In this document: piece after piece, positions 1-64,000 of the stretch
How positions within the stretch are numbered: the first letter of the stretch is position 1
How the letters are laid out: each line of letters starts with the position of its first letter
From: an uncultured Gemmatimonadales bacterium
GTDB lineage: Bacteria > Gemmatimonadota > Gemmatimonadetes > Longimicrobiales > RSA9
Length of the DNA stretch: 64,000 bases
Direction of reading: 5' to 3'
Assembly (NCBI GenBank): GCA_963741945.1
Contig: CAVUKA010000003.1
Location: forward strand, 668,522 to 732,521
Translations under genes and position numbers: made by a program
The notes under the pieces: model-generated
What the model was told of the DNA's origin: nothing
The model's input: the letters and a program-made list of their open reading frames with translations, nothing else
Databases searched by the model: none

Positions 1-2300
1 TCCCTCGCCCGCGACAGCGCCTGCACGATCTCCGACGACGAGTCCGTCCGGTACAGCGTGACTTTCAGCGCCACCACGTCCGGATCCTCCGCCGCCTCAC
101 GGACGAAGCGCTCCGCGCTGCTGGTGAAGTCGTCATCGGGGAAGTAGACCAGGCGGTCGGCCTCCCGCAGCAGGTCGAACACGGGACGCCGCGGCTCGAG
201 CGGGACGGAGCGGTGCATGGGCGGGAAGCGGACGTCGTCGCCGATCTCCATTTCCGCGACCTCCTCCAGCGCGGCCAGGTCGATGAGCCCGTCCACCACG
301 TACACGTCCTGCGGTCCCAGCCACCATGATTCGGTGGGCGACTCGTAGCGCAGCTCGTTCACGATCATCTGCCGCAGCGAACGCGGCATGCGCGCGTCCA
401 CCTCCAGCCGCACCGGCGAGCGGAACGGGCGACGAGCCACGTCCTCCTCCACCGCCTGCAGCACATCCCCCACCAGCGTCTCCTCCAGTTGCGTGCGCGC
501 GCTCCGCGTCACGCGGAAGAGGTGCGCGCTCTGCACCGTGAGCCCGGAGTAGAGGTCCGGGAGGCGCGCCACCAGCAGCTCCTCCAGCGGGACCAGCCGG
601 CGGCCGTCCTCCAGCGGCAGAAAGCGCGGAAGCTCGCCCGGCAGCTCCACGGCCGTGAAGTGCGCCCGGTCCGAGCCCGGGAGCCGCACCACGGCCCCGA
701 TCGCCGGACGCAGGTTCCGCATGTGCGGGAACGGATGGCTCGCGTCGGCGGCCATCGGCGTGAGCACCACTTCCGCGTCGGTGGCGTAGCGCTCCAGCAG
801 GTACGCGCGGTCCTCCTCGCCCAGCTCCCGCCAGCGCAGGATCCGCACACCCCGCTCCGCCAGCGCGGGGAGAAGCCGCCGCTGCAGCAGTCGCTGCGCC
901 CTCGCCGCCACCTGCCGTGCGCGGATGCCGATCAGGTCCAGCTGCTCCCGCGCGCTCAGACCGTCCATGGTCCGCCGGTTGCCGGGCGATGCGGCCTCCT
1001 CCTTGAACCCGGCCACACGGGTCATGAAGAAGTCGTCCTGCCGACTGCCGAACATGGACAGGAATCGCACCCGCTCGAGGAGCGGCGTATCGCCGGACTC
1101 GGCGAACGCGAGGATGCGCTCGTCGAAGCTCACACGGCTCAGCTCCGCGTTCAGCAGGTGCGCCGGCGGGACATCCTTTCCGGGCGCCGCCTCGGGCAGC
1201 GGGACCGGCGAGAGCGCGAGCTCCAGCGCTTCCGGGCCCGCATCCGCCTCTCCGAGCTCCGCCGCCCCATCGCCGCTCAGCAGGTCGGAGCGCGCGGCCA
1301 CCTCGAGCGCCGCGAGGGTGCGCGCGCCGCGCAGCGCGGCGCTCCCCACCGCCCCCAGCGCTTCCGCCAGCGGCACCCAGACAAGCTCCCCGTCCGCCGT
1401 GTCCGGCTGTACCTCATCCGTGGCCCACACCTCGAGCGCCGGCCGACCGGGTCCGCCGGGGTTCGTGCCCAGGAGCCGCACGCGCGCGCCCGCAGCCGCA
1501 AGCACTTTCGAGACGAGCCGCCGGGCGGCGGTCTCTCCGCTGCCGTCTCCGAACGGGATGCGCAGCCGCCCGCCATCGCGGAGCAGGGCGATGCGGCCAT
1601 GGGCGTGGGCGACGATCGCCAGCTCCCGCGCGGCCCGAACCTCCCGCTCGAGCGCCTCGATCTCGGCATCATCGAGGAGGTCCCGGGCGCGAGTGGCGGG
1701 ATCGGAGAGCGTGATCCGGACCCCGGGCTCGCGCTCGAGCGATGTCACCAGCGCTTCCACGTCCGCGTCCACGGCCGCGGTCACCACGATCTCCCAGAGC
1801 GTTCCCGACAGGTCGTTCCTCCGCACGGTCAGCGCGTCGTAGGAGAGGGTGAGCGCCTGCCCGGAGCCGGGAGCGCGGCCCGAGAGGGAAACATGCCTCA
1901 GCCGGCACAGCGTCTCCACCTCGAACGCCTGCTCCAGGCGCGCGGGATCGATGAGCCCGCGAAGCAGCTCCGCGGCCTCGGAATCGCCGTGAAACACGCT
2001 CCCGGCATCGCCCGGCTCGACGTCCGACTCCGCGCTCCGCGCCGCTCCTTCGCCATCGCTCGCGCTCCGGATGTCCACGCGCAGCGTACGCCGCCCGTCC
2101 GCGTGGTGCCGCAGCCGCACGGCCGCCGGCTTGAGCCCCAGCTCTCCGCCGGCGGTGTCGTAATACACGTCCCGGAACACCTCGATGGAGCGGCCCTCCT
2201 CACGCCCGGGGACCGGGAGCGGCCGTACGGCCAGGCCATCGAGGAGCTCGCCGCTCGGGACCTGGAAGCGGATCGTCCGCCGCCCTCCCGCCGACCTCAC
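1..2300 (-). CDS. ppk: Polyphosphate kinase 1 (PPK1) with a ~380-aa N-terminal extension containing a CYTH-like (triphosphate-tunnel) domain; the C-terminus lies beyond the window start
   Basis: Absent from the ORF track because this frame has no stop inside the window. Hand translation of the minus strand gives HLLNAELSRVSFDERILAFAESGDTPLLERVRFLSMFGSRQDDFFMT (~1160-1020) and FVREAAEDPDVVALKVTLYRTDSSSEIVQAL (~100-1), both PPK1 signatures. Around 2180-1750 it reads IEVFRDVYYDTAGGELGLKPAAVRLRHHADGRRTLRVDI ... LSYDALTVRRNDLSGTLWEIVV, which are CYTH-type strands. GTG at 2300 overlaps the upstream TGA (GTGA). Confidence 0.85.
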   Translation of the reverse strand, partial: MRSAGGRRTIRFQVPSGELLDGLAVRPLPVPGREEGRSIEVFRDVYYDTAGGELGLKPAAVRLRHHADGRRTLRVDIRSASDGEGAARSAESDVEPGDAGSVFHGDSEAAELLRGLIDPARLEQAFEVETLCRLRHVSLSGRAPGSGQALTLSYDALTVRRNDLSGTLWEIVVTAAVDADVEALVTSLEREPGVRITLSDPATRARDLLDDAEIEALEREVRAARELAIVAHAHGRIALLRDGGRLRIPFGDGSGETAARRLVSKVLAAAGARVRLLGTNPGGPGRPALEVWATDEVQPDTADGELVWVPLAEALGAVGSAALRGARTLAALEVAARSDLLSGDGAAELGEADAGPEALELALSPVPLPEAAPGKDVPPAHLLNAELSRVSFDERILAFAESGDTPLLERVRFLSMFGSRQDDFFMTRVAGFKEEAASPGNRRTMDGLSAREQLDLIGIRARQVAARAQRLLQRRLLPALAERGVRILRWRELGEEDRAYLLERYATDAEVVLTPMAADASHPFPHMRNLRPAIGAVVRLPGSDRAHFTAVELPGELPRFLPLEDGRRLVPLEELLVARLPDLYSGLTVQSAHLFRVTRSARTQLEETLVGDVLQAVEEDVARRPFRSPVRLEVDARMPRSLRQMIVNELRYESPTESWWLGPQDVYVVDGLIDLAALEEVAEMEIGDDVRFPPMHRSVPLEPRRPVFDLLREADRLVYFPDDDFTSSAERFVREAAEDPDVVALKVTLYRTDSSSEIVQALSRAR

Positions 2301-3370
2301 CCCTCGTCCTCCCTCGGGTGGTACGGTACGTACTCCGCCGCCGCCACGGTGGGCGACCAGCGGTCTTCCAGCTCGCCGAGGATGTCCACGGGCGTCTTCT
2401 TCTTTCGCAGCCGCACCGCCGCCTCCAGCGTGTAGACGCCGTTGCGCCCGAGCGGCGGCTCGTGGAACAGCCACTCCTTCCCGATCTCGCTCAGCACCAC
2501 CTCCGCCACCTGCCTCGCCGAGCGCGGCTCCGTTGTGTGGATCAGCAGGATCCCGTCCGTCTTGATCTGGTCGGCCAGCTCCTCGAGCCGTTTCCGCACC
2601 CGGTCCTGCCCCTGTGGCGTCTGGGCGATCATCATGCTGGTGTCGCCCACCGACAGGAGCTCCGCGTCCTCGTCCACGTACACCTCGAGGTCGTACTTCC
2701 AGAAGACCAGCACCATGACCGCGAAGGTCAGCGACAGGACGAGCGCGATGTCCACCGCCTGCACGCCGCACGCGAGCCCGATGGCCATGACCAGGAAGAC
2801 GTGAACGGCATCCTTTGGATTCTTCACCGTGGTGCGGAAGCGCACTGCCGCCACGATCCCCGCCAGGCTGAATGCCAGCGCCAGGCTGTTCTTCACCACC
2901 ATGACCGTCCCGGTCACCACGGGCGGCAGCATGATGAGCGTGTGCACCAGCGAGCGGTCGTAACGAAGTCGCTGCGCGAACGTGTATACCCACGCGATCG
3001 GCAGGACGAGCAGGATGGTGGCCGCGATGGCCAGCGCGGTGGTGAGCACCCGCGCGCTTTCCGTGCGCGCGGGGACGATCAGCGCCTTCGGATTCACGAT
3101 GTTCCCCGCATCCGCCACGTTCCCGCCCAGCGGCGACACCAGCGCCTTCTCCACGCCCGGGATGAAGTGCACGCCCAGGAGTCCGATCCCGATCAGCACG
3201 GCGTAATAGAAGAGAAGCCGCACAATCGGGATCTTCCGGGAATGCTCCGCATACCGGCGTCGGTCTCCGTTGCGGGACCATCGCCCCCTGGCGGATCGAC
3301 CCACGTCGGCAGCCTCGCCGCCGTTGTGTCCGGTATCCTGCCGCTCCGCCACGCGTTCTGCTCCTTTCAA
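2297..3370 (-). CDS. DUF4956-family integral membrane protein (family usually partnered with VTC/TTM-type polyphosphate enzymes)
   Basis: 357-aa ORF with several hydrophobic helices (LLFYYAVLIGIGLLGV, ALAIAATILLVLPIAWVY, LIMLPPVVTGTVMVV, LAFSLAGIVAAVRFRTTVKNPKD, VFLVMAIGLACGV, LVLSLTFAVMVLVFW) followed by an acidic soluble C-terminal domain. Its stop overlaps the ppk start. The exact start is uncertain. Confidence 0.75.
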   Translation of the reverse strand: MKGAERVAERQDTGHNGGEAADVGRSARGRWSRNGDRRRYAEHSRKIPIVRLLFYYAVLIGIGLLGVHFIPGVEKALVSPLGGNVADAGNIVNPKALIVPARTESARVLTTALAIAATILLVLPIAWVYTFAQRLRYDRSLVHTLIMLPPVVTGTVMVVKNSLALAFSLAGIVAAVRFRTTVKNPKDAVHVFLVMAIGLACGVQAVDIALVLSLTFAVMVLVFWKYDLEVYVDEDAELLSVGDTSMMIAQTPQGQDRVRKRLEELADQIKTDGILLIHTTEPRSARQVAEVVLSEIGKEWLFHEPPLGRNGVYTLEAAVRLRKKKTPVDILGELEDRWSPTVAAAEYVPYHPREDEG

Positions 3371-3494
3371 CCGCTGGTTCGCGGTCCGGAAGGGGCAAAA
3401 AGCGCGCCTTCACCGCGGCCGGGCGAGCCGCGGCCCCGACGCACGACGGCCCCGCCCGGCGAGCGCCGGACGGGGCCATCGTGTCCTGCTACAT

Positions 3495-3521
3495 CCGTTC
3501 CGCGGTGGGACCGCGGAACGG
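3495..3521 (-). terminator. Hairpin downstream of the susD-like gene (putative terminator)
   Basis: Perfect 12-bp stem CCGUUCCGCGGU/ACCGCGGAACGG with a 3-nt loop, starting 7 nt after the stop at 3528. A second GC-rich imperfect hairpin lies at ~3448-3478. There is no clear U-tract. Confidence 0.45.
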
Positions 3522-3527
3522 TTCGGC

Positions 3528-4889
3528 TCAGCCTTCGTAGCCCGGGTTCTGCGTCAGGTTCGGCGCAACGTCGAGCTCCGAGACCGGGAGCGGCCAGAGC
3601 GCCTTGTACGGCGCCCACCGGCTCCCGAACGCGGCCGCGCCCTCGCCCAGCCGGTTCAGGTCGAACCACCGGTCGCCCTCGAACGCCAGCTCCAGCCGGC
3701 GCTCCAGGTAGATGGCATCCAGTACGTCCGCCTGGCTGTTGTTGAGGTCCGCGGCGAGGTCGTACGTCGCAACGCCCGCCCGCTCGCGGATCATGTTCAG
3801 GTACTCCACCGCCGTGTCCAGGTCACCCTGCTCCGCCGCGGCCTCGGCCACGATCAGCAGGATCTCGCCATAGCGGATCACGTTGAAATCTTCGGTCCCC
3901 GCCGTGGTCGGGAACTTCAGGACCTGGATCCCATCCGGCCGCGTCTCGCCGAAGTCCGCGGCGAAGCGCTGGTCGTTGGCCTGGTCGAAGAGGTAGTAGA
4001 TCTCTTCCGTCGCCCCGATCTCGAAGCGTCCGGCGTACTGGTAATAGAAGCCGAAGTTGTTGTAGTCGACCGAGGTGAAGACGATCTTGAAGATGTCCTC
4101 GGGCGAGCCCTGGTCGGCCCACAGCGACGCGTAGTTCGAGGCGAGATCGTAGTCGCCCGAGTTCACCAGCCGCATGGCCGCGGCCTGCGCCTGCGACCAC
4201 TTCTGCTGGTACAGCGACGCCTTCGCCAGCAGCGCGTCGGTGAAGCCCGGCGTCATGAAGCTGCGATCCGAGTTGTCGATCCCGGCCGACGTCATGAGCG
4301 TCTTCGCCTGCGCCAGGTCCGCCTCGATCTGGGCATACACCTCGGCGACCGACGCCCGCGCCACCTGCGACGCCTCATCCAGCGACGCCGGCGGCTCCAG
4401 CACCAGCGGCACGCCGCCGTAGGCACGCACCAGCGAGAAGTAGTTGAGCGCCCGGAGCGCGTACGCCTGCCCGAGCAGCCAGTCCTTGTCCGACTGCTCG
4501 ATGTTGTCCAGCTCCGGCACCTTCTGGATCAGGTGGTTGACCCGGTCGATCCCCCGGTAGGCGAGGTTCCAGATCCACTCAATGGAGTAGTTGGCCGCCG
4601 TCGTGTTCAGGAGGTCCGCCTCGCCATAGCTGCCATACGTGCCGGTGTGCTCGGCGTTGTCCGACATGTTCTCCGACCACAGGACGTAGTCGCCGCCGTA
4701 GTAGTCGCCGCTCTGGAGCGCGCTGTACCCGCCCATCAGCGCCGCCGTGGCGGACTCCATGTCGATGATCGCCACGCTGGATGCGATGGCGTCCTCGGGC
4801 AGCACTTCCAGCGGCCCCTGGTCGCACGCCGCCACGCCTGCCAGGAGCAGCAGCGCGGGCGCCATTCGGAATAGTTTCTTCATGGTCAT
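3528..4889 (-). CDS. RagB/SusD-family nutrient-binding outer-membrane lipoprotein
   Basis: 453-aa ORF with lipoprotein signal LLLLAGVAAC and SusD-like blocks (QAYALRALNYFSLVRAYGGVPL; AIYLERRLELAFEGDRWFDLNR). It begins 14 nt after the SusC-like stop. ATG 4883 is an alternative start. Confidence 0.9.
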   Translation of the reverse strand: MTMKKLFRMAPALLLLAGVAACDQGPLEVLPEDAIASSVAIIDMESATAALMGGYSALQSGDYYGGDYVLWSENMSDNAEHTGTYGSYGEADLLNTTAANYSIEWIWNLAYRGIDRVNHLIQKVPELDNIEQSDKDWLLGQAYALRALNYFSLVRAYGGVPLVLEPPASLDEASQVARASVAEVYAQIEADLAQAKTLMTSAGIDNSDRSFMTPGFTDALLAKASLYQQKWSQAQAAAMRLVNSGDYDLASNYASLWADQGSPEDIFKIVFTSVDYNNFGFYYQYAGRFEIGATEEIYYLFDQANDQRFAADFGETRPDGIQVLKFPTTAGTEDFNVIRYGEILLIVAEAAAEQGDLDTAVEYLNMIRERAGVATYDLAADLNNSQADVLDAIYLERRLELAFEGDRWFDLNRLGEGAAAFGSRWAPYKALWPLPVSELDVAPNLTQNPGYEG

Positions 4890-4902
4890 TTCCTTTCCGC
4901 GC

Positions 4903-7900
4903 TCACCAGTTCCCCTGGAACCCGAACGTGATCGTCCGGGCCAGCGGATAGGCGTAGAAGTCGGTCCCGAGCGTCGCGGCCGCGGCGCCGGAGCCGCCGT
5001 AGTTGTTCTCCGGGGCGTAGCCGGAATAATCCGTCCACGTCTTCAGGTTCTTGCCCGACACGAAGAACCGGCTGTTGCTCGCCCGGATCAGGTTGTTGAT
5101 GGCGTCCGGCACCTTCACGCCGAGCGTGACCTCGCCGAGACGTACGTAGGACGCGTCCTCGAGGTAGCGGCTGGACTCGACCCACGCGCCGGTCGAGCCG
5201 TACCAGCTCGGGCTCGGAGCGGTGCCGTCCGGGTTGTCCGGCGTCCAGTAGTTCTCCACGTGGACCTTGAACTTGTTGTCCAGGAAGTAGCCGCCATCAT
5301 CGGAGTACTCGCGCATGGCGTTGTAGATCTTCGCGCCCTGGCTGAAGTCGAAGAACGCCATCAGGTCGAACGCGCCATACGAGAACGTGTTGCGGATCCC
5401 GCCGTAGTAATCCGGGTGCGGGCTGCCCACGATCATGCGGTCGTCGGAGCCGGGGAAGGTGGTCCAGACGATGTCGCCGTTGGCGTCGTACTGCACGTTG
5501 CCGTCGGCATCCAGGTCCACGTACTTCGCCACGCCCGTCTCCCGGTCCACGCCGATGTACTTGGGCGTGTAGAAGACACCGATCGGCTGTCCGACCTCGA
5601 CCCAGTTGATGAACCCGGAGGGGAACGGCTCGTCCTTGTAGAGCGCGGTCACCTTGTTCCGGTTGCGGGTCAGGTTGAGCTCCGTGGTCCACTCGAACCC
5701 GTTGGCCCGGTTCGGCCGGACGTTCACCGTGTTGAGGCTGAGCTCCCATCCCTCGTTCCGGATCCCGCCCACGTTGGCGAGCACGGACGTGAAGCCGCTG
5801 GTGGCGGTGACCGGCCGGTTGAGCAGCAGGTCGTTCGTGTTCTTCCAGTAGCGCTCGACCACGAAGCCGAGTCGGTCATTGAAGAAGCTGAGGTCGAGCC
5901 CCAGGTTCGTCTCGCTGGTGGTCTCCCACTTCAGGTCGTTGTTGGCCAGGTTCGCCGGCGCGGTGCCCGGGATCGGTCCGTAGTTGGCCGTGCCGTAGAG
6001 GCCCAGATAGCGGAAGTCGCCGATGGCCTCGTTCCCCGTCTCGCCCCAGCTGGCGCGGAGCTTCATGTCGCTGATGAAGTCCAGCCCCTGCATGAACGGC
6101 TCGGCGCTGACTACCCAAGCCGCGGACGCGGCCCGGAAGACGCCGAACTTGTTGTTCTCACCGAAGCGCGACGAGCCGTCGGCCCGGATGCTGGCGTTGA
6201 GGATGTAGCGGTCGTTGTAGACGTAATTGGCGCGACCGAAGAACGACATGAGGTTGTGCGACCACCCGCTCCCGTCGTAGCCGGCCACGTCCGCCCCGTT
6301 GCCCGGCCAGTTGAGCTCCGGGCTCGTGAAGCTTTCCGTTCGGATGAAGCTCTCCTCGCGCTTGTCCCGTTCCGTCGACGCGCCCGCCGTCACCGACAGC
6401 TCGTGCGCACCGAAGTACTTGTTGCCGGTCAGGTAGCCTTCGAGCAGGTACTTGTTCCCGGATGCGTTGGCCACGCGCGAGACGCCGCCCACGCCCGACC
6501 CGTAGGTCAGCGGGGTCAGCGGTGAGTTCCAGCGATGCTCGCGCAGGTTGAGGATGTCGAAACCTGCGCGGCCCGTGGCCGTCAGCCAGCTGGTTGCCAC
6601 GTAGTTCGCGGTGAGGCTGCCGAAGGTCCGGTTCGTGAGGGCGTTCGTGAAGTCCTCCACGCCCACCGCCACCGGGTTCGAGTACGAGGCCCAGTCGCTC
6701 CAGGCGCCCGTCGCGGGGTCCTTCACCGGCACCCACGGCTCGTTGGCGATGGCGTTCGTGACCGGGCTGACGATGGAGTTGTCCGACTCGATCCGGTCAT
6801 TGTTCTCCCGGGACAGCGACAGGGACGTGCTGAAGCTCAGCTTGTCCGACGCCTGGAAGTCCAGGTTCGCCCGGCCGGAAGCCCGGTTGTACCCGGACCC
6901 GATGATGATCCCGGTCTGGTCGAAGTACGTGCCGGAGATGTAGTACTTGAACGCCTCGGTCCCGCCGCTCACGCTGAGCTGCGTGTTGCTGATCGGCGCG
7001 GTCCGCATGACTTCTTCCTGCCAGTCCGTATTGACGCTCGGGTCCACGCCGAACGAGTTCAGCTCGTCCTGGACGTCCGCCTCGGTGTAGCCGTCGTAGC
7101 GCATCCCGTCCGAGAAGTACTGGATCCACTCGGCCGTGCTCAGCATCGGGATCTTCTTCTGCGACTGCTGGAAGCCGCCCGACACGTTCACGCTCACCTG
7201 CGGCCGGCCGGCCGTCTGGGCGCCGCGCTTGGTCGTGATCATGATCACGCCGTTCGAGCCCCGCGAGCCGTAGATCGCTGCCGCGGCCGCGTCCTTCAGG
7301 ATGTCGATGGACTCGATGTCGTCGGGGTTCAGCCCCGTGATGGACGACAGGTCCTGGCCGCCCAGCCCCAGCTGGCCGAAGTCCTCGCGGAAGATCGGCA
7401 CGCCATCCACCACGTACAGCGGCTGGTTGCCCGCCGAGATCGACGAGCTGCCGCGCACGCGCACCGTGATTCCGTTGCCGGGGTTACCCGCGTTCTGGAT
7501 CACCTGTACGCCCGCGGCCTTGCCCTGCAGCGCGGCGTCGAGACTCGCCACCACGCGATTTTCGACGTCCTGCGTCTGGACCGTGCTGATGGCGCTGCTC
7601 ACTTCCCGCCGCGTCTGCTGCGCGTATCCGGTGGCCACCAGCTCCTCGAGCTGGATCGCCGTGACGCCCAGCTGGAAGTCCTCCGTGGCCGTGCCGCCCG
7701 CGGCGACCGTGATGGTGCGCGCCTGGGGGGAGTAGCCGATGTACTCCACGCGCACTTCCGCTCGACCGCTCGGCACCCGCGTGAGGAGGTACCGTCCATC
7801 GTTGTTCGTGATCGTTCCGATTCCCGTGCCTCGAATCATCACCTGAGCGCCGGAGATCGGCTCTCCGGTCTGCGCGTCGGTGACGGTGCCACGGATCGCG

Positions 7901-7995
7901 CCCGGTTCCTGCGCGGCGAGACTCCGTGGTGCGCCGAAGGCGGTCAGCGCGATGGCGACCGCGAGCGACGCGAAGGCTGCGCACGATGTCTTCAT
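4903..7995 (-). CDS. SusC/RagA-family TonB-dependent outer-membrane receptor
   Basis: ATG at 7995 is preceded by AGGAGG, so the track start at 8058 is probably too long. It has a signal peptide ending SLAAQ, a carboxypeptidase-regulatory-like domain (IRGTVTDAQTGEPISGAQV), a plug (IESIDILKDAAAAAIYGSRGSNGVIMITTKRG), and a beta-barrel ending ...TITFGFQGNW. Confidence 0.92.
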   Translation of the reverse strand: MKTSCAAFASLAVAIALTAFGAPRSLAAQEPGAIRGTVTDAQTGEPISGAQVMIRGTGIGTITNNDGRYLLTRVPSGRAEVRVEYIGYSPQARTITVAAGGTATEDFQLGVTAIQLEELVATGYAQQTRREVSSAISTVQTQDVENRVVASLDAALQGKAAGVQVIQNAGNPGNGITVRVRGSSSISAGNQPLYVVDGVPIFREDFGQLGLGGQDLSSITGLNPDDIESIDILKDAAAAAIYGSRGSNGVIMITTKRGAQTAGRPQVSVNVSGGFQQSQKKIPMLSTAEWIQYFSDGMRYDGYTEADVQDELNSFGVDPSVNTDWQEEVMRTAPISNTQLSVSGGTEAFKYYISGTYFDQTGIIIGSGYNRASGRANLDFQASDKLSFSTSLSLSRENNDRIESDNSIVSPVTNAIANEPWVPVKDPATGAWSDWASYSNPVAVGVEDFTNALTNRTFGSLTANYVATSWLTATGRAGFDILNLREHRWNSPLTPLTYGSGVGGVSRVANASGNKYLLEGYLTGNKYFGAHELSVTAGASTERDKREESFIRTESFTSPELNWPGNGADVAGYDGSGWSHNLMSFFGRANYVYNDRYILNASIRADGSSRFGENNKFGVFRAASAAWVVSAEPFMQGLDFISDMKLRASWGETGNEAIGDFRYLGLYGTANYGPIPGTAPANLANNDLKWETTSETNLGLDLSFFNDRLGFVVERYWKNTNDLLLNRPVTATSGFTSVLANVGGIRNEGWELSLNTVNVRPNRANGFEWTTELNLTRNRNKVTALYKDEPFPSGFINWVEVGQPIGVFYTPKYIGVDRETGVAKYVDLDADGNVQYDANGDIVWTTFPGSDDRMIVGSPHPDYYGGIRNTFSYGAFDLMAFFDFSQGAKIYNAMREYSDDGGYFLDNKFKVHVENYWTPDNPDGTAPSPSWYGSTGAWVESSRYLEDASYVRLGEVTLGVKVPDAINNLIRASNSRFFVSGKNLKTWTDYSGYAPENNYGGSGAAAATLGTDFYAYPLARTITFGFQGNW

Positions 7996-8056
7996 GCGAA
8001 GTGCCTCCTGGGTTGTTTGTGGAAGAAGGGTGCGATGCGGGTGAGGCATCGCCCGC

Positions 8057-8086
8057 ATTGTACCTTTCCATCAGGAACGCTGTCAA
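8057..8086 (-). promoter_or_regulatory. Sigma70-like promoter for the susC/susD-like operon
   Basis: On the minus strand: TTGACA (8086..8081), 18-nt spacer, TACAAT (8062..8057), about 60 nt upstream of ATG 7995. The leader contains the hairpin GCGAUGC-N7-GCAUCGC. Confidence 0.5.
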
Positions 8087-8204
8087 ATCCGGGATTGTGA
8101 CGAGCGACGGGGGCACCGTGCCTCCCGGACCCGAAATCCTTGCACTGGCACCCGCCTTCCCGCAGCTTCCCGGACCACGAACCAACCTCAGCCCGGCCGG
8201 TGCC

Positions 8205-9299
8205 TTGACGGTCCTTCTATTTCTCCTCGGCCTCCTGCTCCTCGTGGGCGGGGCCGAGCTGCTCGTGCGCGGCGCTTCCGCCCTCGCCACCGCCGCCGGC
8301 ATCGCCCCCCTGGTGGTGGGGCTCACCGTTGTGGCGTTCGGCACCAGCGCGCCCGAGCTCGCCGTCACGTTCGCGGCCACCCTCCGCGGCGAGCCCGACC
8401 TGGCCGTGGGTAACGTGGTGGGGAGCAACATCTCCAACATCCTGCTCATCCTGGGCCTCTCGGCGCTGGTCGCCCCGCTGGTGGTGCAGCGCAGTCTGGT
8501 GCGCGTGGAAGTGCCGCTCCTGGTGGGTGTATCCGCCGCTGTCTACCTCATGGCGGGCAATGGCCATGTCGGCCGCGCCGAGGGGCTCCTCCTCGTCCTC
8601 ACCGGCGCCACGTACACCGCCCTGCTGGCGCGCCACGCGGTGCGCGCCGCGGCAGAGCCCATGGCCGGCGAGGCGCAGGCGCCCATGGACGGCGGGGCGT
8701 TCACGACCGCCGGCCGGTCGGGCCGGCTCCGCTCGGTGACGGCGAACGCGGGGTTCGTGCTGACGGGCCTGCTGCTGCTGGTGCTCGGCTCTCACTGGCT
8801 GGTGGACAGCGCCCGCGCCTTCGCCGCCGCGCTGGGCGTGTCCGAGCTGGTGATCGGGCTGACGATCGTCGCCGTGGGCACGTCGCTGCCCGAGCTGGCG
8901 ACCTCGCTGGTGGCCGCCCTCCGGGGCGCCCGCGACCTCGCCGTCGGCAACATCGTGGGCAGCAACCTGTTCAACCTGCTCTTCATCCTGGGAGGCGCAG
9001 CCATGATCTCGCCGGCGGGCGTGCCGGTGCCCCCGGCCGCGCGGGCGTTCGACATTCCGGTGATGGTGGCGGTGGCGGCGGCGTGCCTGCCCATCTTCTT
9101 CACCGGCCACCGCATCGGCCGGCGGGAGGGGGCGCTCTTCCTGGGATACTTCCTGGCCTACGTGGCCTACGTGCTCCTGGCGGCCGCGGGACACGAGGCC
9201 GTGGTTCCGCTGCGAACCGCCATGATCTTCTTCGCCTTCCCGCTCACGGTGGTGATGCTGGGGGCGGTGGTGCTACGGGAGCTCCGTTCCGGCCGCTGA
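8205..9299 (+). CDS. Ca2+/cation antiporter (CaCA family, YrbG-like)
   Basis: Two alpha-repeats (GLTVVAFGTSAPELAV.. and GLTIVAVGTSLPELATS..) and about 10 TM helices. The track ORF starts at 7926 but has no ATG before the first helix. In-frame TTG 8205 (MTVLLFLLGLLLLVGGAELL) fits family N-termini; GTG 8118 is an alternative. Confidence 0.85.
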   Translation: MTVLLFLLGLLLLVGGAELLVRGASALATAAGIAPLVVGLTVVAFGTSAPELAVTFAATLRGEPDLAVGNVVGSNISNILLILGLSALVAPLVVQRSLVRVEVPLLVGVSAAVYLMAGNGHVGRAEGLLLVLTGATYTALLARHAVRAAAEPMAGEAQAPMDGGAFTTAGRSGRLRSVTANAGFVLTGLLLLVLGSHWLVDSARAFAAALGVSELVIGLTIVAVGTSLPELATSLVAALRGARDLAVGNIVGSNLFNLLFILGGAAMISPAGVPVPPAARAFDIPVMVAVAAACLPIFFTGHRIGRREGALFLGYFLAYVAYVLLAAAGHEAVVPLRTAMIFFAFPLTVVMLGAVVLRELRSGR

Positions 9300-9638
9300 T
9301 GCGTTCTCCGGCACCACCCGGATCCGGCTCGCGAGCTCCCGGTCCAGTGCAAGCTCGGTCCGCCCAAGGCGCAGCACGTAGGCCGGGAACCGCTGAACCA
9401 GCCGCAGCCGCACGCCGGGCAGGATTCCGAGCCCGGCCAGCTTGGCCGCCGCCGCCGTCCACGGCTCCTCCAGGCAGCTCACCGCCCCGACATCGCCCGG
9501 GGCCAGCGTGTCCAGCCGCACGGAGTGGCAGTCCACGCCATGGCAGCCGCCGGTCTCCGGCACCGGCGCTCCCGCGCGGCACGAATCCTTCCAGGCGACG
9601 CCGCCCAGCAGCGACGTGAGGCGTTCCACGAGCGTCAT
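9273..9638 (-). CDS. feoA: FeoA-domain protein with Cys/His-containing N-terminal extension
   Basis: C-terminal FeoA/SH3-like block VRLDTLAPGDVGAVSCLEEP...LAGLGILPGVRLRLVQRFPAYVLRLGRTELALDRELASRIRV. ATG 9638 overlaps the upstream TGA (ATGA); ATG 9650 is an alternative. The 3' end overlaps the convergent antiporter by 27 nt. Confidence 0.8.
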   Translation of the reverse strand: MTLVERLTSLLGGVAWKDSCRAGAPVPETGGCHGVDCHSVRLDTLAPGDVGAVSCLEEPWTAAAAKLAGLGILPGVRLRLVQRFPAYVLRLGRTELALDRELASRIRVVPENASAAGTELP

Positions 9639-9850
9639 CGGCCCATCCATTTCCTCAGCGCCACCACCCACCCGGGCGGGCGCGGGTTCTCGTAGCCGCA
9701 CTCAGGACAGCGCATCAACCCGCAGGCCTGCTTGATCGGGCACGCCTGGCACGTGGCCTGACCTGGATCCTCCACGAACTCGTGGCCGCAGAAGCCGCAC
9801 GTCACCATCGCGGCCCCAGGCTCCGCCCGATGCGACACCGGCGCTACCAT
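9635..9850 (-). CDS. Small Cys-rich (zinc-ribbon-like) protein between feoB and feoA
   Basis: MVAPVSHRAEPGAAMVTCGFCGHEFVEDPGQATCQACPIKQACGLMRCPECGYENPRPPGWVVALRKWMGR has 7 Cys, including CxxC pairs. ATG 9850 overlaps the feoB TAG (ATGGTAG); ATG 9808 is an alternative. The upstream part of track ORF 9635..10135 is a shadow of feoB. Confidence 0.65.
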   Translation of the reverse strand: MVAPVSHRAEPGAAMVTCGFCGHEFVEDPGQATCQACPIKQACGLMRCPECGYENPRPPGWVVALRKWMGR

Positions 9851-11970
9851 CCCAGCCCCCGCAGCACCACGTTCAGCGCCGCGCCCACGCCGAACGCGAA
9901 CGGGACGGTGAACGCCAGGATCGCCAGCGCGGTCTTCACGCCGCGCTCCTTCAGCATCATGAGGAACTGGGCCACGCACGGCACGAAGAGCGTCAGCGTC
10001 ACCGCGGCCACGGTGAGCTGCACCGGCGAGAGCAGCCCTTCCTGGTTCAGGTCGAACAGCCCGGCCGCGCCGTAGTCGCGACGGAAGAAGCCGAACAGGA
10101 ACGCCTGCGCCGCCTCGTTCGGCAGCCCCAGCCACCCCATGACCGGCTCGAGCCCGTGCACCGTCGCCTGCAGCACACCCGTCAGGTCACCGATCCACAG
10201 CAGCACGCTGGCGAACAGGAAGAGCGGCAGCACTTCCATGAAGTACCACTGCATCCGCGACGCCGTCTTCGTCAGCACGTTCGCCGCCGACGGCATCCGC
10301 AGCGGCGGCAGCTCCATGTGGAACGTGGGCCGCTCGCCCGGGAGCACTTTCGATGCCAGCCACCCCACCATCAGGAACACCCCGCCCAGCACGAGGATCA
10401 GGACCAGCAGCGCCATGGGGCTCCCGGCCAGGATCGCGATCAGCACGCCCAGCTGGGCCGAGCACGGGATGGCCAGCGCCAGGAGCAGCGTGGCCAGCAC
10501 GCGCTCGCGGCGGGTCTCCAGCGTGCGCGTCACCATGGTGGCCATGGTGTCGCACGCGAAGCCGAGCACCATCGGGATCACCGCCCGCCCGCTCAGCCCG
10601 ATCCGCTTGAACAGCCGGTCCACCAGGAGCGCCAGGCGAGGGAAGTAGCCGCTGTCCTCGAGCACGCTGAAGAACAGGAAGAAGGTGCCCACGATCGGCA
10701 GGATGATGGCCACGGCGTAGCGCACGCCGAGCGTGAGGACGCCGTAGTCGCCTACGAAGAGCCCCCGCAGCCACACCCACGGCACCAGCCACGCGAACGC
10801 TCGCTCCAGCAGCGGGTTCAGCCCGTGCTCGAACAGCGTGGTCTCCAGCCAGTTCACCACCGTGCCCGCGCCGAACACGCCCACGAACTCGTACAGCCCC
10901 AGGTAGAGCACCAGCACGAGCGCCGGAATGCCCAGCAGCGGCCGCGCCAGCGCGGAGCCCAGCCACTCGCGGAACCCGCCCCGCCCCTCGTCGTCCGAAC
11001 CGCCCCGGACCACACCTTCCAGCACCCGCTCCGCCGCACGGTGCCGCTCGTACGCCAGACGGTACACCGCCGCGTCCGCGAACTCCGCCGTGGCCTCTTC
11101 CAGCTCCCGGATCGCCGCCACCCCGCCATCCGGCTCCAGCGCCGCCACCCGCTCCGCCACTTCCGCGTCCCCCTGGATCAGCAGCGCCGCGAACGCGCTC
11201 GCGTCCACCGGATACACGTCGGTCAGCCGCCCTCGCACCCGCGCCAGCGCCGCACCCACCCCGTTCTCGTACGACGGGCGCCCCGGGCACGGCGCCTTCG
11301 CGGCACGCAGCACCGCCGCCTCCAGCTCCTTCAGCCCCCACCCCTTCACCGCCGCCACCGGCACCACTTCCACGCCCAGACGCTCCGAGAGCAGCCGGTG
11401 ATCCACTTCCAGTCCCAGCGACTGCGCCTCGTCCATCATGTTGACCGCCAACACCAGCGGTCGCCCCACTTCCAGGAGCTGGAACGTCATGGGAAGCGCG
11501 CGCTCCAGCGTCTTCGCATCCACCACCTGCACCAGCACGTCCGCGTCCGCGTCCAGCACCACCCAGCGCGCCACCCGCTCCTCTTCCGTGGTCGGCATGA
11601 GCGAGTACAGACCCGGCGTGTCCACCACTTCCACAACACGACCCTCGAACCGCCCGTGACCCCGGTCCACTCCCACCGACGTTCCGGGATAGTTCGACAC
11701 CGTCACGTACGTCCCCGTGAGCCGGTTGAACAGCGAGCTCTTGCCTACGTTCGGCGCACCCACCAGCGCCACCCTCAGCTCCGCGGCCGGCTCCCCCGCC
11801 GACGCGCTCCCGCCTCCGTGGCATCCGCACCCCGACCCTCCGGCGACGGCCGCACCCGACCCGGCGACGGCCGCGCCCGACCCGGCGGCGGCCGCTCCTC
11901 CCCGCCGCCCGGCCTCCTCCCCGGCGTGCCCGCCTCGCGTCCGCTCCGTGGTCTCCGTCGGCATCACCAT
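9844..11970 (-). CDS. feoB: Ferrous iron transporter FeoB (G-domain plus membrane permease)
   Basis: G1 motif GAPNVGKSSLFNRLTG, then DTPGLYSL and AVNMMDEA, followed by polytopic membrane domains. The track start at 12042 would place the Fur-like palindrome inside the CDS, so ATG 11970 (or 11964) is preferred. The N-terminus is Gly/Ala-rich with a CGCH motif. Confidence 0.9.
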   Translation of the reverse strand: MVMPTETTERTRGGHAGEEAGRRGGAAAAGSGAAVAGSGAAVAGGSGCGCHGGGSASAGEPAAELRVALVGAPNVGKSSLFNRLTGTYVTVSNYPGTSVGVDRGHGRFEGRVVEVVDTPGLYSLMPTTEEERVARWVVLDADADVLVQVVDAKTLERALPMTFQLLEVGRPLVLAVNMMDEAQSLGLEVDHRLLSERLGVEVVPVAAVKGWGLKELEAAVLRAAKAPCPGRPSYENGVGAALARVRGRLTDVYPVDASAFAALLIQGDAEVAERVAALEPDGGVAAIRELEEATAEFADAAVYRLAYERHRAAERVLEGVVRGGSDDEGRGGFREWLGSALARPLLGIPALVLVLYLGLYEFVGVFGAGTVVNWLETTLFEHGLNPLLERAFAWLVPWVWLRGLFVGDYGVLTLGVRYAVAIILPIVGTFFLFFSVLEDSGYFPRLALLVDRLFKRIGLSGRAVIPMVLGFACDTMATMVTRTLETRRERVLATLLLALAIPCSAQLGVLIAILAGSPMALLVLILVLGGVFLMVGWLASKVLPGERPTFHMELPPLRMPSAANVLTKTASRMQWYFMEVLPLFLFASVLLWIGDLTGVLQATVHGLEPVMGWLGLPNEAAQAFLFGFFRRDYGAAGLFDLNQEGLLSPVQLTVAAVTLTLFVPCVAQFLMMLKERGVKTALAILAFTVPFAFGVGAALNVVLRGLGW

Positions 11971-11996
11971 CCACGCCCCGTCGGCATCGCAGCTCG

Positions 11997-12015
11997 TTTG
12001 AGAATCGTTCTCAAA
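11997..12015. promoter_or_regulatory. Fur-family-like operator palindrome upstream of feoB
   Basis: TTTGAGAA-TCG-TTCTCAAA is a perfect 8+8 inverted repeat with a total length of 19 bp, the same length as a Fur box. It is locally AT-richer and lies ~26 nt upstream of ATG 11970. Confidence 0.55.
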
Positions 12016-12070
12016 ACTGCCCCCGCTGCCGTGGTGCGACAATCGGGAAAGGCTTGGGGAGGGGTGTGGG

Positions 12071-12129
12071 GGAAAACCCCACAGGGGCAGACGGCAGCGC
12101 CGGTGCGCTGCGTCTGCGCTCTGCGGGGG
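12071..12129 (-). terminator. Intrinsic terminator after the M28 peptidase gene
   Basis: Minus strand: CCCCGCAGAGCGCAGACG-loop-CGUCUGCCCCUGUGGGG followed by UUUUCC. It starts ~17 nt after the stop at 12146. Confidence 0.55.
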
Positions 12130-12145
12130 TCAAAGCCGGTCTGGA

Positions 12146-13729
12146 TCACCAGTGATACGCCTCGAAGGACCGCATGGGCTGTTCGCACTGCGGCCAGGTC
12201 ATGGACTCGCCCGTCCTGGGGTTGGTGGGCATCACGGTGCGCCGCTCGCGCTGTATGAAGTCCGGGTCCTCGGCGGCCATGTAGGTGAGCATGGCGACGA
12301 GGATGGCGTTGTCGCGGATGTTGTCGAACGCGAGCTTGTCGAGGGTATCGAGGTTGGTGTGCCAGGTGTAGCGGAAGTAGTCCCAGGAATGGGAGCCGAG
12401 GCCGAAGCTGGGTGCGCCGGAGCAGGTGAACGCGGCGTAGTCGCTGCCGCCGCCGCCGGGTGTCCCGGGGAAATCGATGCGGAGCTCGCCGCGGAGCTCG
12501 CGTGGGATGGCGGTGATCCAGCGGGTGAAGTGGGGTCCTGCGTCCGTGAGCCCCTGCATGCCGACGCGTGTGATGCGGCCGGTGCCGTTGTCCTGGTTGA
12601 ACGCGGCCTGGAGCCCGGCCACGATGTCGGGGTGGTCGGCGGCGAAAGCGCGGGAGCCGTTGAGCCCCTGCTCCTCGCTGGCCCAGTGTCCGGCGACGAT
12701 GGTGCGCTTCGGGTTCGGGTAGGCCTTCTTCAGCAGGCGCATGGCCTCGGCCATGATGACGGTGCCCGTGCCATTGTCGGTGGCGCCCTGCCCTCCGTCC
12801 CAGGAGTCGAGGTGGGCGGAGAGGAGCACGTACTGGTCCGGGTGCTCGCTGCCGGGGATCGTGGCGACGGTGTTGAACACGGGGACGGTGCCGAGGTCCT
12901 TCGAGCGGGCATCCACCCGCACGCGCGGTCCCTGCCCGTTGTCGGCGAGCCGGTAGAGGAGGCCGTAGTCCTCACAGCCGATGGAGATGACGGGCATGGC
13001 GCCATCGGTGTCGCCGAAGATGCGGCGGGAGCCGTACCCCTCGGACCAGAGCGAGACGAACGCCCCGGCCGCGCCGGTATCCTTCAGCCACGCGCCAATG
13101 TGCCGCTCGTTGATGCCGAGCGCCTGCATGCGGGCGCTCCACTGCGAGCGCGCGCTGTCGCGGGCGGCGACGAAGGCGTCGTAAGTGGGCGGGTCGGCGA
13201 AGCTCTGCCACTCGCCGAGCGGGCGGCAGGTGGGCTCGGGCGACGAGGCCAGCACCCACTTCCCCTTCGCCTGCTTCTTCCACGCGGCCACCGCCGCGGG
13301 GTCCGACGACGCGGGGAGCGTGACGACGTCGCCTTCCACCGGCTTCCCGGTCCCGCGGCTCCACGCCAGGAGCGTGGCTTCGACGGTGTGGACCCACGGC
13401 GCCAGCAGGTCCACGTGCGTGGTGCCCCGCTGCCACCCCTTCCACGTCCCGTACTGCTCGTTCTCCGCGTCGATTCCCCAGCTGCGGTAGAGCCGCACCA
13501 GCCAGTCGTTGGCCGCCGTGAGCTGCGGCGCGCCCGTCAGGCGCGGCCCGATGGAGTCCATCAGCGTCTGGGCAAGGGGGTAGACCTGCGAGTGGTCTCG
13601 TCCCTCCTGCCAGATGGCCTGGAGCACCGGGTCCCGGTTCGGGAAATCCTGCGCCCGCAGGGGCGCGAAAGCGAGCGGCAACGCCATCAGCACCGGCAGC
13701 ACCGGCGCGAAACGCTTCAGCAGCGACAC
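12146..13729 (-). CDS. M28-family metallopeptidase (aminopeptidase), secreted
   Basis: GTG start preceded by GAGGAGG, with a signal peptide (PVLMALPLAFAPLRAQ). Zinc-site blocks are LLSAHLDSWDGGQGATDNGTGT and AGHWASEEQGLNGS. Confidence 0.88.
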   Translation of the reverse strand: MSLLKRFAPVLPVLMALPLAFAPLRAQDFPNRDPVLQAIWQEGRDHSQVYPLAQTLMDSIGPRLTGAPQLTAANDWLVRLYRSWGIDAENEQYGTWKGWQRGTTHVDLLAPWVHTVEATLLAWSRGTGKPVEGDVVTLPASSDPAAVAAWKKQAKGKWVLASSPEPTCRPLGEWQSFADPPTYDAFVAARDSARSQWSARMQALGINERHIGAWLKDTGAAGAFVSLWSEGYGSRRIFGDTDGAMPVISIGCEDYGLLYRLADNGQGPRVRVDARSKDLGTVPVFNTVATIPGSEHPDQYVLLSAHLDSWDGGQGATDNGTGTVIMAEAMRLLKKAYPNPKRTIVAGHWASEEQGLNGSRAFAADHPDIVAGLQAAFNQDNGTGRITRVGMQGLTDAGPHFTRWITAIPRELRGELRIDFPGTPGGGGSDYAAFTCSGAPSFGLGSHSWDYFRYTWHTNLDTLDKLAFDNIRDNAILVAMLTYMAAEDPDFIQRERRTVMPTNPRTGESMTWPQCEQPMRSFEAYHW

Positions 13730-13821
13730 GTGAGCCTCCTCTGTGGATCGGTGGGGCGCCGTGATGGTGCGCAGGGGCGCCCGTGCGGGTCAATCGGGAA
13801 TCGCACGAATCCACGGCGGGG

Positions 13822-13873
13822 AAAAACCCGACGGCGGCAGTCCGCAGCGCGGGCGGGCGGCGGATGCCGTCGG
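13822..13873 (-). terminator. Intrinsic terminator after the SDR gene
   Basis: Minus strand: CCGACGGC...GCCGUCGG stem with an inner UCCGC/GCGGA stem, followed by GUUUUUCC. It begins ~30 nt after the stop at 13903. Confidence 0.55.
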
Positions 13874-13902
13874 TGACGCGGTGCGGCCGCCGTTCGCCGG
13901 CC

Positions 13903-14685
13903 CTACCGCCCTCCGCCCACCCGCACCACCTCGCCCGTGATCCACGAGGCGAACTCCGACGCCAGGAACAGGACGGCGTTGGCGATGTCCGCGGGGGTGC
14001 CCAGGCGACGCAGCGGGATCCCCTCCACGAGGCGGCGCTGCCCCTCGTCGCCGTACGACGCCCACTGCTTCTCGGTGGTGGGATTCGAGCGGACGAAGCC
14101 CGGCGCCACGTTGTTGACGGTGATGCCGAAGGGGCCGAGCTCGTGGGCGAGCTGCCGCGTGAGGCCGATCTGCGCGGCCTTCGCCGACGCGTACCCCTGG
14201 ATGCCGGTGAGGCTGACGCCGAGCCCTGCGCCGCTGGAGATGTTCACGATGCGGCCGCCGCCCGCCCGCTTCATCCCGGGCACCACCGCCTGCGCGAACA
14301 GGAACGCGCCCGTGACGTTCACGTCGAAAAGCGCCTGCCAGTCCGCCGGCGGCACATCCTCCAGCGGCCGCCCCACCTGCCCGAGCACGCCGCCCGCGTT
14401 GTTCACCAGGATGTCGACGTGGCCACCTCCGTCCGCGACGCCGGCCGCTGGCCGCGACTCCGCCTCCGCCACGAGCGCCCGCACGGCCGCCGGTTCCGTC
14501 ACGTCCACCACGCGGGCCACGGCGCCGCTGCCGCACAGCGCCGCCGTCTCCCCGACTTCGGCGGCGAGGATGTCACACGCCCAGACGTGGGCGCCCAGGC
14601 CGGCGAAGCGGCGCGCGATCTCCCGGCCGAAGCCGTGCGCGGCTCCCGTCACGATCACCGTCTTCCCGTCGAAGCGGATGTTCAC
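13903..14685 (-). CDS. Short-chain dehydrogenase/reductase (SDR family oxidoreductase)
   Basis: VTGAAHGFG (TGxxxGxG), NNAG and YASAKAA (YxxxK) motifs. GTG 14685 overlaps the upstream TGA (GTGA) and is preceded by GGAGGAGGG. The rest of track ORF 13903..15483 is a shadow of the upstream gene. Confidence 0.88.
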   Translation of the reverse strand: MNIRFDGKTVIVTGAAHGFGREIARRFAGLGAHVWACDILAAEVGETAALCGSGAVARVVDVTEPAAVRALVAEAESRPAAGVADGGGHVDILVNNAGGVLGQVGRPLEDVPPADWQALFDVNVTGAFLFAQAVVPGMKRAGGGRIVNISSGAGLGVSLTGIQGYASAKAAQIGLTRQLAHELGPFGITVNNVAPGFVRSNPTTEKQWASYGDEGQRRLVEGIPLRRLGTPADIANAVLFLASEFASWITGEVVRVGGGR

Positions 14686-15719
14686 GATCCCTCCTCCACC
14701 GTCGCGCGCAGCGCGTCCACGTTCTCCGGCGCACGCTCCCGGCGCCCGCCCTCCAGCGCGTGGATCATGGCGACCAGCGCGGCGTTCATGGGCGTCGGCA
14801 CGCCGTGGTCGCGGCCGTGGGCCACCACGGGGCCGAGCTGCGCGTCCACTTCCGTGCGCCGCCTGCGCACGGCCAGGTCGCGCCAGATGCCGCTGTGCGT
14901 CTTCGCAGACTTCCGGTTGTGGGCCACGAGGCCGTCCAGCGACGCCGTCGCCTGCTCCGGCGCTGCGCCGGGGGCGAACGCGGCGGGGTCGAAGCCGTCG
15001 AACGGCTCTGGCCGGACGCCCTCGGCGGCGGCCACGCGCATGACCTCGCGGGCGAGATCCGCGTAGACGTCGCGGTGGGAGGGGCGCGCGAGGGCGTCGG
15101 CGATGGAGTCGTCCGTGGTGGCCGTGGCGAAGAGCATGGACGCGTACGCCAGCTTGGCCCACAGGTAGCCGAAGATGTTGTCCGTGAGCACCGCGTCCGC
15201 GTCGAGCTCGCGGAAGAGGGCGTGGAGCCGCTCGATCCGCGGCGATCGCCGACCGTCCAGCTCGCCCACCACCACCGCGCCGCGCCCGCCGTAGTGGACC
15301 TCGCCGGGCTCCATGTAGTCCGCGCCGAAGTTGACGAAGCAGCCGATCGTGCGCTCCGGCCCCACGACGTCGGCGACGACTTCCTCGTTCAGCCCGTTCT
15401 GCACCGAGACCACCGCACCGTCCGGCGCCAGCCGCGGCGCGATCGCTTCCGTGGCCGCGCGCGTGTGGTGCGCCTTCACGCACAGCAGCACGGTGCCCAG
15501 GCGCCCGCGGACGTCCCCCGGCAGCGACGCCGGGACGGGACCCACCCGGAGCGGCGACACCGGGCCCGTGATCTCCAGCCCCCGCGCCCGCATCGCAGCC
15601 ACGTGCTCGGCGACGGTGTCCACGAACAGCACGTCGTGGCCCGCGCGGACCAGGTGCGCGCCGAGCGTTCCGCCGATGGCGCCCGCGCCCCAGATCGTGA
15701 TGCGATCACTCATGTCCAC
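14682..15719 (-). CDS. Ketopantoate reductase (PanE/ApbA) family oxidoreductase
   Basis: N-terminal Rossmann ITIWGAGAIGG, length about 345 aa and a C-terminal helical domain, all typical of the ApbA/PanE family. The substrate is not inferable. Confidence 0.8.
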   Translation of the reverse strand: MDMSDRITIWGAGAIGGTLGAHLVRAGHDVLFVDTVAEHVAAMRARGLEITGPVSPLRVGPVPASLPGDVRGRLGTVLLCVKAHHTRAATEAIAPRLAPDGAVVSVQNGLNEEVVADVVGPERTIGCFVNFGADYMEPGEVHYGGRGAVVVGELDGRRSPRIERLHALFRELDADAVLTDNIFGYLWAKLAYASMLFATATTDDSIADALARPSHRDVYADLAREVMRVAAAEGVRPEPFDGFDPAAFAPGAAPEQATASLDGLVAHNRKSAKTHSGIWRDLAVRRRRTEVDAQLGPVVAHGRDHGVPTPMNAALVAMIHALEGGRRERAPENVDALRATVEEGS

Positions 15720-15740
15720 GCCTCCCTGCCCTCCCGTTCA

Positions 15741-16466
15741 TCAGCGACCTCGCTCCCACGGCCGGAGCCCCCACGACCCCTCCAGCGCGTCCCGCGTCTC
15801 CGACACCGCCACCTCCCAGAGCGCCAGCATGTCCTCGTCGGGGCGCTGATACAGGCCGGCGAAGTTGCCATCGCCGAGGAAGTCGCGGACCTCGCCGGGC
15901 GTCAGGAGCGACATCCGCTCCCGGTCGATCGGCGCCTTCGGGCCGTCGGGCAGCGCGACGCCCTCGAGGCGCGTCCACGGGAAGTTCTCCATCCACGACG
16001 CGTGCGACGCCACCGGGTCGATCGCCTGGACCTTCGCCCACGTGCGCGGCGCGTTCCACCAGTTGTGCCACTTCACCCGCACTCCGGGGTGCGACGCCAA
16101 CCATTCCACCACGCGCGTGGCCCCCGGCGAGTTCCCGCCGTGCCCGTTCACCACCAGGATGCGGCGGAACCCGGCGCCGGCCAGGCTCTCCAGGATGTCC
16201 GACACCACGGCCAGGTAGGTCTCCAGCCGGAGCGCCACGGTCCCCGGGAAGCCCAGGAAATAGGGCGAGACGCCGTAGGGGAGCGCCGGGAACACGGGGA
16301 CGCCGAGCGGCTCCGCCGCCTCCGTCGCCACGCGCTCGGGGAGGATGGAATCCACGAGCAGCGACAGGTAGCCGTGCTGCTCGGTGCTCCCCAGCGGGAG
16401 CACGCAGCGATCGTCGCGCTCGAGGTAGCTCTCGACCTGCATCCAGCTCATGTCACGGACGCGCAT
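15741..16466 (-). CDS. Creatininase-family amidohydrolase
   Basis: Blocks LPLGSTEQHG, ILVVNGHGGN and SHASWMEN are typical of the creatinine amidohydrolase family. The start overlaps the upstream M20 gene by 14 nt. Confidence 0.8.
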   Translation of the reverse strand: MRVRDMSWMQVESYLERDDRCVLPLGSTEQHGYLSLLVDSILPERVATEAAEPLGVPVFPALPYGVSPYFLGFPGTVALRLETYLAVVSDILESLAGAGFRRILVVNGHGGNSPGATRVVEWLASHPGVRVKWHNWWNAPRTWAKVQAIDPVASHASWMENFPWTRLEGVALPDGPKAPIDRERMSLLTPGEVRDFLGDGNFAGLYQRPDEDMLALWEVAVSETRDALEGSWGLRPWERGR

Positions 16467-17862
16467 TGCTTCCGCCTTCCTGGTTCTGCGTCAGCTCGTG
16501 ATAGAGGCGCACCACCGTTTCGGCCCCGAGGGCGAGGTGCGGCTCGGGGAACCACTCGTTCGGGGCGTGCATGTTGGCGCCGGGGAGCGCGAAGCCCATG
16601 ATCGCCACCGGGGCGCCGAGGGCCTCGGCGAGGACCGGGGCGATGGGGAGCGTGCCGCCGTGGCTCACGCGCACCGGCGCTACGCCGAACGTGGCCGCGA
16701 GGGCGCGGGCCGCCGCCCCGTACAGCGGGGCCTCCGGATCCTCGCGCCACGGCGGGTTGGCCTGGAGCGACCGGACCTCGAAGCGCACGCCGGCGGGCGC
16801 CACCCGGGCCACGTGGGCGCGCAGCAGCTCGCCGATGCGCGCCGGGTCCTGCTCCGGGACCAGGCGCGTGCTCAGCTTGGCCAGCGCCTGCGACGGCAGC
16901 ACGGTCTTCTTCCCCGCCCCCGTGTACCCGCTCACGAGCCCGTTCACGTCCAGGCTGGGCCGGATCCACAGCCGCTCGATCGTGCTGTAGCCCGGCTCGC
17001 CGGCGAGCGCGGCGCCGCCCGCGCTCCGGCGGAACGCCTCCTCGTCGAAGCCGAGCCCGCGCCAGCTCTCGCGGACGGACGCGGGCGGCTCGGCGACGTC
17101 GTCGTAGAACCCGTCGATGGCCACGCGGCCGTCCCGGTGCATGGACGCGATCACGGCCGCCAGCGCGTTCGCCGGGTTCGGCACCGCGCCGCCGTACTGG
17201 CCGGAGTGGAGGTCGGTGGAGCCGATCGTCGCCTCGACCTCGAAGTAGGCGATGCCGCGCATGCCGAAGATCAGCGACGGCCGCCCGGGCGCGAACATCA
17301 TGGAGTCGGCGACGAGGGCGTGGTCCGCCGCCAGCTCCGCCGCCCGCTCCCGGACGAAGCGCACCAGCCCCGGCGACCCGATCTCCTCCTCTCCCTCGAA
17401 CAGCAGCACCAGGTTCACAGGCAGCCCGCCGGCGGACAGCGCCGCTTCCGCCGCCATCACGTGGAGCAGCACCTGCGACTTGTCGTCCGCCGCGCCCCGG
17501 CCCCAGACCCGGCCGTCGCGCACTTCCGGCTCGAACGGCGGCGACGTCCACGGCGCGAGCGGCTCCGGCGGCTGGACGTCGTAGTGGCCGTAGACCAGGA
17601 GCGTGGGCGCATCCGGGCCCGCGTCGTGGCGGCCGATGACCACCGGGTGCCCCGGCTCGCCCTGGTCGCGCGTGGTCTCCTCCACGGTGGCCGTGAGGCC
17701 GGCTGCGCGGATGCGGTCCGCCAGCCACGCCGCGGCCAGGCGGACATCTCCCGCGTGCTCCGGGGTGGTGCTGATGCTCGGGATGCGGAGAAAATCGAAG
17801 ACCTCGGAGCGGAGGCGGTCCCGCTCGCGGCGGATGTGGGCAATGGCGCTGTCGACGTTCAT
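16453..17862 (-). CDS. M20-family dipeptidase/acylase
   Basis: LLVYGHYDVQP, GRGAADDKSQ and FEGEEEIGSPG metal-site blocks. The 469-aa length matches M20 dipeptidases with a dimerisation lid. Confidence 0.88.
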   Translation of the reverse strand: MNVDSAIAHIRRERDRLRSEVFDFLRIPSISTTPEHAGDVRLAAAWLADRIRAAGLTATVEETTRDQGEPGHPVVIGRHDAGPDAPTLLVYGHYDVQPPEPLAPWTSPPFEPEVRDGRVWGRGAADDKSQVLLHVMAAEAALSAGGLPVNLVLLFEGEEEIGSPGLVRFVRERAAELAADHALVADSMMFAPGRPSLIFGMRGIAYFEVEATIGSTDLHSGQYGGAVPNPANALAAVIASMHRDGRVAIDGFYDDVAEPPASVRESWRGLGFDEEAFRRSAGGAALAGEPGYSTIERLWIRPSLDVNGLVSGYTGAGKKTVLPSQALAKLSTRLVPEQDPARIGELLRAHVARVAPAGVRFEVRSLQANPPWREDPEAPLYGAAARALAATFGVAPVRVSHGGTLPIAPVLAEALGAPVAIMGFALPGANMHAPNEWFPEPHLALGAETVVRLYHELTQNQEGGSNARP

Positions 17863-17961
17863 GCGGCTACCGGATCGGTCAGGGCGAAGGGAGCGCCCAC
17901 GGCGCTTCCCGCGCGCAACGTCGGGCGACGCGCCTCCGCCGGCAAGCGGTTACCTTCCGGC

Positions 17962-18486
17962 ATGTGTACGACCCCGTCCCGCGCCGCCTGCGCCGCCCTC
18001 CTGGTTGCTGCGGCGATTGCCGCTCCGCGCCCGGTCGTCGCCCAGGATGGCGGGCTCGCCCCCGGCGACGTCCCCGGCAGCGCCGTCGTCCAGACACTCG
18101 CCGGCGATTCCGTGGCCATCGCCGCCCTCACGCACGGCCGACCGGCCCTCGTGGAGTTCTGGGCGACGTGGTGCCCGATATGCCGCGCGCTCCAGCCGCG
18201 GATGGACTCCGCATTCGCCCGGGTCCGGGACCGCGTGGCGTTCGTCGTGGTGGCCGTGGGCGTGGCCCAGACCCGCGACCAGGTGCGCGCGTTCGTGGCG
18301 CGCCAGCCGCTCCCGGGAACCGTCGTGTGGGACGGCGCCGGTGAAGCCGTGCGCGCGTTCGACGCCCCGGGCACCGGCTACGTCGTCATCCTGGACGAGG
18401 CAGGGAAAGTAGTGTACGCCGGGACTGGCTCGGACCAGCACCTGCTCCGTGCGCTCCGCCGCGTCCTCGCCGACGGCGACGCCTGA
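17962..18486 (+). CDS. TlpA-like thiol:disulfide oxidoreductase (thioredoxin fold), secreted
   Basis: Starts at ATG 17962 within track ORF 16450..18486. It has a signal peptide AALLVAAAIAAPRPVVAQ, redox motif EFWATWCPICR, and the downstream block YVVILDEAGKVVY. Confidence 0.85.
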   Translation: MCTTPSRAACAALLVAAAIAAPRPVVAQDGGLAPGDVPGSAVVQTLAGDSVAIAALTHGRPALVEFWATWCPICRALQPRMDSAFARVRDRVAFVVVAVGVAQTRDQVRAFVARQPLPGTVVWDGAGEAVRAFDAPGTGYVVILDEAGKVVYAGTGSDQHLLRALRRVLADGDA

Positions 18487-18609
18487 CACCGGCGCAGGAC
18501 ACGACCGCGGGTGCCCCTGCGTATCGCCCGCCGAACTCTCTCCAGGTGGAGCGATCCCGCCGATCGACGCCCACACGTCCGGACTTCGGTCTGCGGTCCG
18601 GGCTCCGAC

Positions 18610-19215
18610 CTACGGCGCCGGCTCCGCCACCCGGTCGATGGCCTCCCCGAGCTTCGTGTACGCCGCCGGGTCGATCTCCCGGAACGGCGCGTCCACGTAG
18701 GCGACCTTTCCGTCCGGGCCGATGACGAACACCTCGCGGGCGCTCACGTGCGTCCCCGGCCGGTCGAACACGGCCCCGAACTTCGACGCGGCGACGAGCC
18801 CGGTGTCACTCACCATGAGGAACGGGAACTCGTCATCGCGGGCCCAGGAGGCCAAAGCGTCGATGGGGTCGGCACTGATCGCCATCAGGACCACGTTGCG
18901 GCCGCCGTTGAAGAGCTGCGCGTACTGATCACGGTACGCGTGCATTTGAACCGTTCAGCCCTTCGTCCTCGCCTTGAAGAAGAACGCCAGGACAACCGTC
19001 TTGCCGGGATAGTCACTCAGCGAAACCGGCTCCTCGAGGATGCCATAGCGCGTGGCGCCCGGGAGGGTGAAATTGGGGGCGTCGTCGCCCACCTTCAGCG
19101 GAGTAGTGCCCTGCGCCGCGGCGGGCGCCGGGCTCCCGGCCAGCGCGGCGAGGAGAGCCGCGGCCAGGGCAACGGTGCCGGCGAGGGGCAGGGTTCGGCC
19201 GTGGTTTCGTCGCAT
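18610..19215 (-). CDS. Peroxiredoxin (AhpE/BCP-like) with in-frame TGA at the peroxidatic Cys position; candidate selenoprotein (alternatively a pseudogene)
   Basis: Track ORFs 18955..19341 and 18610..18945 share one frame and are separated only by TGA (18957..18955) plus 3 codons. Readthrough gives GKTVVLAFFFKARTKG-U-TVQMHAYRDQYAQLF...FPFLMVSD...REVFVIGPDGKV. ATG 19215 is preceded by GGAGG, and a signal peptide (LAAALLAALAGSPAPAAAQ) is present. Confidence 0.7.
18919..18940 (-). promoter_or_regulatory. Candidate bacterial SECIS hairpin
   Basis: 14 nt 3' of the UGA: CGCGUAC-CGUGAUCA-GUACGCG, a perfect 7-bp stem with an 8-nt loop that has G at loop position 2. This was seen by eye; no covariance model was run. 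Confidence 0.4.
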
Positions 19216-19291
19216 GAAATGCCTCCGATGGGGGTACGGCTCCCAAGGTAGGCCAAGCGCGTCCCCGATGCACGCCAGCCGACTGTCGGGT

Positions 19292-19541
19292 TCTGTCACC
19301 GGGAACTGTTGGTCGCCAAGGCGCCGATCGGGGAAACGCACGCCATCCCCTGCTCACGGCCCCAACCGCCTGTCGCCCAACCGGTTCCGGTGCGGACCAT
19401 CGGCGTCCGTCGCGGCACGACGGTGGCTCGGACGGGGCGCCTGGATGACTCATCCGCGTATGCCGCCCCCACCCGGACCGCTCCTCCATGCGGCCCGGCT
19501 CTCCAGCTCTCGCATACCGACCAACAGTTCCTGGTGACAGA
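19292..19541 (+). repeat. 24-bp long-range inverted repeat enclosing 202 bp (structured RNA or MITE-like element)
   Basis: TCTGTCACCGGGAACTGTTGGTCG (19292..19315) versus CGACCAACAGTTCCTGGTGACAGA (19518..19541). 23 of 24 positions are complementary, and the single mismatch is G:T, which is a G-U pair only on the plus-strand transcript. Confidence 0.6.
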
Positions 19542-19620
19542 GACCGATGGTGTTCCGGGTCCATGCGCAGCACGGCGGCGAACCCGGTTCGGATCGGTTT
19601 GAAACGTCGGCGTCCCCAGG

Positions 19621-19700
19621 CGCTTCCACCTGGTGCGCAGCGCCGGCGGTGAAGCCGCTTCCACCTGGTGAGCAGCGCCGGCGGCAAAGCCGCTTCGACC
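19621..19700. repeat. 35-bp tandem direct repeat (2.3 copies) upstream of the M16 peptidase operon
   Basis: CGCTTCCACCTGGTGCGCAGCGCCGGCGGTGAAGC (19621..19655) and CGCTTCCACCTGGTGAGCAGCGCCGGCGGCAAAGC (19656..19690), then a partial CGCTTCGACC. Each unit contains the palindrome CACC-T-GGTG. Confidence 0.8.
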
Positions 19701-19772
19701 CTCGCCCCTCCGCCGCTGACGCCCTAGCTTGCGCCCCCGAAGCCCTACCGACTCGACCAAAGGCGAGGACGC

Positions 19773-21134
19773 ATGAGGAAATTCGTGATCCCGGGGCTGC
19801 TCCTGGGGCTGGTCGCTGTGGCGGCCGCCTGGGCCCGGCCGGGGGAGTGGGCGGCGCGCGCGGCGCAGGACGCCAAGATCTTCCCGTTCGGATACGAGAA
19901 AGTGGTGTTGGACAACGGCTTCACGGCGTACCTGGTGGAGGGCGGGGCGCCCGGCCAGATCGCGTACGTGAGCATGGTGCGCACCGGGAGCCGCGACGAG
20001 GTGGAGCCGGGGCGCAGCGGCTACGCCCACTTCTTCGAGCACATGATGTTCCGGGGCACGGAGAAGTACCCGCAGTACGACGCGGTGACGGCGTCCATGG
20101 GCGCGGCCCGGAACGCGTTCACGAGCGACGACATGACCGTCTTCTATCTGGTGCTCGCGAACGAGTACCTGGAGAAGGTGATGGACCTGGAGAGCGACCG
20201 TTTCCGGAACCTCGCGTATTCGGAGGCGGACTTCCGGACGGAAGCGGGCTCCATCCTCGGCGAGCAGCAGCAGGGCAAGCTGAGCCCGTTCCGGTTCCTG
20301 GAGGAAGCGATCCGGGCGAAAGCGTACGACGTCCACACCTACCGGCACACGACGATCGGCTTCGAGGAGGATGTCCGCAACATGCCGGAAGGATACGACT
20401 ACAGCCGGTCATTCTACCACCGGTTCTACCGCCCCGAGAACGTGGTGCTGGTGATCGCCGGCGACTTCGACCCGGGTCGGGCGAAGCAGCTGATCGAGCA
20501 GTACTACGGCGGCTGGCAGGCCGGCTACGAGGCGCCGAAGATCCAGCCGGAGCCGGAGCAGACGGCGGCGCGGGACACCGTCGTCAGGTATCCCGGCCGC
20601 ACGCTTCCCATCCTCTCCGTCAACTACAAGGCGCCTGCCTGGAGCCCGACGAACAGGGATGCGGTTGCGCTGGAAGTCCTCGGCCGCGCGGCGTTCGGCC
20701 CGAACTCCGACCTGTACCGCGAACTGGTGCTCCAGAAGCGCCAGGTCCAGTACCTGTCCGCCGGCTTCGGCCTCGCGCGCGACCCGGCGCTGGTCAGTCT
20801 CACCACGATGGTGAACGACCCGGCGGCGGTGGACGCCATCGAGCAGCGGGTGCTCCAGGAAGTGGAGCGGTTCCGCACCGAGCTGGTGGACCGGAAAGTC
20901 CTTGCGGACACCAAGAGCAACATGAAGTACAGCTTCCTCATGGGGCTCGAGAACGCGCAGGACATCGCGTTCAGCCTGGTCCCGTTCGTCATCAACACGG
21001 GCGGGCTGGAGGCGGTGGAGACGTACTACCAGACGCTCGAGGGCGTGACGGCGGAAGACCTGCGCCAGGCCGCCGAGGCCTACCTGGTCCCGAGCGGGCG
21101 CACCACGGTCACCATGATCCAGGCGGAGGGGTGA
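19773..21134 (+). CDS. M16-family zinc peptidase (pitrilysin-like, catalytic subunit)
   Basis: Signal peptide, inverted zincin motif HFFEHMMFRGT (HxxEH), and a 453-aa two-domain M16 layout. Confidence 0.9.
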   Translation: MRKFVIPGLLLGLVAVAAAWARPGEWAARAAQDAKIFPFGYEKVVLDNGFTAYLVEGGAPGQIAYVSMVRTGSRDEVEPGRSGYAHFFEHMMFRGTEKYPQYDAVTASMGAARNAFTSDDMTVFYLVLANEYLEKVMDLESDRFRNLAYSEADFRTEAGSILGEQQQGKLSPFRFLEEAIRAKAYDVHTYRHTTIGFEEDVRNMPEGYDYSRSFYHRFYRPENVVLVIAGDFDPGRAKQLIEQYYGGWQAGYEAPKIQPEPEQTAARDTVVRYPGRTLPILSVNYKAPAWSPTNRDAVALEVLGRAAFGPNSDLYRELVLQKRQVQYLSAGFGLARDPALVSLTTMVNDPAAVDAIEQRVLQEVERFRTELVDRKVLADTKSNMKYSFLMGLENAQDIAFSLVPFVINTGGLEAVETYYQTLEGVTAEDLRQAAEAYLVPSGRTTVTMIQAEG

Positions 21135-21139
21135 GCACC

Positions 21140-22675
21140 ATGCGACGCACCATCATTCTGGCCGCCCTCGCCCTCGCCGGCTGCGCGGCCGGCCCCAACC
21201 TCGACCAGGAGAGCGACCCCGGGCTGGTGACGATGAAGGAAGAGTCGCCGTTCGTCGCCTTCGACGTCTGGGTGAAGGCGGGCTCGCAGAACGACCCGGA
21301 GGGGAAGGAAGGGCTGGCGGCGCTCACGGCCGAGGTGATCTCGAACGGCGCCACCGCGAACCGCAGCTACCAGGAGATCCTGGAAGCGCTCTATCCCATG
21401 GCCGCGGGCTACGGCTCCGGCGTGGACAAGGAGATGACCATGTTCACGGGGCGCGTCCACCGGGACAACCTGGACGCGTACTACGACCTTTTCCAGGACG
21501 CGGTCCTGCACCCGGCGTTCGATCCGGAGGACTTCGAGCGGATCAAGTCGCAGACGCTGAACCAGCTGGAGCGCGGCCGCCGCTATTCCCGCGACGAGGA
21601 GCTCTCGAAGGAGCTGCTCTTCTGGATGGCCTACGAGGGGACGCCCTACGCGCACCCGGAGGAAGGCTACGTCCAGTCGGTGAAGTCCATCACGCTGGAT
21701 GACGTGGAGGCGTTCTACCGCGACCACTACCTGCGCAACAACATCGTGGTGGGCGTGGGCGGCGGGTACCCGGACGGCTTCGCGACCCGGGTCCGTGCCG
21801 ACTTCGACGCGGCGCTGCCGGAAGGCCAGGTCGCCGCGGTCCCGCGGCCGGAGCCCAAGATGCCGGACGGCGCGAAGGTCGTCATCGTCGAGAAGCCCAC
21901 GGATGCGACGGCGATCTCCGTCGGCTTCCCCATCGACCTGCTCCGGGGCGACAGCGACTTCGTCGCCATGATGACCGCCAACTCCTGGTTCGGCGAGCAC
22001 CGGAACTCGTTCAGCCACCTGTACAACGTGATCCGCGAAGTGCGCGGCATGAACTACGGGGACTACTCCTACATCGAGGCGTTCCCCGCCGGCTACGCCA
22101 CGCAGCAGCCGCGCACCAACGTGGCGCGGCGGAGCCAGCTGTTCGAGATCTGGATCCGTCCCATCGCCCGGACGGAGCCCGGGACGCTGCACGACCGCGC
22201 CCTCTTCGCCACGCGCGCCGCGCTGCGTGAGCTGCGCACGCTGGTGGACACGGGGATGCCGCAGCAGACCGTGGACGAGACCACGGGCTTCCTGCGCAAC
22301 TACACCGTCAACTGGGGCAACACCATCGGGCGACGCCTGGCGTACAAGGTGGACGACGCCTTCTACGGCATCGGCCAGCCCGGCTTCCTCGCCTCCATCC
22401 GGCCGGGGCTGGCGGAGCTGGACGCCGACAAGGTGAACGGCGCCATCCGTCGCCACCTGCAGGCGGACAACCTCTACATCGTCCTGATCACGAAGGACGC
22501 GCAGGGGATGAAGGAGAAGCTGCTGAGCGGCGGCGCCAGCCCCATCACCTACGCCGGGCCGCAGCCGGCAAGCGTGCTGGAGGAGGACAGTGCGATCGCC
22601 CGCTACCCGATCCCGGTGGACGAGGACGACATCAAAATCCTCCCCATCGAGCAGGTGTTCGAGTCGGGCGACTGA
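21140..22675 (+). CDS. M16-family peptidase-like lipoprotein lacking HxxEH (non-catalytic partner)
   Basis: ATG 21140 lies 5 nt after the upstream stop. It has lipoprotein signal ILAALALAGC and M16-like domains but no HxxEH motif. Confidence 0.82.
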   Translation: MRRTIILAALALAGCAAGPNLDQESDPGLVTMKEESPFVAFDVWVKAGSQNDPEGKEGLAALTAEVISNGATANRSYQEILEALYPMAAGYGSGVDKEMTMFTGRVHRDNLDAYYDLFQDAVLHPAFDPEDFERIKSQTLNQLERGRRYSRDEELSKELLFWMAYEGTPYAHPEEGYVQSVKSITLDDVEAFYRDHYLRNNIVVGVGGGYPDGFATRVRADFDAALPEGQVAAVPRPEPKMPDGAKVVIVEKPTDATAISVGFPIDLLRGDSDFVAMMTANSWFGEHRNSFSHLYNVIREVRGMNYGDYSYIEAFPAGYATQQPRTNVARRSQLFEIWIRPIARTEPGTLHDRALFATRAALRELRTLVDTGMPQQTVDETTGFLRNYTVNWGNTIGRRLAYKVDDAFYGIGQPGFLASIRPGLAELDADKVNGAIRRHLQADNLYIVLITKDAQGMKEKLLSGGASPITYAGPQPASVLEEDSAIARYPIPVDEDDIKILPIEQVFESGD

Positions 22676-22692
22676 CCCGGACCGCCTAGGCG

Positions 22693-23319
22693 TCACCCCC
22701 GTGCCGGGCTCTCCACGAGGGCCCGGCCGGCGGTGGCCTCCGCCACGGCCCGGGCGAACGCTTCCTCGCCGCCCACCGGCACCGCAACATCCAGCCGCAC
22801 GTCCACCTCGAACTCCTCGCCTTCCACCACGCCGTCGGCCTCCTCCACGACGCGTCGCACCGCGTCGAGCCCGCCGTACTCCACCACCACCACCAGCGGC
22901 ATCCGCTCCACCCGCTCGATCCGCGGCAGCGCCTCGAGCGCCCGCTGCACGCCGCCCGAGTACGCGCGCTGGAGACCGCCCGTCCCCAGCTTCACGCCGC
23001 CGTAATAGCGGGTCACCACCGCCACGATCTCGCCCACGCCCGAGTGCAGCAGCGCTTCCAGCATGGGCCGCCCCGCGGTGCCGTGCGGCTCGCCCGCGTC
23101 GCTCATTCCCACGTCCGCCGTCGATCCCGGCGGCCCCGCCACCCACGCCCAGCAGTTGTGCGTGGCGTCGGCGAACTCCGCGCGCACGGCGCCGATGAAC
23201 GCGCGCGCGGCGTCGCCATCCGGCGCGCGGCCGACGGTGGTGATGAACCGGCTGCGCCGGATCGTCTGCTCCACCCGGTGGCGTTTCGCGGGAACGGGAT
23301 AGCGCGTCGCGTCGCTCAC
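22693..23319 (-). CDS. YigZ/IMPACT-family protein
   Basis: Blocks SRFITTV, ATHNCWAWV and SDAGEPHGTAGRPML...VVTRYYGGVKLGTGGL are diagnostic of the YigZ (UPF0029) family. Confidence 0.85.
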   Translation of the reverse strand: MSDATRYPVPAKRHRVEQTIRRSRFITTVGRAPDGDAARAFIGAVRAEFADATHNCWAWVAGPPGSTADVGMSDAGEPHGTAGRPMLEALLHSGVGEIVAVVTRYYGGVKLGTGGLQRAYSGGVQRALEALPRIERVERMPLVVVVEYGGLDAVRRVVEEADGVVEGEEFEVDVRLDVAVPVGGEEAFARAVAEATAGRALVESPARG

Positions 23320-23363
23320 GTCTTCGTGGTTCGGGGCCGTTGCGTTCGCTCTCGCCGACCGGG

Positions 23364-24353
23364 TCAGAAGCGCACCGCTACTCCACGGCTTCCGGCGTCG
23401 CTCCGCCGATCTCGATCCGGTCCTCCGTGAGCTCCTCGATGTCCAGCAGCTCGTCGTCGTCGAGCGAGCTCCCCGGCGTACGCCGTGCCCTCGATCTGTT
23501 CAGGCGTGCGTGCGCCCACAATGGCCACGTCCACGGAAGGGTGGGCCAGCACCCACGCCACGGCCAGCTGGGCCACGGTGAGGTCCCGCTCGTCGGCGTA
23601 CTCCTTAAGCCGATCCACGATGCCCAGGTTGTGCGCGAACACCTCGCCCGTGAACGCGCTGCTCTGGCTCCGCCAGTCGCCATCCGGGAACGTGGTGTCC
23701 TCGTCGTACTTCCCGCCCAGCAGCCCATGGGCGAGCGGGCCATAGACGAGCGTGCCGACGCCGTGGGCCTCGCAATACGGCAGGATGTGCTTCTCGATGT
23801 CGCGCCGGAAGAGGTGGTACGGCGGCTGGAGCGTGTCCAGATCGTGGAACCGCTCGAACGCCAGCATCTGCTTGGCGCTGTAGTTCGACACGCCCACGTA
23901 CCTCGCCTTCCCCTCGGCAACGAGCTCCGCCAGCGCGTCCGCGGTCTCTTCCGGCGCCACTTCGTCGTCCGGCCAGTGCACCTGGTAGAGGTCGACGTAA
24001 TCGGTGCCCAGGTGGCGCAGGCTCTCCTCGATCCCCTGCCGCAGCCAGTCGCGGCCCGCGTCGCGGATCATGCCGCCATCCCCCGGCCGCAGCCCCCCCT
24101 TCGTGGCGATCACCAGCTCGTCCCGGTGGTTCCGGATCTCAGGCCGGAGCGCATCGGCCAGCAGCGACTCCGACTTCCCGAAGCCGTACGCCTGCGCCGT
24201 GTCGAAGAAGTTGATCCCCAGGTCCAGCGCCCGCCGCACGGCCGCCTTCGCGTCGTCCGTGTCCAGGCTGCCCCAGTCGCCGCCGAACTGCCAGCTGCCG
24301 AAGCAGATCCGGGAAACCTCGAGGTCCGTCTCGCCCAGCCGAGTGTATTCCAT
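23364..24353 (-). CDS. Aldo/keto reductase, with an apparent frame disruption near 23470
   Basis: MEYTRLGETDLEVSRICFGSWQFGGDWG...FFDTAQAYGFGKSE... is typical AKR. ATG 24353 is preceded by AAGGAA. After ...IVGARTPEQIEGTAYAG the family-like C-terminus (SLDDDELLDIEELTEDRIEIGGATPEAVE) continues in the frame of track ORF 23378..23920, ending at 23378. The 0-frame tail is Arg-rich junk ending at 23364. Confidence 0.8.
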   Translation of the reverse strand: MEYTRLGETDLEVSRICFGSWQFGGDWGSLDTDDAKAAVRRALDLGINFFDTAQAYGFGKSESLLADALRPEIRNHRDELVIATKGGLRPGDGGMIRDAGRDWLRQGIEESLRHLGTDYVDLYQVHWPDDEVAPEETADALAELVAEGKARYVGVSNYSAKQMLAFERFHDLDTLQPPYHLFRRDIEKHILPYCEAHGVGTLVYGPLAHGLLGGKYDEDTTFPDGDWRSQSSAFTGEVFAHNLGIVDRLKEYADERDLTVAQLAVAWVLAHPSVDVAIVGARTPEQIEGTAYAGELARRRRAAGHRGAHGGPDRDRRSDAGSRGVAVRF

Positions 24354-24787
24354 CGCCGCCGTTCCTTTCGTTCCGTTCAGGCACCGTTCGACCATTCGAC
24401 ACCGGGAACGCACGCCCCGCGCCGCCCGAGCATCCTCCGCCCGCCCGCATCCTGCGCCGCCGGCGGCCATTCCACAACGGTCGGCCCCGATTCGAGCGAT
24501 GATTCGGGAAACTGCGACCCGCCCCGACGACCCCCGAGCGCGATCTGCATCCCAACGCCCCTTGGCGGAACCGGATGCCTATCGATCCCGGATCGCGAGC
24601 CCAATGTGCATCCGGACCCCACGCCGGCGATGTCCCGATGCACATTTGTCTCGCAATCCGATCGAAAAGGCACACGCGACCGATCCAGGCGCGTCCAGAA
24701 GCACGTTCGTCTCGGACGCTGGCCGGCCGACGATGATTCCCGGGCTCCCACACCCTCCGCGCCCTGCGGCCCGGGCTTCGGGGCGCG

Positions 24788-26128
24788 TCAGGCCCCCGCC
24801 GGCTCCCCACGACCGCGCCGGACCCCGCGGAGCGTCACCCCCAGGTAGCTCACGCCCGCGAGCCGCCCGGCGACGAACGCGGCGAACGCTGCCGTCGCCC
24901 CCACCAGTCCGACGCCCCAGCCGAGCGCCACGAACAGCGTCGCCACGCCGGTCACCTCGATGGCTGTGGCGACCGTAATGGGCCTCGTGCGCCGTTCCTG
25001 CACGAGCAGCGCCCGCTGGAAGGAGAGCAGGACCGTGAGCGCGGGCAGGGCGACGACGATGCGGGTCGGGACGATTGCGAACGCCGCCAGCTCGGGAGTG
25101 AGTCCGGACACGGTCACGAACCAGACGTGCGCGAGCGGGGTGAACGCCACCACGGCCATGCCGGCAGTGGCGACGATGCCGAGCACCGTCGCGAACCGGG
25201 CCAGCTCCGGGAAGTGCTCGTTGCGCCGCCCGAGCAGCGCGATGGCGGCCTCCTGGAAGCTGAGCCCCAGCGCGCGGAAGAGGAACGAGAGTGAGTGCAC
25301 CACCGGGAATACGGCGAGCGATTCGATGGGCGAAGGAGCGCGCCCCATGAAGAACGTGAGCATCGGCTGGACGGTCAGCCCGATGAGCGACGTCAGCGCC
25401 AGCGGATAGTAGAACCGGGCGACGTCGTCGTACCCGAGCGCGGGCGCCGCCGGATCCAGGCGGTCGGGCCCCTCGAGGATCTCCACCACGGTCCGCCGCG
25501 CATACAGGAACGCCGCGACCGCCTCGCTCGTCACCCCCATCGACAGCGCCCCCGCGCCCACCCACGCCCCCGGAAAGCCGGTGAGCGTCGCCAGCAGGAG
25601 GGCCGTGACCCCCATTGCCGCCACGCGGATCACCGTGCCGTACGCCACAAGCCGCGTGCGGCCCGAGCGGATGAGCAGCCCGTGCCGAAAGCGCCGGAAT
25701 CCGATCGCCCCCGGCCACGGAAGCAGCAGCCAGAGCGCGCCGTACGTGATCGAAGTGATCTCCGGCGGAAGCCCCAGCCCGCGGCTCATGATCTCATCGT
25801 AGACCGGCGGGATCAGCACCAGGACCAGCAGCGCGGTGGCCCCCACGTTCAATGCGTTGGCGAAGTTGCGCAGCTTGAAATAGCTGTGGCGATCCTCCAC
25901 CAGCGCCGTGGACGCGCTCATCAGCATGATGACCGGCGACTCCGTCAGCAGCGCGAACGCGAACGCCACGCCGTACGCCGCCAGGTTGAACTTCGGGTCC
26001 GGGTGCCGCGCGATCACCGCGGCCAGGAACGGCCCCTCCACCCCCATCATGATCCACGTGGCGGCGAGGGGGAGCCAGAAGAGGAGGATGGAGCGGGCGG
26101 AGCGGGGGCGAAGCTGGGAGCGGCTCAC
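24788..26128 (-). CDS. MATE/MOP-superfamily-like polytopic membrane protein (putative exporter)
   Basis: 446 aa with about 12 predicted TM helices in two halves and no soluble domains. The family assignment is tentative. Confidence 0.6.
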   Translation of the reverse strand: MSRSQLRPRSARSILLFWLPLAATWIMMGVEGPFLAAVIARHPDPKFNLAAYGVAFAFALLTESPVIMLMSASTALVEDRHSYFKLRNFANALNVGATALLVLVLIPPVYDEIMSRGLGLPPEITSITYGALWLLLPWPGAIGFRRFRHGLLIRSGRTRLVAYGTVIRVAAMGVTALLLATLTGFPGAWVGAGALSMGVTSEAVAAFLYARRTVVEILEGPDRLDPAAPALGYDDVARFYYPLALTSLIGLTVQPMLTFFMGRAPSPIESLAVFPVVHSLSFLFRALGLSFQEAAIALLGRRNEHFPELARFATVLGIVATAGMAVVAFTPLAHVWFVTVSGLTPELAAFAIVPTRIVVALPALTVLLSFQRALLVQERRTRPITVATAIEVTGVATLFVALGWGVGLVGATAAFAAFVAGRLAGVSYLGVTLRGVRRGRGEPAGA

Positions 26129-26383
26129 GTTCGTTGGAGGCCTGGCATTCGTTTGGGGCCTGGCACCAAAATCCAGATTCGGCGGATTTCGCTAGCTTCC
26201 GATTTCCGGATCGGCCTCGCCGAGGACGTCGGCGGCTGCCGAAGCGGCTGAGGCGTGGCATAATGGGACGTCAGAGACACGCGCGCAGGGGGGCAGGGCG
26301 AGAATGTGGAATTTGGAGCCAGGTCCGCGAGGGTGTGAACCAGGTCCGGGACGGTGTCCGCGAGGGTATGGGGGGAGGGCGGG

Positions 26384-27157
26384 ATGACCAGCAGCCAGCT
26401 GCTCCCGCGCGAGCACGGCGCCTATGCCCAGCTCGCGTTCCCCCTCCTCACCGGCCTCGCCCTCGCGCGGTTCGCCCCCGGCGCCCTCGCTTTCGCGGTC
26501 GGGGTGGTGTCCGTCTTCCTGGCTCATGAGCCGGTGGCGATCCTGGCGGGCGTCCGCGGCCCGAGGCTCCGCGACAAGCTCGCCGCCGCCGCGCACAAGC
26601 GCCTGGCATTTCTCGGCGGGGCGGCCATCCTGGCGTTGGTGGCCGCCGCGGGCCTCGCCCCCGGGCGCGCGTGGCTCGCGGCCGGCGCCCCGGCAGTGCT
26701 CGCGGCACCGCTGGCCTCCTTTTTCGGCCGCCGGGCAATCAAGTCCGTGGCGGGGGAAATGCTGGTCGCGGGCGCGCTGTCCGCGCTGGTGCTCCCGCTG
26801 GCTCTCACGACGCCGGTGACTTGGGCGCGCGCGGGCACGGCCGCGCTGGTCTGGATGGGCGCCTACCTGCCTGCCGTTCTGGCGGTGCACGCCGTCAAAG
26901 CCAGGCACCTGCGCCGGGCGCGGCACCCATGGACGCTGTGGGCGACGCCGGTCGCCGCCGCGATCGTGGTCGTGGCCGCGCTCGTCGCCGCCGCGCTGCT
27001 ACCGTGGCCCGCGCTGACGACACTGGCCGTCCTGCCGCCCGCGCTGGCCGTCCTCGCCATCGGACTGGCCCCGCCGCACCCCCGGCACCTGAAGCGGATC
27101 GGCTGGGCCATGGTGGCCGCCGACACCCTCGCGCTCGTCCTCGTGCTGGCGCTGTAG
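26384..27157 (+). CDS. YwiC-like family membrane protein
   Basis: N-terminal PREHGAYAQLAFPLLTG motif followed by about 8 hydrophobic helices. ATG 26384 is preceded by GGGGAGGG; the track start at 26354 is possible. Confidence 0.65.
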   Translation: MTSSQLLPREHGAYAQLAFPLLTGLALARFAPGALAFAVGVVSVFLAHEPVAILAGVRGPRLRDKLAAAAHKRLAFLGGAAILALVAAAGLAPGRAWLAAGAPAVLAAPLASFFGRRAIKSVAGEMLVAGALSALVLPLALTTPVTWARAGTAALVWMGAYLPAVLAVHAVKARHLRRARHPWTLWATPVAAAIVVVAALVAAALLPWPALTTLAVLPPALAVLAIGLAPPHPRHLKRIGWAMVAADTLALVLVLAL

Positions 27158-27168
27158 CCGCGGGCCGC

Positions 27169-27293
27169 CCATCCACGCCCATCCACGCCCATCGGCGCCC
27201 CCGGCGCCCCCGGCGCCCCCGGCGCCCCCGGCGCCCCCGGCGCCCCCGGCGCCCCCGGCGCCCCCCGCCCCCGGCGCCCCCCGCCCCCTGCCT
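27169..27293. repeat. Short tandem repeat (10-mer x3, then 9-mer CCGGCGCCC in about 8 copies plus degenerate units)
   Basis: Between two convergent stops (27157 and 27308): ATCCACGCCC ATCCACGCCC ATCGGCGCCC, then CCGGCGCCC reiterated from 27201 to ~27263, followed by degenerate copies. Confidence 0.85.
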
Positions 27294-27307
27294 GACCGCC
27301 CTGCCCG

Positions 27308-28126
27308 TCAGTGCAGGCCGAGCGTATACGTACCGACCTCGAAGTTGTAGTAGCTGGTCGCTTCCACGCGGTAGCAGCCGGGGTCCAGCGTGGTCTGGAT
27401 CTCCGCGTTGCTCGTGGTGTCGCTGGCGTCGTCGTTGGAGTCGAGCAGGTTCCCGGCCTCGTCGTACAGGGCCAGGTAGGCGTCGAACTGGCTGGACGCG
27501 AGCGTCAGGTCCACTTGCCGGGACTCCGCGAGCGTGAAGTGGTACGGCGCGAAGAAGGCGTAGCCGAGCCACTCGTCCGAGGAGTCGAGCACGCCGGAGA
27601 TGTCCTCACCCACCTGGATTTCCGGCAGGTCGGCGCACGTGTACTGGGCATCACCCGCGCCGGTGGGGCAGATCTCCAGCTGCGACAGGTCCGTGTCCGT
27701 GCGGTCCATGGAGATCGTGGAGCCGCCCTCACCCACGGTCAGCTGGTCGGTGGTGGCGCTCAGTGTGATCACGAACGTGTCGGCGGCCGTGCCACCGTGC
27801 GACTGCAGGGTGTAGCTGTTCCCCGTCTGGCTCACGATATCGTACGCGAATCGGCCAAAGCAGTGGGCGGGGTCTCCCTGGTAGGTGACGAGCATGTCCT
27901 GCGTGATGTCGAAGTAGAGCGTCAGCCCACCGGTCGTGCCCTGCCAGGTGCCGATGATGGACTCGTTGCCGGGCGATGGCGACGTGCCGTTGTCGCACGC
28001 TCCCAGCGCCAGCGCCGGAACCAGCAGCATGCCCAGGGCCAGCCGCCGGGCGTGGATGTATGGGTTCCTCAAGGGGCCCTCCGGTGCATTGGGGAGTCGA
28101 GAGTCGGTGGGCGCTGGGCCACGCAA
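27308..28126 (-). CDS. Lipoprotein with C-terminal pre-peptidase C-terminal (PPC)-like domain
   Basis: Lipobox LVPALALGAC. The C-terminal block DAYLALYDEAGNLLDSNDDASDTTSNAEI...GCYRVEATSY resembles PPC/collagenase-type beta-sandwich domains. The start is uncertain (28126 or 28030). Confidence 0.65.
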   Translation of the reverse strand: MRGPAPTDSRLPNAPEGPLRNPYIHARRLALGMLLVPALALGACDNGTSPSPGNESIIGTWQGTTGGLTLYFDITQDMLVTYQGDPAHCFGRFAYDIVSQTGNSYTLQSHGGTAADTFVITLSATTDQLTVGEGGSTISMDRTDTDLSQLEICPTGAGDAQYTCADLPEIQVGEDISGVLDSSDEWLGYAFFAPYHFTLAESRQVDLTLASSQFDAYLALYDEAGNLLDSNDDASDTTSNAEIQTTLDPGCYRVEATSYYNFEVGTYTLGLH

Positions 28127-28243
28127 GCTCCGGTCCCCGCCCCTGTCAACGGTTGATGCGACGGGCCCCTCCCGCCACCTTCAGGCGGCGCGACGCGCGG
28201 ACGGCGTGCGCCGGCCGCAGAAACCGAAGCCGGTGAAGTAGAT

Positions 28244-30550
28244 ATGACGCAGAACATCTCCGCCCGGGTGGCCTCCGAGCTCGGCCTCTCCACCACGCAG
28301 GTGAGCGCTACGCTCCGCCTCTTCGACGAGGGGAGCACCCTCCCGTTCATCGCACGCTACCGGAAGGAGGCCACCGGGGGTCTCGATGAAGTTCAGCTCC
28401 GGGATGTGCGTGACCGCGCGGCCTACCTGACGGAGCTGGAGGAGCGCCGGGCGACGATCCTCGCGTCCATCGAGGAGCAGGGTAAGCTGGACGCCGTGTT
28501 GCGCGCCCGCATCGAGGCGGCGGAGACGAAGCAGGAGCTGGAAGACCTGTACCTGCCGTACAAGCCGAAGCGGCGAACGCGCGCGACCATCGCAAGGGAG
28601 AAGGGGCTCGAGCCGCTGGCCGACGCGCTCTGGGAGAGCGAGCTGGATGACGACGCTGCCGCGGCCGCCGCCGAGGGCTACGTCGACGCGGAGAAGGGGG
28701 TCGAGACTGCGGCCGACGCCCTCCAGGGGGCGCGCGACATCCTGGCCGAGCGCGTGGCGGAGGACGCCGACCTGCGCGGCTGGCTGCGGGACGAGACGCG
28801 GGCGAAGGGCCTCGTCGTTTCGAAGGTGATCCAGGGCAAGGAGTCCACCACGGAGGCGGCGCGCTTCCGCGACTACTTCGACTTCAGCCAGAAGGCCACG
28901 GACATCCCGAGCCACCGCATGCTCGCCATCCGGCGGGGCGAGGCGGAGGAAGTGCTGACGTGGTCCATCGAGGCGCCCGGGGAAGAGCTGCTGGCGGGGG
29001 TCGTCGCCCGCGTGGTGCGGGACCGCCCGGCGCGCGCCCAGATGACGCGGGTGGCGGAGGACGCGTTCAGGCGCCTGCTGACCACGTCGATCCAGACGGA
29101 GCTGCGCCTCGAGCTGAAGGACCGCGCCAATGTGGACGCCATTGACATCTTCGGCCGGAACCTCGAGCAGCTCCTGCTGGCACCGCCCGCCGGCGAGCGT
29201 GCGGTGATCGGGCTCGATCCCGGCTTCCGCACGGGCGTGAAAGTGGCCGTGGTGTCGCGCACGGGCGCGCTCCTGGACACGGACACGCTCTACCTCCACC
29301 AGTCCGACCGCTTCGCCGCCGGGCTGAAAGCGCTCGTCCACAAGCACTCGCCCGACCTCATCGCCATCGGCAACGGCACGGCTTCCCGCGAGACGGACGA
29401 GGCCGTTCGCGGAGCGCTCGACGGCCTCGATGCGTGCCCCGGCATCGTTGTGGTGAACGAGTCCGGCGCCAGCGTCTATTCCGCTTCCGACATCGCCCGC
29501 GACGAGCTCCCGGAGCTGGACGTCTCCCTGCGCGGCGCCGTCTCCATCGCGCGTCGCCTGCAGGACCCGCTGGCGGAGCTGGTGAAGATCGACCCCAAGT
29601 CCATCGGCGTGGGGCAGTACCAGCACGACGTGGATCAGCCGGAGCTGAAGCGCCGCCTCGACGAAGTGGTCCAGATCTGCGTGAACCGCGTGGGCGTCGA
29701 AGTGAACACCGCGTCCCCATCACTCCTCGCCTACATCGCCGGGCTCGGCCCCACGCTCGCCCGCAACATTGTGGCGTACCGCGACTCCAAGGGGGGGCTC
29801 GGCTCCCGCCGCGAGCTGCTGCAGGTCACGCGTCTCGGGCCCAAGGCCTTCGAGCAGGCCGCCGGCTTCCTGCGCATCCGCGCCGCCGAGAACCCGCTCG
29901 ACCGCACTGCCGTCCATCCCGAGCGCTACGACCTGGTCCAGCGCATGGCTGCGGATGTCGGCGTCGCGCTTGACGACCTGGTGGAGAACGAGGCCGCCGT
30001 GTCGCAGATCCGGCTCGACCGCTACGTCTCCGACGACGTGGGGCGCCCCACCCTCGAGGACATCCTCGACGAGCTCCGCCGCCCCGGCCGCGACCCCCGG
30101 GCCACGTTCGAAGCGCCCTCCTTCCGCGAGGACGTCAAGGAGGTGAAGGACCTGCAGAAGGGGATGCAGCTCGACGGTGTGGTCACCAACGTCGTGGCAT
30201 TCGGCGCGTTCGTGGACATCGGCGTCCACCAGGACGGCCTCGTCCACGTCTCCCAGCTCGCCGACCGCTTCATCAAGGACCCCGCCGACGTGGTCCACGT
30301 GGGCGACCGGGTGAAAGTCACCGTCATCTCCGTCGACCTGGAGCGGAACCGGATCGGGCTCTCCATGAAGTCCGACCCCTTCGCAGAACCCGGCCAGCGG
30401 ACGGGCGGCAGCGCCGGCACCGACGCCGGCGGCAGGAACGAAGGCAAGGGCGCCCGCTCCGGTCGGGGTCGCTCCGGCCGGGGGCGCGGGAAGAAGCCGG
30501 CGGTGCCGAAGCCGGGCACGGTGGCGCCGAACGGGATCCGCTTCACCTGA
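28244..30550 (+). CDS. tex: Tex-like transcription accessory protein (S1 RNA-binding domain protein)
   Basis: N-terminus ...LFDEGSTLPFIARYRKEATGGLDE, a YqgF-like core (VIGLDPGFRTGVKVAVV), HhH region, C-terminal S1 domain (GMQLDGVVTNVVAFGAFVDIGVHQDGLVHVSQL), and a basic tail. Confidence 0.93.
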   Translation: MTQNISARVASELGLSTTQVSATLRLFDEGSTLPFIARYRKEATGGLDEVQLRDVRDRAAYLTELEERRATILASIEEQGKLDAVLRARIEAAETKQELEDLYLPYKPKRRTRATIAREKGLEPLADALWESELDDDAAAAAAEGYVDAEKGVETAADALQGARDILAERVAEDADLRGWLRDETRAKGLVVSKVIQGKESTTEAARFRDYFDFSQKATDIPSHRMLAIRRGEAEEVLTWSIEAPGEELLAGVVARVVRDRPARAQMTRVAEDAFRRLLTTSIQTELRLELKDRANVDAIDIFGRNLEQLLLAPPAGERAVIGLDPGFRTGVKVAVVSRTGALLDTDTLYLHQSDRFAAGLKALVHKHSPDLIAIGNGTASRETDEAVRGALDGLDACPGIVVVNESGASVYSASDIARDELPELDVSLRGAVSIARRLQDPLAELVKIDPKSIGVGQYQHDVDQPELKRRLDEVVQICVNRVGVEVNTASPSLLAYIAGLGPTLARNIVAYRDSKGGLGSRRELLQVTRLGPKAFEQAAGFLRIRAAENPLDRTAVHPERYDLVQRMAADVGVALDDLVENEAAVSQIRLDRYVSDDVGRPTLEDILDELRRPGRDPRATFEAPSFREDVKEVKDLQKGMQLDGVVTNVVAFGAFVDIGVHQDGLVHVSQLADRFIKDPADVVHVGDRVKVTVISVDLERNRIGLSMKSDPFAEPGQRTGGSAGTDAGGRNEGKGARSGRGRSGRGRGKKPAVPKPGTVAPNGIRFT

Positions 30551-30645
30551 CGCGCGATCGGGTGGGGCGCGGGATTGACCGGGGGCGCGCGGGCGCGTAG
30601 CCTGGACGGAGCAGGCGTCCGCTCCCCTTCGATCCGGCTGCTACC

Positions 30646-31059
30646 ATGAAAGTGCTCCGACTCACCCGCCGCCCCGGGTCCCTGGCCGTGGTCACCGCCG
30701 CGCTCCTCCTGGCCGCATGCAACCCGCTGGACCTGGGTCACAACACCGTGACTCTCGAGGTCGACAGCGAGGACGGCTCCGCCGTCCGCCTCATCACGTC
30801 CTACGACTTCAGCATCTACTACGAGCAGACCGGGCAGGAGCAGTTCGTCCTGAGCGACGCGGACACCACGTGGGTCGATACGCCGTTCAGTCACGATTAC
30901 GAGCTTTCCCGCACCGGCCGCTTCTACGCCCGCGCCATGGAAGCCGAGAACCCGCAAGCGAGCGTGTCGCTGCGCGCGCTCGTGGATGGGAATGAGATCT
31001 TCTTCCGGGATGTGGTCCTTACTGGCGACGGAACCCAGTTCTACTACCGGCAGCGCTGA
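30646..31059 (+). CDS. Hypothetical lipoprotein
   Basis: 137 aa with lipobox AALLLAAC. GC3-rich codon usage is consistent with coding. No recognisable domain. Confidence 0.6.
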   Translation: MKVLRLTRRPGSLAVVTAALLLAACNPLDLGHNTVTLEVDSEDGSAVRLITSYDFSIYYEQTGQEQFVLSDADTTWVDTPFSHDYELSRTGRFYARAMEAENPQASVSLRALVDGNEIFFRDVVLTGDGTQFYYRQR

Positions 31060-31096
31060 CCCCCCCCACCTGCGTCCGGGACACGCTCCACATTGC

Positions 31097-31126
31097 TTGA
31101 CAGGCCTTCCGTCCGGCTCATATCTT
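31097..31126 (+). promoter_or_regulatory. Sigma70-like promoter for the second susC/susD-like locus
   Basis: TTGACA (31097..31102), 18-nt spacer, TATCTT (31121..31126). It has the same -35 hexamer and spacer length as the promoter at 8057..8086 and would give a ~245-nt leader. Confidence 0.4.
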
Positions 31127-31266
31127 GGGCCTCAACCTGCCGAAATCGATGACCAAAGGGCCGGTTCACCTTCCCCCCGCCGTCGGGCGCGAGCCAGCGG
31201 CGTGCGTGGCCCGCCCTCATAGCAGCTCTAAATAGAAAGCGTTCTCTCCCGGCCAAGGAGGTCACC

Positions 31267-31293
31267 ATGCGTGGCGTTCTCGTCCCGCCTTAG
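31267..31293 (+). other. Candidate 8-codon leader peptide uORF (MRGVLVPP*)
   Basis: AAGGAGG lies 5 nt upstream of ATG 31267, and the ORF ends Pro-Pro-TAG at 31293. It sits in an unusually AT-richer patch of the long leader, 84 nt before the susC-like ATG. Confidence 0.3.
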
Positions 31294-31377
31294 TCGTTGT
31301 GTATCGTCCCGGCACACGGATGTCCCCTGCCCCGCCCCTGGGTAGGTCCGGAGCATCATCCCCCATTGGAGGCGTTT

Positions 31378-34300
31378 ATGAACAGGAGATTTGGTTCGGT
31401 TGTGCTCCTGCTTGCGGCGCTGTTCCTGCCGGCAGCGGTTGCCGCGCAGGGTGCAGTCATCACCGGCACGGTCCACAATCAGTCGATGGAGCCCGTGCGC
31501 GGCGCGGCCGTGTCCGTACAGGGCATGCGCCTGTCGACGGTGAGCAACGAGCAGGGTTTCTACCGCCTGCAGCTGCCCGAGGGCGCGCGCGGGCAGGTCA
31601 CCCTGGCCGTGGAAATCATCGGGTATCGCCCGGCCACCGTGGAAGTGACGGTCACGGGAGGCACGGTCCGCCAGGACATTTCCCTCGTGGAGCAGGCCAT
31701 TGCCCTCGACGAGATCGTGGTCACCGGCACGGCGGGGCGGCAGTCCCGGCGAGCCCAGTCGGCCGTGGTCTCAACGGTGGACGCGGCGCAGGTCGCGCAG
31801 GTCGCCCCCGTCTCGTCCATCACGCAGCTGCTTCAGTCGCGCGTCCCCGGCATGGACGTGCAGGTCTCGGGCGGGAACCTGGGCGGCACGCAGGTGATCC
31901 GCATGCGTGGCCAGGCCTCGCTCACGTTGTCCAACGAGCCGCTCATCTTCATTGATGGCGTGCGTGCGGACCAGCGGAACGGCGCCAACTACTACGCGGT
32001 AGGCGGTCAGGAGACGAGCCGTTTGAACGACCTCCGTCCCGAGGACATCGCGGACATCGAGGTGATCAAGGGCCCCGCGGCCGCCGCGCTCTACGGTGCG
32101 GACGCGTCGGCGGGCGTGATCCAGATCATCACGAAGCAGGGCCAGCAGAATTCGTCATTCTCGCAGACGCTCTCCGCCGAGTACCAGGCGCTCGACTGGG
32201 GCTACTGGACACCGCCGGACAACTGGGCCGCGTGCACCACCTCCGCAGTGGCGAACGCGGACAATCCGTGCTACGGCCAGTCGGTGGGCGCGCTGGTGCA
32301 CGACAACCCGCTGGTGCGGACCGGTGCGATCCAGCAGGGCTACCGCCAGTCGCTGAACTGGTCGGGGACCGGCGGCGGCTCGAACTACGGCTACTACCTC
32401 TCGCTGGGTGGTGACAAGGGCGAGGGCGCCTTCGTCAACAACAAGCAGAACACGCAGTCGGCCCGCGGCAACTTCAACTTCCAGCCGTCGCCCAAGCTGC
32501 GCATCGAGATGGGGATGGGCGTGGTGCGCTCGGATATCCAGCTGCCGCGCAACGACAACGACATCTACGGCTGGCTGGGCGGCGCCATGCTGGGCAACCC
32601 GACCAGCGTGGGCACGTCACGGGACGGCTGGTACGCGCCGAACCGGCAGAACGCCGCCATCGCGGCGTACGAGAACATCAACACGACCATGCGGACCACG
32701 CCGCGTCTCCAGGTCAACTACAGTCCGTATCAGTGGATGACGAACCGGCTGACCATGGGGCTGGACGCCAGCCGGTCCGAGCAGCACTACTTCTACCCGA
32801 AGAACGACAACGGGTGGTACTCGGGCGTGTACAACACCGGGCAGATCGGGCAGGCGCGTCAGAACTATGACCGCTACACCTTCGACTACCTGGGCAACAT
32901 CGCGAACGCGCTGACGAGCACCATCAGTTCGGACCTGTCGCTCGGGACGCAGCTCCTGTACACCCGCTACGACCGGACCAGCGCCACGGGGATCGGGCTG
33001 ACCACGAACGCGGCCAACGCCATCGACCAGGCGGCGCAGACCACGGGCGGGCAGACGTTCAACGAGGAAGCGCAGGTCGGGTTCTTCGGACAGTGGCAGG
33101 TCGGCTTCTCCGAGCGGCTCTACCTCCAGATGGCCGGCCGGATGGACCAGCACTCGGCGTTCGGCGTGAACGCGGACTGGTTCTTCAGCCCGAAGATCGG
33201 CGCCTCCTGGGTGCTGTCCGAGGAGCCTTTCTTCCAGGCACACATGCCGGATCTGATCAGCACGCTGCGCCTGCGGGCCGCGTACGGGACCACCGGCCGC
33301 TCGCCCACGCAGGGCGCGCTGGCCACCTACACCGCGTCCCCGTTCGCCTTCGTCGACCGCAGCGTGGGCTCGGGCGTGCAGGCGGAGGACATGGGCAACC
33401 CCGATCTCAAGCCGGAGCGCGGGACCGAGATCGAGGCGGGCTTCGAGGCCGGTCTCTTCGATGAGCGCCTGGGCCTCGAGCTGACCTACTTCAACAAGGT
33501 CGGCACGGACGTGATCCTGCGGCGGCCGCTGCCGCCGTCGGCGGGCTTCACGGACAACCAGCTGGTCAACATCGGCAAGGTGCTGAACAGCGGCTTCGAG
33601 ATCTCGGCGAACGCCCGCGTCCTGACCGCGAGCGACCTGTCCTGGGATGTCCGCGTGGGCATGAACACCCTCCACAGCGAGATCCAGGACCTGGGCGGCG
33701 TGGAGCCGTACTGGACTGGCTGGGCGCAGCAGAACAAGGAAGGGTACGAGGCGCACGCGTTCTTCACCCGCCAGGTGGAGCACTTCGTCGTCGACGCCAG
33801 CGACCCGCAGGCTTCCATCTGCGGCACGAGCGGCGGCGAGTTCCAGCAGTGCGCCATCGTGACGGCGGAGGAGACGTACAAGGGGCACTACATGCCCACC
33901 TTCGAGGGCAACCTGTCCTCCACTCTCACGTTCCTGCGCAACTTCCGGGTCTATGCGCTGCTGGACTGGAAGAACAACTTCATGATCTACAACAACACGG
34001 ACCAGTTCCGTGAGCGGCAGTTCGGGCAGGGCGAGCGCTGGGTCCGCCGTAACGACCCCACGTTCAACCAGAGCGACGAGGAGCGCCTCCGCCGCTTCGG
34101 GCCGTTCTACTACCTGGACGACCAGGGCAATTACCAGCCCATTTCGGCCGGCAACGTCGACGACGCATACGTGGAGCCGGGTGACTTCACCCGTCTGCGC
34201 GAGGTGTCGCTGCACTACACCATCCCCGACCAGGTCGCGGCCCTGGCCCACGTCTCCGGCGCAACGCTCTCCGTCGGCGGACGCAACCTGGCGCTGTGGA

Positions 34301-34419
34301 CGAAGTACTCGGGCCCGGACCCGGAGGTGTCGCTGTATCTCACCACCGACGAGCGCTCCGACTTCCTGACGCTGCCGTCAGCGCGGAGCGGGTTCGTCAA
34401 GCTCACCTTCCGGTTCTGA
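31378..34419 (+). CDS. SusC/RagA-family TonB-dependent outer-membrane receptor
   Basis: ATG 31378 is preceded by GGAGG. It has a signal peptide ...PAAVAAQ, a carboxypeptidase-regulatory-like domain (ITGTVHNQSMEPVRGAAV), a plug (IADIEVIKGPAAAALYGADASAGVIQIITKQG), and a barrel ending GFVKLTFRF. Confidence 0.92.
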   Translation: MNRRFGSVVLLLAALFLPAAVAAQGAVITGTVHNQSMEPVRGAAVSVQGMRLSTVSNEQGFYRLQLPEGARGQVTLAVEIIGYRPATVEVTVTGGTVRQDISLVEQAIALDEIVVTGTAGRQSRRAQSAVVSTVDAAQVAQVAPVSSITQLLQSRVPGMDVQVSGGNLGGTQVIRMRGQASLTLSNEPLIFIDGVRADQRNGANYYAVGGQETSRLNDLRPEDIADIEVIKGPAAAALYGADASAGVIQIITKQGQQNSSFSQTLSAEYQALDWGYWTPPDNWAACTTSAVANADNPCYGQSVGALVHDNPLVRTGAIQQGYRQSLNWSGTGGGSNYGYYLSLGGDKGEGAFVNNKQNTQSARGNFNFQPSPKLRIEMGMGVVRSDIQLPRNDNDIYGWLGGAMLGNPTSVGTSRDGWYAPNRQNAAIAAYENINTTMRTTPRLQVNYSPYQWMTNRLTMGLDASRSEQHYFYPKNDNGWYSGVYNTGQIGQARQNYDRYTFDYLGNIANALTSTISSDLSLGTQLLYTRYDRTSATGIGLTTNAANAIDQAAQTTGGQTFNEEAQVGFFGQWQVGFSERLYLQMAGRMDQHSAFGVNADWFFSPKIGASWVLSEEPFFQAHMPDLISTLRLRAAYGTTGRSPTQGALATYTASPFAFVDRSVGSGVQAEDMGNPDLKPERGTEIEAGFEAGLFDERLGLELTYFNKVGTDVILRRPLPPSAGFTDNQLVNIGKVLNSGFEISANARVLTASDLSWDVRVGMNTLHSEIQDLGGVEPYWTGWAQQNKEGYEAHAFFTRQVEHFVVDASDPQASICGTSGGEFQQCAIVTAEETYKGHYMPTFEGNLSSTLTFLRNFRVYALLDWKNNFMIYNNTDQFRERQFGQGERWVRRNDPTFNQSDEERLRRFGPFYYLDDQGNYQPISAGNVDDAYVEPGDFTRLREVSLHYTIPDQVAALAHVSGATLSVGGRNLALWTKYSGPDPEVSLYLTTDERSDFLTLPSARSGFVKLTFRF

Positions 34420-34428
34420 GGAGGAGCC

Positions 34429-35775
34429 ATGAACACGACGATCCGAAGCGGTTTCGCCGTCGCGCTCCTCGCCGCCGCAAGTGTGGCGGTCACGGGGTGC
34501 GACAACTTCCTGGATGTGAAGACTCCCTACACGATCGCGGCAGCGAGCGTCGATCCGGTGAACGACGCACTCGCGTTCTCGAGCTCCTCGTGGCAGAACT
34601 ACGTGGAGGCGCTGGGCGATTTCGCGGTCTACGAGGCGTGGTTCACCAACTCGCTGCGCGTGGGCGACACGTTCCCTACGCGGAACGAGTTCGGCCGCCG
34701 ATTCATCGATGACCGTACCAACGGCACGCTTAACACCGAGCTGTGGACGCCCATCTCCACGGCAGTGGCTTCGGCCGAGGACGGCCTGGTCCTGCTCGAG
34801 GAGCTGGATGACAGCAACATCAACCGGACCCGCCTGTACCTGACCTCGGCTTTCGGGTCGCTGACCATGGCCGAGAGCTTCTGCACGGGCGTGATCCGCG
34901 AGGGACCCGGCGCACCGTCGCCGGAGCTGACGAAGTCGCAGATGCTGGAGCACGCCATCGAGCGCTTCCAGCAGACCATCTCCTCCGGCACGGCCAATGG
35001 CACGGCCGACGGGGTGGCGATGGCGAACGCGGCGCGCGTGGGCCTGGCCCGGGCGCACCTGTTCCACGGCGACCTGTCCGCCGTGGCGGGTGACGTGAGC
35101 GCGGTACCGGCCGGTTTCCAGTACAACGCCACGTATGTCGACGACCCGGGCAACCGGGGTCGGCTGGGCAACACGGTGTTCGCGTTCTCCGGGCGCACGG
35201 CCAACCGCGAAAGTGGCGTGGTGGGTCCTGAGTGGCGGGCGCTCGGCCAGGGGGTGGACGTTTCCAGCACGCAGCCGTTCGCCGGCGAGGTCGACGGCGA
35301 TGCACGGGTGAGCTGGCGCTACGAGGGTCGCACGGCGCAGGACGGCGTGCACGCCTTCGTGTTCCAGACCACGCATGACGGCTGGGATGCCCCGCTGGTG
35401 GTGGCCAGTGAGCTCGAGGCGAGATACCTCGTGCAGCAGGCCAGCGGCACGGAAGCGAGCCGGATCGCGCTCATCAACGAGCGACGGGCGGCCAACGGCC
35501 AGCCCACGATGGACGCCGGTGACTTCACCGGCCCGGACGCCGTCCTGGAGGAGCTGCTCTTCCAGAAGAGCCTCGATTTCTGGCTCACGGCCCGCCGCAT
35601 GGCGGACTGGCGCTGGTACACCGGTGACGGTGCCACCGCGCGCGGCACGCATTTCCGGTACGTTCTCGAGCCCACCGATGCCTACTACAAGCCGGAAGTG
35701 GGCGGCATGGGGGACCAGGTGTGTTTCCCGCTGCCGTACAACGAGTACTCGCGGAACACGGACATCAACCGGTAG
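34429..35775 (+). CDS. RagB/SusD-family-like outer-membrane lipoprotein
   Basis: Starts 9 nt after the susC-like stop, with lipobox SVAVTGC. The 448-aa helical protein has a SusD-like C-terminal block (EELLFQKSLDFWLTARRMADWRW). It is divergent from the first SusD. Confidence 0.78.
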   Translation: MNTTIRSGFAVALLAAASVAVTGCDNFLDVKTPYTIAAASVDPVNDALAFSSSSWQNYVEALGDFAVYEAWFTNSLRVGDTFPTRNEFGRRFIDDRTNGTLNTELWTPISTAVASAEDGLVLLEELDDSNINRTRLYLTSAFGSLTMAESFCTGVIREGPGAPSPELTKSQMLEHAIERFQQTISSGTANGTADGVAMANAARVGLARAHLFHGDLSAVAGDVSAVPAGFQYNATYVDDPGNRGRLGNTVFAFSGRTANRESGVVGPEWRALGQGVDVSSTQPFAGEVDGDARVSWRYEGRTAQDGVHAFVFQTTHDGWDAPLVVASELEARYLVQQASGTEASRIALINERRAANGQPTMDAGDFTGPDAVLEELLFQKSLDFWLTARRMADWRWYTGDGATARGTHFRYVLEPTDAYYKPEVGGMGDQVCFPLPYNEYSRNTDINR

Positions 35776-35873
35776 TCACGACAACCAGGCGGGGCGGCGA
35801 GCGCCGCCCCGCCGCTGCCCGGGTGCCCGGCGCGAGCCTCGTCTTGTGCCGGGCACGCCTTTTGGGAGGCGTC

Positions 35874-38111
35874 ATGCACCGAACTCCGTTGTTCGCGCTC
35901 CTGGTCGCGCTGGCCACCCTCACCCCCCGCTCCGTTCCCGCACAGCAGCCGGGCGACCGGCTCCAGCTGGGCTCCTACCTCGAGTGGGAGACCGTGTCCG
36001 GACCCCGCCTTTCGCCCGATGGGCGGCAGGTCCTCTTCACCCGGCGGCACGTGGACAAGATCAACGACCGCTGGACCGGGTCGCTCTGGCTGATGAACGC
36101 CGACGGCACGAAGCTCCGCTTCCTGGCCGACGGCGGTGCCGCCGAATGGTCACCCGACGGCGCGCGCATCGCCTACACGGCCCGCGGGGAGCCCGTGGGG
36201 AGCCAGCTCTTCGTCCGCTGGATGGACGCGGAGGGCGCCACAACGCAGGTCACCCACGTGACGGAATCGCCGTCGGACGTGGCGTGGAGCCCGGACGGGG
36301 AGTGGCTCGCCTTCTCCATGCTGGTGCCGAAGTCGGAGAGCTGGAAGATCGCCATGCCCGCGAAGCCGGAGGGGGCGAAGTGGACGGAAGCGCCACGCAT
36401 CGTCCAGAGCCTGGACTACCGCCAGGATCGCCGCGGCTTCAACGAGGAGGGGCACCGGCACATCTTCGTGGTCCCCGCCACCGGCGGCACGCCGCGGCAG
36501 GTCACCAGCGGCGACTGGGACCACACCGGCCCGGAATGGACCCCCGACGGCCGCGCCATCCTCTTCTCCACCCTGCGTACCGAGGATTCGGAGTACGCCT
36601 GGCGCGAGTCCGAGATCTACGGCGTGGACGTGGCCACCGGGAAGATCACGCAGCTCACAGACCGGAAAGGCCCGGACTATGCCCCGCGTGTGTCCCCCGA
36701 CGGCCGGCGCGTCGCGTACGTGGGCTATGACTGGAGCGATGACACGTTCCGCGAGTCCGTCCTCTACGTCATGGACGCGGACGGCTCCAACCCGCGGGCG
36801 CTCACGGCGTCGCTGGACCGCTCGCCCAGCGGGCACCAATGGGCGCCTGACGGCAGCGGCGTGTACTTCAACGTGAGTCGCGAAGGCGTGCGCGATCTGT
36901 ACTTCGCATCCCTGGACGGGAACGTGCGCCGGGTCACGGAAGGGAACCACGTCCTGGACGTGGCGGACATCCGGGGGCGTACGGCGGTGGGCGTGCTGGA
37001 GGGGCCGCAGGCGCCCGGCGACATCGTCGCCTTCGACCTCCGTCGCCCGAAGGAGATGCGGCAGCTGACCGCGGTGAACGCGGACGTGCTGCACGGCGTG
37101 GCGCTGGGCGAGGTGGAGGAGATCTGGTATCCATCGCTGGACGGCTTCCGGATCCAGGGGTGGGTGGTCAAGCCGCCGGACTTCGACCCGGCGAGGAAGT
37201 ACCCGCTCATGCTCAATATCCACGGGGGGCCGCACGCCATGTACGACGTGGGCTTCAACTTCGGCTGGCAGGAGCACGCGGCGCACGACTACGTGGTGCT
37301 CTACCTCAACCCCCGCGGCAGCTCCGGCTACGGCAGCGCGTTCGGCAATGCCATCAAGAACGACTACCCGAACAAGGATTACGAGGACCTGATGGCGGGC
37401 GTGGACACGGTCATCGCCCGCGGGTACATCGACAGCGACAACATGTTCGTGTACGGGTGCAGCGGCGGGGGAGTCCTCACGGCGTGGACGGTGGGGCACA
37501 CGGACCGCTTCCGCGCGGCGTCGGCCAACTGCCCCGTCATCGACTGGATCAGCTTCGTGGGCAACACGGACTCGCCGGGCTGGTATCGCAATTTCGCGAA
37601 CTACCCGTGGGAGGACCCGAGCGAGCACCTGCGCCGCTCACCGCTGATGTACGCGGGCAACGTGAAGACCCCCACCATGCTCATGACCGGCGTGCTGGAC
37701 CTGCGCACGCCGATCCCGCAGACGGAGGAGTTCTACGAAGCGCTCAAAGTCCTGAAGGTGCCCACCGCCATGGTCCGCTTCAACAACGAGTGGCACGGCA
37801 CCAGCTCCACTCCGTCGAACTTCCTGCGCACGCAGCTCTACCTTCGCTACTGGTTCGAGAAGTGGGGGACCCACGACGACGGGGCGAGGGGGCGCTGGGC
37901 GACCAGGGCAGCCACTGAGCCGGCCCCCCGTTCATGGCATTCCACGAGGAGGATCGATGAAGAAGATGATGCTGGGCCTGACGCTCGCGCTCGCGGTCAC
38001 CGGCGCCTGTGCCACATCGGGTGCACCGGGCGGGCAGAGCGGGACCTCCCGCGACACGATCGAGCGCGACGAGATCGCCGCGGAAGGCGGGCAGATCCGC
38101 ACCGCCTATGA
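35874..38111 (+). CDS. S9-family serine peptidase (prolyl oligopeptidase/acylaminoacyl-peptidase type), secreted
   Basis: ATG 35874 is preceded by GGGAGG, with a signal peptide present. The N-terminal beta-propeller has repeated SPDG motifs. The catalytic domain has nucleophile elbow VYGCSGGG, plus TGVLDLRTP and NNEWHG. The last ~75 aa are Arg-rich and overlap the next gene, so the true 3' end is doubtful. Confidence 0.85.
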   Translation: MHRTPLFALLVALATLTPRSVPAQQPGDRLQLGSYLEWETVSGPRLSPDGRQVLFTRRHVDKINDRWTGSLWLMNADGTKLRFLADGGAAEWSPDGARIAYTARGEPVGSQLFVRWMDAEGATTQVTHVTESPSDVAWSPDGEWLAFSMLVPKSESWKIAMPAKPEGAKWTEAPRIVQSLDYRQDRRGFNEEGHRHIFVVPATGGTPRQVTSGDWDHTGPEWTPDGRAILFSTLRTEDSEYAWRESEIYGVDVATGKITQLTDRKGPDYAPRVSPDGRRVAYVGYDWSDDTFRESVLYVMDADGSNPRALTASLDRSPSGHQWAPDGSGVYFNVSREGVRDLYFASLDGNVRRVTEGNHVLDVADIRGRTAVGVLEGPQAPGDIVAFDLRRPKEMRQLTAVNADVLHGVALGEVEEIWYPSLDGFRIQGWVVKPPDFDPARKYPLMLNIHGGPHAMYDVGFNFGWQEHAAHDYVVLYLNPRGSSGYGSAFGNAIKNDYPNKDYEDLMAGVDTVIARGYIDSDNMFVYGCSGGGVLTAWTVGHTDRFRAASANCPVIDWISFVGNTDSPGWYRNFANYPWEDPSEHLRRSPLMYAGNVKTPTMLMTGVLDLRTPIPQTEEFYEALKVLKVPTAMVRFNNEWHGTSSTPSNFLRTQLYLRYWFEKWGTHDDGARGRWATRAATEPAPRSWHSTRRIDEEDDAGPDARARGHRRLCHIGCTGRAERDLPRHDRARRDRRGRRADPHRL

Positions 38112-38361
38112 CGCGGTGGAGCAGCTCCGGCCCCAGTTCCTGCGCAACCGCACGAACGCGACGGCCGGCGTGGGGGCGGCCACGGTCGAGCCGGTGGTGG
38201 TCTACGTGGACGGGGTGCGCCGGGGCGGCGTGGACGAGCTGCGGAACATCCCCATCGAGTACGTGGTGCGGATCCACTACGTTCGGCCTACGGACGCGCA
38301 GACACTGTACGGGATGGGTCACGGCAGCGGTGTCATCCAGGTGGCCACCACCACCGGCTGA
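37957..38361 (+). CDS. Small lipoprotein with TonB-receptor plug-like C-terminal segment
   Basis: GAGGAGG RBS and lipobox LAVTGAC. The C-terminus VVYVDGVRRGGVDELRNIPIEYVVRIHYVRPTDAQTLYGMGHGSGVIQVATT resembles the plug motif (..DG...... L..I....I..I.....A..YG....GVI.I.T.). Confidence 0.65.
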   Translation: MKKMMLGLTLALAVTGACATSGAPGGQSGTSRDTIERDEIAAEGGQIRTAYDAVEQLRPQFLRNRTNATAGVGAATVEPVVVYVDGVRRGGVDELRNIPIEYVVRIHYVRPTDAQTLYGMGHGSGVIQVATTTG

Positions 38362-38364
38362 GGG

Positions 38365-40863
38365 TCAGCGGGACACCGTGTCCGGCAGCAGCACCGAATC
38401 GGGGCGCAGCAGCGAATCAGCGCCCGGGACACTCCCGGCCGGAATCACCGGCCGGGGCGCCGGCAGTGAGTCCGGGAATCCGAACGAGTCCACGGGCACA
38501 CCCAGCGGCGCCTCCGCGGTGTCACGCGGGCTGATGGGCGCGGCAGCGGGCTCGCCCTCACGCGGGAGACGCGGCCGCCCCAGGTAGCGCTCCCGCTCCT
38601 GCTCCGTCCGCGCCTTCTCCCCACCCCCGCCGAACAGGCCGGCCACCCACCGCCCGGCGGCGGCGAACGCGCCGCGCACCCCGTCCCATGCCCGGGCGAG
38701 GACGCCTTCCTCCGTCTCGCCCGCGGGGCAGATGGTGGCGGGAAGCTCCGATTCGAGGAAGAGTTCGCTGCGGGCGCGCCCCTGCGCCGGACGGCACCCG
38801 TGGGCGAGCACCAGTCCGCTCGCCGGGTCGATCTTCCGCTCCACCACGGACTCCGGCCGCTCCCACGCGTCCGGCGCCTTCCGGTCCCGGTAGGCCGCGC
38901 GCATGATCCGTCCCCACACGGGCGCGGCCAGCTCGCCGCCCGTCGCGCCCGCGGCGATGGGCTGTGGCCGGTCCATCCCGATCCAGACGCCGCCGGCCAG
39001 GTCCGGCGTGTAGCCCACGAACCAGGCGTCGAACCCCTCGTTCGTCGTCCCCGTCTTCCCGGCGGCCGGGACGCGCAGCCCCACATCGCGCACTTCGTGC
39101 CCGGTCCCGCGGTCCACCACGTCACGCAACAGGCTCGTGACCAGGTATGCGACGCCGGCCGAGAACGCCCGGTGCCGATGGACGTTCGAGCGCCATACCA
39201 CCTTCCCGGCCGTATCCTCCACGGTGGTGACCAGCCGCGGCGCCACGCCGCGACCCCCTTCGGCGAACGGCGTGTAGGCCGCAGTGAGCTGGAGCAGCGG
39301 GATCCCGATCGCACCCAGCGCCAGCGACGGCAGGACCACCATCCGCTCGTCGATCCCCGCGTCCCTCGCCGCACGCACCACGTTGTCCAGTCCCACCGCC
39401 AGCGCCAGACGCGCGGTGGCGATGTTCACGGAGTGGACGGCCGCCTCGCGCAGCGTCACTTCCCCGCCCGAGCGACCGCTGAAGTTCTCCGGTTCCCACA
39501 CTTCGCCGCCCGGCAGCTTCACGACCAGCGGCTCGTCGCTCAGCTCCTGGCTGGGAGCGTAGCCGCTCTCCAGCGCGGCGGCGAAAACGAACGGCTTGAA
39601 CGCGCTCCCGACCTGCCGCCTCGCCTGCGTGGCGCGGTCGTACGGCGAGTCGGCGTAGTCGCGACCGCCCACGAGCGCCAGCACGTCCCCGCTGTCCGCC
39701 CGCATCACCACCGCCGCCCCCTGGACGTAGCGCGTCCCCGCGGAGTCCACCGCGTCCTCGTCACCGTGGCGTCGGTCGCCGCGATACCGGCCATACACGC
39801 CGGCCTCGATGGCCGACAGCTGCCGATCGATCGCCCGCTCCGCCGCGTGCTGCACCACCGGGTCGAGCGTCGTGTGGACGCGGAGCGGGGCGGCGTAGAG
39901 CCCGTCGCCGAGCTCGTGCTCGAGCATGCGACGCACGGCCCGCACGAAGTACGGCGCCGGCGGCGGCTTGGCTTCGGGCAGCGGCCGCTCGGGCACGACG
40001 TGGAGGCGCGTGGACTGCGCCCGCTCGGCCGAGTCGGCCGACACGCGCCCCTGCGCGGCCATCAGCGAGAGTACCAGGTCCCGCCGCTGGCGGGCCCGGT
40101 CGGGGTGCTCGCGCGGGTCGTAGGCGTTCGGCGCTTTCGGCATGGCGGCCAGCGTGGCCGCCTGGGCGAGGCTCAGGTGCGTGGCCGGGCGCCCGAAATA
40201 GGCCCGGCTGGCCGCCTGGATCCCGTAAACGGAGCCGCCGAAGTAGATGTGGTTGAGATAGAGCTCGAGGACCTCGTTCTTGCTGAAGCGGTCTTCGATG
40301 GCGCCCGCCACGCGCATCTCCAGCAGCTTCCTGTCGAGCGTCCGCTGCTGACCGGGGAGCCGGTCCGGGAAGACGTTCCGGGCCAGCTGCATCGTGATCG
40401 TGCTCCCACCCTGCGCCACCCCACCCGCCCTCACGTTGGCCAGCAGCGACCCGGCCATCCGGCGCCAGTCCACGCCCCCATGGTGGTAGAAACGGCGGTC
40501 CTCGATTGCGACGAAGGCGGCCGGCACGTACGCCGGCAGAGAGTCGAGCCGCACGAGCGTTTGGGGCGACGGCGTCAGCCGGGCCAGCTGGTCGCCATTC
40601 CGGTCCAGCAGCACGGGCGCACCCCCCGGCTGGAGCGCCGACAGCCGCTCCACGGCCGGACAGCCACGCAGCCCGCAGCTCTGCCACGTCAGCCACCCGA
40701 GCAGGAGCGATGCCGCGGCGGCCACCAGCAGCCAGCGCAGCGGCGGCAGCCACCAGGCCCGGCCCCGCCGCCCCCGTCCCGTGGGGTCGCGGCGCCAGAG
40801 CGCGAGCACCGCGGATCGCGCGCGTGCGGGAATGGTTCGTGCACTTTTCGGCATGGGATTCAT
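38365..40863 (-). CDS. Class A penicillin-binding protein (PBP1A-type transglycosylase/transpeptidase)
   Basis: GT51 blocks EDRRFYHHGGVD, GGSTITMQLARN and RKLLEMRVAGAIE. Transpeptidase motifs are GSAFKPF (SxxK), HSVN (SxN) and AGKTGTT (KTG). The start is ambiguous (40896, 40863 or 40854). The C-terminal tail is Pro-rich. Confidence 0.92.
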   Translation of the reverse strand: MNPMPKSARTIPARARSAVLALWRRDPTGRGRRGRAWWLPPLRWLLVAAAASLLLGWLTWQSCGLRGCPAVERLSALQPGGAPVLLDRNGDQLARLTPSPQTLVRLDSLPAYVPAAFVAIEDRRFYHHGGVDWRRMAGSLLANVRAGGVAQGGSTITMQLARNVFPDRLPGQQRTLDRKLLEMRVAGAIEDRFSKNEVLELYLNHIYFGGSVYGIQAASRAYFGRPATHLSLAQAATLAAMPKAPNAYDPREHPDRARQRRDLVLSLMAAQGRVSADSAERAQSTRLHVVPERPLPEAKPPPAPYFVRAVRRMLEHELGDGLYAAPLRVHTTLDPVVQHAAERAIDRQLSAIEAGVYGRYRGDRRHGDEDAVDSAGTRYVQGAAVVMRADSGDVLALVGGRDYADSPYDRATQARRQVGSAFKPFVFAAALESGYAPSQELSDEPLVVKLPGGEVWEPENFSGRSGGEVTLREAAVHSVNIATARLALAVGLDNVVRAARDAGIDERMVVLPSLALGAIGIPLLQLTAAYTPFAEGGRGVAPRLVTTVEDTAGKVVWRSNVHRHRAFSAGVAYLVTSLLRDVVDRGTGHEVRDVGLRVPAAGKTGTTNEGFDAWFVGYTPDLAGGVWIGMDRPQPIAAGATGGELAAPVWGRIMRAAYRDRKAPDAWERPESVVERKIDPASGLVLAHGCRPAQGRARSELFLESELPATICPAGETEEGVLARAWDGVRGAFAAAGRWVAGLFGGGGEKARTEQERERYLGRPRLPREGEPAAAPISPRDTAEAPLGVPVDSFGFPDSLPAPRPVIPAGSVPGADSLLRPDSVLLPDTVSR

Positions 40864-40883
40864 TCTAAGCAGAGGAGCCCACA

Positions 40884-41255
40884 ATGAAGAAGGCATACAT
40901 GCCCCGTGCCGCCGCTCTGGTGGCCCTGCTCGCCGCCCTCACTCTCGGCGGCTGCGGCATCATGGGAGGCAGCAAGGAGCCCGAGCCCGCGTACGCCACC
41001 GTCACGGTGAACAACGACAGCCCCACAACGGTCACGGCGTTCGCGGTCCGCCCGAACGGCGTCCGCTACCGCCTCGGTACTGTACCCGGACTGACCGAGA
41101 AGCACTTCGATCTCCGCGCCGACATGGTCGGCCAGACCGGCGAGATGCAGCTGGTGGTGGACGTCCTCGGCACGTCGCGCCTCTACACGTCCGACCAGGT
41201 GTTCATCGACCAGGGCGACAGCGTGGAGTTCACGGTAAGCCACATGGTGCGCTAG
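40884..41255 (+). CDS. Hypothetical lipoprotein
   Basis: GAGGAG RBS, lipobox LTLGGC, 123 aa. No recognisable domain. Confidence 0.65.
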   Translation: MKKAYMPRAAALVALLAALTLGGCGIMGGSKEPEPAYATVTVNNDSPTTVTAFAVRPNGVRYRLGTVPGLTEKHFDLRADMVGQTGEMQLVVDVLGTSRLYTSDQVFIDQGDSVEFTVSHMVR

Positions 41256-41376
41256 CTGCGGCGGCGAGTCCAGGCCGAAGCGGGCTTCGTGGCGAGCGGG
41301 CCTCCGGTTGCCGTTCGGAGTGCGACGGCCGAAACTGGCCACGACGGCTGCACTGCGCCCTCGAACCCTGGAAACC

Positions 41377-41946
41377 ATGAGCGACGCCGGAACCGATGCC
41401 CCGATCACGCCCGACCCCTCTTCCGGGCCGCCCGCGCCACCCCCGCCGCTGGACCTTCGCGTGGCCGCGGTCACGGAGGCGGGCGAGCACCCGAACGCGG
41501 ACCGCCTGCTCGTCCTCCGCATCGACCTCGGCTTCGAGCACCGGCAGCTGGTCGCGGGGCTGGCCGGCATCTACGAGCCGGCGGAGCTGGTGGGGAAGCG
41601 CATCGTGGTCGTGGCGAACCTGAAGCCGGCAAAGCTGCGCGGCGAGATCAGCCAGGGGATGCTTCTCGCGGCCCACGGCCAGGAGAACGTGGGGCTGATC
41701 CTGGCGCCGGACGCCCCATCCGGGACGCGGCTGGAAACGGCGGCGGCTACCGGAGCGATCCAGTCCCGGGCCGCGTCGGCAGGTGAGCCGGAGACGGGGC
41801 CCGGTGACGTGGCCGCGGAGATCACGATCGACGACTTCGCCCGCCACGCCATCGTCGCCCGGCCCGACGCGGTGACGCTGGATGGCCGCCCGATCGAGCG
41901 CCCGCGGCTGGTCGTGGACCGCGACGCCTGGGGGCCCGTGAAGTAG
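41377..41946 (+). CDS. tRNA-binding domain protein (CsaA/EMAP-like OB fold) with C-terminal extension
   Basis: LDLRVAAVTEAGEHPNADRLLVLRIDLGFEHRQLVAGLAGIYEPAELVGKRIVVVANLKPAKLRGEISQGMLLAA matches the MetRS-C/CsaA tRNA-binding domain. ATG 41377 is preferred over the track start at 41308. Confidence 0.82.
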   Translation: MSDAGTDAPITPDPSSGPPAPPPPLDLRVAAVTEAGEHPNADRLLVLRIDLGFEHRQLVAGLAGIYEPAELVGKRIVVVANLKPAKLRGEISQGMLLAAHGQENVGLILAPDAPSGTRLETAAATGAIQSRAASAGEPETGPGDVAAEITIDDFARHAIVARPDAVTLDGRPIERPRLVVDRDAWGPVK

Positions 41947-42008
41947 CCCTCGCCCAACGAACCCCTTGCCGACCGCACCGTTCGTCGCCATCAAGGGAGG
42001 AAGCGGGG

Positions 42009-42332
42009 ATGTTCTTCCGAATGGCGGCGACGAGGATGAACCGGATGATCGCCTACTGCGGGTCCGACTGCGACGCCTGTCCCATCTACCTGGCCACGCC
42101 CGACGCCTGGGGCATCGAATCCGTCGCCGCGGCCATAACCGACTGCGACGGCTGCCGCGCCGGCGAGCGCCTCTTCGCCGAGTGCGAGGAGTGTGAGATC
42201 CGCACATGCGCCGTGGCCAGCGGCCTGGACGGCTGCGCCGCGTGCGACGAGTATCCCTGCGACTTCCTCCGCCCCCACCTCGCCTGCGATCCCGACGCTC
42301 GCGCACGACTGGAGCAGATCCGGGTCGGCTGA
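42009..42332 (+). CDS. DUF3795-like Cys-rich protein
   Basis: MIAYCGSDCDACPIY...CDGCRAG...CEECEIRTCAV...GCAACDEYPC has the Cys pattern typical of DUF3795. GGGAGG precedes ATG 42009; ATG 42048 is an alternative. Confidence 0.7.
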   Translation: MFFRMAATRMNRMIAYCGSDCDACPIYLATPDAWGIESVAAAITDCDGCRAGERLFAECEECEIRTCAVASGLDGCAACDEYPCDFLRPHLACDPDARARLEQIRVG

Positions 42333-42377
42333 GGACTGCCGCCGGGCCGCCGCGGCCGCCCGCGCCCCCCCGCCGGC

Positions 42378-42770
42378 TCAGGGGGCGAACAACCCCACCA
42401 CGGCGAAGCAGAGGGCGAGGACCGTCGCCAGCGGCGTCATCACCCATCGCTCCACCCGCGACCGCGACGACGCGTTCCCCACCGCGTTCAGCGCGAAGAA
42501 CACCGCCGAGACCCACGTGGCCGCGTGCACCGACACCGGCTCCGGCCCCGGCCGTACCAGTCCCGCCCGCGCCAGGACCACCCACCCCGCCACCGCCAGC
42601 ATGAACACCGCCGCGACACTCCCCAGCCGCAGCCTCGGAGGCAGCACGCGGTGCTCACCCCCCCATGCCGCGCGCCCGAGCGGGAACCCCGCGGCAAGGA
42701 GGGCCTGGAGGAGGATGACCCCGGCCAGCACGGCCGCGGCCACCAACGCTGCGATTTCTGGAAGTGTCAT
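42378..42770 (-). CDS. Hypothetical 4-TM membrane protein
   Basis: From ATG 42770 (MTLPEIAALVAAAVLAGVILL...) there are four hydrophobic helices. The longer track start at 42893 lies in AT-rich promoter-like DNA. Confidence 0.6.
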   Translation of the reverse strand: MTLPEIAALVAAAVLAGVILLQALLAAGFPLGRAAWGGEHRVLPPRLRLGSVAAVFMLAVAGWVVLARAGLVRPGPEPVSVHAATWVSAVFFALNAVGNASSRSRVERWVMTPLATVLALCFAVVGLFAP

Positions 42771-42867
42771 GCGTCCGTCCCGGGTCCGGGCGCAACCTAT
42801 GCCGCGCCCGCCCATGGCGCACGGCCGGCCCCATCGCCCCCCCGGGGCGGGGTCGGCGCCATTGTGC

Positions 42868-42896
42868 TTGAAAATGTGACGATCGTTGAACATATT
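42868..42896 (+). promoter_or_regulatory. Sigma70-like promoter upstream of the small-TM/ABC module
   Basis: TTGAAA (42868..42873), 17-nt spacer containing the palindrome ACGATCGT, then CATATT (42891..42896). This is the AT-richest patch of the divergent intergenic region. Confidence 0.4.
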
Positions 42897-43096
42897 GCGT
42901 CATTGACCGGGCGGCCCGCTGGATGGGCAGCCGGAGACTCACACGTCGGCCTGTGCGATCCGCGTCGTTTTCCCCACCCCCTGGGCGCACCACCCGATCG
43001 CGGGCGGACCTGAAATGCTGGAGCATCCAGCCCACGCCCGGTCCGCGACACGTGCTCGCGCCAGGTGGAGGGCCCGGAGACTCCCGGGGTGGGAGC

Positions 43097-43342
43097 ATGC
43101 GACTCACGCGGTACCGAACCGTACTCTCTCTTCTGCTCGCACTCGTCGCGGGCGCGACCTCACTGTTCATCACGCTGCGGTTCACGGACTGGCAGCGGAT
43201 CACCTGCGTGGCGGTGTCGGCGCTGGTGTTCGCGGCTCCACTGCTGCTGCGCAGTGAAATCGAGCTGCGCAGGAAGCGCGCGCGATCCGAGCGGTTCATG
43301 CGGGAGATCATGGGGGAGGCCGACGACGGTCGCGAGATGTGA
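43097..43342 (+). CDS. Small 2-TM membrane protein with charged C-terminal tail
   Basis: MRLTRYRTVLSLLLALVAGATSLFITLRF..ITCVAVSALVFAAPLLL then RSEIELRRKRARSERFMREIMGEADDGREM. GGGAG precedes the ATG. Confidence 0.6.
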   Translation: MRLTRYRTVLSLLLALVAGATSLFITLRFTDWQRITCVAVSALVFAAPLLLRSEIELRRKRARSERFMREIMGEADDGREM

Positions 43343-43474
43343 AGCGCGGCCCCGGTGGGCGGCGGAGTGCTGCGCCGGGGTGGTCGGTGCGCCACCCGCT
43401 TGCCCGCCGCCCCGGCCGCCGGTAGCGTTCGGGGCTCACGCACGACAACACGGGACGCACGGCGGGAGAAGCGG

Positions 43475-44092
43475 TTGGACGCGCTCACGGTACGGGGGCT
43501 GACCCGGAGCTTCGGTCCGCTCCGGGTGCTGGACGACATCGATTTCACGGTCCCGCGGGGCAGCGTGGCCGTGCTGCTGGGACCGAACGGGTCGGGCAAG
43601 ACCACGCTGCTGCGCTGTGTTGTGGGTGCGGAGCACCCGGACGCGGGGGAGGTGCACCTCGAAGGACACCGCATGGACGAGACGGATCCATGGGTCCGGG
43701 CTGCCGTGGCCGCGGTGCTGGACGACATGGATTTCTTCCCCGACCTTTCGGTGGTCGAGCACCTGGAGTTGCTGGCGCTTGCCCACGGCGGGGATCCTGC
43801 GGCCGTCGCGGGAGTGGTGACGGAGCTGGGTCTCGACCCGGCGCGGGATCAGCTGCCGGCGACGTTGTCCAGCGGCCAGCGTCGCCGGCTGGCGCTGGCC
43901 TCGTGCTTCGTCCGCCCTCGTCGCCTGCTCGTGCTGGACGAGCCCGAACAGCGCCTCGATGTGGGCGGCAGGGCGTGGCTGCGGGACCGGCTCCTCCGCG
44001 AGAAGGCCAGCGGCACGGCCGTGCTGATGGCGTCCCACGACCCCGAGCTCGTGGACGCCGTGGCCGATGTCCGGATCGAGCTGGGCGCGTGA
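43475..44092 (+). CDS. ABC transporter ATP-binding protein
   Basis: Walker A GPNGSGKTT, signature LSSGQRRR, Walker B LLVLDEPE, H-loop ASHD. TTG 43475 is preceded by GGGAGAA; the track start at 43355 adds an Arg-rich leader that is probably not real. Confidence 0.88.
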   Translation: MDALTVRGLTRSFGPLRVLDDIDFTVPRGSVAVLLGPNGSGKTTLLRCVVGAEHPDAGEVHLEGHRMDETDPWVRAAVAAVLDDMDFFPDLSVVEHLELLALAHGGDPAAVAGVVTELGLDPARDQLPATLSSGQRRRLALASCFVRPRRLLVLDEPEQRLDVGGRAWLRDRLLREKASGTAVLMASHDPELVDAVADVRIELGA

Positions 44093-45525
44093 GCGCCACG
44101 GCGCTGGACGCCGGGCGGATCCCCGCGCCTTCCACCTGGCGACGACGGCTCCGGCGCGCGCGTCGCACCCACCACCCTCGCTCCACCGGCGACCTCCTCA
44201 CGGACCTGTACATGCTGCTCTGGGTCCTGGTGGTGTACGGGGGCGCGCTGGTGTCCGTCGTGCGGGAGCACCTGCGCACTCCGGTGGGCGTTCCGGGTGT
44301 GGCGGTGGAGCGACTGTGGATTGCCAGCGCGGTGCTGCTGGCGGGCGCCGGCCTGACCTGGCGCGGCCTGCGCGCGGTGGGCCCCATCGTCGCCTCTCCG
44401 TCCGAGCAGTCGTGGGGCGTGGCCACGCCCATGGACCGGCGACGCTGGCTCCTGCCGCGCTTCCTGATCCTGCTGCTGGCCGGGCTGCTGGGCGGCGCGG
44501 CGGCCGCGGGGCTGGTGGTGGTGCTCGGGATGCAGGGCCACGGCTTCCGCGCGGCCCTGATCGCCGGCGGCGTCTGGGGGCTGGGAAGCGTCGCGGCCGC
44601 CGTGGCGGCGCAGGCGAGTGCACGACCGCGGGGCCATGGGCGCCGGCGCCGCCGGGTCGCGCTCGCCGGCCCGGTCCTGACGCTCGCCGGGGCCGCCGCC
44701 GCGGGCGCGGTGGTGGCGGCGCATTACGGCGGCCGCCTCCTCCCGCGACCGCCAGCCGCGCTCGTGCCGGGGCTCGTTGCCATGGGCGCCGTTTTCGCCA
44801 CCGTAGCTCTGGCCGCGGCCATTCTCGCGCTGCGGCGCATCGACCGCGCCGCCCTCGGCGCCGGCGCTGACATCGCGGCGGCCGCGCTCAGCGCCACCGC
44901 CTGGACCGATCCCACGCTCCTCACCCGTGTTCTCGAAGTCCGCCGCTGGCGACGCGTGGGCCGGGTGCGCAGCCGACACTTCCTCCCTGCCGTGCCCGGG
45001 CTGTCGCCCCGCGTGTGGGCCCTGCTGCAGGGCGATGCCCGGCGGGTGGCGAGGCGCCCGATGTCGCTCGTGGTGTGGGCCGCGCTGGGGCTGGCGCAGT
45101 ACGCCATCGCGGTGGTGGCGCCACCGGTGGCGGGCGTGGCCCACGTGATCGCCGCGTACGTGGCGGCGGGCCGCCTGACGAGCGGACTTCGCACCGTGGC
45201 CGGCTCGGCGGGGCTGCGGCGCTCGATCGGCGGCGGGGAGGCGGAGCTCCGGCTCGTGCACCTGGTCGTGCCCGCCGTGGGCACGGCCCTCTGGTGGGTC
45301 CTGACCTGGCCCGCCGGCGGGCCGCCACTGGGGTCCGCCGAAGTGTTCCTGGTCCTCGGCATCGTGGCGGCTGCGTACCGCTCCGCAACGCGTCCTCCCA
45401 TGCGGTATGGCGCGTCCACCATGGACTCCCCCGTGGGCCTCTTCCCCACGGACCTGCTGCTGCAGATCGCGCGAGGGCCGGATCTCCTGGGCGTGGTGCT
45501 GATCGTGCGACTGATCCTCCGTTGA
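44089..45525 (+). CDS. Polytopic membrane protein coupled to the ABC ATPase (DUF6297-like putative permease component)
   Basis: GTG 44089 overlaps the ATPase TGA (GTGA). It is about 478 aa with 10 or more hydrophobic segments and Arg-rich loops. The family name is from memory of actinobacterial ABC-adjacent proteins and was not searched. Confidence 0.65.
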   Translation: MSATALDAGRIPAPSTWRRRLRRARRTHHPRSTGDLLTDLYMLLWVLVVYGGALVSVVREHLRTPVGVPGVAVERLWIASAVLLAGAGLTWRGLRAVGPIVASPSEQSWGVATPMDRRRWLLPRFLILLLAGLLGGAAAAGLVVVLGMQGHGFRAALIAGGVWGLGSVAAAVAAQASARPRGHGRRRRRVALAGPVLTLAGAAAAGAVVAAHYGGRLLPRPPAALVPGLVAMGAVFATVALAAAILALRRIDRAALGAGADIAAAALSATAWTDPTLLTRVLEVRRWRRVGRVRSRHFLPAVPGLSPRVWALLQGDARRVARRPMSLVVWAALGLAQYAIAVVAPPVAGVAHVIAAYVAAGRLTSGLRTVAGSAGLRRSIGGGEAELRLVHLVVPAVGTALWWVLTWPAGGPPLGSAEVFLVLGIVAAAYRSATRPPMRYGASTMDSPVGLFPTDLLLQIARGPDLLGVVLIVRLILR

Positions 45526-45661
45526 GCGGACCGGGAGACCGCGACCGGAGAGACGGTGGCGGCGGACGCCGGGCATTGCCACGGCCCCGTGTCCCTCACC
45601 ACTCTACTTCCCGCAGCGTGCGCGGACCGGGCGCACCACGACTCTCGGCCGGAGGACGGAG

Positions 45662-46525
45662 ATGAGGAGGACGGGGGCCGCGTTTCTCGTGGCCGGCCTC
45701 GCGTGGATGGCCATCTCGGGATGCGACGATGGCACTTCACCCGGCAGCGACCTGATCGGGGAGTACACGGCCGTCGAAGTCGACGGGGGCTCGCTCCCGA
45801 CCCGGTGGCGCCCCGCGGTCGACCTGACCGGCGCCCTCCTCACCATCGGAGACGCCCCTACCCGGCAGTTCGCCATCGCGTATCTGCTCGCGGTGCACGA
45901 CACCACCCCACCCCCACCCCCGGACACCACGACGCCGCCCGACACCACCGGCTCGCCGCCGGACACGAGCGCGGCCAGCCCGGCGGAGGCGCGGCTCGCC
46001 CGTGCGCTCCGCGGGGCCGGGGCCCCCGCGGCCCCCGCTGACCGCATCACCACCGACACCTGCTTCGTCCACGGCAGCTGGAAGATGGAGGGCGGCTCGT
46101 TCGTGGTGCTGGACAGCACCATCGCTGTGGCGGGGAGCATGTGCGGTCCCGAGATCGCACTGTCCGAAGCGTCGGGCGCCATCGCCGCCGACGTGGACGC
46201 GACGGAAGAGGAGGGGGGACCCTACCACGCTCTCCGGTTCGAGCCCCGGCGAGTGGCGCAACTGGCGGCCTCGCCGGACTCGCTGCTCTTCGGCGCGCTC
46301 CAGCAGACCCGGACGTTCCACGTCCTGCTCACGGACCAGGCGGGCGTCGCCTACGACGCGCGCACCGAGCTCGGCCTCGCGCTCCAGGGCGCGCCCATCG
46401 TGGCGCTGGTGCAGAGCGGTGCCCCCGACTCGCTGTCGCTCATGTCCATCGGCACCGGGCGGGCGCAGCTGATCCTCTTCGGTGGAGCGCGCGCCGACAC
46501 CATCGGGATCACGGTGATCCAGTAG
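45662..46525 (+). CDS. Hypothetical lipoprotein with Pro/Thr-rich linker
   Basis: GGAGGACGGAG RBS, lipobox WMAISGC, linker TTPPPPPDTTTPPDTTGSPPDT, and a beta-rich C-terminal domain. Confidence 0.65.
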   Translation: MRRTGAAFLVAGLAWMAISGCDDGTSPGSDLIGEYTAVEVDGGSLPTRWRPAVDLTGALLTIGDAPTRQFAIAYLLAVHDTTPPPPPDTTTPPDTTGSPPDTSAASPAEARLARALRGAGAPAAPADRITTDTCFVHGSWKMEGGSFVVLDSTIAVAGSMCGPEIALSEASGAIAADVDATEEEGGPYHALRFEPRRVAQLAASPDSLLFGALQQTRTFHVLLTDQAGVAYDARTELGLALQGAPIVALVQSGAPDSLSLMSIGTGRAQLILFGGARADTIGITVIQ

Positions 46526-46602
46526 CGAGGCCACCCCCTTCCCACGCGTCCCGCGCCCCGCCATACTCCCCACGTTCACGCAACCGAATCAGGGCGAAGG
46601 TG

Positions 46603-47514
46603 ATGAAGCAGGCACGGACGATCGGTGGCGCCGCGGCGCTGCTGGCAATGGTGGTGGGAACGGCCAGCGCGGCCATGTGGGGAGCGACCGGTCACGAGAT
46701 CGTGGGCGAAGTGGCAGCGGCGGGGCTGCCCGGCGACATGCCCGCCTTCTTCCGGGACGCCGCGCCCCAGCTCCGCTGGCTCGACCCGGAGCCGGACCGG
46801 TGGCGCGACCGTCAGGCCACGGCGATGGACGAGGCGTTCAAGTACGACCACTTCATCGACCTGGAGAACGTCCCTGCCGCGGCGCTCGCGGCGCCCGACC
46901 GGTACACGTACCTGGAAGCGCTCTTCGCCGCGGGGCTGAAGAACCCGCAGCAGTCGGCCGGGTTCCTGCCCTTCCGCATCCTGGAGCTGCAGGAGCGGGT
47001 GACGAACGGCTTCGCCCGCTGGCGGCGAGCCGGTAGCGAGCAGGAGCGGCGCTGGATCGAGGCGAGGGTCATCAACGACGCCGGAATCCTCGGGCACTAC
47101 GTGGCCGACGGCTCCAACCCGCACCACACCACCATCCACTACAACGGCTGGGCCGAGGAGGCCCCGAACCCGCGGGGGTTCACCACGGCCCACGACATCC
47201 ACTGGCGCTTCGAGAGCCTGTTCGTGGACGCACACGTGAACGTCACGGACGTGGCCGCGGCGGTCCCGGCCGGCACGCACGTCGTGCCGGACGTGCGGCA
47301 GGGGATCATGGACTACCTCATGGCCACGCACGCGCAGGTGGTCCCGCTCTACGAGATCGAGCAGAACGTGGGCTTTCCCGGCGACTCCGCCACCGCCGCG
47401 CCGGCCGCGCAGGCGTTCGTCGTCGACCGCCTCGCCGCGGGCGCCGAGATGCTGCGCGCACTCTGGTACACGGCCTGGGTCGACAGCGACGCCGTGGCGA
47501 AGCGCCTCCGCTGA
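46603..47514 (+). CDS. S1/P1-family nuclease (phospholipase C/P1 nuclease fold), secreted
   Basis: The signal peptide is followed by WGATGHEIVG (family N-terminal WGxxGH motif), then GHYVADGSNPHHTT metal-ligand blocks. ATG 46603 lies inside track ORF 46141..47514. Confidence 0.78.
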   Translation: MKQARTIGGAAALLAMVVGTASAAMWGATGHEIVGEVAAAGLPGDMPAFFRDAAPQLRWLDPEPDRWRDRQATAMDEAFKYDHFIDLENVPAAALAAPDRYTYLEALFAAGLKNPQQSAGFLPFRILELQERVTNGFARWRRAGSEQERRWIEARVINDAGILGHYVADGSNPHHTTIHYNGWAEEAPNPRGFTTAHDIHWRFESLFVDAHVNVTDVAAAVPAGTHVVPDVRQGIMDYLMATHAQVVPLYEIEQNVGFPGDSATAAPAAQAFVVDRLAAGAEMLRALWYTAWVDSDAVAKRLR

Positions 47515-47520
47515 GGGGAC

Positions 47521-48750
47521 ATGGACATGATCGATCGCATACGCGCGCAGTTCCCCGCCCTGGCCCGGCAGGTGAACGGGCACCCCGTCGCCTATTTCGA
47601 CGGCCCGGGCGGCACACAGGTGCCCGCGGCCGTGGCGGACGCGGTGCGCTCCTACCTGCTGGAGCACAACGCTAACGAAGGGTGGAACTATCCCACCAGT
47701 CAGGAGACCGACGCGCTGCTGTCGGAGGGGCGCGCGGCCATGGCCGACCTTTTCGGCGCGCTGCCTGACGAGATCGCGTTCGGTCAGAACATGACCACGC
47801 TCACGCTGCGGCTGTCACGGGCGCTCGGGCGCGAGCTGGAGCCGGGCGACCGGGTGGTGGTGACCGAGCTGGACCACCACGCCAACGTGGACCCGTGGAA
47901 AGCGCTGGCGGATGAGCGCGGGGCCGAGATCCGGGTGGTGCGCATGAATCCCGGCTCCGGCACGCTGGACCTGGACGACCTCCACAGCGCCCTGGCCGAG
48001 CCCACGAGCCTCGTCGCCATCGGGGCCGCATCGAACGCGCTGGGCACCATCTCCAATGTGGCCGAGGCGGCCGCCCTCGCGCACGACGCCGGCGCCACGG
48101 TGTTCGTGGACGCCGTCCATTACGCGCCCCACGAGCTGGTGGACGTCCACGCCCTCGGTGCTGACTTCCTGGCGGCCTCCCCGTACAAGTTCTACGGCCC
48201 CCACCTGGGCGTCCTCTGGGGGCCCGGCGAGGCCATGGAGCGGCTGCGTCTCCCCCGCGTGGCATCCGCGCCGGACCACGCGCCGGAGCGGTTCGAGACG
48301 GGGACCATCAGCTTCGAGGCCGTGGCCGGCGCCACCGCGGCCGTGGATTTCCTCGCCTCATTCGGTGATGACGCCGCGGCCGGCGACAACCGCCGCGCCC
48401 GTCTGCGGCGGGCCTACGAAGCGCTGAAGGAGCGTGGAGAGGGTCTGTTCCGGGCACTGTGGGACGGGATGAACGAGATCCCCGGCGTCGCCACCTACGG
48501 CCCGCCTCCGGGCGCCCGCCGCACGCCCACACTGGGCTTCGCCATTGCGGACCGGGATCCCCGGGATGCCGTGGCCGCTTACGCAGCGGAAGGGATCTTC
48601 GTCACGCACGGCGACTTCTACGCCACCACGGTCATCCAGCGCCTCGGACGCGGGGGGCCCGGGATCCTGCGCGCGGGGTGCGTCGCGTACACGTCGGACG
48701 AGGAAGTCCAGCGGCTCGTGGACGCCACGGCGAGGATCGCCGCCGGCTGA
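47521..48750 (+). CDS. Class V aminotransferase / cysteine desulfurase-like protein
   Basis: IRAQFPAL...VAYFDGPGGTQVP N-terminus and 409-aa fold-type I PLP enzyme layout (..SPYKFYGPHLGVLWG..). Confidence 0.85.
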   Translation: MDMIDRIRAQFPALARQVNGHPVAYFDGPGGTQVPAAVADAVRSYLLEHNANEGWNYPTSQETDALLSEGRAAMADLFGALPDEIAFGQNMTTLTLRLSRALGRELEPGDRVVVTELDHHANVDPWKALADERGAEIRVVRMNPGSGTLDLDDLHSALAEPTSLVAIGAASNALGTISNVAEAAALAHDAGATVFVDAVHYAPHELVDVHALGADFLAASPYKFYGPHLGVLWGPGEAMERLRLPRVASAPDHAPERFETGTISFEAVAGATAAVDFLASFGDDAAAGDNRRARLRRAYEALKERGEGLFRALWDGMNEIPGVATYGPPPGARRTPTLGFAIADRDPRDAVAAYAAEGIFVTHGDFYATTVIQRLGRGGPGILRAGCVAYTSDEEVQRLVDATARIAAG

Positions 48751-48792
48751 CGACCGGGGACGGCCGGTCTCTCTCCTCCCGGCCCGCCCGTC

Positions 48793-49905
48793 TCAGAGCC
48801 GAACCGCCGCGCCTCCCCGGGAGACCGTGTCAGCGGCCGACCCCTCCGGCTCGAGCCACGCCTCCAGCTGCTCGGCGCGCCGCTCCTTCGTGTGTTCGGC
48901 CAGTACCCGCGCCCTCGCCGCCTCGCCGATGGACCGGCGGTCCGCCGCGTGCATCGTCAGCGCTTCCAGCACGCCGTCCGGCCCGCCGGGGAGCACGATC
49001 TCACGGCCGGGCGTGAACAGCTCTTCCAGCCCCTCCCACCGATCCGACAGCATCGGCGCGCCGCACGCCGCCGCTTCGAACAAACGCACGGAAGGTGACC
49101 ATCCGGCCCGCTTCATGTCCGCTCGTGTCAGGTTCAGCTGCCACGCCGAGCTGGAATAGAACGCGGCGTGACGGGCGGGCGGGACGTGGTCGATGTGACG
49201 GACGTTCCGCGGCCAGCTCCCGGGATCGGGATACTGGGGCCCGCCCACGACGAAGCTCGCCGCCGCGCGTCGGCGCGCCGGCTCCAGCAGCAGCCGCTCC
49301 ATCCCGGGAGCGCGGTCGTCGCTGTACGTGCCCATGTACGCCAGGTCGGCCACGAACTCGGGATCCGGATCCACCGGTCGATACAGCTCGGCGTCCACGG
49401 AGCAGTAGAGCGGCCTGGCGTCGCGGGCCCCCAGCTCCGCTTCCAGCACTTCGGACAGGAACGGGCCCCCGGTGAACGAGAAATAGCGGTGGAAGAGCGG
49501 TACCTGGTCCGGCCGCAGCGACACGGTCTCCCCCCGGCGCAGCTGCGCCACCGTGACGGGCGTGTCAATGTCATAGAAGCAGAGCCGCTGGGCGCCCGCG
49601 CCGGCCAGGGCATCGATCACTCTCGGCCCTTCGTGGACGTACGACCCCACGATCGTGGCATCGGCCTCCCGCGCTTCGGCCAGCGCCCGCCCGGCCACGG
49701 CGTCCCACGACGCGTACAGCTCCAGCCGGCAGAAGTCGGGGTCCGGCAGGTCACGATGCTCGCCCCAGTACCACGGCGCGTCCCACTCGTAGAACACCAC
49801 CTCGTGGCCCCGGGCCGAGAACGCACGGAGCAGCGCCCGGTACGTGGTGGCGTGACCGTTCCCCCAGCTCGAGCTCAATGACAGTCCGACCACCACGACC
49901 TTCAT
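48793..49905 (-). CDS. CgeB-like glycosyltransferase-family protein (paralogue 1)
   Basis: MKVVVVGLSLSSSWGNGHATTYRALLRAFSARGHEV.. with a C-terminal block LNLTRADMKRAGWSPSVRLFEAAACGAPMLSD.W.GLEELF.PG.EI. ATG 49905 overlaps the upstream TGA (ATGA). Confidence 0.78.
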   Translation of the reverse strand: MKVVVVGLSLSSSWGNGHATTYRALLRAFSARGHEVVFYEWDAPWYWGEHRDLPDPDFCRLELYASWDAVAGRALAEAREADATIVGSYVHEGPRVIDALAGAGAQRLCFYDIDTPVTVAQLRRGETVSLRPDQVPLFHRYFSFTGGPFLSEVLEAELGARDARPLYCSVDAELYRPVDPDPEFVADLAYMGTYSDDRAPGMERLLLEPARRRAAASFVVGGPQYPDPGSWPRNVRHIDHVPPARHAAFYSSSAWQLNLTRADMKRAGWSPSVRLFEAAACGAPMLSDRWEGLEELFTPGREIVLPGGPDGVLEALTMHAADRRSIGEAARARVLAEHTKERRAEQLEAWLEPEGSAADTVSRGGAAVRL

Positions 49906-51023
49906 CGGCTCGCCCCCTCCCGGAGGATCGCGTCCACCTGCTCCGCCCGGCTCGCGTACGTGTGATCGCGCAGCGCGCGGCGTCGCCCGGCGTCGCCCAC
50001 CTCGCGCGCCCGCTCGAGCCCCACGTCCCGGACCATCCCGGCCACGTCGTCGGGCGTCCGCGCCACCAGGATCTCCCGTCCCGGCTCGAAGAACGCTTCG
50101 ATCCCCGTCCAGGCGTCGCTCACCTGGCACGCGGCGGCGCCGGCCGCTTCGAACATGCGCGTGGCGGGCGAGTACCCGTTCTCCACCATTGAATCCCGGT
50201 GGATGTTCAGCACCAGCCGGGCGGCACCGTTCAGCTCGTTGTGCCTCGCCGTGGGCACATGCCCGAGGTAATCGACATTCCCGGGCATGGCGCGATCGCC
50301 CCAGCCGCTCCCGCCCAGCGCGAACGAGTGGTGCGGGCACGCCGCCGCCACGTCGAAGAAGAACGCGTCGACCCTCGCCTCACGGTCCGGGAGGCGGTTC
50401 CCCATGAAGAACGCATCCCAGCGCGGGGGTCCGCCGTTCCGCTCCGGCCGGTGCTCGGCCGGGTCCAGCCCGTTGTAGACGGGGGTGCACGCCCGAGCCC
50501 CCAGCCGCTCGTACTCCCGCACCACCGGCGGGCCGCCGCCGTACGTGAACACGTGGTCGAAGAGCGGGAGGTGGCGGTGGAAGGGGTCGTCCGGGTCCAC
50601 GCGCAGCCGGGCGAGCGTGGCCGGAGCGTCCACGTCCCAGAACGCGGTCCTTGCGACGCCGGGCGCCCGCGCCGCTCCGGCCGATCCGGCGGCGCGGGAT
50701 TCCACGGCCCCGCCGGCGGCGATGGCACGCTCCAGCGCGGCGTCCCACACGCCCACGCCGCTGCACTTGATGACCCAGTCGCTGTGGCGGAGGGCCTCGG
50801 CCACCAGCCGGTCCCGCTCCTCCTCCGAATCGTAGACCACGACACGTGCGTAGTCCGGGTCCTCGGTCAGGTCGCGGTTCGCCTGGCGGTCGAACGCATC
50901 GGGCTCGCAGAACGTGATGTCGAACCCGCGCTCCGCCAGCGCGCGCAGGAGGCCGCGGTAGTAGGTGGCCGCGCCGTTCCAGTACGCGGAAACCAGGGAA
51001 GATCCGAAGAAGGTGAGCTTCAT
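49902..51023 (-). CDS. CgeB-like glycosyltransferase-family protein (paralogue 2)
   Basis: MKLTFFGSSLVSAYWNGAATYYRGLLRALAERGFDI.. and LNIHRDSMVENGYSPATRMFEAAGAAACQVSDAWTGIEAFFEPGREI. It is clearly paralogous to the downstream gene. The rest of track ORF 49902..52355 is shadow. Confidence 0.78.
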   Translation of the reverse strand: MKLTFFGSSLVSAYWNGAATYYRGLLRALAERGFDITFCEPDAFDRQANRDLTEDPDYARVVVYDSEEERDRLVAEALRHSDWVIKCSGVGVWDAALERAIAAGGAVESRAAGSAGAARAPGVARTAFWDVDAPATLARLRVDPDDPFHRHLPLFDHVFTYGGGPPVVREYERLGARACTPVYNGLDPAEHRPERNGGPPRWDAFFMGNRLPDREARVDAFFFDVAAACPHHSFALGGSGWGDRAMPGNVDYLGHVPTARHNELNGAARLVLNIHRDSMVENGYSPATRMFEAAGAAACQVSDAWTGIEAFFEPGREILVARTPDDVAGMVRDVGLERAREVGDAGRRRALRDHTYASRAEQVDAILREGASR

Positions 51024-51037
51024 CGCGTTCCGGGCGT

Positions 51038-52162
51038 TCAGGATACCGCGCGCAGCGCGGCCTTGCCCGGGTTGTTCCGGCCACCACGGCCGGTGAGCTC
51101 GAAATAGAGCGCCTCGTAGCGATCGGCCATGTGCGCGGCCGTGTAGTCGGTCCGGGCGCGGATCCTGGCCTGCCACGCCTGCTCGTTCAGCTGCTGCGCA
51201 TCCTCGAGCAGGTTCTCCAGGCGCACCGCCAGGTCCGCGGCGCTCCCCGGCTCGAAGAAGGAGGCCGCGTCCGTCCACAGCTCCCGGAAGGAGCCGATCC
51301 CACTCAGCAGGAGCGCGCAGCCGTGCGCGGCCGCCTCCAGCGGGGAAAGCCCGAACGGCTCGTACAGTGACGACCCGATATAGACGCGCGTGTTCTGGTA
51401 GAAACGGTCCATGGCCGCGCCCGGGACTTCCCCGTGGGCAATGAGGCGGTTCACCACCGCCCGCTCGCCCGCCGGCCCCTCCAGCGGACCCACCAGGTGG
51501 ACCGACGGCGCCTGGTCCCCCATACGCTCGAGCGCCTGTTCCACCACGGCCACGCCCTTGGCCTCGTCCCACGCCCGCCCGGCCAGCAGCACCATGGGAC
51601 GGTGCGACGCCCGCACTTCGTCGCGCGGCACGTCCGGTGGACGGATGCCGTTGTGGATCACGCGCGCGGCCGTTCGACCGTAGTGCTGCGCCAGCCGCCC
51701 CGACTGGTACGCCGTGGGCGCCACCACGGCGCTCGCCGCGGTCAGGGCGGCGCGCACCAGCTTCGTGTACGCATCCCAGGCGGGGGGCGGGTCGACGCCT
51801 TGGACATCGACGAACCAGGAGCGCACATCGCTGTGGGCCGTGACCAGGACCGGGGCGTCGAACCGGCCCACGGCGTACGCGAACTGATTCAGGTGAATGA
51901 CGTCGGGCCGCCAGCGTGCGGCCACCCGCTCCAGCCACTCCGTCCCCCGCTCCAGGTCCTGACCGGGGTCGGGCATCCATTCGAGCGCCAGCGCCTGGCT
52001 GACCACTTCCACGTCCGTCGGGAGCGACGCCGCGCGCTCGTCCGACAGCTCGCCGAGCACCGCGATGGCGCAGCTGTGCCCGCGCTCGAGAAGCTCGCGC
52101 ACGAGCGTGTCCGTGTACCGCCAGACTCCGCCGACAGTATCCGTCGTGAGAAGAATCCTCAT
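51038..52162 (-). CDS. GT4-family (GT-B fold) glycosyltransferase
   Basis: MRILLTTDTVGGVWRYT.. and C-terminal SLYEPFGLSPLEAAAHGCALLLS (EX7E-type region). ATG 52162 overlaps the upstream TGA. Confidence 0.85.
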   Translation of the reverse strand: MRILLTTDTVGGVWRYTDTLVRELLERGHSCAIAVLGELSDERAASLPTDVEVVSQALALEWMPDPGQDLERGTEWLERVAARWRPDVIHLNQFAYAVGRFDAPVLVTAHSDVRSWFVDVQGVDPPPAWDAYTKLVRAALTAASAVVAPTAYQSGRLAQHYGRTAARVIHNGIRPPDVPRDEVRASHRPMVLLAGRAWDEAKGVAVVEQALERMGDQAPSVHLVGPLEGPAGERAVVNRLIAHGEVPGAAMDRFYQNTRVYIGSSLYEPFGLSPLEAAAHGCALLLSGIGSFRELWTDAASFFEPGSAADLAVRLENLLEDAQQLNEQAWQARIRARTDYTAAHMADRYEALYFELTGRGGRNNPGKAALRAVS

Positions 52163-53190
52163 GGTCCGTATATGCGGTCAATGACCTCCGCGACGGCCAC
52201 CAGCTCCTCTGCCGCCGCATCATACGACGGATCGTCCGAGACCCGTCCGGCCCACGCGATCGCCGCCCGCCCGCCCCAGCTGTCCGGCGGCTCCACGAGC
52301 GTTTCCGCCCCGGTCCCACGGTACAGCTCCGCCCGGAAGTCGTAGAACGAGCCATCCACGTTCAGCATGGCCGCGCCCCCGTCCGTGCCATGGAAGCGCG
52401 CTTCGATCACCGCGTCCCGGCCCGCGTCGAGGTTCCAGGAGCAGGAGAGCCGCACCACGCGGCCGCCATCCAGCTCCAGTTGAACTTCCGCGTGGTCCTC
52501 CACTTCGGCAACATCGCGCGCGCGAACGCCACCGGCGAACAGGGCGGCGTCCACCGCTTCGACGCGCCCGCCCATGACCCAGAGCGCCAGGTCCACGAGG
52601 TGGATGCCGAGATCCATCACGCACCCGCCACCGGAGAGCGCGCGGTCGTAGAACCACTCCTTGTCGGGGCCGTACGCGTTGTGGAAGACGAGGTCGGCCG
52701 CGTACACGTCACCCAGGTCGCCGGCCCGGATCCGCTCCCGCAGCGCCCGCATGGCGGCAGTGTGCCGGTACGACATGTCGACCCCGAGCAGCCGGTCCGC
52801 CCGCCGCGCGGCATGCACCACCCTTCGCACTTCGTCGGCCGTGCGGCCCAGCGGCTTCTGGCAGAACACCGGGAGCCCACGCTCCAGCGCCGCCCTGGCC
52901 TGCGGGGCGTGGAGCGCGCTGGGCGTCGCGATCACCACGCCATCGATGTCGGCGTCCAGAACGTCGTCCAGCCCCGCGCCGTAGCGGGCGCCCGGGTACG
53001 CGCGGCGGAGCGCCGCGAGAGCGTCGTCCGACGGATCGGCCACGGCCGCCACCGTGGCCGCGCCCGCCTCGACCAGCGCGTCCATCCGGTTGCGGCCGAT
53101 CCAGCCCACGCCCACGAACGCCAGCGCCGGGGAGCGGGAGAGCGCCCGCGGCGGTCGGCTCTCGGGCGTCCTGGAGGCGACGGTGGTCAT
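52159..53190 (-). CDS. Gfo/Idh/MocA-family NAD(P)-dependent oxidoreductase
   Basis: Rossmann FVGVGWIGRNR..., the conserved FCQKPL block, and a C-terminal alpha/beta dimerisation domain. ATG 53190 overlaps the upstream TGA. Confidence 0.85.
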   Translation of the reverse strand: MTTVASRTPESRPPRALSRSPALAFVGVGWIGRNRMDALVEAGAATVAAVADPSDDALAALRRAYPGARYGAGLDDVLDADIDGVVIATPSALHAPQARAALERGLPVFCQKPLGRTADEVRRVVHAARRADRLLGVDMSYRHTAAMRALRERIRAGDLGDVYAADLVFHNAYGPDKEWFYDRALSGGGCVMDLGIHLVDLALWVMGGRVEAVDAALFAGGVRARDVAEVEDHAEVQLELDGGRVVRLSCSWNLDAGRDAVIEARFHGTDGGAAMLNVDGSFYDFRAELYRGTGAETLVEPPDSWGGRAAIAWAGRVSDDPSYDAAAEELVAVAEVIDRIYGP

Positions 53191-54191
53191 GACCGGACGA
53201 TCGCTTTAAGGAAGCCATCGGGGCGGTCGCGGGTGGCGTCCAGGGCGTCGCCGAGCCGCTCCAGCGCGAAGGCATCCGTGATGAGCGGCTCGGGGTCGAG
53301 CCGACCGTCCACCGTGGCCTCGACCGCCTGGCGCACACCGCCCAGGTACTGGGACGGATCGCGCTCGTGGGCATTGATGACGTCCAGCCCGCGCCAGTTC
53401 CACAGCTGCATGTCCACCTGCCGCGTACCATCCTGATGGTACCCGGCAATGACCAGACGACCGCGCACCCGCGTCAGCCGCCCCGCCAGATCCAGCGGGC
53501 CCTGCTTCCCGGTGGCTTCCACGACGACGTCGCACAGCATGCCGCCCGTCTCTTCCTCGATTGCCGCCACCGCCGCGTCGTGGTTCGTGACGTCCAGCGT
53601 GCGGTACGCACCCGCGCGCGCGGCCACGTCCCGGGCGAACGGCCGCCTGGACAGGCCGATCACCCGCGCGCCCGCGGCCACCGCGAGCTGCGTCACCAGC
53701 GCGCCGAGGAAGCCGATCCCCACCACGGCCACGGTCCGCCCCTCTTCGATCCCGCTCCGCTGGAACACGTTCATTGCGCAGCCCAGCGGCTCACCGGGAA
53801 ACGGGATCGCGTCGAGCTCGGGCGGGAGCGGAACGACCTCCGCCGCCGGCACCGTCATGTAGTCGGCAAACGCCCGGTCGCCCAGCGTCGCCACCCGGTC
53901 GCCTTCGCGGACGTTGTGCACGTCCGCACCGATCACTTCGACCAGGCCCCACCCTTCGTGGCCGGGGCTCCCCGGCGGGAACGGGTAGTCGAACCAGGGC
54001 GCGCCCTTCCACGGGCCCAGGTTCGAGCCGCACACTCCGCACCCCTGCAGCCGCACGACCACGTCCGTGGGGCCCGGATCCGGAAGCGGAATCTCCCCCA
54101 CCTCGATTCGGCCGGGCTGCGCGAGCACCGCCGCCCGGGTGGTCTCCGGCGCCGCACGCGCTGCGGCTTCCTTCGCGACCCCCACCTTCAC
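53187..54191 (-). CDS. Zinc-dependent alcohol/polyol dehydrogenase (MDR family)
   Basis: GCGVCGSNL, GHEGWG and VVGIGFLG (GxGxxG) motifs. GTG 54191 overlaps the upstream TGA (GTGA). The upstream part of the track ORF is shadow. Confidence 0.85.
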   Translation of the reverse strand: MKVGVAKEAAARAAPETTRAAVLAQPGRIEVGEIPLPDPGPTDVVVRLQGCGVCGSNLGPWKGAPWFDYPFPPGSPGHEGWGLVEVIGADVHNVREGDRVATLGDRAFADYMTVPAAEVVPLPPELDAIPFPGEPLGCAMNVFQRSGIEEGRTVAVVGIGFLGALVTQLAVAAGARVIGLSRRPFARDVAARAGAYRTLDVTNHDAAVAAIEEETGGMLCDVVVEATGKQGPLDLAGRLTRVRGRLVIAGYHQDGTRQVDMQLWNWRGLDVINAHERDPSQYLGGVRQAVEATVDGRLDPEPLITDAFALERLGDALDATRDRPDGFLKAIVRS

Positions 54192-55264
54192 GACACCGCC
54201 TTGAGGCGACTGGCGCGGCGAACTGCGGCAGGACGAGGAAGGTCCGCCGCCTCCGCCGACTCCAGCCATTGTACCAGCCGCCCCAGCCCCTCGTCCACGC
54301 CCACGCGCGGGCGCCAGTCCAGCCGCTCGCGGATCTTGCGCGTGTCGGAGATGTACACGCGCTGGTCGCCCGGACGCCACCCGGCCATGCGCACCGGGAC
54401 GTCCCTCCCGGTGATCCGGCTCAGCCGGTCCACCACCTCGCGGACGGACACGGCATTCGACGGACCGCCGCCCACGTTGAACACTTCGCCGGCGACCTCA
54501 TGGGACCGATCGAGCGCCGACCGCATCACGCGGACGAGATCCTCCACCCAGAGGATGTCGCGGACCTGGTGGCCGTCGCCGTAGATCGTGATCGGGTCGC
54601 CCGCCAGGATCGCCCGGGCGAAATGGGCCACCCACCCCTGGTCCTCCGTGCCCCACTGCCGGTGCCCGAAGATGCAGCTCATGCGCAGCACCACGGTGGG
54701 AATGTCGAAGATGCGCGCGTAGTCGTGGACGTACTGGTCCGCCGCGCCTTTCGAACAGCCGTAGGGCGAGTGGAAATCCAGCGGCGTGTCCTCGCCCACG
54801 CCCTCACGCCCGCCCGCGAAGACGTAGCGGTCGCGGTCGTGCTCCACCCCCACGCCATCGAGCGCGCCATACACCTTGTTGGTGGACGTGAACAGGATCG
54901 CCGGCGGGCGGTCCAGCTTCCGCGCGGCCTCCAGGATGTTGAACGTCCCCACCAGGTTCGTGCGCAGGTCGTCCGCCGGATCCTCCAACGACGTCGTCAC
55001 CGCCACCTGCGCCGCCAGGTGGAAGACCCGGTCGGCGCCGCTCACGAGCCGCTTCACCAGGTCCGCGTCTCCCACGTCGCCTACCTCGAGGCGGGCGGCG
55101 CCATTGTAGCGGCGCTTCAGCCATTCCGCGTTCCGGACCACGCCCGGACGGGAGAGGTTGTCCAGCAGCACCACGCCCTCGCCGTTCCGCAGATGCGCGT
55201 CGGCGAGGTTGGAGCCGATGAACCCGGCGCCCCCCGTGATCAGTGTATAGCCGTTTCCCTTCAT
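54188..55264 (-). CDS. NAD-dependent sugar-nucleotide epimerase/dehydratase (extended SDR, CDP-paratose 2-epimerase-like)
   Basis: ITGGAGFIGSNL, STNKVYG and YGCSKGAADQY (YxxxK) motifs. ATG 55264 is preceded by GAGGGAAG. Confidence 0.85.
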   Translation of the reverse strand: MKGNGYTLITGGAGFIGSNLADAHLRNGEGVVLLDNLSRPGVVRNAEWLKRRYNGAARLEVGDVGDADLVKRLVSGADRVFHLAAQVAVTTSLEDPADDLRTNLVGTFNILEAARKLDRPPAILFTSTNKVYGALDGVGVEHDRDRYVFAGGREGVGEDTPLDFHSPYGCSKGAADQYVHDYARIFDIPTVVLRMSCIFGHRQWGTEDQGWVAHFARAILAGDPITIYGDGHQVRDILWVEDLVRVMRSALDRSHEVAGEVFNVGGGPSNAVSVREVVDRLSRITGRDVPVRMAGWRPGDQRVYISDTRKIRERLDWRPRVGVDEGLGRLVQWLESAEAADLPRPAAVRRASRLKAVS

Positions 55265-55275
55265 TCTTCCCTCAC

Positions 55276-56401
55276 TCAGAATGCGAGACCGCGAGCGGCC
55301 AGGTCGGCTGCGTGTTCGCCCGCTTTCGAATCGGGACGATCCTGCGTCCGCAGCCACCCCAGCAGCTCCGTCATTCCGTCCTCCAGCATCACCTGCGGCT
55401 CGTAGCCCAGCAGTTCCCTCGCACGACCAATGTCCGCCGTGCAGTGCCGGACATCACCGACGCGGTACCGCCCGGTCACCTCAGGATTCGATGTCCTCGC
55501 CCAGCACCTCCGCCAGCATCCGGGCCACTCCCGCGATCGTCACCGGCTGGCCCGAACCGATGTTCAGCACTTCACCCACCGCCGCCTGCCTCTCGGCCGC
55601 GAGCAGAAGAGCGCGCACGATGTCGTGCACGGAGACGAAGTCCCGCTGCTGGGCGCCATCCTCGTAGATCAGTGGCGACTCACCATTGAGGAGGCGGGAG
55701 GAGAAGATGGCCACGACCCCCGTATACGGATTGGACAGGGCCTGGCGCGGTCCGTAGATGTTGAAGAAGCGCAGTGCCGTCACCGGGATGTCATACGCCT
55801 CCCCGATGATGAGGCTCGCCTGCTCCTGGTCCTTCTTCGTGAGCGCGTAGATCGATGTGGGATCGAGCGCCTTGCCCTCATCCGTGGGCACCGGCTCCAG
55901 TTCCGTGCCGTCCGGGTCCCGCAGCTCCCACCGGTGCGCCTTCAGGTCCTCGGGCCGGCGCCGGCGCGTCTCCGGCTCGCGTCCGTCCGGTCGCCTGTAC
56001 CGGCCTTCGCCGTAAATGGACATGGAGCTCGCCACCACCAGACGGTCCAGTGGCGAGCCCCGGTCCACCAGCGCCTGGAGCAGGTTCGCGGTGCCCTGCG
56101 TGTTCGTTTCGGTGTAGTCCGCCACCTGGTACATCGACTGGCCGACGCCCACGGCGGCGGCGAGGTGGTAGACGACGTCGACGTCGTCCAGCACCCGGGC
56201 CCAGATGCCCCGGTCCCGCACGTCCCCACGCACCAGCTCCGCCGCGGACGAGAGCCACGCCGGTGGCTTCCGCTCGGGGCCGTGGACCTGCGGATCCAGG
56301 TTGTCCAGCACGCGGACCCGATCACCACGCTCGACGAGCGCGTCCACGAGATGGCTGCCGACGAACCCGGCGCCCCCGGTCACAAGCACGTGCCTGCTCA
56401 T
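55276..56401 (-). CDS. NAD-dependent epimerase/dehydratase (extended SDR), reading frame interrupted at ~55481-55490
   Basis: VTGGAGFVGSHL and YALTKKDQE (YxxxK). The 0-frame stops at TGA 55483..55481 after ..LAEVLGEDIES. The expected C-terminus (PE)VTGRYRVGDVRHCTADIGRARELLGYEP... continues in track ORF 55276..55479, shifted by one nt. ATG 56401 overlaps the upstream TGA. Confidence 0.8.
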
Positions 56402-57240
56402 TCGTCGCCGCCGCCGTTCCCGACCGCCGCATCCCCGGCCGGCCGGATCATTCCCGTGGCTTCCGGTCCTCCCGCTCCAGGCACTTCGTCCGGTGCGCAG
56501 AAGTACACGCCCGGGCCTGCGTGCCTCTCGATGCGGAACCCGGCCGCCCGCAGCAGCGCGGCGGCTCCCGCCTCGTTGGCCACCCACCAGTTCGTCGGGT
56601 CTCCGGCATAGCGCCGCTCGATGAAGTGAAGCCGGGGGAAGCGTGGATCCTCGAAGACGCTGGTCTCTTCGAACGGGTAATCGGGCGCCACTTCCATGGG
56701 CTCGGCATCGCCCCGGACCAGGGTCTGGAAGACGAGCCGCTCGCCCACCACCTGTCGCACGCGGTCGAGTCCGAGGAGCGGATGCCGCAGGTGGTAGAGG
56801 ACGCCCATGAAGACCACGTAGTCGAACCGGCGGCCGAGCTCCGCGACGTCGTACGCCTCCATCTCCAGGAAGCGCACGTCGCCGTGCCCCAGGACGTCCG
56901 CCGCGTAGCGCGCCTGGTCCAGGTACCGCGGGTTGTGGTCCACCCCGGTCACCTCCGCGCCACGGTCCGCCAGCTGGAACGCATAGAATCCCGCGTTGCA
57001 GCCGATGTCCAGCACCGTCTTTCCCGTCATGTCCGCGGGGAACGCCGGCTCCACCGTGCGCCAGAGGTCCCGCAGGAAATTCCCGAGCGGATGGTCCGGA
57101 GCGGTCCGCACGCCATCCAGATTCAGGTCGTGGAACCATGGCCCCAGCGCCTCGACCTCCCTCCGGATTTCGCCGCGAGACCCGGCCTCCGCTACCGCCG
57201 CCCGCCCTGCGTCCCTCACGTTCACCCCCTCCCCGGCCAT
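56398..57240 (-). CDS. Class I SAM-dependent methyltransferase (CmoB/DUF1698-like)
   Basis: WFHDLNLDG..., SAM motif I VLDIGCNAGFY, and FMGVLYHLRHPLLGL plus LVFQTLV blocks as in CmoB-type enzymes. This is the first gene of the operon. Confidence 0.82.
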   Translation of the reverse strand: MAGEGVNVRDAGRAAVAEAGSRGEIRREVEALGPWFHDLNLDGVRTAPDHPLGNFLRDLWRTVEPAFPADMTGKTVLDIGCNAGFYAFQLADRGAEVTGVDHNPRYLDQARYAADVLGHGDVRFLEMEAYDVAELGRRFDYVVFMGVLYHLRHPLLGLDRVRQVVGERLVFQTLVRGDAEPMEVAPDYPFEETSVFEDPRFPRLHFIERRYAGDPTNWWVANEAGAAALLRAAGFRIERHAGPGVYFCAPDEVPGAGGPEATGMIRPAGDAAVGNGGGDE

Positions 57241-57467
57241 TCGTTCGCGTCCCCCAATGCAGGAGAGCCGCGTCCAGTGCTGGCGGCGCGGCTCTGCAAT
57301 TTCGTGAACTCGGCAACGCCCTTCGCTCAGCGGTCGCTGCCCATGTGGCGAAAAGCTCTACGCAAGCTCTCTGCCATCATCTCAGAACGCGTATGTAGAT
57401 GCGAAGGTCGGGCGGCGCACCGGCTCGGAGCGGCGCTGGCCGGGCCGCGGGGTGGAGGCTCGCCCCG

Positions 57468-57782
57468 TCAGGCGACCTGGGTGCCCTCGCGTTCGACGGC
57501 CTCGGTATCCGCCCCGGTGGCGGACGGCTGGTCGGGGGCGGGGTCGTCGTCGTGGAGGACGCGGCCGTCGCTGCCGAGGTGGCGGGCGGCGATGGGGTGC
57601 AGCTCCTTCAGCTTCCCCTGGACATGGTCGAGGTGCGGCAGCACGTGCGCCCTGTAGCAGGCCGGGCAGAGATGGAAGTAGCCGTGATCCGGGCGCAGGT
57701 CGATGAACGGGCCGAACCACAGGGTCATCAGCCCGATCATCTTCTGCGGGTTGGAGGACCCGCACCGCTGGCAAAGCGGCAT
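57468..57782 (-). CDS. Small hypothetical Cys4 (zinc-ribbon-like) protein
   Basis: MPLCQRCGSSNPQ...HLCPACYRAHV has two CxxC pairs with strongly G/C-ending codons. GGAGG lies 11 nt before ATG 57782; the track start at 57794 is a GTG directly abutting the RBS. Confidence 0.55.
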   Translation of the reverse strand: MPLCQRCGSSNPQKMIGLMTLWFGPFIDLRPDHGYFHLCPACYRAHVLPHLDHVQGKLKELHPIAARHLGSDGRVLHDDDPAPDQPSATGADTEAVEREGTQVA

Positions 57783-57941
57783 CGCCACATTCACCTCCGG
57801 CCGGGAGGACCACGTCTCAATTTCGCTGGTCGTGGCAGGGAACGACAGGTTGAAGGCGACGCGTGGCCCGTTCCCGTGGCGAGGGAGTGCCCGCTCGCCG
57901 GTGAGGCGGGGCCGCCGGCCAGGCTGGCGGAATCCTGGCCG

Positions 57942-59651
57942 TCAGCTTCCGCTGACCACCAGGACCTCGCCTTCGCGGAGCGGCCGCGCGCGGCCCATGG
58001 AGTTCCAGCGCACCAGGTCGTTGATGTGGACCCCGTATCGCCGGGCCACGGACGTCAGCGTCTCACCGCGCGCCACCCGGTGCCGCTCCGCTGCCGGCGG
58101 AGCCACGCGGATGACCTCTCCCGTGCGCAGCGGCCGCGCCCGCTCCATTCCGTTCCAGCGCACCAGGTCGTCCAGGCTCACGCCGAGCGAAACCGCCAGC
58201 TCGCTCATGGTGTCGCCGGGGCCCACGCGGTGGGTCTCTCGGTCGGCGACGGCGGGTGTGGCCCGCGCGGCCGCCGCCACCTTGCCCGCGGGGGCGACGG
58301 CCGTGGTGCTGGACGGGTGGCCTTCGCCGGCCGCGGACGCCACGGCACCAGCCGAGCGGGCGCTCGACTGGCCGGCCGTCGTGGCCAGCTGGGAGTCCGT
58401 CACGATGGTACGGTCCACGAGGAGGCGCATCCCGGGCTGGATGATGTCCCGCACTTTCGGGTTGAGGGCGCGGAGCTGCTTGAGCGTCACACCGTGCGCA
58501 CGGGCGATCCGCCAGAGCGAGTCCCCGGACTTCACCACCACCCAGACCTCCCGGTATTCCGGCAGGATTCGATCCGGCAGGGGGAGTGCCGCGAGCCGGT
58601 CCCCGAACTCGGGTTGGAGTGCGCCCACGGGCACGCGAATCGGGTATTTCAACCCCGGAGGCGCCGCCCCGCGCACCAGGTGCGGGTTGAGGTTCTTGAC
58701 CGAGTCGACGGAGATGCCGGAGGCCCGCGCCACTGCGCTCAGGCGGGTGCGGCCGTCCACCAGAACGGTGTCGTACGCCAGTGGTGGCTCCTCCGCCACC
58801 TCCGTGAACCCGTACCGCTCCCGGTTGCGGGCCACGTGCGCCGCGGCCAGGATCAGCGGTACGTAGCTCCGGGTTTCCGCCGGCAGGCGACCCTCGCGGA
58901 CCAGCTGGAAGTACCCGGCCCCCGATCCGTTCTGCGCCCGGCGAACCCGTCCCAGGCCGGCGTTGTACGCAGCCGCCGCCAGCGCCCAGTCGCCGAGTTC
59001 GTCGTGGAGCAAGGCCAGATGCACCACGGCCGCCCGCGTCGCCGCCACCGGGTCCCGCCGCTCGTCCACCCAGTCGTCGATCCTCAGACCGGAATAGCGG
59101 CCGGTGCTGCGCATGAATTGCCACAGCCCCACCGCCTTCGCACGCGACACCACCGTGGCTGAGAAGCCGCTCTCCAGCATCGCCAGGTAGAGCAGCTCCT
59201 CCGGGAGACCCGCGCTCCGCAGCTCCCCCAGGATCAGGTCCCGGTATCGCCCCTCGCGCGACAGCCACCTCTCGAAGTTGGCTCGCGCCCTACCGGCATG
59301 GAACAGCTCCACATCCCGCTCCACCTCCGCAGCGATCTCTGGAGGAAGGGTCCCGTCCTCTCCGGCGAACAACCCGTTCAGCGTCAGCGCCTCCGCCGCA
59401 TCCAGCTCCGCAGGCAGCGATCCGTCCGCCTCCTCCAGCGCCGCGTCCCCCAGCTCCTCCAGGCCGGCCGGATCCCCCATTCCATCCGCGGAGCCGTCCA
59501 GGTACGCCGTCTCCGCGGCATCCGCCATCTCGCTTCCGACCTCCTCCGGGACCGGACCGGCTACGCGCACGCCTCCGCAGCCGGCCAGCGCGAACGCGAG
59601 TGCGAGGGGGACCAGGGTACCGGGACCGCGTCGTCGCTGGGTATCAGGCAT
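57942..59651 (-). CDS. Membrane-bound lytic murein transglycosylase (MltD-like) with three C-terminal LysM domains
   Basis: Lipobox ALAFALAGC and SLT catalytic block LYLAMLESGFSATVVSRAKAVGLWQFMRSTG..AAAYNAG. There are three LysM repeats (VKSGDSLWRIARAHGVTLKQLRALN; VGPGDTMSELAVSLGVSLDDLVRWN; VARGETLTSVARRYGVHINDLVRWN). It is part of the 1589-aa composite track ORF. Confidence 0.9.
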   Translation of the reverse strand: MPDTQRRRGPGTLVPLALAFALAGCGGVRVAGPVPEEVGSEMADAAETAYLDGSADGMGDPAGLEELGDAALEEADGSLPAELDAAEALTLNGLFAGEDGTLPPEIAAEVERDVELFHAGRARANFERWLSREGRYRDLILGELRSAGLPEELLYLAMLESGFSATVVSRAKAVGLWQFMRSTGRYSGLRIDDWVDERRDPVAATRAAVVHLALLHDELGDWALAAAAYNAGLGRVRRAQNGSGAGYFQLVREGRLPAETRSYVPLILAAAHVARNRERYGFTEVAEEPPLAYDTVLVDGRTRLSAVARASGISVDSVKNLNPHLVRGAAPPGLKYPIRVPVGALQPEFGDRLAALPLPDRILPEYREVWVVVKSGDSLWRIARAHGVTLKQLRALNPKVRDIIQPGMRLLVDRTIVTDSQLATTAGQSSARSAGAVASAAGEGHPSSTTAVAPAGKVAAAARATPAVADRETHRVGPGDTMSELAVSLGVSLDDLVRWNGMERARPLRTGEVIRVAPPAAERHRVARGETLTSVARRYGVHINDLVRWNSMGRARPLREGEVLVVSGS

Positions 59652-59725
59652 TCGTTCTCTGGCTTTGGGGCGGTGCGAGGGGACGCACAAACATCTGTCG
59701 GATCCCCGCACCTCCGCAACCCCCA

Positions 59726-62576
59726 TCAGCCCCCGGGATCCGGATCGCTGAGGTAGCCCACCGCCTCGTCCTGGTCGCCGTTCATCAGGACGCGCAGGAT
59801 CCTGCCACCGGTCACGGCCGGGACATCGATCACGCGGAGCGCGGACGCCACGTGGGCGAACTCCGGCACCAGCTCCGGCAGCAGGTTGGGCGACTCGAGG
59901 AAGAACGCGTCCATGAACCGGTTGCCCGGCTCGTCGGGGTAGAGCGGGAGGTAGCGGATCTCCGCTTCCACGAGGTCCTGGAAGAAATGGGTGCCGAAGG
60001 ACAGGTCCGGCAGGTAGCTCCCCTTGCGACGGGCGATCTCGGCGAGCACCGCCGTGTTGTTGATGTCCGCGTAGGTGACGCTCACGCCCAGGTGGATGTC
60101 GCCCCGGCTGCCCCATCGTCCGGGGCCCATGAGGATGAAGCGGCGGCGTGGGAGCAGCTTGTTGAGCCGCCCCACGGCCCGGCCGACGTCCAGGAGGTGC
60201 TTGCGGTCCGGCAGCTCGGCATACGCATCCGGATCCACGTAGACGACGTGCGTCAGCTCGGGGGCCGCGCCGTTGGAAATGTGCCGCTGACCGGTGAAGA
60301 GGATGCGGTCGTCCGACAGGTCCCGGGGGATGAGGGCGCCGACGGCCGCGCCGAGTGCCGACTGCGGCCGGCACTGGAGCAGGTAGAAAGTGTCCCCGTC
60401 GGACGCGAACTCGACGTCCACGGGCATGCCGAGGCGGGCACCCAGCACGTCCAGCAGCGTGGCCACCTGCGCCATGAACGGGGAGTCGTCGGTGAGGCCT
60501 TCGAACGTGACCACGGCGTCTTCGTTTTCGAAATCGACGGCGAGGCCGCGTGGGCGCCGCGCGCGCCCGTTCTCCAGGACGGAAACGATCTTCTTGATCT
60601 GGGGCAGCTCCCGGCCGCATTCCCGGAGCATGCGGTCCACCGGCACGGTCTCCAGCTCGTTGGACTCCAGGTTGATCACATCCATGAAGCGCGGGGCGTA
60701 CCGCACCATCTCCTCGACGGTCGTGTTGACCCGCAGCCCCGGCTGGCGGGGCGCCAGGAGCACGGAATAGTCGTCGCTGGTGCGATCCACGGCGCGCGTG
60801 CCGAGCCCCGGGACGAGCCGGACGAGCCCGTCCTCGCGCCGGATCCGGGGTGACCACCGGAACTCGTTGTGGCTCAACGCCACACCCGAGTAGGCGGGGA
60901 GGAAGTACCGGCCCACCCGATTGCCCACCACTTCCTGGATCATGATCCCCATCTCCTCGTGGACGTCGAGGAGGCCGCGCTCGGCGCGGTATTCGATGGG
61001 GTCCGGCGCGAAAATGGAGGCGTAGACCTCGGCTACGGCGTCCTGCAGCGCGCTCAGCCGCTCGGCCTTGCTCCCCTGGTTGGCCAGGAACAGGCTCTTG
61101 TACTTGCCACTGAACGCGGAGCCGGTGCGGTCCTCCAGCAGGCTCGAGCTGCGCACGATGAGCGGCACGTCGCCGAGATCGTCCAGCGCAGCCGCCAGCC
61201 CCTTCTCCAGCTCCGGCGGGAACGCGGCGCTCTTGAACACCTGGACCACGTGCGGATACTGCTGTCGCACCCGGTCGATCTCCAGGTACTTGTGGTCGTA
61301 GATGTCGTCCAGGTTGTTGTAGCGGACGAACGCCAGCACCGCGTCCGAGGCGATGTACCAGGTGCGGGGCACCCGCACGTTCGACAGCACGCCCTGGAAT
61401 TCCGCCGAGCTCTCCACCACCCGCTGGGCCAGGAACACGCCCGCGCTCTTGCCGCCCAGGCGGCCGTGGCTGCCGTGGGGCGCCAGGAGGTGGCGGGCCA
61501 GGCGGTGGAAATCGGACACCTGGACCACGCTCCGGGCCGTGTTGATGAACCCGATCTGGTCCGTGAAGAACCGGCGCAGCAGTGCCACGCGCAGCATGGT
61601 CTGGACGGAACGGGGAAGCTCGGCCTCGTCCACTCCGAGCGCCTGGAACCGCTCCAGCGCCTCGGTGACCTCCCCGAGCGATGAGCCCTGGTCTTCCAGC
61701 AGGTGGATCAGGAAGCTGGCCTTGTCCTGGCTGATCCACATCTCGGATGTGGCCGAGGATGTCCTCCTCCGGCAGGTGCTCCGCCGCCACCCGGAACACC
61801 TCCTCCGTGGACGGCGTCGCGGCACCCGGCGTCACACGGGAGAGCGGCCGGTTCTCATCCTGGTCCGACCCGCCGCTCTCCTCCCGCGACGCCCCCGGCA
61901 CCAGCGCGTCCGCCTGCGCCACACCCTTCCAGCGGAGGTGGTTCAGCATCTTGCGCGTGATCCACTCCACCAGCCCCGGGTCCGTGCGGCGGAGGAAGTC
62001 CACGATGACCCGCCACTTGGCCCGACGCTCCTCGCCGAACCACTCCACTTCCCTGCCGCGCCGCCGCTCCCGGGCCGCTGCCAGCTCCTGGCGCATGATG
62101 AAGAACGCGAGGCGCTCCGCCACCGCCCGGAGCAGCTGGCGCTCTTCCTTCAGGAACGGTCCGTGATCCGCCTCGGGCCGCGGTTCCGTGTAGTAGAGGC
62201 TGAGCTCGCCAACCGCGTCGTCGCCCACCACCACGGGCGCGCGCTGCACCCACGGCGTCTCGCGGAAGCCGGGGAGGTGGAACTCCCGGCCGCCCAGGAC
62301 CAGCGCCGGCTGTGCGACGCCCGGGTACTGCCAGCCACCGGGGAGCGTCTCGAGCACGCGGCGAAAGAGCTCGTCCTCGGGCTCTTCCCGGCTCAGAATG
62401 TCGTCCACCCGGTACAGGCAGCTCAGCTCTTTCGCGCGCTCCCGCAGCGCCCCCATGACGGGGTCGTTCAGCAGGTGCTCCTCGGCCGTCGCCCCATCCA
62501 TGCTCTCTTCGTCCACCTCTTCTGCCCGGCCACCCTGGCCGCTCCCCGCCAGCTGGCGGTGCTCATCACTGCTCAT
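59726..62576 (-). CDS. PEP/pyruvate-binding (PPDK_N-type ATP-grasp) protein with N-terminal GAF-like sensor module; frame interrupted at ~61742-61760
   Basis: ATG 62576 is preceded by GGAAGGGGAGAG and overlaps the upstream TGA. The N-terminus reads RERAKELSCLYRVDDIL...GGWQYPGV...GPFLKEERQLLRAVAERL. After ...EEDILGHI the sensible sequence (EMWISQDKASFLIHLLEDQ...GRLGGKSAGVFLA...PLIVRSSSLLEDRTGSAFSGKYKS...) continues in track ORF 59726..61825, shifted by one nt. Confidence 0.78.
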
Positions 62577-64000
62577 CTCTCCCCTTCCGGCCGGCGAACC
62601 ACCCCGCGTCTCGCGCGGCCATCCACCCGGATCCGCAACGGCTGCTCGAGCCGTACATGTCGCACGTGTTCCATCTCCCTCAACGCCGGCTGCCGGTCCA
62701 GCCAGTCCCAATCGATGCCGGCACCGAGACCGTGCCGGACGGTGAAGTAGAGTACTCCGAAGCTGGACAGATTATGGAAGAAGTGCGACCCCTGGCTCGG
62801 CTCCACATCCATGTGCGGGAGCGTCGCTTCCACAAGCGCCCGCGCAGAGGCCACGTGGCTCCACTGTACCGGGATTCCCAGCCACGGATCCGAGCTGCCC
62901 CACCGGCCGAAGCCGATCAGCATGCACTCTCGTCCCTCCTCCAGCAGGGAAGCGTTCACCTCGGCCACTTCCCTGGCGATCGCCGGCGTCCGCTTCGCCT
63001 CGAACCGGTCGGGGCGCACGTACACCACATCCCGAACATCGTCCCACTCGCCGTTCCCCATGGCCGCCCGGGACGCCAGGAGCACGTCCGCACCCTCCAG
63101 CTCTTCCGTATTCACGTCCACCGCCTCCCCCGGCGCCACCATCCCACGGAGCTGCACCAGCCCCATCCGCATCTCGGGCGAAGCCGCGGTGGGGAGCGTC
63201 GCCGCCAGCTCGATCTCCACGGGGCCGCCCAGCGCCTGCGACGACACGTCCAGCAGCCTCCGGACCACGTCATTGAGCGGGTGCTGCCGAAGCTCCAGGA
63301 GCGGCGCGAAGTTCAGCACCCGGGGGCCATCCATGCCGGTCCCCGGCCGGAGGCGGTCGGCGGATGCGTCGTACGTGGAAGCCAGATAGCGCAGCGCGCC
63401 ATCCGCCTCGGCGTCGGCCAGGGAGCCCTCCACCAGGTACTCCTTCTCCTCCACCGGGTCGTACGCCGGCGGCCGACCCATGTTCACGGCCCAGAACCGC
63501 GTCTGTGTCTCGGCCAGGACCCGCCGGGTCGACGCGAACGGAGCGGGCGCCCGCGGATGCGCGGGCGAGTAGGTCCAGACCACACCGCCATCCACGATGG
63601 TCTTGCCCAACCCGAGAGCCAGGTCCACCACCCCATCCTCCGGCTTCGCTTTCCCGATCGGGTAGTAGCTGTAGGAGCGGGCCACGGCGGAGAGGTGTGG
63701 ATAGAAGCGGGGGCCGTGCCGGGCGCCCACGATCTCCTGGATCATGACCGCCATCGACTCGTCGGAGTCTTCCACGCCGATGACCCTTCGGTACGTCCGC
63801 GCGGCCGAGAAGTGGGTGGAGGCATAGACGAACTTCACCGCCTCCAGGAGGCGCGCGAACCGGGCGCGCGGGTCGAGCTCGAGGTTCGGGATCATCTTGG
63901 TCTCGTAGATCCCGGCGAACGGGCGGCCGAGCGCGTCCTCGAGGCGGCTGGAGGAGCGGATGGCCAGGGGCCGCGTCGCTTCCTCCGCCACGGCGACGAG
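62573..64000 (-). CDS. PEP/pyruvate-binding (PPDK_N-type) domain protein; the N-terminus lies beyond the window end
   Basis: ...PLAIRSSSRLEDALGRPFAGIYETK..MAVMIQEIVG.. and C-terminal CMLIGFGRWGSSDPWLGIPV...SQGSHFFHNL, parallel to the downstream paralogue. The frame stays open to position 64000. Confidence 0.82.
   Translation of the reverse strand, partial: LVAVAEEATRPLAIRSSSRLEDALGRPFAGIYETKMIPNLELDPRARFARLLEAVKFVYASTHFSAARTYRRVIGVEDSDESMAVMIQEIVGARHGPRFYPHLSAVARSYSYYPIGKAKPEDGVVDLALGLGKTIVDGGVVWTYSPAHPRAPAPFASTRRVLAETQTRFWAVNMGRPPAYDPVEEKEYLVEGSLADAEADGALRYLASTYDASADRLRPGTGMDGPRVLNFAPLLELRQHPLNDVVRRLLDVSSQALGGPVEIELAATLPTAASPEMRMGLVQLRGMVAPGEAVDVNTEELEGADVLLASRAAMGNGEWDDVRDVVYVRPDRFEAKRTPAIAREVAEVNASLLEEGRECMLIGFGRWGSSDPWLGIPVQWSHVASARALVEATLPHMDVEPSQGSHFFHNLSSFGVLYFTVRHGLGAGIDWDWLDRQPALREMEHVRHVRLEQPLRIRVDGRARRGVVRRPEGER

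Follow-up and report, generated by a model that had tools for sequence, protein, structure and literature searches.

Peroxiredoxins in which selenocysteine (Sec) takes the place of the peroxidatic cysteine (Sec-Prx; PF00578/COG1225, TxxU motif) are presented as an experimentally established class of bacterial selenoproteins in the passages of PMC13188914 and PMC1088965 that deal with this class, in agreement with what the original prediction for the present locus had said of them. The prototype is the Eubacterium acidaminophilum protein PrxU, for which PMC13188914 cites Sohling et al. 2001, and the Sargasso Sea set contained 43 Sec-Prx genes (PMC1088965). Members of the class have an AhpC/TSA fold, a peroxidatic Cys changed to Sec within a T-x-x-U motif, and a SECIS hairpin directly downstream within the open reading frame (ORF), and their Cys homologues are widespread. 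By our reading, the locus described here shares all of these features. A 2026 review states that selenoproteins are rarely retained by aerobic bacteria. For Gemmatimonadota, our literature search on the use of Sec found no main-text statement and one supplementary table with selA and selD frequencies, and the selenoproteome literature examined for the phylum did not mention it.

A second relevant system is the reduction of peroxide in the cell envelope of Caulobacter crescentus, in which electrons pass from ScsB to TlpA and then to the peroxiredoxin PprX (Cho et al. 2012, PMC3322552). Here, we analyzed a TGA-interrupted peroxiredoxin locus from an uncultured Gemmatimonadales bacterium and compared it with these systems. 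We consider it very likely, from the pattern of sequence conservation, that the locus encodes a genuine selenoprotein, namely a single gene for a BCP/PrxQ-like peroxiredoxin, predicted to be exported, in which TGA is read as Sec.

A peroxiredoxin gene interrupted by a single TGA

The complete Sec-peroxiredoxin gene predicted in the window (the whole 64,000-nucleotide stretch of DNA analyzed here) lies at 18610..19215 on the minus strand. It has 201 codons including codon 87, the predicted selenocysteine U87, and ends with a TAG stop at 18612..18610. In the minus-strand frame that opens with the ATG at 19215, the TGA at 18957..18955 is the sole interruption before this TAG. The ORF track of the window shows the gene as two pieces, 18955..19341(-) and 18610..18945(-), which do lie in one frame as first proposed; the gap between them consists of the TGA and the codons ACG GTT CAA, after which the second piece begins with ATG. 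A ribosome binding site described earlier as good was recovered by reading the sequence, as a Shine-Dalgarno GGAGG at 19222..19226 on the minus strand, 6 nt upstream of the ATG at 19215. Consensus scans for promoters and terminators found none.

The read-through product is a protein of 201 aa with the TGA at codon 87 (...FFFKARTKG-U-TVQMHAYRDQ...). Its match to the Pfam family AhpC-TSA (PF00578) runs across the TGA, covering residues 42–173 with 94.9 bits against a cut-off of 26 (E = 4.5e-27), and the Redoxin family of Pfam was also matched. The identification of the read-through protein as a peroxiredoxin therefore holds, with the refinement that its nearest group is BCP/PrxQ. The best matches among solved structures were the archaeal BCP/PrxQ proteins 2ywn, 2cx3, 3hjp, and 3drn, together with the Mycobacterium tuberculosis AhpE 1xvw, at low identity and with E values from 1e-13 to 4e-06. 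No NCBIfam model reached its cut-off with the read-through protein. The PrxU model NF040737 scored 46.8 bits against a cut-off of 270, which marks the protein as a homologue, not an orthologue, of PrxU.

A perfect 7-bp hairpin, CGCGUAC-CGUGAUCA-GUACGCG, had been reported to start 14 nt past the TGA, and we found it as described at 18919..18940 on the minus strand (5' arm 18940..18934, loop 18933..18926, 3' arm 18925..18919). By itself the hairpin folds at -9.4 kcal/mol. Its single-sequence statistics were weak: the 66-nt fold had a z score of -1.28, and 22 of the 1129 TGA triplets in the window (2%) precede a perfect hairpin of at least 7 bp with SECIS geometry. Taken on this single sequence only, the hairpin is suggestive; its significance comes from the comparative evidence given below.

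Active site of the read-through protein

The TGA had been placed at the position of the peroxidatic Cys, and the alignments bear this out, as the same column is Cys in homologues and in the solved BCP/AhpE structures. The active-site motif F80-K-A-R-T84-K-G-U87 (18955..18978 on the minus strand), aligned with Cys homologues and with 2ywn and 2cx3, corresponds to PxxxTxxC with Phe in place of Pro. T84, U87 (the TGA), and R160 fall in the columns that hold Thr, Cys, and Arg in homologues and solved BCPs. The codon of the catalytic R160 (...SAREVFVIGPDG...) is located at 18736..18738 on the minus strand and is nearly invariant in the homologue alignment; in the codon alignment, an Arg at +85 from Sec was present in 100% of 175 genes.

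The Pro of PxxxTxxC has been described as absolutely conserved in peroxiredoxins (PMC3322552, PMC13188914), and the corresponding residue here is Phe80. Among the TGA-type genes this position was Phe in 128, Tyr in 61, Pro in 9, Ile in 2, and Val in 1, so that 189/201 have an aromatic residue and read F/Y-xxx-T-xx-U where the Sec-Prx class has PxxxTxxU, and 9 retain Pro. Cys-type relatives kept the motif Pro in 99/100 cases, with Phe in one (P0063). Judged from these alignments, Phe80 is a deviation within an otherwise clear member of the peroxiredoxin family.

The second Cys of the BCP motif CxxxxC, found at +5 in archaeal BCPs, aligns with a His here. Mature domains of the Sec type contained no Cys at all (170/170), while those of the Cys-type relatives contained exactly one (100/100), and the clade can therefore be described as a 1-Cys/1-Sec peroxiredoxin. 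Compared with the 1-Cys enzymes of the BCP/AhpE group, the conserved Thr and Arg are shared, Cys stands at the position of the TGA, and only one redox residue is present, which is also the case in AhpE. The solved BCP/AhpE enzymes are cytoplasmic, use Cys, and retain the Pro, whereas the protein here is predicted to be exported, to use Sec, and has Phe. The predicted signal peptide and the lack of any other Cys also set it apart from the Sec-Prx class described so far.

Conservation of the TGA codon

Searches with the protein mainly recovered homologues of full length (~195 aa) that carry the canonical motif FFP[RK]ARTxGC. In 99 full-length homologues the TGA column was occupied by Cys, and these were more distant than the carriers of TGA. 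With near relatives having TGA and more distant ones Cys, the family presents a classic Sec/Cys pair. The protein P0022 is a 111-aa fragment, 87% identical, from the metagenome-assembled genome (MAG) of an uncultured member of the Gemmatimonadales, where its contig is 889 kb long. At its locus (L001), the gene order and the TGA are identical to those of the window and the hairpin is the same at the nucleotide level, while the two codons immediately upstream of the hairpin differ synonymously. Annotation as two fragments, which had been anticipated for such genes, was seen both in the ORF track of the window and at this locus.

A protein profile was run against a single genome of each species, using peptide patterns downstream of the codon and no requirement for TGA. 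In the 80 best loci, from ~79 Gemmatimonadota assemblies (species representatives) belonging to the Gemmatimonadales, the Longimicrobiales, and other Gemmatimonadota, the codon was TGA in 80/80. The closest relatives thus lack Cys at this codon, which answers the earlier question of what orthologues would carry there. Metagenomic DNA was searched with a pattern that required the TGA and the flanking conserved amino acids and left third positions and the hairpin free; this TGA-specific pattern matched at least 120 further metagenome contigs. Overall, 201 TGA-type genes were gathered. Where the 3' end was complete (188 genes), the same frame continued past the TGA for 105–122 codons, with a median of 115. 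Mean pairwise identity among the TGA-type genes was ~63%. In the codon alignment of 175 distinct genes, synonymous variation of the coding type was found on both sides of the TGA.

These data bear on the possibility of a broken gene, in which the TGA (18955..18957 on the minus strand) would be a nonsense mutation, the mark of a pseudogene, or an assembly error, and the hairpin would be coincidental. Gene callers do split the gene, and the weak single-sequence statistics of the hairpin would fit such a coincidence, but the TGA recurs in all 80 genome loci and at least 120 metagenome contigs, the frame that follows it is intact and under purifying selection, and the hairpin covaries (see below). 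Independent contigs from another run agreed with the window, with no difference at the TGA or in the hairpin. Recurrence of the TGA in ~200 independent contigs excludes a nonsense mutation or a sequencing error, and the level of identity among the TGA-type loci excludes a single contaminating sequence. We give the broken-gene explanation practically no weight.

It is also conceivable that the gene yields a split or regulated product. Translation would then stop at the UGA to give a short exported peptide, synthesis of the C-terminal 111 aa would start from the ATG at 18945 or not take place, and the hairpin would have a role in translational coupling or mRNA stability. An ATG does stand four codons past the TGA, and the ORF track lists both pieces. 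Against this, the Met encoded at 18945 is a conserved internal residue (QM) that is also present in Cys-type homologues, and the ATG has no Shine-Dalgarno sequence of its own. The C-terminal piece would have neither a signal peptide nor the active-site strand and helix, and neither half would therefore be a viable thioredoxin fold. Moreover, the interrupting stop in the relatives was always TGA and never TAA or TAG, which a mere split would not need. Such a product is very improbable, only marginally less so than a broken gene, and a single read-through gene remains the reading that we adopt for the family.

The Sec and Cys forms were also compared with each other for signs of a single origin of the Sec form. 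Nearest-neighbour purity of the two forms was high (174/175). In a crude neighbour-joining tree they were not cleanly separated, the best split containing 150 U and 40 C.

The SECIS-like hairpin

In the bacterial SECIS (bSECIS) model of PMC13188914, the element has a loop of 3–9 nt, a stem of 4–16 bp, a UGA-to-loop distance of 16–37 nt, and a minimum free energy (MFE) of at most -7.5 kcal/mol, with a G at one of the two leading positions of the loop and, as a rule, G or U after it. On all four counts the bSECIS model fitted 185/185 distinct sequences of the family, which had an 8-nt loop, a stem of 6–7 bp, a UGA-to-loop spacing of 21 nt, and MFE values from -7.8 to -10.3 kcal/mol. The loop was CGUGAUCA in 177/185. 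The hairpin is thus kept among orthologues, and the earlier statement that it lies within the distance used by bacterial SECIS elements is supported by the spacing of 21 nt. A SECIS search, by covariance or by pattern, had been suggested as a check, and the two methods gave different outcomes: the published pattern fitted every sequence, whereas no Rfam covariance model matched. Rfam SECIS models gave no match at gathering thresholds in the window and none at E ≤ 10 in 18860..18990. The missing Rfam match is not unusual, because many bacterial SECIS elements are mutually dissimilar according to the review (PMC13188914).

With the SECIS elements of the E. coli fdhF/fdnG type, the hairpin shares the position of an in-ORF stem-loop straight after the UGA, a small apical loop with G and then U, and a fixed distance to the UGA, while the primary sequence is unrelated. 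In the element found here, the 8-nt loop hardly varies across the family, and the stem also serves to encode A-Y-R-D-Q-Y-A.

Selection on the nucleotide sequence was visible in the choice of codons. The hairpin codons +6 to +11 were nearly fixed as GCG TAC CGT GAT CAG TAC in 184–190 of the 190 distinct sequences (GCG 188, TAC 190, CGT 188, GAT 184, CAG 190, and TAC 189). Codon entropy given the amino acid was 0–0.19 bits in these six codons, compared with ~1.2–1.8 bits at four-fold sites that are conserved in the rest of the gene. For Arg and Asp residues outside the hairpin, CGT and GAT are minor codons. In five distinct Cys-type genes, the Arg of the hairpin was encoded by CGC or CGG (CGT in 0/5), and CAG was used where the TGA type favours CAA.

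The stem also showed covariation. Its closing pair is formed by the third positions (wobble bases) of codon +5 and the Ala codon +12, and among 146 distinct 48-nt segments it occurred as C-G in 54, U-A in 41, G-C in 28, and A-U in 1. Two inner stem pairs each had one double change from G-C to A-U. Paired cells made up 97.8%, compared with 91.5 ± 0.4% in shuffled alignments, and changes on both sides of a pair were found in 72 cells, compared with 20.8 ± 6.9; neither value was reached in any of 500 shuffles (0/500 for both). The covariation signal collapsed in all slid registers. Stem potential is partly inherent in the peptide A-Y...Y-A encoded by GCG-TAC...TAC-GCG, and one Cys-type gene (L213) could also form the stem, which suggests that an already existing hairpin was the starting point for the SECIS. 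A search for the same loop-plus-stem motif behind other TGAs found only weak chance stems of 5–6 bp. The recurring TGA and the covarying hairpin together lead us to read the two annotated fragments as one peroxiredoxin, predicted to be exported.

Predicted selenocysteine decoding

The main alternative to this selenoprotein is a recoding that does not depend on selenium, in which UGA would be read as a standard amino acid (e.g., Trp or Cys, by a near-cognate tRNA) and the hairpin would be a generic read-through stimulator or pausing element. Several negative results point in that direction. ARAGORN found no tRNA-Sec in the window or in 216 loci, and tblastn with the SelA, SelB, and SelD of E. 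coli found no selA, selB, or selD in ~1.2 Mb of Gemmatimonadota sequence, which comprises the flanks of related loci. A Pfam scan of 40 ORFs of the window likewise returned no selA, selB, or selD, and the 64-kb window, which is part of an 892-kb contig, carries no tRNA. The absence of the machinery from the window and the flanks is uninformative, because the genome spans several Mb. The hairpin is matched by no curated SECIS model, as described above. Public catalogues also contain a few full-length proteins whose active-site residue is L, W, R, or C, each one nucleotide from TGA, and one in which it is V.

Most of these odd residues are a single nucleotide away from TGA, and the lone case for which DNA was available has TTA on a contig at 1.6x coverage, which fits error or mutation. 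At the peroxidatic position of a thiol peroxidase only Cys or Sec would be functional, and every one of the 185 hairpins agrees with the SelB-type model in its geometry, its spacing, and its G-U loop. In addition, in the hadal-sediment MAG study PMC8938466 (supplementary file 13, sheet Fig. 3a), the fraction of Gemmatimonadota MAGs with selA (K01042) and selD (K01008) is 0.8636, i.e., 19/22, and the Sec trait is accordingly common in the phylum. Selenium-independent recoding is improbable on this evidence, though less so than either of the explanations discussed for the TGA above. For the selenoprotein that we prefer, the conserved and translated TGA leads us to infer that the source genome possesses the Sec machinery.

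Predicted export signal and neighbouring thiol-redox genes

The protein begins with a predicted Sec-type signal peptide of 34 residues (MRRNHGRTLPLAGTVALAAALLAALAGSPAPAAA / QG; 19114..19215 on the minus strand), consisting of a basic N-terminus (MRRNHGR), a hydrophobic core, and an A-x-A site that reads AAA/QG. By a hydrophobicity heuristic, a 12-aa N-terminal window with a Kyte-Doolittle value of at least 1.6 was present in 96% of 170 members, typically ending in AxA-Q.

The convergent gene with a WCPIC motif at 17962..18486 on the plus strand, previously put forward as encoding a possible reductant partner, is indeed present. It encodes an exported-looking TlpA-like protein with a thioredoxin fold (Pfam Redoxin, AhpC-TSA, and Thioredoxin), and its NCBIfam matches to ResA, StoA, and TlpA were all below the cut-offs. 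A convergent TlpA-like homologue was found at most 1.5 kb downstream in 97/136 TGA-type loci, and this synteny backs the idea of a candidate partner. A CcdA/DsbD_TM gene adjoined the locus in 71/104 relatives, and none was found in the 64-kb window. TlpA-like and CcdA/DsbD_TM genes also adjoined Cys-type genes.

The closest functional precedent for this arrangement of genes is the ScsB–TlpA–PprX pathway of Caulobacter. Both would combine an exported BCP/PrxQ-type peroxiredoxin, an exported TlpA-like thioredoxin that reduces it, and a DsbD-family transporter that feeds the thioredoxin, and here the three types of genes are neighbours in most relatives. The two peroxiredoxins differ in that PprX has a Cys, a resolving Cys, and PXXXTXXC, while the protein here would use Sec and has no resolving residue and no motif Pro. 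The transporters also differ, since that of the relatives is of the short CcdA/DsbD_TM type and not ScsB.

Proposed function and implications

Based on these comparisons, we propose the following scheme. UGA codon 87 would be decoded as Sec during translation, with the hairpin, through G and U at loop positions 2–3, acting as a bacterial SECIS that recruits SelB-GTP-Sec-tRNA(Sec) to the ribosome. The pre-protein would then pass through the Sec translocon, and its signal peptide would be cut after AAA34. In the cell envelope, the U87 selenolate, positioned by T84 and R160, may reduce H2O2 or organic hydroperoxides and become a selenenic acid in the process. Because the mature protein has no Cys, the selenenic acid would have to be recycled by an external thiol; the most likely reductant is the neighbouring exported TlpA-like CxxC protein, which in turn could be reduced by a membrane electron transporter of the CcdA/DsbD type fed by cytoplasmic thioredoxin.

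Going further, the family may represent a distinct, Sec-adapted active-site design, a 1-Sec peroxidase in an oxidising envelope in which an aromatic residue mostly replaces the motif Pro that the Cys-type relatives keep, with the 8-nt loop as the SelB recognition motif of the phylum. We regard this fuller reading as possible but doubtful. If it is true, a Sec-adapted 1-Sec peroxidase in a largely aerobic phylum would run counter to the generalisation that aerobes rarely keep selenoproteins.

As far as the sequences indicate, the genes form an unannotated, lineage-wide subfamily of Gemmatimonadota that is characterised by a single predicted Sec and no other Cys, predicted export, usually Phe or Tyr in place of the motif Pro, and usually a TlpA-like thioredoxin and CcdA as neighbours. 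The subfamily is an addition to the well-known Sec-Prx class and involves no new principle. It would place a conserved selenoprotein, and by implication active Sec decoding, in a phylum that is widespread in soil and sediment, and it points to a possible dependence of envelope peroxide defence on the supply of selenium. For annotation, the consequences are direct. In some catalogues a full-length but spurious protein is listed whose active-site residue is W, L, R, or V, and the gene is not covered by any curated model of NCBIfam or Rfam; a single model that joins the protein with its SECIS would correct the annotation in at least ~79 assemblies and in many metagenome contigs. The Sec-type genes with Phe or Tyr and their Cys-type relatives with Pro also provide a natural experiment on how the active site of a peroxiredoxin may adapt to selenium.

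Other features of the window and its flanks

Further selenoprotein genes were sought in the flanks by screening for coding-like pairs of same-frame ORFs split by TGA, and all 26 candidates turned out to be ordinary adjacent genes. A "tRNA-???" that ARAGORN reported in one of the related loci (L010) was rejected as a false positive, since it had no Rfam tRNA match and lies in GC-rich sequence that looks protein-coding. The window itself has a G+C content of 70.6%. Its other genes include those for SusD/TonB receptors, a Na/Ca exchanger, FeoAB, creatininase, Tex, PBP1A, a Suf-like cluster, and glycosyltransferases, together with peptidases of the families M28, M20, M16, and S9.

Gene duplication and active-site variants

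In two of the related loci, a Cys-type paralogue of the predicted selenocysteine peroxiredoxin gene (Sec-Prx) lies in tandem with the Sec-type gene, ~550 nt upstream of it. The Cys-type copies carry the motif FFPKARTSG-C-TAQM..., with the TGC codon at ~6616 in L083 and at ~697 in L159, and the TGA codons of their Sec-type partners are located at 7173..7175 and 1251..1253, respectively. Both Sec-type genes belong to the minority subclade in which the motif proline is retained. These tandems may represent a snapshot of a gene duplication followed by conversion of Cys to Sec. Two separate TGA-type loci (L016 and L072) were also assigned to one metagenome-assembled genome (JACQVG01, NC_groundwater_1457), suggesting that some genomes may hold two Sec-Prx copies or that the bin may be mixed.

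Public protein catalogues contain full-length F/Y-type enzymes, with Phe or Tyr replacing the motif proline, whose active-site residue is L, W, V or R (proteins P0006, P0011, P0028, P0083 and P0101, and locus L002 at 332..334). The sole entry of this kind with DNA to inspect had the codon TTA on a contig with 1.6x coverage. Such versions probably arose by error, by point mutation or by translation of TGA under an alternative code.

Terminal stop codons and sequence conservation

The terminal stop codon of the Sec-Prx gene is at 18610..18612 in the window. Among 188 related Sec-Prx genes (L001–L202), which are not independent counts because the genes are related, TGA was seldom used as the terminal stop (38 genes, compared to 100 with TAG and 50 with TAA). 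In these loci, the confident ORFs nearby ended in TGA (95), TAG (52) or TAA (6). The low use of terminal TGA in Sec-Prx genes may mean that a second UGA is avoided, or may be due to expression level.

Approximately 6% of the 31-mers sampled from 18400..19400 of the window were present in each of many unrelated metagenomes from soil, sediment and freshwater. These metagenomes probably contain only the ~40 nt of ultra-conserved sequence that surround the SECIS.

Genomic neighbourhood

A gene for a CcdA/DsbD_TM membrane electron transporter lay beside the TlpA-like gene, the proposed reductant, in 71 of 104 relatives; the loci compared with the window were L210–L215 and most TGA-type loci. No such gene was found in the whole 64 kb of the window, nor within 10 kb on either side of the Sec-Prx gene in L001, which shares the gene order of the window; there, M20 peptidase and creatininase genes come next instead.

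In L010, ARAGORN called a "tRNA-???" of 96 nt whose anticodon has four bases (5057..5152, minus strand), ~1.6 kb from the Sec-Prx gene. We rejected this call as a false positive, since this GC-rich sequence resembles protein-coding DNA and Rfam found neither a tRNA nor a tRNA-Sec in it.

Elsewhere in the window, 43355..48750 may be a Suf-type region for Fe-S cluster assembly, with an ABC ATPase (43355..44092) and a class-V aminotransferase of the cysteine desulfurase/selenocysteine lyase family (47521..48750).
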